A stretch of DNA of 59,280 bases, counting the filler, from Platydemus manokwari (lineage: Eukaryota), in assembly GCA_037951405.1 (NCBI GenBank). It is 5 parts of 5 records of this genome, joined end to end, with 100 filler letters (N's around TTAATTAATTAA, not from the genome) between each part and the next. Parts side by side here need not be neighbours in the genome. Positions count along the whole stretch, not along the records: positions 24,508 to 37,251 come from JBBMOY011982489.1; 4 more parts are not named here. One strand, 5' to 3'. Position 1 is the stretch's first letter. The number at the start of each line of letters is the position of its first letter. Below are positions 1 to 59,280 of this stretch, piece by piece. The position numbers and the translations under genes are program-made. The notes below the pieces were generated by a model. That model searched no databases, was not told the origin of the DNA, and saw only the letters and a list, made by a program, of their open reading frames with translations.

Positions 1-361
1 AACTTCAATTTTATTCGATTTGTTTTTGTAAAAATAAGTTATTGTAATTAGTTTAATCAATGAGATTTTTATAAAATAATTAAAAAATTAAATATTTTCT
101 ACAATTATTAAAATGATTTTGTAATATTTTTTTTGATTATAAAAGAAATACATAGTATTTTTATCTCTATTTTTATGTTATCACTTATAAAATGATTTAA
201 AAAAATTTGAAATTATTCTATAAACATTTTTAATAGTAAATCTGTTTTGTTGAAAACAAAATAATTACTATTTAAAAAATATTGTTATATTCTGTGGTAA
301 TTTTAAATTAGTACTTGTTTTTATAATTTTATCAACTATAATTTATTTTTTAAATAATAAA

Positions 362-2031
362 ATGGATGATTTGAATGATCATAAATTAGAAGTAACTCCT
401 TCAAATGAATTAAAATTTAAAGGTGAATTTCAATTAAGTTTTCTTTTATATGGGTATTATTGTTCATTTCAGGCCCGTTTAATGCTGTCGTTACCAGTCA
501 TTTAATATTAAAAAATGTCGGTAACAAATCTTTATGTTACAAAGTGAAAACTACAGCTCCGCGAATGTATTGCGTTCGACCAAACTCTGGTTTAATTGAA
601 CCATCGAAAGAAGTCGATGTATCAGGTGAAATACGATTTTTATCGTAAAATTCGATTTTTGTATTTCTCCTTAGTTATGCTTCAGCCTTTTGAATTCAAT
701 CCGAGTGAAAAATCGAAACACAAATTTCTCATTCAATCAACAATTGCAGAAGATAAAAACTTAGAAAATTCCGAACAATTAGTTTGATAATAATATTTGA
801 TTATGATTTAAATTTTTGAAATTATTTTTTTCATTTGTCCAGTGGAAATCGGTGGATAAAGAACAAGTGAAGGAAATTAAATTAAAATGTTTATTTGATT
901 ACGAAAAGGTAACAATTGATATTATTTTTCACCAATAATTAATTGAATCATCTTATAATAGTAATGTCAGTTGTAATTTTTGAAAATTGAAAATCACTCT
1001 TATGTTAATTATTATTATAGAATCGTGGTTTATGTATGTCAATAACTTTTATTTCAGAACTACTTCACTGTTTATGGGGTAATCAAGAAAATTTTTCAGA
1101 CCGTGATTGTTGATTGAAATTTAAACAAATCGATAATTTGGTCATTTTTCCCGTTAAATTTATTTACGATTTTCGACCAAAAATAATGGTTATATATTGA
1201 AAGATTCTATTATCAATTAATTTTAATATTTTTTTTGAATGAACATTATTTGAATTGATTAAATATTAGTTCTGATTTTGGAAAATATAAAGTGTATTTT
1301 TTGAAATTTTAATTCTAAATTAATTACTTTGTCAATATTTTTACAACTATTGTCATGTTACAAATGTATAAATAACATCTTTTATTTATTTAATCGACGG
1401 TTATTACAAAATAATTCAGTAATATTGATTATCGATAATTTCTGAGACTCTACTGTTGTCAAGCAGTGACAGTGTGTGTGTGTATTTATTGAATCAAATA
1501 ATCAGATCTATAATTATCATTAGAAACAATTTATTCGAATTGAGAATGGAATTAATTTTTCAAATTACGATTAATTATTGACGAAAATATGAAATGTGTT
1601 GCTTTTATGAAATAAAAACGTGATTTATTATTATTATGCATTTTAGAGTGCTGGTGACACGAAACTAAATACGGATTCCAATTACGTTAATGCATCGAAT
1701 AATGCTCAGCCTGGTCTAGCAACAGTGAGTAATATTATCTTGCAATTTCGTTTTCCAAAAGTGCCTTTTTCTCTCTCCTTATTCTCCATCATTTCAGACC
1801 GTTGAAGAGTTGAAGGCTCAACTGGTGAGTTTGAAAAGCGAAAACGAGAAATTGAAACAAACGGAAACCCGATTGCGAAAAGTGGCTCTTCAAGATACAG
1901 TCGAAAATTCAATGATACCAACTTCAGTGACCGAATCCAAGCAGAACGTCATGAATAACATGTTATTGTTGGGTATTTTGAGCATTGTTTCGTTCTTAAT
2001 TGGTGTCCTCATCGCTAAATTTACTCTTTGA
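362..2031 (+). CDS. VAP: VAMP-associated protein (VAP/VAP-33 family): MSP domain, coiled coil, C-terminal TM anchor; 6 exons (362-422, 473-625, 675-781, 843-908, 1647-1724, 1798-2031)
   Basis: Spliced translation [35 protein letters not shown]...[18 protein letters not shown]...[22 protein letters not shown] carries the VAP MSP signature. It is followed by a coiled coil ([13 protein letters not shown]) and a hydrophobic tail [22 protein letters not shown]. All introns are GT-AG and phase-consistent. Confidence 0.95.
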
Positions 2032-3757
2032 CAGCTATTATTTATGTCCATGAGATAATCATCTTTACATTATCAATTGATTATATTCAAGTAAAAATAA
2101 CCTGTATGATGTTTGTTTCGTTATAAAAATGACTTTTAAATTTATTTGAAGTTGCGGGTTTTACTATCGAATTTGTTATGTTTTTCATTATTCGATAATT
2201 ATTATTATTATTCAACGACAATCTGTGGTAGTTTGTTAATCACACACACACACTTTATATTTCATTCAGGTTGCCGTTTTTAGGGAAAGACTTTATAGTC
2301 GCTTATTGATACAATTTTTCGTTCTGTATTTGTGTGTGTGTGCGCGTGTGTGTGTTTTATGGTATGTTTTGAAAATTTTTGTTAAGCAACAGAATAATTA
2401 TCATTCATTTGATTTTGTTATTTCCAATTGTTATTTGGGCTTCTATATGACCTTTCTATGTGAATAAATGAATGTTTATTGAATTATTGTTTTCGCGTTG
2501 CTGCTTTTGTTTGAATTATTAACGGTAGGCCATAAATTTTAGATGGTTTTTTATTGATTTCCACTAAATAGTCAGCAATTTCATTCTTGAGCAACAATTC
2601 ATGAAAAATAGTTTTATCGATTTATTAACCCAATTACAAAATGTGGCCAAAATAGTGGTGTATTATATTTCTCTAAAGATTGCCAAAGTTTAATTGTCTC
2701 AATTTCTGGGTTTAGTTTATTATTTGTTTATTACTGAATGTCATTTCGATCTCTATAGTATTCCACATAAAATATTTTTGTAATATTAATGCACAACTAG
2801 TCTATAACTACGCCATTTTCATTTCCCGTTTTTCAATTATGGACGATTGTATCTAATTTGAAACGCCTCGATGTGTAATTTAAAAAGGAATCATTTACAA
2901 ATATTAAAGTGTTTTGATTTTTAACTCTTGGTTAAATCCGGTGTTAGTCAAAATTAATTAGCCTGATTTTTTATAACAAGTACATATCGTACATAGGAAC
3001 GAATTTTCTGTTATTAACTTTCAACTGTTTGGAACACAGGAATCAGATGGTATTCATGTACTAAAAAATGATCAATAAACCAAATGCCAAAAACTAAAAA
3101 TAGACACCACAAAAAATTTTGTTTAAACTCCTTAAACCAAACAAAATTTTTAAACAAAAATAACACTAGTAAAAATGTCAGGTTAAAACCAGGGCAATTC
3201 TAAAATTCAAGGAAAACGTTTCTGAATTTTTGAAAATTATTCATCAAATTCAGGTAAGTTTGTCGATAACCAAATGCAATAAATGATTCCTAAGATATTA
3301 GTGTAACCTTTTCAATAGTAACGACCATCAACCATCTATTAGACGAAATAAATTCAAAGAACTTAAAGTCAAAGGTACAATGTACACAATTTTTACCCTC
3401 AAACCAAATACACCATAGGATGTTAAAATCACTTTAACATGAATTATATATCAAAGTTCACTTTCATTCCAAGAGAAGCCATTCACATATGAAATAATAA
3501 AGTCATTGATCTTGATCACACATCCATAATTTTGATAATACATACATGAAATATCAATAATAATCATCATCATTATATGGGGTTGAATAAAACTGATGGA
3601 AACGAATAACATCGAGTCGGTTTATAATGTTTTAATAAAAATAATTAAAAAATAAAAACTAAAAAAACTAGAAAAAATAAGAAAAAACTAAAAAAAATAT
3701 CATAAAAGCGCAACAATTTATTTCATTAAGTACATACATACACACACCATAATCAAT

Positions 3758-6603
3758 TTATAATGACAACACAGAAAAACAAGCCACAAGAGCATCCTGG
3801 ATCTTCTTTCGCATTTCTTCATTCTGACAAACGACATGTGTTGAATTATCATTGAGTTGAATCAAACTGTCTTCCTCATTCTAGAATATATCGATATCAT
3901 TATCACATTCAAATATTATCAAATATTATCATTGTTGCCCCTCCCCCACAACAATAACAACACACACACACACACTTACAAAATACACCAGATAACGTTT
4001 GCCATCTTCAACCACCTCCAATTTAGCATCGGTCAGGCCACGCAATTTCAATTCGTCAATGAATTGATTGGGATCCAAATTGCCGAATAACAATCTCGAT
4101 TTCGATGGACATGAAGCCGTTGTGACGGTGGGCATGATTTCATATTGTCCATCTTTGCGACAGATTTTCCCATTGAAAATCGCCAAACTCGTATCATCGT
4201 CCACCATTATCGGTTTCAAATGATCGCCAATGGCCGGATTGATGATTATGTCTTCCAATGTGGAATTATTATCAGGAAACACGATCTGAATGAATTTCTC
4301 GAATTTCAATTCCAATTTCTTGACGGATTCTGTGCCTTTCTGAATGATAGAAACATATATATATATATATATATCACCATGACAACGGGGGTATTTTTCT
4401 TACCATTAATATCTTGTTCCTCATACATTCACTCGGTAAAACAAGCGCTTTCGTTGGAAAAGACATCTGTTCAATCAATGCCAAAATCTCATTCACATTG
4501 ATCCCAGTGTCCAATGGACAATAATGGACTGCCATCGACAGGGGTTTGTAACATGATAGAAGCTTGTCCATTTTTTCTTTCTTCATACTGAAAAAAATGT
4601 CTCGATTTATCAAATGAAAACAATAATGATTCTCATTACGAAGTGGGATAATTTTCAATGTCAACCAGAAACAGTCCATTCAATGGATTCGAGCCCCACA
4701 GCCGTAACAAGTGAACAACGGGACCCATTCGTAAACTGGGATGGGATGCGAATACGATGGATGGTGTTCGATATTTCTCACTGAAATCACCACTGATATC
4801 GTCACAGGCAATGAGAACGTTGGATTTGATGAGCTAAATGATTCTGTTACAAAACACACACCCAATAAAATCGATCAAATCACACACTTTATCAAACATA
4901 AAAGGATAATTGGCCGTGTAGAGTTGATTTTCCCGTTGTCTGTCCAACCATTCACCATAAATGTTCGCATAGGCCAGACTTGTCTTTGCTTGACTGGACA
5001 AAATGAACATCTGGGTTCTCTCCAAACGTCTCTGAAGCAATTCGGAACTGATTTTTTCGATTAAATCGAAAAACAATCCACAACAAGTGATCGGTATGAG
5101 AACATTGCCACCGGATTTTATCGTGTCACCTAAATAAAATGGGGAAATTCATTACGGGAATGGGAAATGAGCTCACATATTTTCCCACACAATTCATCAC
5201 ACAACTTCTCTATGGGAGCAGCAAACGTCTGAACGGCCGTACCAATGATCATTATGTCCACATCTTTGAATGACGATGTATCAAGAGGCTGTGAACAAAA
5301 CATTCCCATTAATGTTGGACGTAATTTATATAAATTGTTTCTTATAAAAAGCAGACCAAGTCGAAATCCTTAGCCTTTCAATCTCAATTTCATGAATAAA
5401 TCATATTATATTTCACCAGTACACGATTATCGATGGGAATTATTATGAAAACATGTCAATATCAACTCACCGCCGCATGGGAAACCAATCCAGACGAATG
5501 GGAAATGTAGGAAACCTGCAAACAAATCAATTCGTTTAGTGATATTCTCATCGCAAATCAAAGTCAAACCTTTTCGTATTTACTGCTAATTAACCAATTA
5601 CAACTACCAATCGAATAACCGGAACAAATACCACGCACTTCCAACAAGCCGAAAAGATTCTAATACGAATTTAGATATAAAACTAGATTAGAAAAAGGAA
5701 TAAAAATCTATCAAACAAGTGGCTCATTGAATGATACTCGCTGAATTCTCGACAAGCATGATTGAACTGCTTCTTCTGTATAAATATCACACCAGGATGA
5801 CATGTCAGCTAAATGAAATGATGATGAACCATCTCTATAGAATTGATAATTATAATAATTCCAATTTCAATTTAATCATACAATCGTAGAAATTCCGGTG
5901 AATTCAAATCCAGAGATTTGTTGCTTTTGGACAGTGATTTGATATTTGATAATATATCCATCATCATGATTCTGGAATTCATAGTCAACGCTGAAGAGAA
6001 TTAATCAATTCAATATGTACTTTGCGAATTGAATCGTTGGTTCCGTTGCAAAAATCTTTCCTTTGAATGACGATTTTTCGGTTAAAAATGGTAATCCGAG
6101 AAGAGTTGTTGAATTGGATATCAAAATAGCATCAATTGTGCTGGCGTATAATTCACTTAACTATAAATCAAATGATCGTTTATCAAGCGAGTGCGAATTA
6201 ACCTTTAATTGACGAAGAAATCCAACTTTAAAATTTGAGTTAAAATAAGGAGATCCATTAATATTATGAAGCAGCTTAAAGTGTCATTTAAAAGTATTTT
6301 TATTACTAAATAAAATAATACTTCATCAGTTTTATAAATAGACGGAAGATTTGAAGCACCATCTCTATAGAAATAATGCAGTTATAGGATTAACTGTACT
6401 TAACTTACTCAAGAAGGGCATGTCGGGGTAGAAAATTTTGTAAAACATTTAAATCCACAGGACAGTCCAATAATAGGTTAACATCTTGGAAATTCAAAAG
6501 ATAACACGGACTTCTTAAAGATTCATTAAATCTATACTAAATTTCTATTAATATTAATTAATAAAATAAAAATTACAATATATATTTTGTTATTTTTGTT
6601 CAT
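3758..6603 (-). CDS. INTS9: Integrator complex subunit 9 (inactive MBL/beta-CASP family), about 15 exons
   Basis: Spliced minus-strand translation gives INTS9 motifs in order: PCYLLNFQDVNLLLDCP, IDAILISN..LGLPFLTE..FKGKIFATEPT, SGYSIGSCNWLI, GGNVLIP, YANIYGEWL, ASHPSLRMGPVVHLLRLWG, YKPLSMAVHYCPLDT, and C-terminal DSLIQLNDNSTHVVC. ATG is at 6603 and TAA at 3758-3760. Introns are short GT-AG. Confidence 0.93.
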
Positions 6604-8411
6604 TTTAAACTGTTAACATGAATATTATTTAAACAATGGAAAAGTAATTTTTAAAGTCAAATATAATTTAATTGAATTTTGTACTAAATGAAGTTTGTAA
6701 TAAGCATTATATACTTTATTATAATATTTACTACATTTACTCTGTCATTCATCATAAATAATAATTTAATTTCGATTTTAATTTTATTTCTGTATTAATG
6801 CGATCCTTTATTAGGTGGTGTAATAATTGCTCCAAATAATTTAAATTTTCATTAATAACCCAAATAAAGTTTTGCATAGCTGATGTGTAAATAATATCAA
6901 TGTTGAATTCTACAGTCTGTTCACGATTGAAAGGAACAATAACAACAATTAAACTTTTAATTTTAGTGTTTTATATCTGTAATCTTTTATTGTACATTAT
7001 TAATAAATAAACCGTAAAGTTTTTAAATTATATCGATTAAATTAATAGTGTCATGCAATAAAATTGAAAAAACTGTATTGTTGGGGCCTTGGGAAAGACG
7101 ATTAATCAAACTAATCAATTGCATGCATTTTTAAAATCAGTTTTCATTTTATATAATTTTCATGGGTATCAATTTTTGACAACGAAACAATTTGAATATA
7201 CCGATTTGAAGCTTCGGCTAAAGCGACAGAGTTCTAGGAGTTTCTATGAAAAATAAATGATAGAACTTCAAAAATTAAAATATTAATAAACGAATCTATA
7301 ATAATAAGAGAAAAATCTTAAGTCTCATAAATAGAATTCTTAATTAATATTAAATTCTTGATAAATTTAATAAATATATTAATTAAAGATGTACCAGCGA
7401 AAAACAGAATATATTATTATGAACAAGAAAAAGATGTTATATCTCATTTTCATGATAAACGATGTATTCGAAAGATGTTGTACATATCTGACCACTGAGC
7501 TATATTGGAGAATTTTAAAAGTTTTAAAAAAATTGAATGATTAATTTTGTGGCTGTAAAATGCATGTTTAAACAGATATCAACACCCTTATTTGACGCCG
7601 TATAATAAACTCTTATGCTGTTATTATATTATATTTTATATTAAATTTTATATTTATTATATTATATTATATTAAATTATATTTCATTTATCTATAAAGG
7701 ATATTGAAGCGAATGAGTGAGTTTTCTAAAATATTAATAATACAAGGGAATATATATATATATATAGACAGTGAGAGAGAGAGAACGAGGGAGCGAAAGA
7801 GATTTCATGATTCGAAATTGCGATTGAACTAGTGAACGTTATGAAATATAACTGAAAAATAAATAGAAGCCATGTTGTCAAATAAGGGTGTGAATATCTA
7901 CTAATTTGATTTGATGCCAATGATCAATCTTAGAATTAAACAATCGCTCATTGAGCCAATTTATGATCAATATCAATGATCTGTGGTCATTCTTAACATA
8001 ATTAAGATCGCCCATTTGTTGAAATGATTTAAAACTACTAAAAAGATATATCAATATCTGGATGTTATTTATAACCTATAATATGATATTTCGGGCATCA
8101 TTTTATAAAATCAATAATAGTTATTAATAATATGATAATATTGATATAAATAATCCAAATGATTATCAATGGAAAACTATAATCCATAATAAAAATAATT
8201 ATAATAAAATAAATAGGAATAGTTATAAACTCAGAACAGAATATCAAAAGATTAAAAAACGCCCCATATCAATGCACATCTTTATTCAGTATCCATGGTA
8301 TTTTGATAACATAAAAACATTTGAACGAGATAAGATATTTGAAAGAGAAAATTTTTACAATATTTCATCAACGGTTTGGAATTTTATTTCACTTTTATTA
8401 AATTCTTTAAA

Positions 8412-9309
8412 ATGTTATTTTGGTTTCTCTCCATCTTTATAATTAATGTTGATTGTGATGGTAATTTATATATTAAAACCAAAGCATGTGTTTATGATCG
8501 ATTGGAATCGATACTACTCGATTCACAATTACAATGTGCAATTCAATGTCAAATCAATCAATGTAAAGCATTCATTTACGATGTGAAGTATTCGATGTGT
8601 AATTTGTACGAATTTCACGAGATATGCCAATCTGATACAATGTGTGCCAATGTGACGATATTTATCAATAACCGATATAATAATATTGTTAATTAATTTA
8701 AAAATGTTTTTATAAATATTGATTATTTTTCAGTTTGAAGGAGACTCGATGAGTGTGAATTTCCGACTATTGAATCACGTAAGAAATAAATATGATGATG
8801 GTAATCCATCGGTATTCAATATTATCAATGCAAGTCAAGCGATCCCGATTATTACTGGAACAGATAACCATATTAATGTTGCAATTGGGACTTATAAGTC
8901 GAGTAAGTAGGTTGTGTATCCTAAATACAATCCCATGATATTTTTAAATAAAATTAATCGAATGGCAAACAATTTCGGGAGATATTTAACTGGAGGAAAC
9001 TGCTCTGATTATCAAAACTGTTATCATTCGATCGACAATTACAAAAAATTCATTGGAATTCGTAATCAGGTGTTTGTGATTTCGAGTTATTCGAGATTTG
9101 ATTTGAAAGATTTTATAAGTAAATTGATCAATAATACATGGCATGTTATGGTTGTTGGTACATTTTGGTGTGAGGGTATTGTCTCTGAAACACAAAATCT
9201 GGCAAAACTTTACGGCATCTGCATTTCCAACAAAAAAGGCTTTACTAATTGGTATATTCGGGATAATATTTGTAAAACCCGAACTGATTTCACAGAAAAG
9301 CTGTGTTGA
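8412..9309 (+). CDS. Putative secreted protein: signal peptide, PAN/apple-like Cys domain and an unassigned C-terminal domain; in-frame TAG at 8908-8910 (possible pseudogene)
   Basis: MLFWFLSIFIINVDC resembles a signal peptide. SQLQCAIQCQINQCKAFIYDVKYSMCNLY fits the PAN pattern C-x3-C...C.AF.Y....C.L. A phase-0 GT-AG intron at 8688-8733 joins the first ORF to the 8719 ORF. The 8719 and 8914 ORFs share a frame and are separated by one TAG. Confidence 0.6.
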
Positions 9310-12300
9310 TCAAATATTTGTTTGATGACATCAAATTTGAAACTGAAATGCAATTTCTTATTTCGTGTTGCTGTTCATAATAAATATGATAGCCTCAACG
9401 ATTTTGAATATTTATTTATTTTATTTCTGTTAAAGTATTAAAAACAATAACAATGTCACGGTTTCGTTTATTGATTTATATATGTATGAAGCTTGAAAAG
9501 ATGATATTAATACTGATAGGTTATTTCATATCTGCAAGCAGCTACCATTTTATAAAACCATCATTGAAAAGGAACGGAACTATTTATATAAAACCAAATT
9601 TCACTTTAAATAAAATCTTTGAAAAGGCACAAACGGAAAATGAAGGCAATCGAAAATTTTATTTTAATACATGTCCAAATTGAAATCAAATAATTGTTGG
9701 AAAAAAATGATAAAAATTACTCCTCTGGAAGTATTCTATGAATGAACTTTTCGGTGGAAATGGAGTCAGGTTGGTGATTGAGAAAATAAAAACTTTCAAT
9801 GTTAAAAAATACTATTGAAATTAATAATTCAAAATCATGATTCCGTTAATCATTGATGAAAAAATAATAATTGAGAAAGTGCCGATGAACAATGAACGAA
9901 AGATCATGATATTATAAAGATTAATAAAAAATTAAAGTTAATATTATATTTCGAAACGAAACTGTTTGAAAAAGCAAAAAAAAATTGTCAAGAGAACGTG
10001 GGGCGATGTTGGGAAATGCATTATAATAGATATAAATAAAATATTAAAAGAAAAATTCTTGACAAATGGTGATGACATTGACGGTGATGATATTTTAGGA
10101 ATTAATAATGAGTCGATTAGAGAATTTAATAATTCCGTATTTATAGAAGTTTGAAGAAAATTGTGATTTTTTTGATGTCATTGAAGGCAAATCCTAAAAA
10201 TATTTAAGAGTCACAAAGTAGTATCAATTTCGAATAGATAATTAGTAATTGGATGAGGATCGTGTTTCTATGTTTTCATTTGTCGAACTAAAAAGATTAC
10301 CATTCAAGGATAATAAAGATTCCGAATACTCTAAGTTCAGAAATATTAAATTAGTTGAGAAAAATCAGAAAAATAAATTCTAGAAAGAATAATGGGCTTA
10401 AATATTTAAAAATACAACTTTATAACAAGAGAAATGAATATGCCACAAAATCAACACCGAGAAATATTTATGTCACTGTGTTTGGAATAAGTAAAAATAA
10501 TAATAACAATAATTATTATATAAACAAACCTAATAATAATAATTATTATTATAATCACAATTATAATTATATTGTGGCAGCAAATAATGTTGTCTGCTTA
10601 ACTCATGTTGTCATGGAATCAGTAGGCCAAACCATTACAAGTAGTATCATAATAACAAAATTTCGAATTTAATGAATTTACAGCATTTTCAGGTTTGAAT
10701 TCCTTTATGGATCATTTATATTATTCATCCGTGAATTAATCATTATTGCTTTGTGGATCATTCGTTCAATCAATAATTTTAACTCATCCATTGTGAACTT
10801 ATTATTCCATTATTGTTCGTGAATTCATAATGGTATATTCATTTACTGTTACTTTCAGAATTGCATCAATCTCCGCATCAAAATACGTTATAAACTTTTA
10901 ATCAACCTATTTTGTAATTCTTAAAATCATCTCTTTAATTTTCGTCGCGGTAAGGTGGCACGTTTTTCCATTAGGCAACGGTTTAAATCTCTTTAGGTTA
11001 CTATGGATTACTTTTTTATAATTTATCAGTGTTGCATATTTGTTAATATCAAATATATCATTTGATCTTATTAAATTCTCTGATTATTTTTATTATACAC
11101 GAAATCTACTAATTTGTTAGGAGTTAGACATTGGTAGAAACTTGTATAATCTCTCTAACTATCTAATATAAAAATATAATAAATCATCGAACGTTGTATT
11201 GTTTATTTATTAGTGTAATGATTAGATTATAACCCACCGGTTTCCATTAACTGGCTATAGAGTGTTAGTTTTTAAATTTAAGATCAACTCAATACATTAA
11301 AACCAATACAGCAATAAATAATACAAAACACTGTCAAATATCACTATATCCACATCATGATACCAGTCTAGAAACAAGGCAAAGGCAAATTGAAATTTAT
11401 TTCTGCAAAGCATAAAAACCAAACGAATTAAAAAACGAAATGTTGAAATCTAAAGCAGGAAACCAGTCCATAATAACAAATGACAACTTAAAAAGATAAA
11501 AAAAAACAATAGATACAACAACATCACATGTATACCTCCTTTGTGCTAGCATCAACATCACGCAGTGGTTATTCTGATAATTGTATCTCTAAGCTTAGTC
11601 AAAATATCATGCCTGGTAAATTATTACTCGCTACTGAAAATACAAAATAAATTTGGATATTTATAAAATAATATATTGGATATTTATAATAATTATTATC
11701 TGTGAGTAATTAAAATAATAATATCAGTTAAACCCACTCAGGGTAAACCCACTAAATTCCCTAAATAATAAATTAATTAATAAATTAACAACCCGCAATA
11801 TATTATCGCGCAATATAAACTGCCACCTGCTATCGCGCCTAGTAAATACAGGCAGTGAATGAAATATTCAGTCGATTGAGTCTAGTCAGTGAGAAATTCT
11901 CTCTGTATAATAAATTTAATCTCAGAGAATTTCTTTCCGTGATAAATAAATACTAGCCTGAAAACGAAAAAAATATATAGCATTAAATTATGATCGTTGA
12001 GAATTTCTACGAGTAACTCATCGGTACCTATATATGGCAACAATGACAATTACCACATACAATTTTTTGACACATTATAATCAGACTAATTGCAAGAAGC
12101 AAGATAACATCAACATCAAAATTTCGATTAAGCAGAAACCAAGAAGGGGGTCAAAATTCCTTATATGTCCAGTATTTTACTGGAAAACCTTACAGTGAGA
12201 TATATTTTTATAAAATACTAATCAGTGCTTTAGTTGTAATGTTTATCTCAATTTATCGAGCTTTTTTCAAATTTCTGAGTAAACTGGATTTGCTGCAAGA

Positions 12301-13055
12301 CTATGAGGACTATGAACCATCATTTGTTCCAAGAATTTGTTAAGGTTTGTTATAAGGTTTGGTGTATTTACATAAATTTGTGAGTTTAATTTTATTTGGT
12401 ATTGTTATTTCATTATAAACATTTTTAGTAGCAAGCCTTAATTATTGATTAAATAAGGATCATAAATCATTGGTCATTATCATTAGTGTCAACGATTTTA
12501 GAAATTTTAATAAGATGTATAAACTGAAACTGATAGTTGAGATACATCACTATTTCTACATCTATTGTCTTCACGCAATAAAGTTGTGCGAGGCGAGTAC
12601 TAGACAAAATAAGCTGTATTATGCATGTAGCCTCAATCAAGAACTCATTGAAACCGATTTAGACTATAGTGATTGTGAGGATTATTTTAAATAATTTTAA
12701 AATTATTATACTAAATTATAATTTTAAATAATTATTTAAAAAATTATTTCAATAAAAATTTTTCATAACAATTTAGGATAATATATTTAAAAAAAATAAC
12801 AAATAATTTTTTAAAATTTATTGTTTAAAATAAAACAATTGGAAAATTATTTAAATATTTTTATCTATATCTGGTTAAGATTGAAAATCGAATCTCTCTA
12901 GAAAAGAATTTGGCTTAAATTAAGAAAAAGGGTCCTTTGACCCAATTTTAAAGTAATGACTTTTCGTGAGTTTTTTTGTATTAAAATTTATTTGTAATGA
13001 TTTTTTAATGAAATTTTTACATAAAATTCAATTTTAGATTTATAACCAAAATTGA

Positions 13056-13155
13056 NNNNNNNNNNNNNNNNNNNNNNNNNNNNNNNNNNNNNNNNNNNNT
13101 TAATTAATTAANNNNNNNNNNNNNNNNNNNNNNNNNNNNNNNNNNNNNNNNNNNN
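13056..13155. other. Artificial contig spacer (N44-TTAATTAATTAA-N44)
   Basis: Identical 100-bp structure occurs four times; TTAATTAATTAA has stops in all six frames. Confidence 0.97.
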
Positions 13156-14333
13156 AAATATCTAAACTAATTAAGCATTTGTCAATAATCATTATCAACC
13201 TTTAATAAAATTGATAACATTTAATGAAAATTGTAAAAATAATACGTTTTTTATGTTGATATTTGTAAAACTTTTTAATTTTAAGAGGTCATTGGAATGA
13301 GAAATTTTTATTAGATCTTAGAAAATCAATAAAATATTAGAAATCAGTTTAGATACCCTGTCGTTGAAGACTGTATTGATGGATGTCAAATAAAATGTTT
13401 TGAAATTTATACTTTTATATTAACATTTATAAATTTAAGTTAGTTAACACCTTATCATATGTATCTACGTTGTTGTACATAAATGATGTGGTGATGTGGT
13501 TCCTTGGAGTATATGAAAAACATGTGATAAATTATGATTCTTTATAAATGCAGCCAATGTTTTGAAAGATCTTAACATACTTAATTCCTCATTGAAGAGT
13601 TAATTTTTTTGGATTATTTTATATAATTCTTATTCATATAATAGACGTTTCATTTGAATTCACTCCGCAATATCCAAAATTATATTTATCTATTAGATAA
13701 TGATACTAAAACTATATTGATATTGTTAAAATTTAATGAGCCATCGACAATTATATCATTTTATTTTCTCTTGTTATTAATTTACGAAATTTATTTCAAT
13801 TTATAAATTCAATTATGTCATTCCAAAACAATTTAAATATCAACATAGTGAAATTCTCTTTAATTTATCTAACGGGTATTATACTATGAAATTAAAAATC
13901 GTTCTAATGTAAACACAAAGATAATATTAAGATTATTCGACAATTATTGAGGTCGAAATAATTCGATTTTCATTGAATTTTGTATGTTAATTTATCAAAA
14001 TGTATGAGTTAGAATAACATAAATGTGTATAATTCAAATATTCTATTGAATTTTCTTAGATATAATTTCATCTCATTTTAACATATCCATGTATAGAACG
14101 AATAGGAATTATTTCGTTTTATAACATACAAATCTGTACATTTGTGAAGAGAAATTATTCAAGAAAATACAGTTAAACTACGTTAATATCTCTTTTGAAA
14201 ATCCATTCAACATTTATTATTGATTACTAGCAATTTATTTCGTTCAGTATCACAGAAGTATTTTATAATAGAGTTATAAAATCTAGGATTCATTTTATCA
14301 AGAAATTCTTAATTTTCTAATTTATTAAATCAG

Positions 14334-17300
14334 AATTCAAAAATCCTCAGAATGGTAATCAATCGATAGATGTAAATTCCTTATCAGTTGGACAAAATGA
14401 ATATTTTAATTTGAAGCCTTCTTATGGTAGCTGGAGTGCAGCTAGCAAGGAAAAAGATTTGACGGAATGGCAAAACGTAGATAGGTATTAGATTTGAATT
14501 TAAAACATTAAAGATGTGAATTATATTAATAGAAAACGTGGCAACAAATGTCCTATATTTCCCTGTAAAAATAGTAATAAGACTAAATCTAGACCAAACA
14601 AACAATTGGATGATTCTCCAAGAAAGAAACCTACCAGCAGCAAATTTGAACTGCTTATGAATCAAGATGATGCAAATGATAATAGCTTGCCTTCAAGTTC
14701 ACCTGTCAGGGATCCTTCACCATATGAAAATAAAAGTGAAGATGATATGGTATCCATGGACAGAGATGAATTATTAGATAATCTTTTACAAAATAAACAT
14801 CTTAATGTTAGTGAACTGTCTTAGAAATAATTTATTAGCTTTTTCAGGTTAACGCTTGGTGTAATCAGAAAGATATAAGTGATCTGATCTGTTATTGGTT
14901 AGACAGAATAATGGAAAAGGATAAAGCTTCACGCAACTTAGTTGGAGATGAACTCGCAGATCTCATTGCTTGTGACAAATTGTCGAAAGATGACTTAATT
15001 GATGGGTAATTATTATGCATTATTACTATTTCCTTTCGAAACTTTATAAAATATTTTTATGCAAACTCTAGAAATAACTTATACAGTGATATGAAACGAG
15101 AAATCAATTATTAAATTCAGAAATAATTTTAATAGATGTTAATATAGCCAAATCTACGAATAGGAAAGCTTTTAATATTTTTCTGGTGAATAGAAAATGA
15201 ACAATTATACTGGAGTCAACAATTGGATCTGATACATTTATACAGTAGTATTGGATGAATTTAAAATTCAAGGAGATTTGAATTAAGGAATATCTACATC
15301 TGAATTAATTATTTCATATCATATTTAATATTTATATCACTTTAAAATCAATTATAAATTCGTTAAAAGCAAAACATCAAAGGGTTTGTTCTTAAATATC
15401 TTTAATTAAGAAGTAATTTTCTTATTTTGAATGTTATCTATATATGTATTTCCACATTTCCTATAGGTGTCATTTAAATAGTGCAATTAAATAATTAATT
15501 GAACTCCTCACAATGACCATAAAAACACCATCATATTTAAATAATTTCATGGCATGTTTATATTGTTTTCGATTAGTATAACAGCTGAAGATTAATTATG
15601 CGGCTCAAAATGTTTTCCAAAATAAAAATAAAATATTAATGGATTAAAGGTAAGTATTTCATTTTACTATGTGACCATGTTTATTGAAATCATATTTTGA
15701 TGTTATATTTTCAATTAGTTATTTAATGATCTTAAATCTGATTCACTGAAGTTTCTTTTACCTGCTAGTTTTATTTCAAATTTAATTTCTATTAAAAATT
15801 ATTTCATTTTATGGGTTATCTTTATAGAAACAATGGATATTATTTTACTTTTGATAATATACATGCTTTTCATCAATTAAATGTAAAAAATCAAATAAAC
15901 GTCCAATTTCGGGCAATGGAAGGAGGACCGATTGATAATACTAGACACATTATACATACATACATATATTTGTCTGTGTGTGAAGAGATCTGTGCGCATT
16001 TATCCATCATGTTTACTTACATGAATAATGATAAAAATATATTGTATTTTTAGAGTAATATTTTTAACACACACACACATATATATATGGTGTATTATTT
16101 ATTTATTAATAAAATTTTCATTTTTCTTTAGATTGACACAATTTTTCGAATTAATCCATGATCTAATTACCGATATTCCAAAAATTTGGTCTTTCTTAAG
16201 TGAATTTCTCGAACGTTTTATTCGTCAGCAGGAAAATTTTGCAGAATTTTTCAAGTCTCTTTTTGAAAAACGTTTACCCAACAAAGAAATTTCTGAATGC
16301 TTAATTATGATTCTCAAATATGCTTCTGAACGGTTAGGTGAAAATTATATCAAGGATTATATGGACAACCATATACAATGTTTGATGGATTTGATATTTA
16401 GTCAGAAAGACATTTTCGAGCAACTCCAATCAAAAGTCGATTTAACTTTTATGATTAAACCTGACTTTGCCTTGTCAGATAATAAATATTCAGATTCGTT
16501 CAAATCACAATTAATCTCGTCGTTTCAACATGATGACCCAGAAGTCATTTTCACTTTGCTTGATTCCAAATTTACTATATCGGAAATGCAAACAGTAGAA
16601 TGCGTTGATTTTATTGCCAATTGTTTATTTTCTTTTATTTGTGGTAATTTATTTTTATCACTTTATCGAATAATTTAATATTGATTTTAATCTTTCTAAT
16701 TCTATTCGTAGAAATTTTCAAATATTTTGTTAATCTAATAATTCCTTAATTACTAGAAGATTGTTCAATTTCCCATTATGATAGATGAATTATATTATAA
16801 AAATATACGATGGATTAAAAATTGTAGCACTCAGATTTCGTAAATGAACGGTGTAACTTTTTCATATTTAAACAATGCGGCATTCCCGTAGATAATTACG
16901 CGGAAACTAATTCCAATTATTTCCTATAAGCACCGTATCATTTCTGTTAAAAGATAATTGTAGTGTAATTAATCGCTGAAGGTTCTTATATAAATTGCTT
17001 CTGGCTTGTATTTTAGCATAAATAACGTTTATAAATATTTCAAATTAATTTAAATAATTTTCTGATATGCAAATAATTGTATTTCTAGGTTCACTTTTGA
17101 GTCAATTAATATCAAAAGACATTTAATGAAAAATTACATGTTAAAAATCAGTTATTTAATCTAATAATTAATACTCCACTGATTTCATATTTATTAAGGA
17201 TAATAAAAGATATATTGTCTTTTCACGTAAAATTCTGATAGATATAATTTTACCACCAAATATTTTTGATAAATGAGTTGAAATTTGTCATAATTCATAA

Positions 17301-19489
17301 AAAATTGCTTTTTGTACCAGAATAGATAATCTGTTTTATTTAGAGAGGATTTTTATAATGATATTTCATCTATTTTTGATTATCGTTTTTATTTGTCCAA
17401 AAATTATCACTCATCACTATTATTATGTCAAATTAACAAGATTTGTTATATTATTATTAAAATTTTCGAAAGTTCTTAAAGTCCTTTATGATTATGATAA
17501 TTTATTAGTTCTCAAGATATTCATTGTTTTTATTTACAGGTTTTTCAGAAGATACTGATGTCATTAATTTTATAGTTGATAAACAAACGGTTTTTATTCG
17601 TTTGACTCAAGGCAATCAAGAGTTTGAATCACAATTTTTGTCAGTTCTTTCTAGTTTTGCAAATCGTCTTTCTAAGAAAGGTTTGTTATTTTTCTTTATT
17701 AAATAAATATCCATTCTTATCCTTAAAATATTTTTCTATTGAAAAGTCTTGGATAACCAGATTTACTTTTCAGTGTTTATGTGATATTTTATTAACAAGA
17801 CTATGATGACATTTAAGATCTCTAACGATTATTTTAAAAATATTTTTTATTTTTATTTTAGGTTAATAGTTTTACATTTTTATGATGCGGCTTCTTTGAC
17901 ATAATTGGGGCAATTATTTTTATTAGTAAAGCACGCAATCCGAGTTACTTTAATATAAATGTATATCAATAAGATAACTTAAAGAATGTTGTACATGTCT
18001 ATATGAATCTGGAATACCATAAATAAAAGATCATTCTGAAAATCGGTTCTGTAAAAAGAATTATTTCAATCTGATATATTTCAATAATTCGAATAAATAT
18101 TTTCAAGTAGAAAATTTTTGAAAAAGCATTGATATGTGCTTATGAAGTTTCTCTTAAAATGACAAGCTGGATATTTGACACATTGAACCTTATTTTTAAA
18201 ATTAAAAAAATCAATTACTAAATAATAACATTCTCTAGCTATTTGTATATTGATTCAATGATTCGCACTTTATTATCGATTAAATTAATGCAAAATAAAA
18301 GTGAAAGAATTAACGGTTGAAACATCTTAACTAAAGAGATAATAGATAAAAATATCGAATCATATAATTGGTCTGGAAAAGGAAAATGTTAAACTGTAAT
18401 TCATATTTAGCTAAAGTTATACAAATGATTATGAAAGAAATAGATCAGATAAAACAAAGATCGTTGAAATAGTTTTGAATTGATTAAATGAAATTGAGGA
18501 AATTTTAAAATTAACAAAATTAAATGTCAAGATATTGTTTCATTTCTTTGCTTTCTTTCACTGCTTTTTATAATAATATGACATATTTTTGTTATCTTAC
18601 TCGCTCTACTAACTCTGTAACCTAAATTTTATAATTGTATCCTTTAACTTTTAGCTATTATAATTTATAATATTTCTGTGAAATTGAAATTTTCAAAATC
18701 TTTACTAGATTTTGAATGGATTTGAAGAACTCAAACAAAGAAGAGTCTCACTTGGGAATTTTAAATGTTCTTTTGATGACTATCGTTAAAATATTACAGA
18801 TTTGTTTTGCATTTCTTATGCGACCTTTGATTCATGAATTTTTAACATTATAATTATTAATTAATTATAATATTTGTATTGAAATGGTCTTTTTTCGTGG
18901 GAGTAGAATTGCAGAGGAAATGTTAACATGAATTAAACCAATTGAATATTAATTTCTGTTTAAGTATTTTTAATATATTGTTCAATACTTGTATCAAATG
19001 TTTATTAAAGTTTTATATTAATTCTCATATTATTTATAATTGAAAAATATGCCCAATTAGTCCATCAGACATCATTAAGGTCATCTAAAATTTACTTGAG
19101 CAAAATTAAAATTTATTTTAAAAATTTTCAAGTGTAAATTGGATATCTTAGTTATGCCACAGGATATCAGTTGATTTTTTTTTCTTACATTAAGATCTTT
19201 TTATCACCACATATGATCTAATAAGGTACCATGATTTGAGAACTATAACTGCAAATTATTTATTCGTTTTATGTTAACAGTTTAAAATTATTTTAAAAAA
19301 TTGATTCGTTATTTGTTTTGTTCAGAATTATTACTGACAGTCATCAAAAATTTAAGCGGCAACAAATTAATATCAATGGATGCATTTTTTAATTTTATTG
19401 AAAGTACTGAAGAGAATGATATAAGTGATCCAAATTCCGATCTTATGGTCGAAGCAATCAGATCTACTCTGCAAAATGACCGGCGGTAG
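14334..19489 (+). CDS. EIF4G: eIF4G-like translation initiation factor, C-terminal part (linker, MA3, W2-like), 5'-incomplete; exons 14334-14484, 14533-14806, 14848-15005, 16132-16643, 17540-17680, 19326-19489
   Basis: Phase-consistent splicing gives an MA3-like segment MEKDKASRNLVGDELADLIACDKLSKDDLIDGLTQFFELIHDLITDIPKIWSFLSEFL. The linker motifs GSWSAASK and SKFELL resemble eIF4G SWGKGSS and NRFSAL. The W2-like tail reads EFESQFLSVL...LISMDAFFNF. No MIF4G exons were found in this contig. Confidence 0.72.
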
Positions 19490-21886
19490 CAATATACTCA
19501 TGACAAACTTTTATTAATCTTCCACTTGTTAATTGTGATTATATTCTATGGTGGAAATGACTTTTAGTTATTGCGTTTTCAATCATTTCTTTATGAATTA
19601 TTGAGGAAATTTTTATTTTGAACAATATACTTACAATAATAATATGTGCCGTTTGATAATTCAACACGTCCATTACCAACAGATGTGTATCACGATATTA
19701 ATAACTTCTCCTTTATCAACTACATCTACATTTATAGCGGTTGTACCTTATTATTCTATTATGTTGTGCTTTTAATTATTTTTGGTAATTTATTATTTTT
19801 ATCATTCCACTCTTCATATTTAATGTAAAAATAATTTCTGTGCTAAAAGGGTTTGATATTATTTATGCATTTGAAATTTGGTTCTTTGGTTCAGATTAAC
19901 ATGAATATTTATGGCTTTGTTGTTGGGTTTCTGTCACATTTGTATGAGGTGTTTCAAATACAGCATTAGATTGGTATTTTTGTATATTATATCCATATTT
20001 CAAAAGCTATCAATCTTTGGAGTCATGGTGGGTTTTTTGTTATTTGAGAAAAATATTTTTCGGAGTAATGAATAACCACTGTTTATTCATTCATTTCTCA
20101 CGTTATTAGGTATGATAATTCGCTTAGATTGTCTGTTCATCGCTCAGTGTTGCTTTTCTTGTGTTTCAGATGTACGATGAAAATGATAATAAATAAAAGA
20201 ATTTGGAATTTATGATGATATAAATTGAAGAAAATAATTATATTACATTAAAATTGAAAATTTTGTAGATTTGTAATTTTTTGTCTTGTACTATCAATTT
20301 ATAACTCTGCCTAGTTATTGAAGGTAGGTTGAAAAGTTTGCTGTTAGTTCAGAATATCAATTAAATATAATTCTGTTTTACCGGATACGAAGTGAACGAT
20401 ATCGAAACGTATGAAAAAAGACCAAATTATTTGAAATTGTAAAACAAGTTTTCTATTTTTATCAGTTTATGAGTTAATTTATTTTATGGCCAAATTCATA
20501 AAAAATTCGTTTGATTTCGAGTGTGTGATACTAAGTTTCATTTTGTGAATTATATCGCCCATTATTTTCAATGCATTGTCCTTGGTTTTGTTTTGAAGTA
20601 TAAGTATATTATCTAATTGAAATTTATTTTATCTAAATTATAATTGAAGAACTTTACCAAACTCTAAAGCTTTGATTTCCTTGATATTTCCAGGATACTA
20701 TAGTTTAAAATTTATGTTTGAATTCGTTAAAAAATATTTTTGCCACGCTTAAGATACGAATTGTGACAATATTTTATAATTTTCAAAACTTTGAATATCA
20801 TATTTCGAAACACACTTTAGTCAATACATAGGCTAAACAAAAAACTAATTTTTAATTGAAAAATAAATATGATTATATGAATATGCAATTATTAAATTGA
20901 AGAGCTTAAGAATTAGTCAAATTAATTATAGAATTAAAAATAATGATGAAATAAAGTTCATTCAAATATTTCAGCGTCACGTTCAAAAATATTAAAATAC
21001 ATTAAGCGTCGGTACAAATTTTCCTAGAATATATACCTATTACTTGTTCGTAGAATTTAAAAAGTATCCGTGTATGAATTTTTAAAATGAACTTTCGAAA
21101 ATTGGTTCATTTCACTTTTGCGACTTGTGTTAAGTAAAGATGAACTCATACAAAAGAAAATTGATTTTTGCACCGTGGAACACTTCGACACTTTAGGCAT
21201 ATGCATACCTATATAACCTTACTATCATAACAACCAGCAAATCAGAGAGGACTTAGATGTATTGGGTTGTGTATGATGTTTTTTTGCTGTTTGTGTCCAA
21301 CTCAACAGCGTGAGTTCTCTATATCAGTTTTTAATATAAGAATCAATAAACTACACATACAAATAAAAATTTTCATTTAATTATAATAAACACAAAATTC
21401 CAATAGTAAGTTGGCTCACAATTTAAGTCAATCAATATTTTATTAAACAAATTGGTGCGTTTTTTCTCAGCGTGAAGGTGAGAACTTACCTTGATTCCTT
21501 ATTATTTTATTATAAAGTTAGTAATATATACTCCAAACGCACATCCTTTAGAGTGGTTCAGATTTTAAATATTTATTTATTTATAAATTAAACAATTAAT
21601 TGTGGTTGTTTACCTATTATCTTTATTAGCTTGCCAAATCAAATTATTGATTAAACCAGTTTTCGTTCCAAATTAGTTTTCCAAGTCACTACTGATTAGG
21701 ATTTCAAACCTTCAGATTTTTTATAGTGTATTGTGATGGAAATCCTGACTACAAAGACTGATCCATACTACTACTATTATTAAATTTACATAAAATAATA
21801 AATTTCAAAAAAATAACAAATTTCAGACATTTATAAAATCTTGAAAACCAAAAAATAATTTTCTTATTAAAAAACTGTACTTAAAG

Positions 21887-21985
21887 ATGCCGGAACAAAA
21901 ATGCCAAATTTGCGACTTAACGTTTAAAACGATTCAGGCTAAAAAAGCCTATGAAAATTCAAAAAATCATATAGCGAAATTTCAC
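21887..21985 (+). pseudogene. Degenerate U1/matrin-type C2H2 zinc-finger fragment, probably mobile-element derived
   Basis: CQICDLTFKTIQAKKAYENSKNH fits C-x2-C-x3-F...[H>Y]-x2-SKxH. No continuation into a coherent gene. Confidence 0.4.
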
Positions 21986-22904
21986 ACTTCTATCATTAAC
22001 AATAATTATCTATGTTGCGGTTCCGAGAAAAACAGACTTAAAGACAATGCATGTTTGATATCGATGTATATTTGTATAACCTTTTTATTAATATATAAAT
22101 AATGGGATGTGCAAAATATTAATTTACCTTTTTTATTTTTATTTTTTATTCCTGTTAAAAGAATAACGAATAATATTAATTGGAAAAGTTTTAGTCTTTA
22201 ATAATAACAATATTTAACCAAAATAGTTTTAAAGAAATTCTAGTTGTAAATTGAAATATTAAGTTTAAATATTAAATATTTCGATGAAAGGTAAAAATCC
22301 TTTTATCATAATTTAATATGATAATAATTTAGAATTAAATTTGGAATAAATTGATAAAGTAGGATAAATTAAAATGAAAATATTTAAATCATTTTCATTT
22401 TTCAACTTAGCGACTAAAAAATCCAATTATTTAAACCCTTATTTTTCGTGAATTTCCCGATATTACTCTTACAATAAAATAAAATGGTAACAATTAAACC
22501 CGTATGGCAACCAATGCAGAGAAGGAAATTCTTTTGAATTGTGAAAATTCATCACAATAAAGAATTTAAGCAACCCGCATATTTTATTCAACCCGAATAA
22601 AACCTCATTGTCACCGAAGTCATATATAAGGCAGTTGAAACTTCATATGCCTTTCCCCAAAAATTATTCTGAAACCACTAGAGCAGTGCGTGGTGAAAAT
22701 TCGTGAAGATAGAAGACTCGAAGTTAATTATCGCCGTCGAAGCCGCCAATTTCTCTGCAGCCGTTGTTCCAGCATATGCCCTATATTGACTATAGGAAGA
22801 GTATGGAATAATACTAGCGATTTTCCGAAGTAAAGATCATGTAAGAGTAATTGATTGTAAAATCATTGTATTTTTGCACATCAAATTATCCCATAGTTAA
22901 TTGT

Positions 22905-23020
22905 ATACTGTAGTAATTTATAATCATAAGTGTATATTGTAGTAATTCATAACCATAGTCGTATAGTAGTACCGTATAAGTAGTAATTTATAATCACCTA
23001 GTTGTATATCTGTAGTAACA
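22905..23020 (+). repeat. Degenerate ~30-bp tandem repeat (GTAGTAATTTATAATCA... units)
   Basis: 3-4 imperfect units beginning gtagtaa(t/c). Confidence 0.55.
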
Positions 23021-24059
23021 ATACAAATTTCCTAAAACACAATTTGAATTGGCTTTTAGAATTAATATAAGGTATCACAATTTCATAGTAGTGACGATCA
23101 TTGTCATATATCACCTTTTTAAAGTTATTGGGAATAATTTTGATTGATTTAAGGAGACTGATTTAAAATACAAAAGAGACTGATTCAAAATACGAGTGAG
23201 GACCGAGAAAAAAGCGAATTGTATTAAAATTAGTAGGATTAAGTTAAAGTTAAACTATCAAAATCGATTATTACGCCGATCCACTTATCGTCATATAAGA
23301 AGTGATCGTCGAGGCGAAAGAACATCAATTTTTAAATTATTATTTGTTATTACATATACATCGAAAAATACAGGTTTACATCGATAATTAAGGAAGGACT
23401 TGGGAATTACAGGGTTCAAGAAAAATATTTTAGACAAATTTAAAAATGATCAAATCACAAAATGTAAATATTTACAAATATCAGTGGTCGAACTCCTCAT
23501 CAATGTCCATTCGTTTGTGGAGCTCCCACTACCTGAAAGTTTCGATCTTTCCATCATCTGGGATTGCCAGTTCTGTCTTGATTTTGTTGTTTATTTTTTA
23601 TTTTCTGGCTTATTTCTGCGATAAACTACTCATTTCAGTCTTCATCTAATTCGATCCATTCGTTGGTATTTGGGGCACTTTTCCAACAATTCTTTTAAAA
23701 GTCACTAATGAAATTTCGAACGTTGTTTTGTCATCTTTCAAGTATGAGGTTCTTATAAAATTAAGGAACCTCAAGATCAGCCAGATAGGACCCAAGGTCA
23801 AAAGCAAAAAATTATTTCAAAATCTATTTTTAGTAACCACATCTGTGCTAAAAATAGTGTAGGTCGATTTAACAACTCAAGTATCTAAAACAGTAGGGTT
23901 TTGCTAAATTTAGGCAGGAGGGCTAGAGAACTTCTAAATTAAGAAACAAGAGAGGTCAAAAAATCAACACACTGATATGACGCATGCGACCTACAAAATC
24001 AGTATATAATAGCAAGCAAATTCAGTTTGATTGCACTTCATCATACGCAGTTAATTGAT

Positions 24060-24220
24060 TGAACAGACGATTACAAAATTATTCTGACGAAGCATTCAAC
24101 AAACTATTACCAATTTTATTATTCTGAAGAAACATTTATTTTACGAAGCATTCAACGAACGATTACCAATTTATTATTATTACAACGAAACCTTATTGGC
24201 AAAACATTCAAACGAATAGT
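24060..24220 (+). repeat. Imperfect ~55-bp tandem repeat (ACGAAGCATTCAAC..ATTACCAATT)
   Basis: acgaagcattcaac and ttaccaattt are repeated at ~24088 and ~24143, with a third degenerate copy near 24200. Confidence 0.6.
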
Positions 24221-24407
24221 TTGTTACGTTCGGGCCTTATTGATTTATTTGTTTTAATAAGCTTAATCCTATTGAATATCACTACTGTCTTAATCTACAG
24301 TCTCTAAGAGTTCTTGATTAAGGCCACAGACGTAATTTACCTTATATTGATGTTCTTTCACCTCGCACAGCCTTATTGTATGATGACAATAGGTGTGGCA
24401 GTAGCGA

Positions 24408-24507
24408 NNNNNNNNNNNNNNNNNNNNNNNNNNNNNNNNNNNNNNNNNNNNTTAATTAATTAANNNNNNNNNNNNNNNNNNNNNNNNNNNNNNNNNNNNN
24501 NNNNNNN
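24408..24507. other. Artificial contig spacer
   Basis: N44-TTAATTAATTAA-N44. Confidence 0.97.
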
Positions 24508-24999
24508 GTGTGTGTTGGGTTTTGGTCTTATAAGTTATTATTCCCAACACCGGCGAGTCCTTTAAGATTGATCTGATTTGAATTCAAATCAACCCTCTCG
24601 ACTATCAGTCTATTATAAAAATATCTATTTACTATATCGAAATTATTATTAAAATAATAAATCAGAACGTAAGACAATTAAATTGAAATAATCCGCTATT
24701 GAAAACTATTACAGGTACACAATGTTCTATCAATTATAATTAAAAGTTATGAACAATCAATTTATTAATAAATCGGACTAAACAAATTATTTATTTACTT
24801 CTCAAACAAACCAGATTTTACCTCGTGCAAATTAGGGTAAGTGAGTGGCCGATTTGAATTTAACTAAACGACCTATATATTAAGATTTTAGACAATATAG
24901 ATTTAAATTTAGGTTTTTCAATTAAAATATAATTATTATCATAAAGTTTTTCCATTATTTCCTAAATAATTTCCTGTTTTATTAGCAAGAACTTGACTA

Positions 25000-25320
25000 A
25001 CTTCAATAATAAAATAAACTTTATAATTATATTTATTTACAATACTTTGTTATAAATTATTATCGTTTTTTTATTTCCATTATAATATTTTTAATATTCT
25101 ATTTAATATTCCTGTCAACAAACTTTTAACTTTATTCTCTGCATAACGCAAAAATAATTTCATTTTTTCAGTATATTTCGGAATTCTTTAATCTTTCTCT
25201 AAATAATTTTCAAAAGCTTCAACTAAAGTTTTTTTTTCATAATGTATAGGAATGCACGATCCATATCCTATAAATAAATCGGTAACAACCACAATAAATT
25301 TAGATCCACCACTAGTTTGT
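25000..25320 (-). mobile_element. Decayed retroviral-like (rve) integrase, Polinton/Ginger type
   Basis: Minus-strand TSGGSKFIVVVTDLFIGYGSCIPIHYEKKTLVEAFEN resembles the rve segment G.KY.L.V.D.FSKY.W..P......V..AF. Downstream KSFVDR resembles VER. Frameshifted. Confidence 0.6.
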
Positions 25321-25949
25321 CGACATTATTAAAAACAACTATCATATGAGTACTGTCTTTTTCAAACATTTTTGATTTTAGAAATTTCTTAATTTTTATA
25401 ATCATGGTGTAATGCTTGAGTTTATGCATCTTCATTGTGTAATTTTATATTATTAATTTTTGCCTCTTTCATCTGAATTGCCAAATTTTTTCTTCATGAG
25501 ATCCATTACCCTTCATAATTCTTTTCACGATAAGTTAGTTCACTTCATAAGTTAGATTAGTAATGTTATTCTATCGATGTATCATTTTAAATCCGTAACA
25601 TGTTTATCTTCTAAATCTTTAAAAATGATATGATCATATTGCATTGCAATTTCACATTTTGGAATTTGGATAATATCTAATTCTCTATTTTCGTTATAAT
25701 TTTTTATAATTCATAATTTTGTAAATATTTTTGAAGATTCCAACCACGCCAGGTAAAGATATGTACAGCATTAGTTCTATTAATTAAACTCATATTTTTA
25801 AATGATATTCCTCCGTATAACAACCATCAGATAATAATATCCCAAAAGAGAAAAACTCCTCGCAACACAAAATCATGAAATCAAATTTGCAAACGCCAAC
25901 ACAATTCTACCGGGTAATAATATCTATCTCCATAGATCTACGCTACAGG

Positions 25950-28900
25950 GTTGCTTTTGATCTACTGTGAGTGGAAAAAATGTCTGCAGATCTTTCGATA
26001 GAATTTTTCGCACTGTCTTGGTATAGGTAAAATCTGTGATGATTTAAGTACCGTCACACGAATATGGTTGATACCTGATAAAGAAAAAGAAATGTGCATG
26101 CTATGTACAGTCTATCACATGCCGTAAATCTGATCAGCTCTTTCATCTCTGCACTCATCTGATTTGCCGTTGTATAGCATGTCGCCTTGCATTCCGGTTG
26201 GATTTTTATAAATTTGCAAATAGGCCTCTTTATTTTTTAAAAATGTTTGGAATTCTTCCAGATTCTGTTAATGAATATAAGGAAACTTCTCCACCTTATA
26301 TCCCAACTTCATATGTGTTATGTCCCATGTTTTGTGTCCCTGCTCAATATCTTCCCAATAGTGGAGTTACATCAAATACTGATAGTGTAAATATTGATAT
26401 TCCAACTTTTCCTATTCCTATAATTAATTTTTCACCTCCAACAGCTTTGCAAAATCTCATCGAACAAAATGAAGTAGATCTTGATGCTGAACCAGTCTTG
26501 GTCCCTTCCAACTCTCCTATACATATATCGCTACGTCGGAGTCTTAATACTTTCAATTGTACAAGTATAAATCTTTATGTCTTCTCTTCTTGTCTTAATA
26601 GCTATGATCCCGATGATGTTGTTCTTTCAACTCCCTTGTCTAGCCCTTCTTCTGTAATAAATCTTGATACTGATCGACCTCCTTCAAATTACATAGATCT
26701 TACCGATAATGACTCCTCTGTCATTGAACCAACTACTCTACAAATTCCTTCTTGTTTTTTTCTAATACCTCTGTATATACTCTTTCCCTATTTCCGAAAA
26801 CCTCTCCAAATATTCCTGTCATTCCATTAACTAAACTTTTTAACAATTTTCCAAATTCCAGTACTAGTTTAATCGTGATCTCTACCTTACGTCTTAGATG
26901 TACATATTTTCCTCGAGAATATGTCTTTCCTTTCAAGTCTATCTATCATATTCCTAAACACTGGAGTAGAGACAATAAATTCAAGAATGGGGCTTTAAAA
27001 TTGAACGTTTTTGCGGTTTTCTCTGTGACCATGCAGCAATGAAAAGTCTTGTTGCAAAACACCAAACAGAACTTCAACCCAACGGTTCTGATGACAACAA
27101 TCTAAACCTTTCATTCACAAATAAAGGTCTTGACAGCAAATGACTCAGCGGCCAGCCATTGAGGCTTTTCTTCGAACTAAGCTTTTTTGGGTTGAAGAAA
27201 TAATCTTCATTAGATCTCTGCCTGCAATAGCACTGTCTCGTAAAGATTAAAAAACTTTCTACTCCATTTTCCTTTTCATAAACTCGCAAAATAGCGAATT
27301 GTTTTATGGCTGATCCATTGGGAAACTTGTCATTGGACTTTATATATAGCTGATTTCCCTCATCATCTTTCTTTTTCTATTGCCTAACTTTGCTCATAGA
27401 AATCTTATCTCTGGAGTAAGTTAGATGAACTATTTCACTACCTTGTTGCTCTTCTTGTAATGTAACCATCAAATAATCATATGTTGAAGGTTAACTTAGT
27501 CAAGTCAACGATTATGGCTGTGGTCTCTTTGTGATACAATATGCTCTTGATTTCTGTGATAATAGTCCGGACGTCCATTCTCCGGGAGGCGCATTACTCC
27601 ATCGCGATATCAATCACAACATTTCTAATACCCTAAGATATCAAGAAACTCATCCGCCATCTCCAACATCATGTCGTTCTTCTACTCATCCTCTCTTGCT
27701 CGAGACTATTCTTTTGCTTGACGGTGACGAATCTGATATTAGCTCTATCTTAAATAGTGGGGAACGTGCAATTCAGTATCTTCATCCTGATCGCTTTCGT
27801 GAAAAGAATCTACCTCTTTTGCCTTCTAAACTTCATTTAAAATCAGTTGTCAGGCCAGTCTTGCCTTCTGCGTCTCCACTATCTTTTCCGCCAATGGAAG
27901 ATATTATCGATCGTTTAAGCATTCCAGCTCCTGATCCTTTACCACCAAACTGGTCTGTTAATCTTCCATTCTTCCAAAACTCTGTCGTTCGTCAGAATGG
28001 AACTATTGAAAAAGATATGTAATTCTTTAGACTCTTTGTCTGATTCTGCTCCAGGCTCTTATGGTCTTAAATATAGCGACTGACGTGAAATTGACTACGA
28101 CTTTTCTTTTTTGAATTGGATAGTCTCTGGAAAACTTCTTCCACCAAATCAAAAGGCTCTACTTTCTCAAAATGGTTGTGCAGAACACAACACTTGTCTT
28201 TCAATTTTTAGAGAAAACTTCCGTCAAAACAAAGTCCTTTCCAATATCTGTTGGCTTGACTTACGTGAGGCGTTTCCTAGCGTTCCACATGAGCACATTT
28301 GGATAACTTTACAATGAATGGGTTGCAACGCTCACCTTATAAGTCCCATACAAGCACTCTACTGCTTTGACCTCAACATATCACTGCAATAAGCATACCA
28401 CGAAGCCGATCTCGATTCTTCGTGGTGTTAAACAAGATTACCTCTTGAGTTTGACTTTTTTTTTCTTTCAATAGACTTCTTATTTAGATTCTCTGCAGAC
28501 ATAGAAAAACTCTTAACAATCTGTGGGTTTCCATTTACTACGTTTACATATGCAGACAAAATGTCATAATTGGGGCCACAAGGTAGAACTTTCAACATAG
28601 ATTAACACATAATGTAAACAGTGTAAATACTGTACACATGACATTAAATGTTTCAAAAATTGGGTATCATGTTGGTAACCCGGATCACAAATATGAAATT
28701 AAAATTAGCAATCAATTCATCCCCTTTGTTGATGAGAATAATCTATATCAATACCTTGGGGTCCCTCTTAGAAAAACCAAAACGTTCCAGTATCATTTTT
28801 GAATTGAACAACATTCTTTCAGACTTTCATGGTATCATTGATTATCATCTCTGTCCTGCACAAAAAATAAATGCCTTTCAGACTTTTCTCCACTCACGTT

Positions 28901-29590
28901 TACCTTTCCATCTCCGTATTCGTGACGTAAATACACAACAACTTAGTTCACCTCATCGAATACAACCTCTTGGATTCGTACCAAGTGTCGGCTTCCATGA
29001 GAAAATTCGTGAACTAGCCAGGTGTATTAAAGGTAAATACTATGTACAAAAACTGATTAACAACTTCTTTTATGCTCCTCGTAAACTTAGAATTCTTGGA
29101 TTATACTTGCTCTCTATAACTACTTTGTACAGTCAATTACCGGTGCTTTCAAGTTTCTTAGGAGTTGTTATATATCCTTCAGAAATCTTATGATTGCTCA
29201 CTTGATTAATATAACCGATGCTCTTTTGTTTCCACCGAACTCTACAAATCTTGAACGAACTCTTGAAAGGCTGTCTGATAAACTTCTTTCTATTTATGGA
29301 CCTATGGTGGACTTATGGTGGTCCAATACCAGACATGCTGTTAATATAGCTCTAAAGGGAATCATTAAACCATAAATTTACTGGACAGAAGTTATCAAAG
29401 AACATCTAACATCCTTTTAATTTTAAATCTCCACAGTCCTCCTTTTCACCAGAGTTATGGCAATAGTTCCCAACACTGAGTTTTTAATCGTCTTCAGGAC
29501 ACATCAATGTTACAATCATAAAATCAGTAAAAATTAAAATCATCTCCAATTGTTATTATTATTGTACAGTTGTTTATATTGATTAAATAA
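25950..29590 (+). mobile_element. Decayed non-LTR retrotransposon of the RLE group (NeSL/R2-like) with Ulp1-like protease and RT; endonuclease domain not detected
   Basis: RT motifs appear in order across frameshifts and stops: DSAPGSYG, NQKALLSQNGCAEHN, ICWLDLREAFPSVPH, ILRGVKQ, FTYAD, YQYLGVP, LCPAQKINAFQTFLHSRL, FFYAPRKLRILGL. Upstream are Ulp1-like HWTLYIAD (27331) and QVNDYGCGLFV (27501). Boundaries are approximate. Confidence 0.88.
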
Positions 29591-29949
29591 ACATCACTTT
29601 TATCACTTCAATTATTTTATTATATATCTATATAATTCGAGTTAATACACACAACCTACGCTTAGAAAATTTGGAAAATATGCTGGAAATACGTCTAGAA
29701 TAACTCATGTTGTTATTTAGTATCCGGTTTAAGTTTGGGTGCTGAATTACAATCTGCTGGAATCAAATTAAAATATTAAAAAGAAGCATATAATAAATTA
29801 TTATTTTTGAAGAAAGAGTCAGATGAGAATAATTTGGAGTAACTGTTAATATAGTTATTAATTTAAATGATAATCACAAATGAAGGATATGTAAATTATA
29901 AAATATTAGATCAAATTGAAGTAAATAAGTTAATGGATGTGATAGGAAA

Positions 29950-30850
29950 TGAAGAAATTATTTCAAAAGATGTATATACAAATTTATTATGCCAAAATTG
30001 TTAGCATTTACTATTACCTTATAAAGTGGAGTAAAACTAATTCCTTAACATATGAAAGAATAAAAACGTTTAAAAATGTTTATGATAAAAAAGGCGTTTT
30101 AAAAGTATAATAACAATTTATCTGAGTTTGATTTAGATTATCCTGAAAATATGCATGAAAAAACAAGAACTTTCCTTTAACTCCAAACAAAGGAAAAATA
30201 AGTTATGATTTATAAGAATGATAAATAAATTGTGTTAGGAAATGGTTTAGATTTCTATTTAAATCAATGAAAGATCTTTAAAAAAAGGTTCATAGAAAAT
30301 TAGTTGTGTAAACTAAATATTTGCGAAGAAGCTATGTTGAATTTAATATTAAGCAAAAAATATAACAAAATCAAATAAAGATGAAATTGGAATAGAATTA
30401 GTTAAACTTTTGTTTCAAAATAGTTTTGACGGAAAACAATTGAAAATCCTAGAAAAAAGACGAAATATAAAAATTGTTAATTATGTAAAAGACTTTCAAA
30501 TTTTAAAATCATGTGCCAAGTTATATTAAGTCATAAATTTAATTTCATTATGTTTGCAATTTTAGAATATGCATAATTAGTTATTATAATATTAATATAC
30601 TAGAAAAAATTTATCTGGAAAATATAAAATACATTCCGCAAACATGAAAAGTTTGTTTATAGAATTTACATTATATGTGAATGAAAATAAAGTGGGTATT
30701 ATGACTGAATTAAAAAGTTGTATAATAAGTGAAATATTTCAATTTAAAAATATAAACCCAGATGAAATTATAAAAATAGGTTATTTGATAGAACCAACAG
30801 TATATCATATAGTTTCAGGTAAAACTTATTTCAAAAAATACAAAGGATAA
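29950..30850 (+). mobile_element. Decayed protein-primed family B DNA polymerase (Polinton/Maverick/adintovirus type)
   Basis: EFDLDYPENMHEK..FPLTP (30124), KKVHRKL...SYVEFN and LVKLLFQNSFDGK/TIENPRK.RNIKIV (~30400-30480) match the pPolB motifs LEVDLEYP..LHD...PLAPE, KVHR, YI.FN and KLMNNS.FGKT.EN.RKR. Many stops and frameshifts. Confidence 0.78.
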
Positions 30851-32324
30851 AAGTAGTAGCAGAGAACAATAAATAAATACGAATCTTAGAAATAAATCTT
30901 TTAACATCGTCATGTCCTACTCAAGACACCAGAAAAAATATAGTTAAAAATTCATTAAAAATGACTATGACATAAACAAAAAAAATAAATAAGTGAGAAA
31001 AATCATTGCTTATATATATTTCGATTTATATACAACATTATAAATAATTTTTCAAATATTTTTCGGTCGTTTAAGATCTTTTACAAGTTTATATACGATG
31101 TAGGAAAAACTCGTTAAGGTATGATTCCCATAAGTTCTACATTTATTCAAAAATCTTATAAAATGTTTCTCATTAATCTTTCCAGTCATCTAATCCCGGG
31201 ATAGCTGATCGATTAACGCATTAAAATGTCCATAAAATGTGTTCCTGATAAATTACATAAAAATCCAAACTAAAAGAAAAAACGGACTGTGGTCACATCA
31301 ATAAATACCAGAAATAATATTTTGAGCGTTTTTATTATTTGATTTATTTATATAGCGTACGTAAAGGAAACGCGTTCTCCTATACATTAACGGAGAAACT
31401 AGATACTAAAAATAATATTCAATTAAAACGCTCATCAATAATCAAAACTTATTAATTATAATAATACATTTTTACAACTTGTATCTATAAGCAATGATTT
31501 TTCTCAATTTTTTATTCTTTAGTTTATGTCATAACGACTCATAGCTATTATCCAACTGAAAAATTGATATAATTTTAACCATATTTTTTTCTGGTGTCTT
31601 GATTAGGACATGAAAACTTTTTTTGAAGGGAATATGCTCACTTATTGGTCTCCACTACTTCTTGTACATAAGAAATAATAATATTTGTGAAATAAATTTT
31701 AAGAAAGTTATTTATAGTAATGTAATTGTAAAATATATTAATAATGGCTATGAGAAACCACTCAACACTAAATAACCACGAAAATTAATAATATACATGA
31801 TTAAATATTTTCGCACAAACAAACCCTAATAAATTTTTGGAAATGAAATAAATAATTATTCTGTAAATATCAAATTAATTTTTGCACAAAAATTCTGGTA
31901 CAAAAGTTTCATACAAAATTTTAACGGCATAAAGTTTCAGCAACGTAAAAGTCGTATTCCGATAATTCGTTACAAAATTAATTGGACGAATTTTATTATT
32001 ATCATTGGATAATTTCCTTATCCGCTTTAATATTTATTATTTCAATTATTCTGAAAATAATTTTAAAATCCATGATGAGTAAATTTTTTATTATCATTAT
32101 AATAAACTGCACATCTACGGCTATTTTTAACTTTATGGTCTTTTAAAATTCAATACAAATATGTATGATAGATGATGGAATACAAACGTTACCAGGGAAA
32201 ACTATAAAATTGAAGTTATGTAAATATTATTTTGGAAATCGTCGTTTGATTTTTATTTACGTATAAAATTACTGAGCAGAATTTATAAGAGTAGTATAAA
32301 AAGATATTTTATAGAACATTTCTG

Positions 32325-32440
32325 AGTAGAGCGGTGGGGAAGCAGAAGGTGATGTGCATCAAGCCGCTGAGTGAACAGGCTTGGTGACAAATAGCCTTGT
32401 CATACTGCTTATAACTTTTCAAAGACTCGCGCTTATCTTG
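32325..32440 (-). mobile_element. Tiny GC-richer non-LTR RT fragment
   Basis: Minus-strand AV*QGYLSPSLFT resembles the RT motif GVRQG..LSP.LF. Local GC content is clearly above background. Confidence 0.4.
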
Positions 32441-32538
32441 TATGTATTATTTACATGATCTATAAGTGTACAAGTTTTATATAATATCTTTACAATTAAT
32501 AGTTATTTTTATTTCAATGATCATTAATTATTCTATAG

Positions 32539-32802
32539 TATCAATGTTGTGGTGGTACCAGCATCAATAATTTTTATGAAGATATGACAAGCACAGAAAC
32601 GAATATCCCAAGTAGCTGCTGTTTGCATTCGCCTAATGTTTGTAATATAATCACCTCTTCAATTTTTAAACCTACGTGTTTGGATATTTTATATCATAAT
32701 ATTTCTACTAATTATCATCTGGTCTTTACTTCTCTTGGTTTAATGGTATTTTTTCAATTTGTCGCGGCTTATTTCTTAAATTTGACCAGAACAGAAGAAT
32801 AA
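32539..32802 (+). CDS. Tetraspanin terminal exon (EC2 loop and TM4); upstream exons not found
   Basis: After acceptor ttctatag: YQCCGGTS...IPSSCC...C...TCLDIL...LVFTSLGLMVFFQFVAAYFL. It contains CCG, PxSCC, the last EC2 Cys and a TM4 with a polar Q. AATAAA lies shortly after the stop. Confidence 0.85.
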   Translation, partial: YQCCGGTSINNFYEDMTSTETNIPSSCCLHSPNVCNIITSSIFKPTCLDILYHNISTNYHLVFTSLGLMVFFQFVAAYFLNLTRTEE

Positions 32803-35800
32803 TTAAAATAGATTTATGAATAAAACGTATTTAATTTAAAGCATATGTGTATCTTTATTGTTTTCCTAAAGTTCAGTGAAGTGGAAACAAAATTTTTTTT
32901 TATTAAATTACATAATTTATAATTTTAAATCTAAATTTTTAGAAAAAAATAAATATCAATCACAAATTTTATTTGTCGATCTTTTATAGTAAATTTTTAA
33001 ATGACTCGATAATTAAAATTAATATGATATTATGAAAATTATTTTTTTAAGAAAAATAATAGAATTTTCAAGTTTTGTTTTAATATTCTATTTTAATTTA
33101 CTTCTTATTTGTAACTTTTCCAATTTATCTAAAAACAATCTAATAAACCTGATATATCTAAAATATTTTAACATTCAAATTCGAATTTCAATAAAACCAG
33201 ATATTTTAGAATATAATTAGTTTATCAGATTTATTTCTAAATTTTAATATTTATATAGAATTGATTTAACTCGAGGAAATAGAAAATTATAATTAAGTTA
33301 AGTGATTTATTAGTTGATTGGTAAAATAATATTTCAACAAATTGTGGATTGTGTTCTATAATTAGACAATTTTGGCCATATTAAAGTCTGTAGATAGGAA
33401 AAAAGTCATGGGTTCTAACTAACTTTTGTGTCTTTAATTGATGTTCCTAAAAGGATTATTTTAATTCTTATTAATAATCATGATACGAATTTTAAATGAA
33501 ACACAAAATATTCATTTCAATACCTCCTGACAAAAAGCCCATTGGCACCATCTTAAAATTATGACGAAAATCGTCGGTCAATGGAAAATCTAAAATCAAC
33601 TAGTTCAAGGCACACAAAAGCTGGGCACGAAAAGATAAACAAACAAATTAGCTTACTATAAGCATACAGTTCTTAAGTCATGTCAAATTCCGACAAAGAA
33701 ACACGAAAGGAAAATATTCTCGAAAATAATAACGATTAGGAACTCAAATTTATCGAACGAAATCAGTGAATATCATTAATAATCTTGCATTTATATGCAA
33801 CTTCTAATTATCTTGACCTCGGAACAGCTTAAATCATGTTGCTATGACACCATTTTTTTCTTATTTCTCATAAATGAGAATATTTGTTTCGAATTAACTC
33901 ATTTGCCTCTTGATATATTTTAGACACGTTAGCGTAACCTTGATCAATGTCTTCATGTCATACAATCTATTACATTCTAACTTATTTTTATAGTAAAATC
34001 GGCCTTGTTATTCACGATACCTCTAATTGCCGATTGCTCATCAAATCAAAATTATCATTTCTATCAAAACGGTTTTATGACACACAACCTGTTTATTTAG
34101 AAATATCAAATTTGTTTTATGAAATTATTAACACAAAATCACATAATTAATCTTCTAAGGTCAATGCAATTTGAAAAAAGATGCTATGACATAACTCTAT
34201 TCACCAAACAAATGTCTAATAAATCATGACAGTAAATATGTAGTGTGGCGACTATGAAAGCGGCGTCAATAGTCCAATATAATAAAAGTCTATTACTCTT
34301 TAGCAAATCACTATGCATTATGAACAATATGTATATTGTTGCTAAAACTTTTTCCACAATTTAATTTTAACAAAGGCAAAATAAAACTCGATATCAACTA
34401 CTAACAATAAACTGAGCAATTAACTGGCGAGAATTATTAACTAAATTCAAAGATAAGACCGTGATTAGTATTCCCCAATGTAGTTTTGTAGCTCAGAAAC
34501 GTTCACAAGAGGATTGGTAAACATGAAGTAACTGGTATTTCAAGAAAAAAATAAAATGTAAATGATGTTTACCTCTTATTTGAATTAGCTATAAATATCG
34601 TTTCTCGCACTTCCAGGCTAAACACTTCGGGTACAAACTTCAATCTTTAAATTTAAAGGAAAATTTTCAATGAGCAACTGCACATAAAAGACTGTCGGTG
34701 AAATTAATACGATTTGGCTTTGAACGAATTTTCGGATGATCTCTATCTCCTATCTCTGCTTTGATATGCATAATTTTTAACTAATGATTTCATTAAGTTA
34801 TTAATATACCATTGTTAATGTCGGAACTGGTTAATGTAATTCTCAACTGTCAGGATTTGTCTGTGAATTATCCACGAAATTAAAATTCTGATGAACTCAA
34901 AGATAAGAAACATAAGATAAAACAAATAAAATAAAAGATAAAACAAATGCAATTATGATTAAAAGAGTAAAATAAAAATGTGTTAATAGGTTATTACCTA
35001 AGGTAATGATAAATTCATAAAATAGAATTAAATTACTATTCATTAATATCTGACATTGAAAACAGAATGAAATGATAACTTATAAGGTTAAAATTAAATT
35101 ATTTAATAATGTTAATTTTCAAGGTTAATTATTTAGTACAAATTATAGCAATTTTTAGTTCATAATAACAGTTACTAGTTACTTTCGGTAACTGAAATAA
35201 ATAGATAGAACGTTCATATTATCTGTAGTATGCATGAACAACAGTATGTACACAAAGGGGGTGTGCATTGTTAAAATAAGTATAAAAAGAGCGAGTTAAC
35301 TTTTTATTTTCGTTATTCAACCAGAGACTGCAAAAAGGTAAGATGGTTCTTGTTAAAGTGGTTAGCCTTGCAACAAGTGTAGTTGTAGGAGATTAGAAGT
35401 ATTGTAGAAGGTATTTTATATTAGCAGTGAGTTAATTAGTAAAGTATTGTGCTATAGTGTGATATTAGCCAGGAATAGATTCTGAGTTATTGTATCATTA
35501 ACTTAACTTTATTCGGACTGGTGTTCCCAAGACGTTATATTCGGTGTAAATTATAATATAAATATATCTTACTCAGGGAGACGTATTTGTTTTTACTCAG
35601 TATACACCAGAATTAGAGTAGGAAACAGATTAGAAAAATAAGATCCAGCCGTTGAGTTAGAGCAGTTTTAAAAATTCTAAAGCTTGGGTTTCTGTTTTAC
35701 TTAATGATTTATTCTGTGGATTATTATCTCATTTATAGGGATTTAATTTTGCTACTTTTTAATTTATTTTAAATCCTGATGGAATTTTAAAATGGAATAA

Positions 35801-36225
35801 TTTTTCAGCCTTGACCTTTGAAGTTTTGACTGAACTAAACTTATTTACAATTTTTCATAAATAATATAAAATTATTGACACTTTTTCTTAAATAAATCAT
35901 TAATATTCACAGTTTTTTTATAAATAAAATTACCAAATATTTTTTCTGTCTAATAATTTATACATTAATATATTGTGATTATTAGAATGATTCGAATTTG
36001 ATTTGAGTTTGAATTTCGATGAAGTTCTAACAAGCAAATAACAATGTATTCAAATGAAAATAATAAATCAAGTAATATAATCAATTAAGTAGTTATATTA
36101 ACTGATTTCCGAAAAGAAAAGCAAAATTAATTCAATTTTAAATATTAAAAATGCAGATCCAAAAAGCTATGTTTAATAAATGATTAAATAACGACAAAAT
36201 CAAAAAATGCATAGATTATCAGTAG

Positions 36226-36391
36226 TACAGGGTTTTTTGAGTTTTAAAATAAATTTTGCACAATTTAAGATAATTATTTACATGAATAAGATAATTGTTT
36301 AAATAATATTTTCAAATAATATTTCTCTTATTCATGTAAATAATTATCATAAATTGTGCAAAATTTATTTTAAAACTTAAAAAACCCTATA
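36226..36391. mobile_element. Foldback MITE with ~63-bp inverted arms and TA-flanked CAGGG terminus (Tc1/mariner superfamily-like)
   Basis: 36229-36291 is the reverse complement of 36326-36388 with 2 mismatches. Ends read TA|CAGGGT...ACCCTA|TA. Confidence 0.8.
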
Positions 36392-37180
36392 AATAATTTA
36401 ATATTTTGATTTTAAGAGGGGCAATGTTAAATGATTTAAATACCCAAAATATGAAACTTTGAATAATTTACAAACCAACAATAAATAATGTGCTGAAAAA
36501 TAGCATATGGAATCGTGATAAAGCCATACAGAGAATGAGTATGCCATAAAGTCCAATTCAGTTGTGAAGTACAGTAAATTGACAAGTGCAAACGGTAATT
36601 ATCGTAAACACAACAGATGTGTAATTGATTGAGTATAGACGTATGGATGGTGAATATATCATTATGATGGGCTTCTGTCTAATAATTTCCATTAGTAACG
36701 AAACAAGTAGGACGAACAAACCTAGGTTTAAGAAATTTTATCAAACCAATAGAAAATACAATAAAATAACTTGTGACTTTTAAATTTCATTTTAACATTG
36801 AGCAAAATAAACGTTGGTATTTAAGTAATACTTGATTTGAATAAAATAAGCATATATCAAATCAAATTCATACATTGCAGAAGTAATTATCTGTGAATAC
36901 TAGAACCTCTCTCTCTTAATCACGTAATTCTACATCACATACTACTGTAGTAAATCGAACCAGAATTTTCTATATTGTGATTTTTTGTTTGTAAAAATAA
37001 ATACTAGTAAAGATTAACACTTGATTCTGGGGATTTATATTATTTGTTGCGTAAGAAATTGAAAAAATTGGAAATATAACTACAATCTGTAATCAATCAT
37101 TGGTCACTACTACACAAAGAATGGATAGATATACGAGACATAAGGGCTTGAATATTATTAATATATAATAATATTAACTA

Positions 37181-37251
<71 letters not shown>
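37181..37251 (+). repeat. (AAT)n microsatellite at a contig end
   Basis: About 23 perfect AAT units running into the gap. Confidence 0.97.
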
Positions 37252-37351
37252 NNNNNNNNNNNNNNNNNNNNNNNNNNNNNNNNNNNNNNNNNNNNTTAAT
37301 TAATTAANNNNNNNNNNNNNNNNNNNNNNNNNNNNNNNNNNNNNNNNNNNN
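37252..37351. other. Artificial contig spacer
   Basis: N44-TTAATTAATTAA-N44. Confidence 0.97.
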
Positions 37352-37562
37352 CAATCCTTCGTAAACTAGGTATTATAACGAATATATTATTATTATGGTT
37401 CAAACAATTCTCTTTTGCAAGTTCCTAAGGAAAACTTTCCCAAAAATTCCAGAAAAAATAAAACATGTTTGAATTTTCAATTTTATCTGCTATTTCTATT
37501 TAACACTTTTTGTGCTTCATTTGACTTGAAATTTTTCAAATAACTGTGAGATGACGATTTAG

Positions 37563-40500
37563 TTATGTACATTACAGATTCGAATGTGAATTGACGGATA
37601 ACAAAACACCGGATAGTGTTAGTTTTTCTCTTTCCAAATTGACAGTAGATACTCTAAAATTGAAACACAATGACAAAATAGAAGTCAGAATTTATTTCAA
37701 TTTTAATCGAACGGAATTTGATCGGCGATATCAGTCTCTCATAAATATTCCTACATGTGATAAACTATCTTATTATCCTTTGCCTTGCCCATTTTTCACT
37801 CGATTACCGCATGGAGAAGAGGAAAGGCGAATATATTTTAAACCGCAAAAGGAATTAAATGATGAACAAAAAAGATTGCCGCGTCTTGTATTGCGACGGC
37901 TTAACAGTGATGAAATCCCTTTACCGTTTGTGTTGAATGGTGCATTCGGTACGGGTAAAACAACGGTTTTCTCTGAGGCAGTCATGTCAATTTTAGAAAA
38001 TGATTCCCAATCTTATACGTTGATCTGTTGTCGATCATACAGGTTTGTTAAAAAATCGCTTAATGAATCATTTATATTTCATTAATGCAGTGCAACAAAA
38101 GTTTATTTGAATATCTTCAAAAAGCAATATGAAGTAGAAATCGACAAAATGCAGAAAATTAAATTGATTGCAAGTGATTATAAAAAAAATGATCCAGAAT
38201 TTAGGGATCCCTTCGTTGTTTTTGTGAGATATTTATTCAATTATATATTAGTTTAAATAGTCCTATGATATTTTCATTGGCTGAATTATTAATATTTTTT
38301 TCACAATTCATTTTTAATGTCCTTCGCTTTTTAAGATCAATATATTAATGTAATTTATGGGAAGAATAAGTGATGAAAAATAGCTCAAAATTCATTTAAA
38401 ATCTTAATATGGATTGATCGCTAAGGGTTTTGACGATTTTTTAAGAACCTTGTTTTAAAATAGTGGACTGATAGTATATTTTAATGAGTACAATAACTTC
38501 TTCGATGATTTTGGCAGAAGTGCTTATATCAATGTAGTTACATGAAATAATTGAGGCTAGGTAAATGATAATAGTGAATGTTAGTAAGACGATTGACTAA
38601 TTGAATCCGCAAAAGAGAAAATTATCGAATATCGGATTCGAGGTCTAAGTAGATAAGATTTTGAAATCGGCATATCAATTGTTTTGTTATTCGAATTGTT
38701 CCAAGTTAAATTAAGAAACTATCGTAACTCTTACACTGAGATTGAGAGAATTTTTAATTGAATTAAATTATAAAGATTTAATTCAGAATTTATATAAAGC
38801 TATATTAATTTGTTTATATAATAGTGTATTTAAATACATAATTTGATGTCAAGACTTTTGAATTCGTTGCCGATGAATTCGATTCTGAGAAGATCAATAA
38901 CTGAAAATTACGGGGAAAAGAAGCAGTTGTTGAGACTATAAAGAGAGTATATAAAGACGATGTAGAGAAAATATAACGAAGATAAAAGAATTTGAGATTT
39001 TTATGTAGATAAAAATATATATAATATTCGATACAATATCAATCCAGAATACAAAGAAAATCAGAAATTTTAAAGAAAGATGGTGTGAGACTTTTCAAAT
39101 GAATAAAAATTACTCGTAACTTGTCAGTTCGTTTTTGATGCGTGTTTTATAAAATAGTAGCCGCTTACAGAGATCATGATCACGGACAAGCGAACATAAG
39201 CAGTAACTCAATGTAACGAGTACATCGCGGTAATATAAATAATTGATAATAAGTAGTGGATAGTGAATAGAGGGGAATGTATAAAGAATTGAATTTAGTT
39301 TTGGTCGATTCTTGATTTTGTAAATAATTCAATTCTTTACAATTGTCTTTAGATCGAGAACATTTATAAAGTTTTTGGTAAACAATTATTGAGAATTTCA
39401 CTCCGAAAAATGAAGATTTCTTTTTAAAAGTATCACCAAAAACTAATTTGTTTCCAATTTTATTTCCTTAATAAATCAATGTATGACTGTTGTTCAATTT
39501 ACTATTTTATAATATATTTCATTGATTTGTTTTTATAGAATTCAAATTTCACCACAGAAATGCTTTGTAATAATAACGTTTTTATTACAACTCTCACAAA
39601 TGCTCCTGATTTGTTAAGCCAATACTCAAAAGAGCGTGAACCTTTATTTAATTATATTTTCGTTGATGAAGCCGCGCAGGTTTGATGATTTTTAATTTTT
39701 GTATTTTTATTTTGGTGCTCAGTATAAATTATGATGAATACAAAGATATATATAAAACAATGTTAGATTTAAGTCGTTATCAAAATTCACAAATTTAAAC
39801 GAAAAGGAGCAATTAGACGTGATTTGATCGGCTCAATTGGTTGATGGACTCGTGAATTTTTATCTAAGTTATCAATCTAAATCAGAGGTTCTCAAATTTT
39901 TTTCTCTCCTAGACCCTTTACCATGTTTTTCGGTTTTCGGTAGACTCGTTGCTATATACTGTAATAGATTTAAATTTAAACAGTAATGAAGTTCCTATAA
40001 TGTGAAAAAGTTAAAAAAAAACATTTTAATATAATTATTATTTTTATTAATTAATTTTAAATTAAAATATTATAATATCTGTTACATAAAAGAAATAAGC
40101 AAAAAATAAATTCATTTAATATGAGGGATGAGCTTGATGATTTAATAACAAATTATCAACATCTGGCTTCAACTTAGTTAGGTTTAGTCTCAAATCTCCT
40201 CGGTTAACGATGTACAGTGCTAAGCGACTTGATAATACCACAAGGTTAAATTTTTTTAATTTTTTTAAATATTAAAATTGTATCAATTATACTGTTTTTT
40301 GGAATTTTTTTAAAAATTCTTTCCATTAATCCCCCCCCCATTTTTTAACCCACGTAGACCCCTTGCAGGTCTTTATTGACCATTGGGGGTTAGTATGGAC
40401 CATTTTGGGGATCACTTATCAAAATCATCAAATACCACTGGTGAATAAATATTATGAAATGCTGTGGTAATACTAATAAGTAGAGATACTTTATACATAA

Positions 40501-43500
40501 ATAGGAAAATATCATTTACTGTTAAAATGAAAATATTAAACAGCTCACTTTTCTATATTAAAGTAGTGATGATCATCAAAAGTAGATTTTCCAAATTGAA
40601 GTTGAAAGATGGTTTTTGAATTTCAATTCCAACAGTTTGAAAATGAATTAATCTAATCAATGTTGGTAAATCTAGATCGAAATAGGCTAAGAACCAATTG
40701 TAGCTTTTATATTATCTAAATTGATTTCAGGAAATTTTTTAAAATGTACTGAGTTCGCTGTAGTTATACTGTTTCGACAATAAATTACCAAGGAAAAATT
40801 TGATAGATAAATCAGTATGGGGAGTCGGATTAAAATAGCACCCACTCGTTGTGTCGGTTCATTAACCTCAATCCTTAGTCTTGTTTGTTTATAGTTTTAA
40901 CATCAATACTGAATAAAAAAATAAATACAAAGCAGATGGTACATCAAAACTTGACAGAAATATCGACAATAAATACCTCATATGCAATTCATTAGGTTAT
41001 TTTTATGCGATTTTTAAAAAGGAAAACTAATTTTATGCTAATTTACTTTCATGCACATTGGGATTGAGAGTTAAATTCTGCTTACATTAATCAATTATGA
41101 CTTTTATTGAATAAAACAAAAATTGTCTTCAGAAATTGTAGACGTGTCATATAGGATTTTCGAACATTATGCCAAAAGGAGAACAAATATAATCATGAGA
41201 GAAGAAGAATATATTTGAATAAAAAAGCTGAATTGTTCCATGATTAGAACATAAAAATCACAAAATTAATTCCTGATCAAATAATATTTCTGAATGCAAT
41301 CTGCTACTAAGATAATCCATTGATTTGTGAAAAAAGTAACTGATATGATATTATGAATCGTGAAGTTCAATATATTGCACTCAAATCATAACATAAAATT
41401 ATTACAATCTTGTTGACGTAATTGAATTTTTTCATAACAATTCTTTGAATTGGTGAATTAATTATGATGTTTTATGTTGATTGTATTTGTGTTTGTATAG
41501 GTGCTAGAAATTGATGCTATAATGGTATATCAATTTGGAAATAAAACTACCAAATTTGTATTTGCTGGTGATATTTTTCAAACTAGGCCGGTCATTTTTA
41601 ATACAGAGCTAAGGAAATTTTCTCTACCAATTATTTGTCGACTGTACAACTCTTATAAAAACCAAACCGATTACATAATTTGTCTGAAACAAGTATACAG
41701 GTAAATATATTTTTGAATTCATTTGTTATTTACTTATAAATCATTCACATTATTTGGTTCATTCATCAATAAAATCAATATTGGCATCAAGTTAAGAAAA
41801 AGTGCTCTTTGATCTACTTTCGTAACAACGAATTTTCGCGCATGAGATAATTTATGACTTAATTATTTGATTTATTCGTGTAATTTAGTTAATATGTCAC
41901 TTTTTATGATGTGTAAATGTGGACAAAACAGTCTTTAAACCATACTCCTATTCTAATCACAACACTTTTATATGATTATTTGAGTCTTTAAATTTGAATT
42001 TTTTTAGTTATAAATCGAGTTAGTTAATTACAGACATGTTTAATAAATAATATCATTACTTATTTTTATAAAAATAATTATAAAAATTGTATCTCTCAAA
42101 AATCTTATTTTAGTACACCTTTTCTTAACTTTAGCCTAATATTGCGTTGATGGAATGCATATAAATATGGATTACATAAAGTTTTGCTTATATTTTTGCT
42201 TAGATTTGTTGATAAAAGAAATCTAGAAATATATAAGATCTTGTATTGATTTAAAAATAATTATTCGGTAATAATAATAGGTACACGCGTTGAAACTTCT
42301 GTTTTACTCATACAAAACAACATTTGGTAATCTTTCACCTTTGTTCCGGTAGATTACCAGTCGATAATGTTGTGAGTTAAAAGGACATATTAAGAATTAC
42401 GCGTGAAATTTAAATTCGAATTGAATAAGATTTGCAGTGCTTTGAAAACTACAATTTGTATTAAAAAATTGAAGATTAAAAAAATAATTCCATTACAATA
42501 GAAATTAATTCCATTAGCTGTGTTTAGAGATACCAGAAGTCATATATTGAATGAATTAAGTCTCGTGGGTAGATGTTGCTATGCAACATCTTATTTTGTA
42601 TCTGTCTCACTATTAGGTTTTAAAGATAACACTGGTAGGTTCTGTCGTAGAATGGATATTTTTATGTGGCTTTATGAATATCTAATTACAAACAAATTCA
42701 TCCCGCTTTCACCTATCTTCTTAATCTGTTTGAAGAGTTTGCATTGAATCGATAAATTTAATGGAGCACTGAAGGCCATTGAGAAAGCTGAAGGAGAGAA
42801 CAGTTTTAACTTAATTAGAAGTATTTAAAACTATTTCATATAATACTGTGATCATATAATAGCAGGAATTTTGTAATATAATGAAAAATCTTCACTTATT
42901 CTTCCAAATCAATTTCATCTCCTTCAAAGTGATGTCCTTCCGACACAATACACCTATTCCAAAGTACTTTACAATTCTCGAAACATTTGTTAAATACGAT
43001 ATCCGAATGGCTTTCAATACCTTCTTCGATTCGGCTTTTATCTCTTTAATCTATCAAAAACGGTACATGGGAGTGGTTTTTTGAGATTAATAAATCGTCA
43101 GAAAGTCACAAGGTGCTAAATCAGGCGAAAACGGTGTTGTGGAACTAACTATATAATTCAATTTTTCATGAAAAAGTGTCGAAAAGTGGTATTAGTACGA
43201 AACGAGATTTGACCATCCTAATGTCCAAAACATCTATTTAAATGATCTGACGTGATGCAATTGCAAGATGTTAATAATGATGAGCGTAACTTTTTAATCA
43301 ATGAAAATATTGACTTAAAATTTGACACTGATATGTCATAGTCATGGTTCCAAACTAAAAAATATTTGTACGAATCCATAAACCAGTGAATTTTTAATTG
43401 AAAATTCCCGATAATATTGATTTATCCATCCTTGGGAATAATTGGCTATCATTAGTTTTAATATTTATTGCCATTATTTTCATGATATCCTCACTTGTTT

Positions 43501-45575
43501 TCTAAATACTTGCATTTCGTGATTGGACTGCAGTATAAACATCTCAATTATAAACATTTCAATCCATTAATTGAACTAACTAAAATTGGAAATATATTGG
43601 AAAATCTATGTCTTTTATTCGTTTTTAATTATGTTTTTTAAGTATTGAATATATTAACAATTGAAATAGCTCAAATAGCTTCAATATTCACTCTAATTTT
43701 ACATACAGTTTAATAGTCAATATTTATTTTCAACAAATTGGAAGTAACATTTTTTATTGGAAATTTGGAATAAAATTATTAAAAAAATATTCACGATTTG
43801 TAGTGTGTCTTGTAACGATTATTTTGAATTACAAACAACACTGGTTATCGAGGACGTCGCTGTTGATATAATATTATAGTCAATTATTGATTTTTATTAC
43901 AATAATATTTATTACAACAATGTCGTCGAATGAGTGAAAATTATCGCTGGTCTGGAACTTTAAGTTGATTTTAATTGCCAGGTTTGTCTCTGTTTTTTAA
44001 GATTTGTTACTGTTTGGATATTTATATAATAATTTTCAAAACATATTTTTTCAAATTTTAAGAGTTTCTTTAAATTGAGTTATTATGGTTGTGATATAAT
44101 TTGTTTTGAATTGAAAATCGATTATTATTAATTGAATATTATTTTATATAACAAGAACTCATCCGAAAATAGTGGAGTTTTTATCAGAAGCCATTTATGG
44201 TTCATCTTTGACATCATTAATGATGCCTATATATCCACGATTAAACCCAATGAAACTTATGCATATTGATGAAAGCGTGGAGGAATATGATTCTCTTTAT
44301 GGTTCTTTCAAAAATGTAAAAGAATGTAATATGATTAGAGAAGAATTATTATTGTTATTTCAAAACAATCGTGGAAGCTTTGTTGAAAATCGAGTTCTTG
44401 TTTGTTCACCATTTTATGCTCAAGTATTTCTCTATTTGACTTGAAAATAATCGAACCAGAAAATTCAGATTAAACTATTGCGAAATGAGTTAAGAAAAAA
44501 TAATCTGAGAAGGGTTGAAGTCGAGTTACCATCAGATATTCAAGGTAAATTTACTTCAGTTTTCTATTTCACTAATTATTTTTGCCATTGATTCTGATTT
44601 TGGTTATGAAATATAACTTCTCGACTTAAAAATCTTTTATATATATTTTTAAATAAATAAATATTGTGAGGAATGTACTGGTATGGAAGTCGAAAACCGT
44701 TTTACAGGTTCTCACACATAGGTTTAAAGTAGCTGCCTTTTCGAATAGAGCAGGGAATGGATTAATTAAATTGAATATTTCATGACCTGAAAAAGCTTCA
44801 ATATGTGAGATTATCAACAATTCAATTTTACATACAAGCACATTACAATAATATTTGTGGAAACAAAAATAATTACTGGAATGTGATGACTTTATGCTTG
44901 ACCAAAAAAGTATTGTTACATTGAATATAATATATGAGGAATATATCGATATATAAACCGAATCCAATCTATATCGGTGTTATCGGTCCATAGGTTTCTC
45001 TGATCTTGATTGGAATCCGAAAATAATCCAGTTATTCACGTCTCGAGTTGCGATCTGTAGAGTAGGAACAAGCATTTACTGGAATCGTCAATATTTTTGA
45101 AAGTTATGCAATCACAACTTGAACACAAGTGTAATATTCATAGAGATTACTTTCATAGAAAAGTCTTCGAGATTTCTTTTCACTTAATATTTGATCTCCA
45201 AAGTTGTTGCTTAAAATATTTTTGATAATTTTCCAATGTTTTTTTAATGAAAAAAATATTGAATTTCGTTATTTTTCAAATTTAGGTCGTGAATTTGATG
45301 CCGTATTCATTTCAACAGTTCTTACTAAAAATGGTGACAGAAGTATTCCAATATTGCATACAACATTTCACACCAGTAGAAATCTTATTAATTTGGTTGT
45401 CTCACGGGCAAAACATTTTGTAGAAGTGTGATCCAATGGCTTCATTTGATCTTATATATATTTTTCAACATTTTAGGTTGTTGGTGATTGGGATTTTCTT
45501 CTTGACGACATGGTCACTTCATCCCAATGGAGCACTTTCTGGAATATGTGTGAAGGGAACAATATCTTAAATTAA
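37563..45575 (+). CDS. HELZ/MOV10-like UPF1-family (SF1B) RNA helicase, 5'-incomplete; exons ~37563-38042, 38091-38223, 39539-39679, 41501-41700, 44156-44423, 44469-44544, 45286-45425, 45477-45575
   Basis: Phase-consistent splicing yields Q motif LNDEQK, Walker A GAFGTGKT, Ia LICCRSYSA, Walker B IFVDEAAQ, III FAGDIFQTRP, YRTHPKIVEFLSEAIYG, SPFYAQ, V DIQGREF and VI NLVVSRAK..VVGD. The upstream VRIYFNFNRTEF resembles HELZ VELQFQLNR. Confidence 0.9.
39883..40417 (-). mobile_element. Non-autonomous hAT (Buster/Charlie-type) deletion derivative inside a helicase intron
   Basis: Termini CAGAGGTTCTCAAA and TTTGGGGATCACTT. 8-bp TSD atctaaat/atcaaaat (7/8 match). Internal minus-strand IVNRGDLRLNLTKLKPDVDNLLLNHQAHPSY* (40116-40226) is the Buster transposase C-terminus. 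Confidence 0.9.
42841..43200 (-). mobile_element. Mariner transposon 3' relic inside a helicase intron
   Basis: Minus-strand PFSPDLAPCDF (43102-43134), then IKEIKAESKKVLKAI, FNKCFEN and CIVSEGHHFEGDEIDLEE*, the classic mariner C-terminus. Confidence 0.88.
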
Positions 45576-46038
45576 TTGTTGGTGTATTTTTATTTATTGT
45601 TTTGAAATGTTTAAATAAGAAAAATTATGAGATTTTTCCGTATCACGTTATTTTTGTTGTAAAAGTCACTTTGCCTAATTTTAACAGATAGATGTATGTT
45701 CATGTATATTTTGGTATAATTATATACTCAATATTTTCGTATGTTTATCAGATATATAAATAATTTTAAATATTAAACGAGAAACACTTATATCTATACA
45801 ATTCAAGGGTTGATATCAAACATTTAGCTGAATGACTATTGGTATAATAATTGTCTTAGGAAATATTGATAATTCTTATCTTATAAAAATGTCAGAACAA
45901 AATGCGATCTTGAAAAGAACTGAACTATATTGTAGCTTGTTTCACGAACGAGCCTAGACACTTAGCAAAATCTTGAATATTCTTATTAGGGGAATTAAAA
46001 AATGTAACAATTTATTTTAAAAACAATGGGTTAGGGTA

Positions 46039-46654
46039 ATGCACGAGATAGAAGATAAAAAAAAACCACAACGACTCCGTCGCATACATTTCGTCAGTGG
46101 GGTTGAATCAGTAGATAACAAGAAAATTCGAAATGGAACCAAACGTGAAGAGATGTTTAAGAAGGACGACGGTAGAGTGTGGAGTAAAGTGTTGATTAAC
46201 GGAGCTGAAGTAGAGATATTGTGGGATTCGGGGGCATCTATCACAGTAATGAGCGAGAACTTTTGGAAGAAGGTGGGAAGCCCAAAATTGCACGATAGTT
46301 TTATTACGCTTAGTGGAGAGTTTTCAACGTGTGCCGAACGCCCTCTGGGTTATTCAGATGTCATTGCCAAGTGAAAAGGAAAGAAAAGAAAAGTTAGGGT
46401 TGTGATAGCAAAAAGAATTTGTCCCGATTTTATTGGAGGTGTTGACACGATGAATGCATTCGATATTCAGCTGAAAGAAATGGCCACAATTGATTCATCA
46501 CAATTTAACGACAAATATACGAACGAGGAAAGATCGAAACACGCAATGGAAACGATAAAAACTGGGAACACAGGCACAATTGGAAGACTCATCAAAGAAT
46601 ACGGAAATATATTCATGGCTTCAAAATTGGATCTAGGCAGAACCACCTTGGTTG
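46039..46654 (+). mobile_element. Ty3/gypsy LTR retrotransposon fragment (aspartic protease and pre-RT linker) with an in-frame TGA; cut off by the gap
   Basis: VLINGAEVEILWDSGASITVMS is a retropepsin active site, followed by DFIGGVD and LIKEYGNIF...DLGRTTLV. The two ORFs share a frame and are separated by TGA at 46372-46374. Confidence 0.88.
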
Positions 46655-46754
46655 NNNNNNNNNNNNNNNNNNNNNNNNNNNNNNNNNNNNNNNNNNNNTT
46701 AATTAATTAANNNNNNNNNNNNNNNNNNNNNNNNNNNNNNNNNNNNNNNNNNNN
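46655..46754. other. Artificial contig spacer
   Basis: N44-TTAATTAATTAA-N44. Confidence 0.97.
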
Positions 46755-47254
46755 GACAGTGAGAATTATCGGGCCTACAAATTCCAAATCTGTGAGACCG
46801 CTTTCAAAAATATTTATAAAATTTAAATAAACAAAAATTTATTATATTGATTTTTATATATTAGATTTTTGTCAGAAAAAAATTTCATATTTCTTATTAA
46901 AATGTTCTAATGGTTTATCTTAATCTCAATAATTATTTCAAACCAATCTATTAATCAGATTTACATGTTATATTGCATAATATCTAAAACTATTCTGTAA
47001 TTGTCCATACCATGAAAACTGAGAATAGTCAACGAAACCACTTAACAACATAACAATAACAAATCAATATCATGTACTCATATTTATTCTCATCGATATT
47101 TGATTGGTTAATTTATTATAATAAATATGTGTGTTTGTCAAAAGTATCCATGCATAATTTGAAAATCATATCACTACTTAGTCAGTGCGTATTGATTTAC
47201 GGTTGTTGTTAAGCCATAACACAATTGTACGTTAAAATTGTAATATTTCTATAG

Positions 47255-47844
47255 TTGTGGATCCGAATATCATAATAATTGTCAGTTGTCTGGGAGCTGT
47301 GCTTGGGGCATGTTTAATTCTAATAGGATTTATTATTTTCTGTCGTTACAAAAGAAAGAAACTTTCGACTTCTGAAACAACCGTAATAAGTGATTCTTGT
47401 CTTCCAGTTTTTCCTAAAAATTTCCCCAGAGAACAATTATCAGCAAGTATGACTTTGTTAAAAATTATATTGAAATCCTTTATGTTTAATTATCAGATAT
47501 TAATGAAGGATATGTACCCTCTGAACCGAAGAAAGTAACACTTTCCCGTCCATGTCTAGTTTCTAATCAGTCAAATCATTCTACTGCAATAATTACAGAA
47601 AAGCATTTAAAATCCTCAGAAAATGAAAAGCCATCAACACATACTCCTAGTCGGTCTAACTCTTGTACAGGTGTAGATAGCGTAGACATTCAAGGTAAAA
47701 CCCATCACTATTCCCTGGTATGAATTTATATGAATTTATAATTCAGGTAATATCATCAAAAATGCCTTCAATTTTCTTGAAGATTATGACGACACCCCAG
47801 TTATAGTTGGCACTTTACTTCCATCCAAGCAATTACCTGTGTGA
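47255..47844 (+). CDS. 3' exons of an unidentified type-I single-pass membrane protein (47255-47446, 47497-47694, 47747-47844)
   Basis: TM IIIIVSCLGAVLGACLILIGFIIFC, stop-transfer RYKRKK, then a Ser/Thr-rich tail. Two ~50-bp phase-1 GT-AG introns keep the frame open to ...AFNFLEDYDDTPVIVGTLLPSKQLPV*. Confidence 0.75.
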
Positions 47845-50049
47845 ATAAAGATCGATCATTATTTTGTACAGAAATTATTAGCATTTTTTTGTCGTTTACC
47901 AGACTTCCAAATATGTCTTCGTAATAAGAATGAAATTTTTGTTTCATTAAAAAAATGTAGCATAATGGATTATTTATATTTCTATTGATTTTTTTGACAG
48001 TGCAATTTTACGATCTGTATTGAAATTGTCGGGTATATATTGTTCATCATATCATTAAATATATTAAATTAATTTTCATTCCGCTTTAATCATTTGACAA
48101 CCATTGTTACTTTATATTAAACCGAAAATCTATTATATCAATGAATTGAGACAGAATGTTTCATTTAGTTGTGGTCTCTTGAAAATTATTGGAACAACAT
48201 TTTCTACAATAATAAATATATTGTCAAAAGGGACAAGTGTGTTTATTCTCTGCGGGAGTTCTTTGTTTTTTTCTGGTTATCCAATGTCAGTGGTATAAAA
48301 TGGATAATTCGAATCGATACGTTGAATGTTTTGTTGAAACGATAATAAATAAATAATCAAAAATATTAACCACGATATTTATCTGACTACAAAGAAACAT
48401 TTTTATTTGTTTAAATCGACTAAAAAGGAACTGACAAATTATTTTTTGATTTATTATAAATTCACTGTCTGAGTTATTCATTCACGGAAGACAAAATAAT
48501 ATTTTCAAATTTAACGCTTGAGTTGTATTTTTAAATAAAAATCCAATTCAATAAAACAATTTTGAAAATGAATTTAGTAAATAAATATTACCAACAATCT
48601 ATTTACTAAAATAATGAGCAAAACTGTTGTACTACTACTGTAAATGTATATTGTATTATTTGAAGTGCTCTACCTATTATTATCTGATCCACTGTATAAA
48701 TTTCTAAAGTAGACCTACATAGTCGCCTATTTACAATAAACATATCATTAGACCCATTCAACAATTTCTAATTTCAACCAATCGGATTTCGAATAAATTC
48801 AACTGAAAATTTTTCGATATTTGAGTTTGTTTTAATTTCTCATTGCCACGTGATTTTGGAATTATCGTTTATGATATATCAAAAAAATTGATATCTTCTA
48901 CACTATTTGAGGAACTGTGGTGATAGTTGAATTGAATTTAAATTAAAATAGTTTATGTTGGAACAAATTTTTTGGAATTTTTCCGAAAATATCTAAAGGT
49001 TTATGAGTTGTTGTAACAAGGCTGTATTTGTCCGGCTGTCGCAAAATTATTTCAATTCTGAATTTAGACAATTTTAAATTGTTGTAGCAACGACTACTAT
49101 GGTGACAGAAAAGATTAGCTTATTATTAGTAAAATTTTATTTAAAGATATGAATTTCCCAAACTATGAAAGCTAATGAAGTATGATGCGGATATAGATGC
49201 TAAATTACGATAAGGACACAAAAGTACTATCGAAATTGCCAAGACAATGCTTCATGAGACGTTACATGGTGAAACGTAAGAACCAGGTAAGAATTGGAAA
49301 ATACTCACAATGAAACCCTTCACTAAGTTTCACGCAGAATAAGTAGTATTTATTGGTGATCTATATATTGAAGATTTTCATTTCATACATAATGCATGAT
49401 CAGGTACTACCAACTGAATAAGAAATATATGAGAGAGGAGCAGTGCAGGAAATGTTTATATGAATCCAATTCATACACTCATGCATTCCTTTGTGCTATT
49501 AAATTAGTTAGGTTTTAATATGAAAAGGAAAAAGAATCAAATTACTATTGAATGTAATCTAACGATTAAAATAAGTTACCGACAATAAACATACCAACTT
49601 TACAGGTAAGTTAGGAAATAACAGAGAAACTCCCCATATGGGTATCAACGTAGAATAACAAAAAAAATTTCGACCAAAGCCCCAACACCGAGTGATATTT
49701 GTATTCTTGTAATTTATTGCTTACTGATAAACAGTGATTTTTTCTTATCAAATGGCAAATGTTTTTAGAATGGTGATAATGAAATTTGTTTCCCATATTT
49801 TTAATTAATTTTATTCAATCTTAATTTAATTATTTTAATAATCGGCAAACAATCGATCATTTAACACTGTGTTCAGTTTTTTGGTTTTTACATAAATGAA
49901 AAATAAATCAAATATTTTTATAAAAATTACAGAAAATATCAATTCAAAAACTCTCTGAATTTATAAAAATTTTAGTGGAAATCTCATTTTAAGAATCTTA
50001 GTGTTTATTTTATATTAAACCTTCATGGTAAATTTATTGTTCATGGTAT

Positions 50050-51250
50050 GGGATAACATTATAACTGCATAATTTTTATCTGCTTTTCTACTTTTATGTA
50101 TTCTAAAATCCAATGCTAACAATAAATATAGATTTTTGGACTTATTCCACAGTTATCGTTCTCAACATGAACTCATTGTTTCTATGGAAACTTGACCAAA
50201 ATTCATTATCACACATGATTTTAGTTATCTCATTTGATATGTTAAAGTCAACAAGCGGTTCCCTCTTTAAATTTTGAGTTTGTGATAACTGTTCCTTCAA
50301 TTCTGCTTAATCGTTTGTTTGGAATTCGCAAGTCTGTGGATTTATATTGATCATATATCTTCATTACGTTTAGGCTTTAAATAAAAATCTTTTCTGAGGT
50401 TCACCCATTTGTTACAACCACATAGACTGTTTTTTGATAATCTTGTTCAATTTTCCAGTAACTGTTCAAAGTACAACCGAGTACCTTCTTACACATCATC
50501 TCTTCCAGAAATCTTAACTTCTTCTAATGACAGGATCTAGAAGATTTCCACCACAATTGTATAATTTCACATATTAATGATATTACATAATCAAACTTGC
50601 CAACCAATTCCAGGTCTCCATGTATCCAGGTCTTTTCTTTTTCTTTTCAGTTATTTTTTCAATATCATAGTTTTCAAATTTAATTTTTCTATTATGCATT
50701 TTTATGATTTTGGATTTAATTCTGAAACTTTATAGGAGAGTTTTTAGAAAATCTCCACATTTACTTCATCCATAATAGCCTCAACAGTTTTACCTGATGA
50801 ATTAGGAATCAAAAACCTTACGGTTTTGGCGAATTTTCTGTGGCCTAGCTGATTACGAAAGATTTTATTGATACTTCCCATCTTTCAATGATATTTACTG
50901 ATTGGATCTTGAACCTCATGGCGAAAATCATGGTACTCGCAAAAACTCATATCAAAATAAAGCATTGTTTGAGCGGGTTTAAAGTATTCCGTTCTTGATA
51001 GTCAGAAAGCTCGTATTTCATTTAATCAATGTTGTAGCGTCTTCATCAAAGCAATTCTGAAAATTCTTATCTCGAATTTTTTATTGGCATCAATCCATCA
51101 AAATTCCTAGACATTGCCAATGTGTTATCTGATTGGAATAAAATTTCGACTGACCTTTCGGTAACAAATAACCTAGAAATAATTCATCTAGTTTTTCTTT
51201 AGAGAAAAATTTAGAAATACCTTTTTGATAGAAATCTTCATATAACGCTA
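50050..51250 (-). mobile_element. Heavily decayed coding relic, possibly an R4-like non-LTR element
   Basis: Coding-like composition on the minus strand. LSLEEVK/FWK near 50500-50535 resembles the pre-RT motif of R4/Dong elements. Weak evidence. Confidence 0.3.
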
Positions 51251-51949
51251 TAATACATTTCCTTAAATTCTAATTAATTTACGAACAATCAATCCAAATT
51301 ATAATATTCTAATTATAACTTATAACATACTAAATACTTATAATTTAATTATTCACATATTGTCATCAATAACAAAATAATCAATATTGTAAATCCATTA
51401 CGAATTAAATATTAACTTATAAAACTAATGACATGTAATATATTCACCATTTCCAATCCATAATCAATATCTATAATCCAAATTGCAAGACACCATTTAC
51501 GAAGTCAACTCACCACAATAAACTGTACAATCGAAAAACTAGAAACATGTACCAATATAAAAAACAATTCACACGGGAATAGAAAAACCTTAGTAATATT
51601 AATATACTCTGTACTAATACATAATATAAGGAATTCAAGTTACAATGATACATGCGTCCTACACATCCTAAAATGATTAACTAGGAACATTAGCATCATT
51701 CAAGAGACAAAACACAAAGCAAAATCACAGCTGATAAAGTGGGTTTATTGGTATAATTAACTCAGTTTCATTTCTCTTAAAACTCAATAGTTGCTTAGCA
51801 GTTTCGCTAAATCAATTACATTGGCGCCTGAGCTTATTGAATATGTGTGTATTAACAGTTTGAGAGTTATTTCCATGGTATTCGAGAATATTTTGGTTGT
51901 TTTTGTGATCTACCGAACACAACGCATTTAGTGAATACTTGGATCTGTG

Positions 51950-52450
51950 ATTAAGCATGTACCGTATTTCTATCATATATTTTAGTTTAGTGTTGGAATT
52001 TGTCGGCGAAGACCAAACATGTATGTTTATGGTTTTCTAGCAAAGTGTTCTTGAAACATTATGGTCATTTTGACAATATCTTTATTGCCATATACTAAAG
52101 GTGAGCATGGATATTTGATACCATTGTATTACTCCTCGTGTTATGTTTACTCTATCCGTGATTTAGATTCCACGTACAAGTACTGCTTTAAAATTATTGT
52201 ATAATATGTTATTTATTGTAATCGCATTGTCTAAGAGTCCCATTATTCTTAGTGTAAGTTTGCTTGAATGTATATAGATGGGAAAGCTTCATCTAAGTCT
52301 AGAAATGTCATATGATCATTGATCTTTCTCTTACCTTGATATTTCTCTATTTTGGCTTTGAGAAAAAAATTCATCGAATGAGCCTAGATTTTTTAGGGTG
52401 ATAAAGCAGAATATTCTCAATTGTTTGCAAAGTTGTTGCTCGCCATGATT
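51950..52450 (-). mobile_element. Decayed non-LTR reverse transcriptase
   Basis: Minus-strand motifs in correct order: MTFLDLDEAFPSI, VNITRGVIQWYQISMLTF, CLVFADK. Confidence 0.7.
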
Positions 52451-55174
52451 TCACTTCTTTGTAATTTACTAACCTCATGGATTTGATTATTATGACTATG
52501 TTAAAGATTGACCATTCATAGAGTATTTTTCTGTCAGTCAAACATTCTCATATAATGTTGGTTATAATTCATGTTAGTTTAGGTAGACGTAGAGAATATC
52601 TTTGTGCCCTACTTTGTTTTTGCTGGTGCAGTTGGATCCTTTTTCTTAAGGATACAATGTGTTTATTCTTCATCAACAATTTTGAAGTTGAATTTTTACA
52701 TAATTCCTTAATTAACCAACGTGAAACGAAAGAAATATTCAAATCACTATTGTTGAAATTATAATATATTTATAAAAAACAAATAAACCACTATCATAAT
52801 TACAAAAACTTTTCTAGTTATTGAATGTCTTTGATATTTCAAGAATAAAAATAATATTTCATTCATTATGATATTATGTTTAGCTTTGATTTTATTATAT
52901 AATTTTTTTTTAATCTTTTTAAACATTTCGCCAACTTTCTTTGTTGTGATCTGTGATAGCGAAGGAAAGTCTTTTTACAAAAACTAAGCTTGTTATCCAA
53001 AGAATTATTCATTTCGTGAAAATAATTGATTAATTTCTTAAACTTTATTTTTAATTGGACTAGCAAGATTTATTTTTCTTTTGAAAATTATTTCGGTATT
53101 TGAAATGGTTATTAGTTGGATCTTAATAATGTAACACTTTTCATATTCATAATTACGAAGGCTTCAATAGAAATTTCAAAGATCATATCATGCCAATATT
53201 ACAATTTTTGCAATATATACAGTATGAAATTTAATACCATTGACAATTACATTAAATATCGATGACGAAAATGCGAAATATTATTTTTGATTCAGTTTCA
53301 CTTCAATAAATAATTTTGATTATTATTTGAAAATATTATGCTAAATTTATAAGCAACAATAAAATTAATTTTAATTATTAGTTTAGCTATTAATAAAAAG
53401 CGTCTAATACTGTAAATAAATTACTGCAATCGATTCAAAACACCGAAAACATTGAGATAGTGTAACATTTACTAACAATTATTTATAATTATTAGCATGA
53501 TATTTATTTTAAAGCTCCGAGTTTGTTTTAAAATTTTTAACTTCTTGAATTTGAAATTTATGATATTTAAAGAAAATTAAAGATATATAATAAAGTAATT
53601 ATTATTATAACACAATGATCACATTTATTCGATCAAGCATCATTTAAACTTTGACCAGACTTCATTTTACCTTAGATTAATAAATAAAGTTCCAGACCTG
53701 TTTAAATTTTTAAACATTTTGTGGTAAATATTTTTTTCACCAAGCTAAAAATGAAACTAGATTGCAACTACTTTCGAAATTTCTGACTTTTAGCATCATT
53801 ATGTTTCTATTCTTAAAAATTAAAAGAATAGAATTAAATATCTAGAAATACGATTTTAAAAAATTTATATTAAAGATAAATTTATAACACTAACCAACTT
53901 TTTGAAACATCCAAAAGTTTAGTTGGCAAGGAACATAAAACCCCGTGTTTAAAAAATTTATTTATTACAATAAGATTATTTTATCGAAATGTAAATGTAA
54001 ACATTACTTGTATTATCAATTAAGCGGTTCAACAAAGGCCAAATATTAACAAGTTACATAAAATTATTGGAGCATAACTTTAAAATCTGTACCACGATAT
54101 GATACATATCAAATAACATACTACTTTTATTTGAGCATTGATATACGTATATATATTTAATTTTGAATGTAAATAAAATTTCGAGATATTTAAAAGGAGT
54201 ACGATCATTCGAGCACAATAAAATCATTATAATAGCTTAAAATAATCATGTAATTGGCACAATCATTTGAATGGCCAAATTGATACTCGAATTATAAGAT
54301 TTGGTTTACTTTGGTTCAAATTTCTTAGTAGATGCAACCATTCCAGTTTCGACCAAATTTACAAAATACATATTAGTTTGAATTTTACATAGTTTTACAT
54401 TAAAAAAAAATATTAACGTGTTTATAATTATAACTGATAAAATAATTTATAAATAGTAGTAATGTACCAAGAGAATTTAGAAAACAACTTATAATATTCT
54501 AAAAGATAAATTTAAAAAAATATTATTGATTCGGCAGCAAAAGATCTTTTGACACAATTTCAAGAATAAAACAATTTTTGAAAAGCGCAACCTTTTAATC
54601 GCAAATAAACCTGTGGCCAAACAATTATAAAAAAAACAAAAAACATTTGAAAGTTCTCATATGGAATATTTTTTTCATGAAACAAATCAACGTTATGAAA
54701 AATAAACTATATAATTGAGAAAACAAGATTATAAATATACAGCTCAGATGCCAAAAACGTTAAAGTTAACTAAATCTTAAAATTCAAAAGAATTCAAATC
54801 AAATCATTTCAAGCTGAGAAGTTATCATATGAAGTCATTTGACAATAAAGAACTGATTTGTTTCAAAAAAAAATCAATAACGGATCATGGTGGTTTAAAA
54901 AAATTCTTTAAGTTTAACTTGAACAGTTTACAAATGTACACATGAAATCAATGAATTATTTTTCCAAACTAATAAAGCAAGGTAATAAACCAAAAAAAAT
55001 GTCAATGAAGCCAGAATAAAACTATATGCCCACACATACACATCAAATAATAATAATAATTAAAAATGACAATCCTCTATTCAACCACTCCCGAACAAGC
55101 AACCAAAAGGACAGTAATCAATAATATTCAATAATATTCTCCACTATCAACTAATCCGTACAATAATCGGAAAA

Positions 55175-55983
55175 TTATCGTGTCGAATCTCCTTCGAGGC
55201 GAGCATAACGATTTTCGTTTTGTTTTCTCATATGCGGTGGGACATATTTACCGGTGTTGGTGTTAGTGACAGGTTTTTCTGGTATAACTTCAGCAGGAGT
55301 AACAACTACATCGCGTTTTGTTGGTTGGGAATGACCATTTTTATTCACACGAGACCATGTACCATCCTCTGCATCAATGTCTACAACTTCACCGAGTGAT
55401 GGAAATTCATTGTTATTAGCAATGTTAGGAGCTTTCTTATTTTGTTTCATTGATAGTTTGCTAATATCTCCACCACGCATTGCTGGAGGTCGATATTTTT
55501 GAACTTGTGATGGTTCTGATATTGGAACAGATTCTATTTCTGTTTTTACAACCACTTTGTTACCCCATGGGTGAGCGGATTTGTCATTTTTTTTGGAATT
55601 TGTATCACTATCTGATTCTTCAGATGCACATTCAACATTGTTATCTATCTTTGGCTTAACTTCTTCGACTTTCTGTGGCATCATACCTATACGCAAATTG
55701 GAAATATCGACATCTAATTCTGATTCATCCTCCCATTCGTCGTCTTCCTGTATTACAAATATTAGTTTAAATAGAAATAAATTAAAGTTACTTTAGTTTT
55801 TCTCAATAAATCACTTTTCGGTTCTTGAGATTGCTGATTTTTTTCATTAACTTTTTTAGCTTTTTTCAATTCAGCTTCACGTGTTTGTTCGATTAATAAT
55901 GAAGGATTAATAACGTAAGTTTTCTTGGATTTCTTTTTTTTATCTTTATTTAAAAAGAAGGATTCTAATTCATTTACTTCCAT
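55175..55983 (-). CDS. CDV3: CDV3 homolog, 2 exons (55983-55792, 55747-55175), 254 aa
   Basis: LESFFLNKDKKKKSKK, EDDEWDE..VDISNLRI, HPW, KYRPPAMR and KKAPNIANNNEFPSL match CDV3 family motifs. One 44-bp phase-0 GT-AG intron. Confidence 0.88.
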
Positions 55984-58900
55984 TGTAATTTGCATAAAAA
56001 TGTGACAATTTAGGAACAAAATTGTTTTAAATATTTTATTTACGTTATATAAACAATTTATTTAAACGCTTTAAAGTATCATTTCACAAATACATTGAAA
56101 ACGGATTTAATAACAATTAAATTATAATAAATTAAAAAATTTCATTATCTGTACAATTATTTGACGATTATATTTGAAGAATTAATTTAATAATTATACA
56201 ATTTTATTCTAAATATGAATGTATTACTTACTTTTTGGTAAAGTTTAAAAGGTCATTTAAAATTAATTTATAATTATTATTGAAGTGTATATGAAGCTCA
56301 GTGTAAGAATTTTGTTTTTTGATGCTTATCAAAACAATGAAGAATATTCAAATGAAAGAATATTCAACAAGAACTATCAAAGAGGAAATGTAGAAAGAAT
56401 CAAGGTTACAGAAAACACATCTTCTACAGTCAAAAAGGGTAATGAAATAATTGATAGAACTAAGTTATGATTTAATTCAAAAGTATCTCAAAAATACAAA
56501 TACCCACTGAAAATGAGAGTTGAGATGCAGACAATCGAATAATCTAGAAACACGGACAACAATAAATACACAAGCTCTTATTCAAGTTATAAGATATAAA
56601 AAGCCTTATATAAATGCGAAACCAAATAAAAAATCTCTGAACTATTGTTAGTTTTACATTAACAATACAATAGATAAAATAACAAAATTCTTGCAATAAC
56701 ATCAGTTGTACGCAAGTTATTATAAAAACATAATTTCTGATTTAAATTTTTCTCTCGGGTTTGATGGTAAGCCTATTGCTTTGATAAATTATTTGTACTA
56801 AGTTTTGATGTAGTCTTACTGATTGAACCAAAACACAGTTATTTTAAAATGGTCTTAAATGATTCATGTTAACTAAATTTCGTCAATTTATTCTACAATG
56901 TAAATCATTACAATTATTCATTCATCTACCTTTTCCCATGTCATAAACCCATAAACCATTGATATTTTGCAATTTAAATGATTACGCACTTCGTAAATTC
57001 GAGTGTGTATCATCATAATGTAAGCTGGTCAATATATCATAACTTTAAGTGACTATATAAAAGTATCAATAAAGGATAAACTGTATATAAAATGGGTTTC
57101 AATAGTACAAGAGATTGAATACACGCTAAATGCCAGAGGACAAAAATGATATAGATATCATTTAGGAGGAAATACCTAGATCACAGTTGCATGTCAATAG
57201 TAAAAATTATTGTTAATAAATTAAAAGAAACATTCAAGAAAAACAACAAAACAAGTGGAATAAAACTAAGACAGTTATGATGATCATTATGAAATAAAAA
57301 GATAGAACCAGAAAAAGAGCTATCGGTTACAACATGAATATACGTCAGTTATAACAAGGAATGCCAAGACAATCAAAGATTTAAAAATTATCTATTTTCT
57401 TTAACATATTAAAGGTATTATTATACCTTGTATAGATTATAGAAAAAGACTTAGATAAAATAAATATGTAAGAATATAACATATACACATTGAATAGATG
57501 AAGATATATTAAAAATTCAAATATTTCAGACAACTCAACAACTAGTTTATATTGGTGAGCAGATACTTCTAAGTCAATATAAAAGTATTCAAGCTTTTAG
57601 TCGACGGGCACAATAATGTACATTACTCAAGAAAAAATAAAAATGAAAATTGTGAATTTGAAAAGATTCTTATCTATTTAATTCCCTCTCGCAACAGTTA
57701 CCAAGTCAACTGTAAACAAAGTTTCACTAGTAACTAGAAAAAAATAATTTCCTGTAAGCAGATTTGTGGACTTCTGAGCGTATGATATTTCTTTTGTACT
57801 GTTTTAGATAATTTTATTTGATAGTTATTAAATTAACCATTTACATATTAACCACCGTCTTTTCTTGTAATAGTTTAACTTGCAGTTAGCCTTTAAGAAA
57901 TATATTTCTTTTTTAATTTAATTTAAAAATTATCGTAGTTTATACAAAAGTTTTTCCATATTTATCCATTTTTTTAAATATGTCTTACACTGTGGATCCC
58001 GGACTGGGTAATTTCGTATACCAGTGATGCCGTTATTTCCCCATAAAAATCGATAACTTGCAAATTAAAACTACAATTATTACCATATCGAAAAATATCC
58101 TCAACGATATATTGATAAACTTGCAACCCATTTAATATATTGATTCTAGGGAGTTTTATTATTGTCTGTAATGAGAGTCGGGCATGAAGCTCCGTTTTAG
58201 AGTCTAAAGAAATTTATTAAAATTATGCGAAGTATAGCCGAAAAGGGATCCAAAGAAAATTTTTTTTATTTGTTGAATGTATCTCATAAAACTATGTAAT
58301 TCATATAATTTTTGATTAATTATCTAAGAAAATTTTTTGTTGTTTGAAAAAAAAAATTAGCTAGAATTTTAAAATTTCACAGAAAATTATTATTTAAATA
58401 GCATGTCAAAGTAGGTCAGTTTAAGAACAAATTAAAGTTAATAAGGACATTTTCCCTTAACATTGGATGGAAATTGATTGATACCCTGAGTATTATAACT
58501 ATTTTATAATAAAAAGTAATATTATATTATTAAACATGCCATATTATTAAACATAATGATAGTTAATTAACAGGTTTGATTCACAATTGGGAGACATATA
58601 GATGCAGAAATCATAACAAAAATTCTAACTGGTGCAAAGAATCATATAGAATGCTGTGACATAAATATAAGAAAGGTGTTGTTATTAGAAAATGAACTCG
58701 GTTTAACATTTCTATTTTGTCGTGATAATGATATGCTTTTTACTTCTATCAGAATGAGTGCCATCAAATGAACTCCATAAGTAAATCAATTCTCACAAAG
58801 TGGTAAAAAAATGTTATAAAAGCAAAACTAATTATTTAAATTATTCATTAAGATATGAAATGTGTCGATAGAACTATTGTTTCTTATTTTCAATAAAAAA

Positions 58901-59280
58901 AAACCAAAGTTTGACAACCACAAGAGCAAATTATTTCAGAATAAAGAAAAAATTAACATTTATTTCACAACTTAATAATTAATTGCAATCGGATTAGTTA
59001 TTTGTATGTTTTATTGGATGTATTAAATTTGTCTTTCAAGCCTGGGCTATTAACATAACACCGTTAACTGCTCAAAGTCCACCGTCAATCATAGAGATAT
59101 TTATAGTCTAAATAATGAAGCGCAAAGAAAATACAATCTCTTCTTAGTTTTTATTATTTTTCGTATAAGATTAAAAATGTTTAGAAAATGAAATTTTTGC
59201 TTGTAATTTTATAAAAATTAAATTAAAGTTAAATAATAAAATCAAATCATATGCAAAAGTACGTCGTAATAAAATGACGT

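What the first reader, a model, noticed from the sequence alone, without database searches (positions are those of the whole stretch)
26072..27560. Retrotransposon carrying a possible SUMO toolkit: Cys/His finger, SIM-like cluster and Ulp1-like protease upstream of RT
Seen in sequence: ahead of the RT there is a Cys/His cluster (CAC..TCRKSDQLFHLCTHLICRCIAC...CPMFC). It is followed by a Ser/Pro/acidic region with repeated hydrophobic-acidic motifs (VNIDI, EVDLD, DDVVLS, VINLDTD, YIDLTDND). Then come Ulp1/C48-like remnants K*LSG, HWTLYIAD and QVNDYGCGLFV. Established: NeSL-clade elements can encode a Ulp1-like protease, [VI]-I-D-L-T is a SUMO-interacting motif, and SUMOylation is needed for transposon silencing in flies and nematodes. 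Inference: the intact ancestor bound SUMO-modified chromatin or silencing factors and deSUMOylated them. If the finger is a RING it could also act like a SUMO-targeted ubiquitin ligase. That would be a transposon-encoded counter-silencing module. I am not aware of this SIM-plus-finger combination being described.
Basis: partly seen in the sequence, partly recalled or inferred. Interest (0 to 1): 0.75.

Follow-up and report, generated by a model that had tools for sequence, protein, structure and literature searches.

The report
Dead LINE copy with Ulp1-like protease
This is a broken, endonuclease-less copy of a rare NeSL/Utopia-type jumping gene that carried a Ulp1-like protease in front of its reverse transcriptase; the proposed SUMO-binding motifs and RING finger next to it are not supported, so it is a fairly ordinary member of a known kind.

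Summary
The core call is right. Window ~25,940-29,530 (+) is a decayed non-LTR retrotransposon with a Ulp1/C48 protease remnant (27,134-27,575) directly upstream of RT (28,006-29,345). The His-box and Cys-box align to Pfam-verified C48+RVT_1 proteins (E 5e-9 and 1.5e-8). Those intact relatives keep His, Asp, Gln and Cys and end in a CCHC finger plus restriction-like endonuclease. This copy has lost the Asp and the whole endonuclease part.

26,072-26,827 belongs to the element: it lies between finger and protease remnants, has the same copy number, and its 252-codon open frame was never reached in 3,000 shuffles.

The "SUMO toolkit" reading is not supported. The Cys/His spacing fits C2H2 fingers (C-x2-C-x12-H-x3-H across one frameshift), as in NeSL/Utopia N-termini, not RING or PHD. 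SIM-like motifs are no more frequent than in composition-matched shuffles (P=0.13-0.33; clustering P~0.07). The ~300-aa linker that carries them is absent from the only full-length relative and matches nothing else. "K*LSG" is out of frame.

Verdict: new member of a known kind, with low-to-moderate interest. Whether the SIM-like motifs are conserved among copies could not be tested.

The parts
25940..26023 (+). Possible remnant of a first zinc finger (..TLQGC..NVCRSF..), interrupted by a stop
   Evidence: Weak tblastn match to finger 1 of L001 ORF1 (E=3.1), collinear with the other matches. Summed contig depth here is ~48, which is element level and not the ~1,500 of the repeat just upstream.
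26093..26235 (+). Cys/His cluster: remnants of two C2H2-spaced fingers. C-x2-C at 26,095-26,106 in one frame, then 37 nt, then H-x3-H at 26,144-26,158 in the next frame. A second C-x2-C at 26,171-26,182 has F at +4, with Asn and Tyr where the two His would be.
   Evidence: Codon coordinates. Cys+His density P=0.02; the C2H2-spaced pattern occurs in 8.5% of shuffles. No Pfam finger, RING or PHD hit at E<=1. L001 has two C2H2-like fingers at the same position.
26236..26827 (+). Open-frame linker rich in Pro, Ser, Leu, Ile, Asn and Asp, specific to this lineage
   Evidence: Part of a 252-codon stop-free frame; 0 of 3,000 shuffles reach that length, and the other two frames have 13 and 26 stops. 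Composition. No homologue by word search, Atlas, 80 related loci or 9 related proteins. Summed depth of 70-106 equals the neighbouring element parts.
26618..26701 (+). Three clustered SIM-like cores: VVLS 26,618-26,629, VINL 26,654-26,665, YIDL 26,690-26,701
   Evidence: Pattern scan. Count not above shuffles (P=0.33); clustering P=0.07. No PDB SIM match.
26828..27133 (+). Rest of the finger-to-protease spacer; coding frame unclear, with stops in all frames
   Evidence: No hit in related loci or proteins.
27134..27575 (+). Ulp1/C48 protease remnant. N-terminal helix region 27,149-27,250; His-box 27,256-27,384 (His codon 27,331-27,333, in-frame stop 27,292-27,294); the clade's Asp position reads Ala at 27,382-27,384, followed by a stop at 27,385-27,387; Cys-box from 27,501 (Gln 27,501-27,503, Cys 27,519-27,521, and the Asp before the Cys is now Gly)
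   Evidence: tblastn to P0008, P0006 and L001. Pfam Peptidase_C48 in those relatives: E=2e-8, 4e-12 and 8e-7. Local HMM, alignment A2, bases.
27576..28005 (+). Protease-to-RT linker and the N-terminal extension of RT
   Evidence: Aligned to P0008 residues 95-248 and L001 126-310.
28006..29345 (+). Reverse transcriptase with thumb, heavily broken. YADD reads YADK, and there is an 11-nt tandem duplication at 29,297-29,321.
   Evidence: tblastn to P0008 368-712 at E=2e-31, crossing 9 stops in one frame, and to 702-780. RVT_1 in the relatives at E~1e-29. TRF result.
29346..29530 (+). Last stretch of element-like composition. The CCHC finger and restriction-like endonuclease (~300 aa in relatives) are missing.
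   Evidence: GC content drops at ~29,500. There is no tblastn match to the relatives' C-termini anywhere in the piece.

Best explanation
Window ~25,940-29,530 (+) is a dead copy of a single-ORF, restriction-like-endonuclease (RLE) type non-LTR retrotransposon of the NeSL/Utopia kind. The intact layout is N-terminal C2H2-type zinc fingers, then a Ulp1-like C48 cysteine protease, then reverse transcriptase, then a CCHC finger plus RLE. Shown: the protease and RT remnants are homologous to intact C48+RVT_1+CCHC/RLE proteins. The copy carries many frameshifts and stops, has lost the catalytic Asp, and lacks the whole CCHC/RLE part. Several other copies exist in the same genome, with the 3'-enriched depth typical of 5'-truncated LINEs. 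Inferred: the Cys/His cluster is the remains of the DNA-binding fingers that such elements use to recognise their target, not a RING. The 26,236-27,133 stretch was a coding, probably disordered spacer specific to this lineage, and its SIM-like motifs are what its Ile/Leu/Val/Asp/Ser-rich composition produces by chance. In the active ancestor the C48 domain most likely removed a ubiquitin-like modifier (SUMO-type) from host or element proteins during integration. I give that about 0.5, against about 0.35 for cleavage of the element's own polyprotein. Neither has been tested for any LINE. This copy does nothing now.
For: GC content is 0.34-0.42 in the block against 0.19-0.29 in the flanks. An HMMER search of 1.84e9 proteins with the RT-thumb piece found 9 relatives. 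P0006 and P0008 have Peptidase_C48 plus RVT_1, and alignment A1 shows C-x2-C..H..C followed by RPD..D-x-K at their C-termini. tblastn of P0008 onto the window gives a His-box at E=5e-9, a Cys-box at E=1.5e-8 and RT at E=2e-31, all collinear. L001 is full length: its ORF1 has two C2H2-like fingers, followed in the same frame after one stop by C48 (E=8e-7), RVT_1, CCHC and RLE. Contig depth is ~15 for single-copy sequence, 43-106 over 26,070-27,460 and 137-325 over 28,158-29,549. The C2H2 spacing holds across one frameshift. The open frame is not chance. SIM-like motifs are at chance level. In L001 the gap from finger 2 to C48 is ~27 aa, against ~300 aa here. PMC4640811 describes N-terminal fingers plus an N-terminal Ulp1-like protease plus RT plus finger/RLE for NeSL and Utopia-1_TSP.
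Against: Pfam does not call any finger in the window or in L001 ORF1, and a C2H2-spaced pattern arises in 8.5% of shuffles, so the finger type rests on spacing and position. RT phylogeny against named NeSL/Utopia/R2 references was not possible, and no spliced-leader, U2 or other RNA-gene target flanks this copy. The three SIM-like cores do cluster (P=0.07), and 756 nt stay open in a copy with roughly one lesion per 200 nt elsewhere, which a plain spacer does not obviously explain. The Pfam C48 matches cover only profile positions ~80-204 of 217.
Confidence: 0.8

Rival explanations
1. One reading: the intact ancestor carried a SUMO toolkit. A tandem SIM array, with or without a RING-like finger, brought the Ulp1-like protease to SUMO-modified chromatin or silencing factors, so that the element could strip SUMO and escape silencing.
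For: The C48 domain is real and the clade's triad is intact in relatives. Three cores of the psi-psi-x-psi type with acidic or Ser flanks lie within 45 aa (clustering P=0.07). The linker was coding sequence and belongs to the element. From my own knowledge, not tested here: cellular SUMO proteases (SENP6/7, Ulp2) and RNF4 use such arrays, and YIDLTDNDSSVIE resembles the RNF4 SIM2-3 stretch.
Against: The motif count equals the shuffle expectation (P=0.13-0.33), and the relatives' whole proteins show 1.5-3.3 such motifs per 252 aa. The linker is absent from L001 and has no homologue anywhere. The finger spacing does not fit RING or PHD, and Pfam finds neither. One contig appears to skip 26,628-26,915, which contains two of the three cores (short anchor, so weak).
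Confidence: 0.08
2. The C48 domain is a self-processing protease. It cuts the single long translation product into finger, protease and RT-endonuclease parts, as adenovirus-type and Polinton Ulp1-like proteases mature their own proteins. The long linker is a spacer holding a cleavage site.
For: The protease sits between the DNA-binding and enzymatic modules of one ORF. Only the catalytic core of the C48 profile is matched, and the N-terminal part that contacts SUMO in Ulp1 is abbreviated. Ulp1-like maturation proteases in Polintons and dsDNA viruses are from my own knowledge (PMC4405056 was listed but not read).
Against: No conserved Gly-Gly site was looked for systematically. R2-type proteins work as one polypeptide (own knowledge). 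Ulp1 domains also occur in DNA transposases, which have no polyprotein to cut (PMC2836005).
Confidence: 0.35
3. The Cys/His cluster and what follows it are the C-terminal CCHC finger and RLE of a second, 5'-truncated copy lying head-to-tail upstream, not the N-terminus of this copy.
For: blastp of the 252-aa piece to P0006 residues 910-948 (CRRC..H..C.C..RHN region) gives E=0.054. The RLE is missing at this copy's 3' end.
Against: A profile of four intact CCHC-RLE C-termini scores the piece at E=6.7 (0.6 bits), no better than random frames. Depth over 26,070-26,940 is lower than over RT, the opposite of what a 3' end would show.
Confidence: 0.04

Closest known systems
NeSL families of nematodes and Utopia-1_TSP (NeSL clade, RLE-type non-LTR retrotransposons; Kojima & Jurka 2015, PMC4640811)
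   Same: One ORF. Zinc finger(s) at the N-terminus, a Ulp1-like cysteine protease upstream of RT, and a C-terminal finger plus restriction-like endonuclease (seen here in the relatives P0006, P0008 and L001).
   Different: No spliced-leader or U2 snRNA target at this copy. There is a ~300-aa extra linker between fingers and protease. This copy lacks the endonuclease. The host is unknown and the RT has not been placed on a tree, so clade membership is inferred from architecture only.
Ulp1/SENP proteases (Pfam PF02902, Peptidase_C48)
   Same: The relatives match PF02902 above its cut-off and align His (..HW..), Asp (LLDP), Gln and Cys (Q-x-N-x-D-C-G). The window keeps the His, Gln and Cys motifs.
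   Different: Only profile positions ~80-204 are matched. The window copy has Ala plus a stop at the Asp position, and further stops and frameshifts. No activity or substrate is known.
Ulp1 domains of Ginger1 and Mutator DNA transposases, including Ginger1-9_HM with Ulp1+PHD (Bao, Kapitonov & Jurka 2010, PMC2836005)
   Same: A transposon-encoded Ulp1 domain, sometimes next to a finger. Those authors already proposed that SUMO/ubiquitin pathways are involved in transposition.
   Different: Those are cut-and-paste DNA transposons with the protease C-terminal to the transposase. Here it is a LINE with the protease N-terminal to RT, and the finger is C2H2-like, not PHD.
SIM arrays of cellular SUMO proteases and SUMO-targeted ligases (SENP6/7, Ulp2, RNF4; own knowledge, not tested here)
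   Same: Several short hydrophobic cores with acidic or Ser flanks in a disordered region beside a catalytic domain.
   Different: No enrichment over composition, no conservation, no RING, and no binding data.

Membership tests
RLE-type non-LTR retrotransposon, NeSL/Utopia kind | Reverse transcriptase domain of the non-LTR type | tested here: met
   Window 28,114-29,157 aligns to P0008 RT at E=2e-31. The relatives hit RVT_1 at E~1e-29. The window's own pieces reach only E=0.11 in Pfam.
RLE-type non-LTR retrotransposon, NeSL/Utopia kind | C-terminal CCHC finger plus restriction-like endonuclease (PD..D/E-x-K) | tested here: not met
   Absent from this copy. Present by motif in P0006, P0007, P0008 and L001, so the family has it and this copy has lost it. 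No curated model was available to confirm the RLE.
RLE-type non-LTR retrotransposon, NeSL/Utopia kind | One to three N-terminal zinc fingers | tested here: inconclusive
   C-x2-C-x12-H-x3-H holds only across a frameshift, and the second finger has Asn/Tyr at the His positions. The pattern occurs in 8.5% of shuffles. There is no Pfam hit. L001 has two fingers by inspection.
RLE-type non-LTR retrotransposon, NeSL/Utopia kind | Ulp1-like protease N-terminal to RT (NeSL, Utopia-1_TSP) | tested here: met
   the published description is.
RLE-type non-LTR retrotransposon, NeSL/Utopia kind | RT groups with NeSL/Utopia on a tree | not testable with these tools
   No named reference sequences (Repbase) were on hand.
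RLE-type non-LTR retrotransposon, NeSL/Utopia kind | Insertion into a spliced-leader or U2 snRNA gene | tested here: not met
   Rfam at E<=1 and ARAGORN find no RNA gene in 24,508-37,251.
Peptidase C48 (Ulp1/SENP) | His-Asp-Cys triad with the oxyanion Gln | tested here: not met
   Window: His 27,331, Gln 27,501 and Cys 27,519 are present, but the Asp position reads Ala and is followed by a stop. The intact relatives have all four, with Pfam PF02902 above its cut-off.
Peptidase C48 (Ulp1/SENP) | Cleaves SUMO or another Ubl from substrates | not testable with these tools
   This needs an enzyme assay. The AlphaFold model of L001's domain had pLDDT 48 and was not usable.
SUMO-interacting motif array | psi-psi-x-psi or psi-x-psi-psi core with acidic or Ser flank | tested here: met
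   VVLS, VINL and (with Tyr at the first position) YIDL at 26,618-26,701. VNIDI and EVDLD do not fit a core.
SUMO-interacting motif array | More motifs than composition predicts, or conserved in relatives | tested here: not met
   P=0.13-0.33 for the count and 0.07 for clustering. The linker is absent from L001 and has no homologue. Conservation among this genome's own copies could not be tested.
RING / PHD finger (SUMO-targeted ligase reading) | C3HC4 or C4HC3 ligand spacing and a profile match | tested here: not met
   The spacing fails at the C5-x2-C6 and C7-x2-C8 pairs, by inspection of the residues listed. There is no Pfam RING or PHD hit at E<=1.

The most novel reading that the evidence does not exclude
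The ~300-aa linker that this lineage inserted between its fingers and its Ulp1-like protease carries a genuine tandem SIM array (26,606-26,740). That array would aim the protease at poly-SUMO chains, giving a LINE its own means of undoing SUMO-dependent transposon silencing.
Probability: 0.08. Interest if true: 0.75.

Novelty: new member of a known kind. Interest (0 to 1): 0.27.

Why it matters
What the Ulp1-like protease of NeSL-type LINEs, and of Ginger and Mutator transposases, actually does is still unknown. This lineage is thinly sampled: only 9 relatives turned up among 1.84 billion protein representatives, and three naturally intact C48+RT proteins (P0006, P0008, L001) are now identified that could be expressed and assayed. 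If the host is not a nematode, the find would extend the known range of protease-bearing NeSL/Utopia elements. The specific locus is a dead copy, and the SIM/RING idea has no support beyond pattern resemblance.

Tried and rejected
1. Pfam on ten stop-free window pieces: only RVT_1 at E=0.11.
2. PDB sequence search with the Cys-box piece and with the SIM stretch: nothing relevant.
3. Atlas with the 252-aa piece: no usable hit. Atlas with P0008: one 50-member RVT_1 + C48 cluster, taxa not recorded, so a lead only.
4. Word searches with the 252-aa piece, the RT-thumb piece and P0008 residues 1-330: no relatives, or self only.
5. Rfam and tRNA scans for a target gene: none.
6. The idea that the Cys/His cluster is a C-terminal CCHC-RLE from an upstream copy: suggested by blastp at E=0.054, rejected by a profile at E=6.7.
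7. L003's 'DVDIDDVVLS' as a conserved counterpart of 'DPDDVVLS': the alignment is E=3.5, and L003 has neither fingers nor C48 and is a distant RT.
8. AlphaFold of L001's C48 domain with a 5-row alignment: pLDDT 48, so no fold search was run.
9. Pfam on the high-copy repeat at 25,191-25,906, minus-strand pieces: nothing.
10. The 'loose ends' at 29,302 as a breakpoint: explained by an 11-nt tandem duplication.
12. PMC1460889, the original NeSL-1 paper, is not held.
13. Complex prediction was not used, because SUMO is not among the references offered.
Full report
**What is in the window**

The piece (24,508-37,251) is AT-rich DNA of 19-29% GC. It contains one block of 34-42% GC between about 26,000 and 29,500.
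- The Cys/His cluster and all five hydrophobic-acidic motifs lie in a single stop-free stretch, 26,072-26,827 (252 codons).
- 'K*LSG', 'HWTLYIAD' and 'QVNDYGCGLFV' lie in two other frames.
- The RT is split over all three frames.

Pfam on ten stop-free pieces finds only RVT_1 at E=0.11, so the window cannot be classified from its own pieces.

**Relatives**

Word searches found nothing. An exhaustive HMMER search of 1.84 billion representatives with the RT-thumb piece found only nine proteins.
- P0006 and P0008 have Peptidase_C48 (E=4e-12 and 2e-8) directly followed by RVT_1.
- With P0007, they end in a C-x2-C..H..C finger followed by RPD..D-x-K, the signature of the restriction-like endonuclease of R2/NeSL-type LINEs.
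- A metagenome scan gave L001, a full-length relative. Its ORF1 has a Ser/Thr/Lys-rich N-terminus and two C2H2-like fingers. After one stop, in the same frame, come C48 (E=8e-7), RVT_1, CCHC and RLE.

This is the architecture that Kojima & Jurka describe for nematode NeSL families and Utopia-1_TSP (PMC4640811).

**Mapping onto the window**

P0008 aligns collinearly:
- residues 7-46 to 27,256-27,375 (His-box, E=5e-9);
- residues 95-248 to 27,501-27,941 (Cys-box and linker, E=1.5e-8);
- residues 368-712 to 28,114-29,157 (RT, E=2e-31, crossing nine stops);
- residues 702-780 to 29,118-29,339.

A local HMM of the three intact C48 domains finds the window's His-box (E=1e-7) and Cys-box (E=2e-4). 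Among the 80 fetched loci it finds only L001. In alignment A2 the clade's catalytic residues are His in NHWL, Asp in LLDP, and Gln and Cys in Q-x-N-x-D-C-G.

The window keeps His (27,331), Gln (27,501) and Cys (27,519). At the Asp position it reads Ala (27,382-27,384) followed by a stop, and the Asp before the Cys is Gly. The start of the domain follows a third frame: 27,149-27,250 reads RPAIEAFLR.., matching L001's GRVIELYIRY...

Nothing in the piece matches the relatives' last ~300 residues, so this copy lacks CCHC and RLE.

**Is 26,072-26,830 part of the element?**

Yes, on four grounds:
- It lies between finger remnants and the protease on the same strand.
- It shares the element's GC content.
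- Summed contig depth is 70-106, against about 15 for single-copy DNA. That matches the neighbouring 5' parts (43-106), while RT reaches 137-325, the usual gradient of 5'-truncated LINE copies.
- The 252-codon open frame was reached in none of 3,000 dinucleotide shuffles (mean 68, maximum 179), and the other two frames hold 13 and 26 stops.

**The finger**

Cys+His density (9 in 30 aa) is modestly unusual (P=0.02). The spacing is informative.
- C-x2-C at 26,095-26,106 in one frame and H-x3-H at 26,144-26,158 in the next are 37 nt apart. That is twelve codons plus one base, so C-x2-C-x12-H-x3-H across a single frameshift.
- A second C-x2-C (26,171-26,182) has Phe at +4, and Asn and Tyr stand exactly where the two His would be.
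- Such a pattern appears in 8.5% of shuffles and Pfam calls no finger. The C2H2 reading therefore rests on spacing plus position, and I put it at about 0.65-0.7.
- A RING does not fit: two of the four ligand pairs have the wrong spacing, and there is no RING or PHD hit.
- A weak resemblance to the relatives' C-terminal CCHC finger (E=0.054) did not survive a profile test (E=6.7).

**The SIM-like motifs**

Three cores fit a SIM pattern with acidic or Ser flanks: VVLS (26,618), VINL (26,654) and YIDL (26,690). VNIDI and EVDLD do not. The linker is 13% Pro, 13% Ser, 11% Leu, 9% Ile, 7% Val and 7% Asp, and that composition generates such motifs readily.
- Strict rule: 2 observed against 0.63 expected (P=0.13).
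- Lenient rule: 3 against 2.04 (P=0.33).
- Three within 45 aa: P=0.07.
- The relatives' whole proteins carry 1.5-3.3 lenient motifs per 252 aa.

The linker has no homologue in any search. In L001 the distance from finger 2 to the protease is about 27 aa instead of about 300. One contig seems to skip 26,628-26,915 (short anchor, so weak).

**Function**

This copy is dead. For the active ancestor, target-primed reverse transcription by RT and RLE, with finger-mediated target recognition, follows from established knowledge of R2/NeSL-type elements.

What the C48 domain does is not known for any LINE. Ulp1 domains also occur in Ginger1 and Mutator transposases, once together with a PHD finger. Bao et al. 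already proposed that SUMO and ubiquitin pathways are involved in transposition (PMC2836005). Because DNA transposases have no polyprotein to process, I slightly favour a modifier-removing role (about 0.5) over self-processing (about 0.35). An AlphaFold model of L001's domain was too poor to use (pLDDT 48).

**Novelty and verdict**

A full-text search found no paper combining SIMs with a transposon Ulp1, but the evidence here does not establish such a module. The finding is a new, decayed member of a known kind. It belongs to a rarely sampled C48-bearing RLE LINE lineage. An Atlas cluster of 50 RVT_1 + C48 proteins, with taxa unrecorded, is a lead only.

The host organism is coded and unknown. 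If it is not a nematode, the taxonomic range of protease-bearing NeSL/Utopia elements would widen.

Noticed in passing
window 25,200-25,373 and 25,548-25,895: These two stretches lie immediately 5' of the element and have summed contig depth of ~1,400-1,750 against ~15 for single-copy DNA, so roughly 100 copies. A low-copy 174-bp stretch separates them. This is a different, unidentified repeat: there is no Pfam hit on the minus-strand open pieces and no Rfam hit.
   Followed up: partly
window 25,458 / 29,609: One low-depth contig (4.1) joins 25,458 to 29,609 with 9 other letters between them. If real, this could be an empty-site or alternative arrangement, and it would place the insertion bounds at 25,459-29,608, wider than the recognisable element.
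   Followed up: no
window 26,072-26,827: 756 nt stay open in one frame, while the 2.2 kb downstream shows about eight frame changes and several stops, and the finger region upstream shows at least four lesions in 300 nt. The strand is poor in G (12%), which lowers the chance of stops but does not explain the lack of frameshifts.
   Followed up: partly
window 25,200-30,400 (differences between copies): Among the differences between this copy and the other copies, C>T (196) and G>A (128) dominate. This is compatible with deamination-type decay or AT-biased mutation.
   Followed up: no
window 29,297-29,321: An 11-nt unit (TGGACCTATGG) is repeated 2.3 times inside the RT C-terminal region. It explains why nine contigs lose alignment at 29,302.
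   Followed up: yes
window 36,226-36,391: A near-perfect hairpin: 74-nt arms, 92% complementary, with an 18-nt loop. It could be a foldback or MITE-like element.
   Followed up: no
window 30,910-31,613: Nested inverted repeats (43-nt arms at 84% and 39-nt arms at 90%) span about 700 bp, resembling a small terminal-inverted-repeat element.
   Followed up: no
window 37,151-37,251: An (AAT)n microsatellite of about 33 units runs to the edge of the piece.
   Followed up: no
L001 84-4,223: ORF1 (fingers) and ORF2 (C48-RT-CCHC-RLE) are in the same frame, separated by a single stop at 762-764 just before the start of the C48 domain. L001 is therefore one long ORF with one interruption, not a two-ORF element.
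   Followed up: partly
L003 105-2,126: A distantly related RT element whose N-terminus is a Ser/Asp-rich acidic region (including DVDIDDVVLS) with no finger and no C48.
   Followed up: partly
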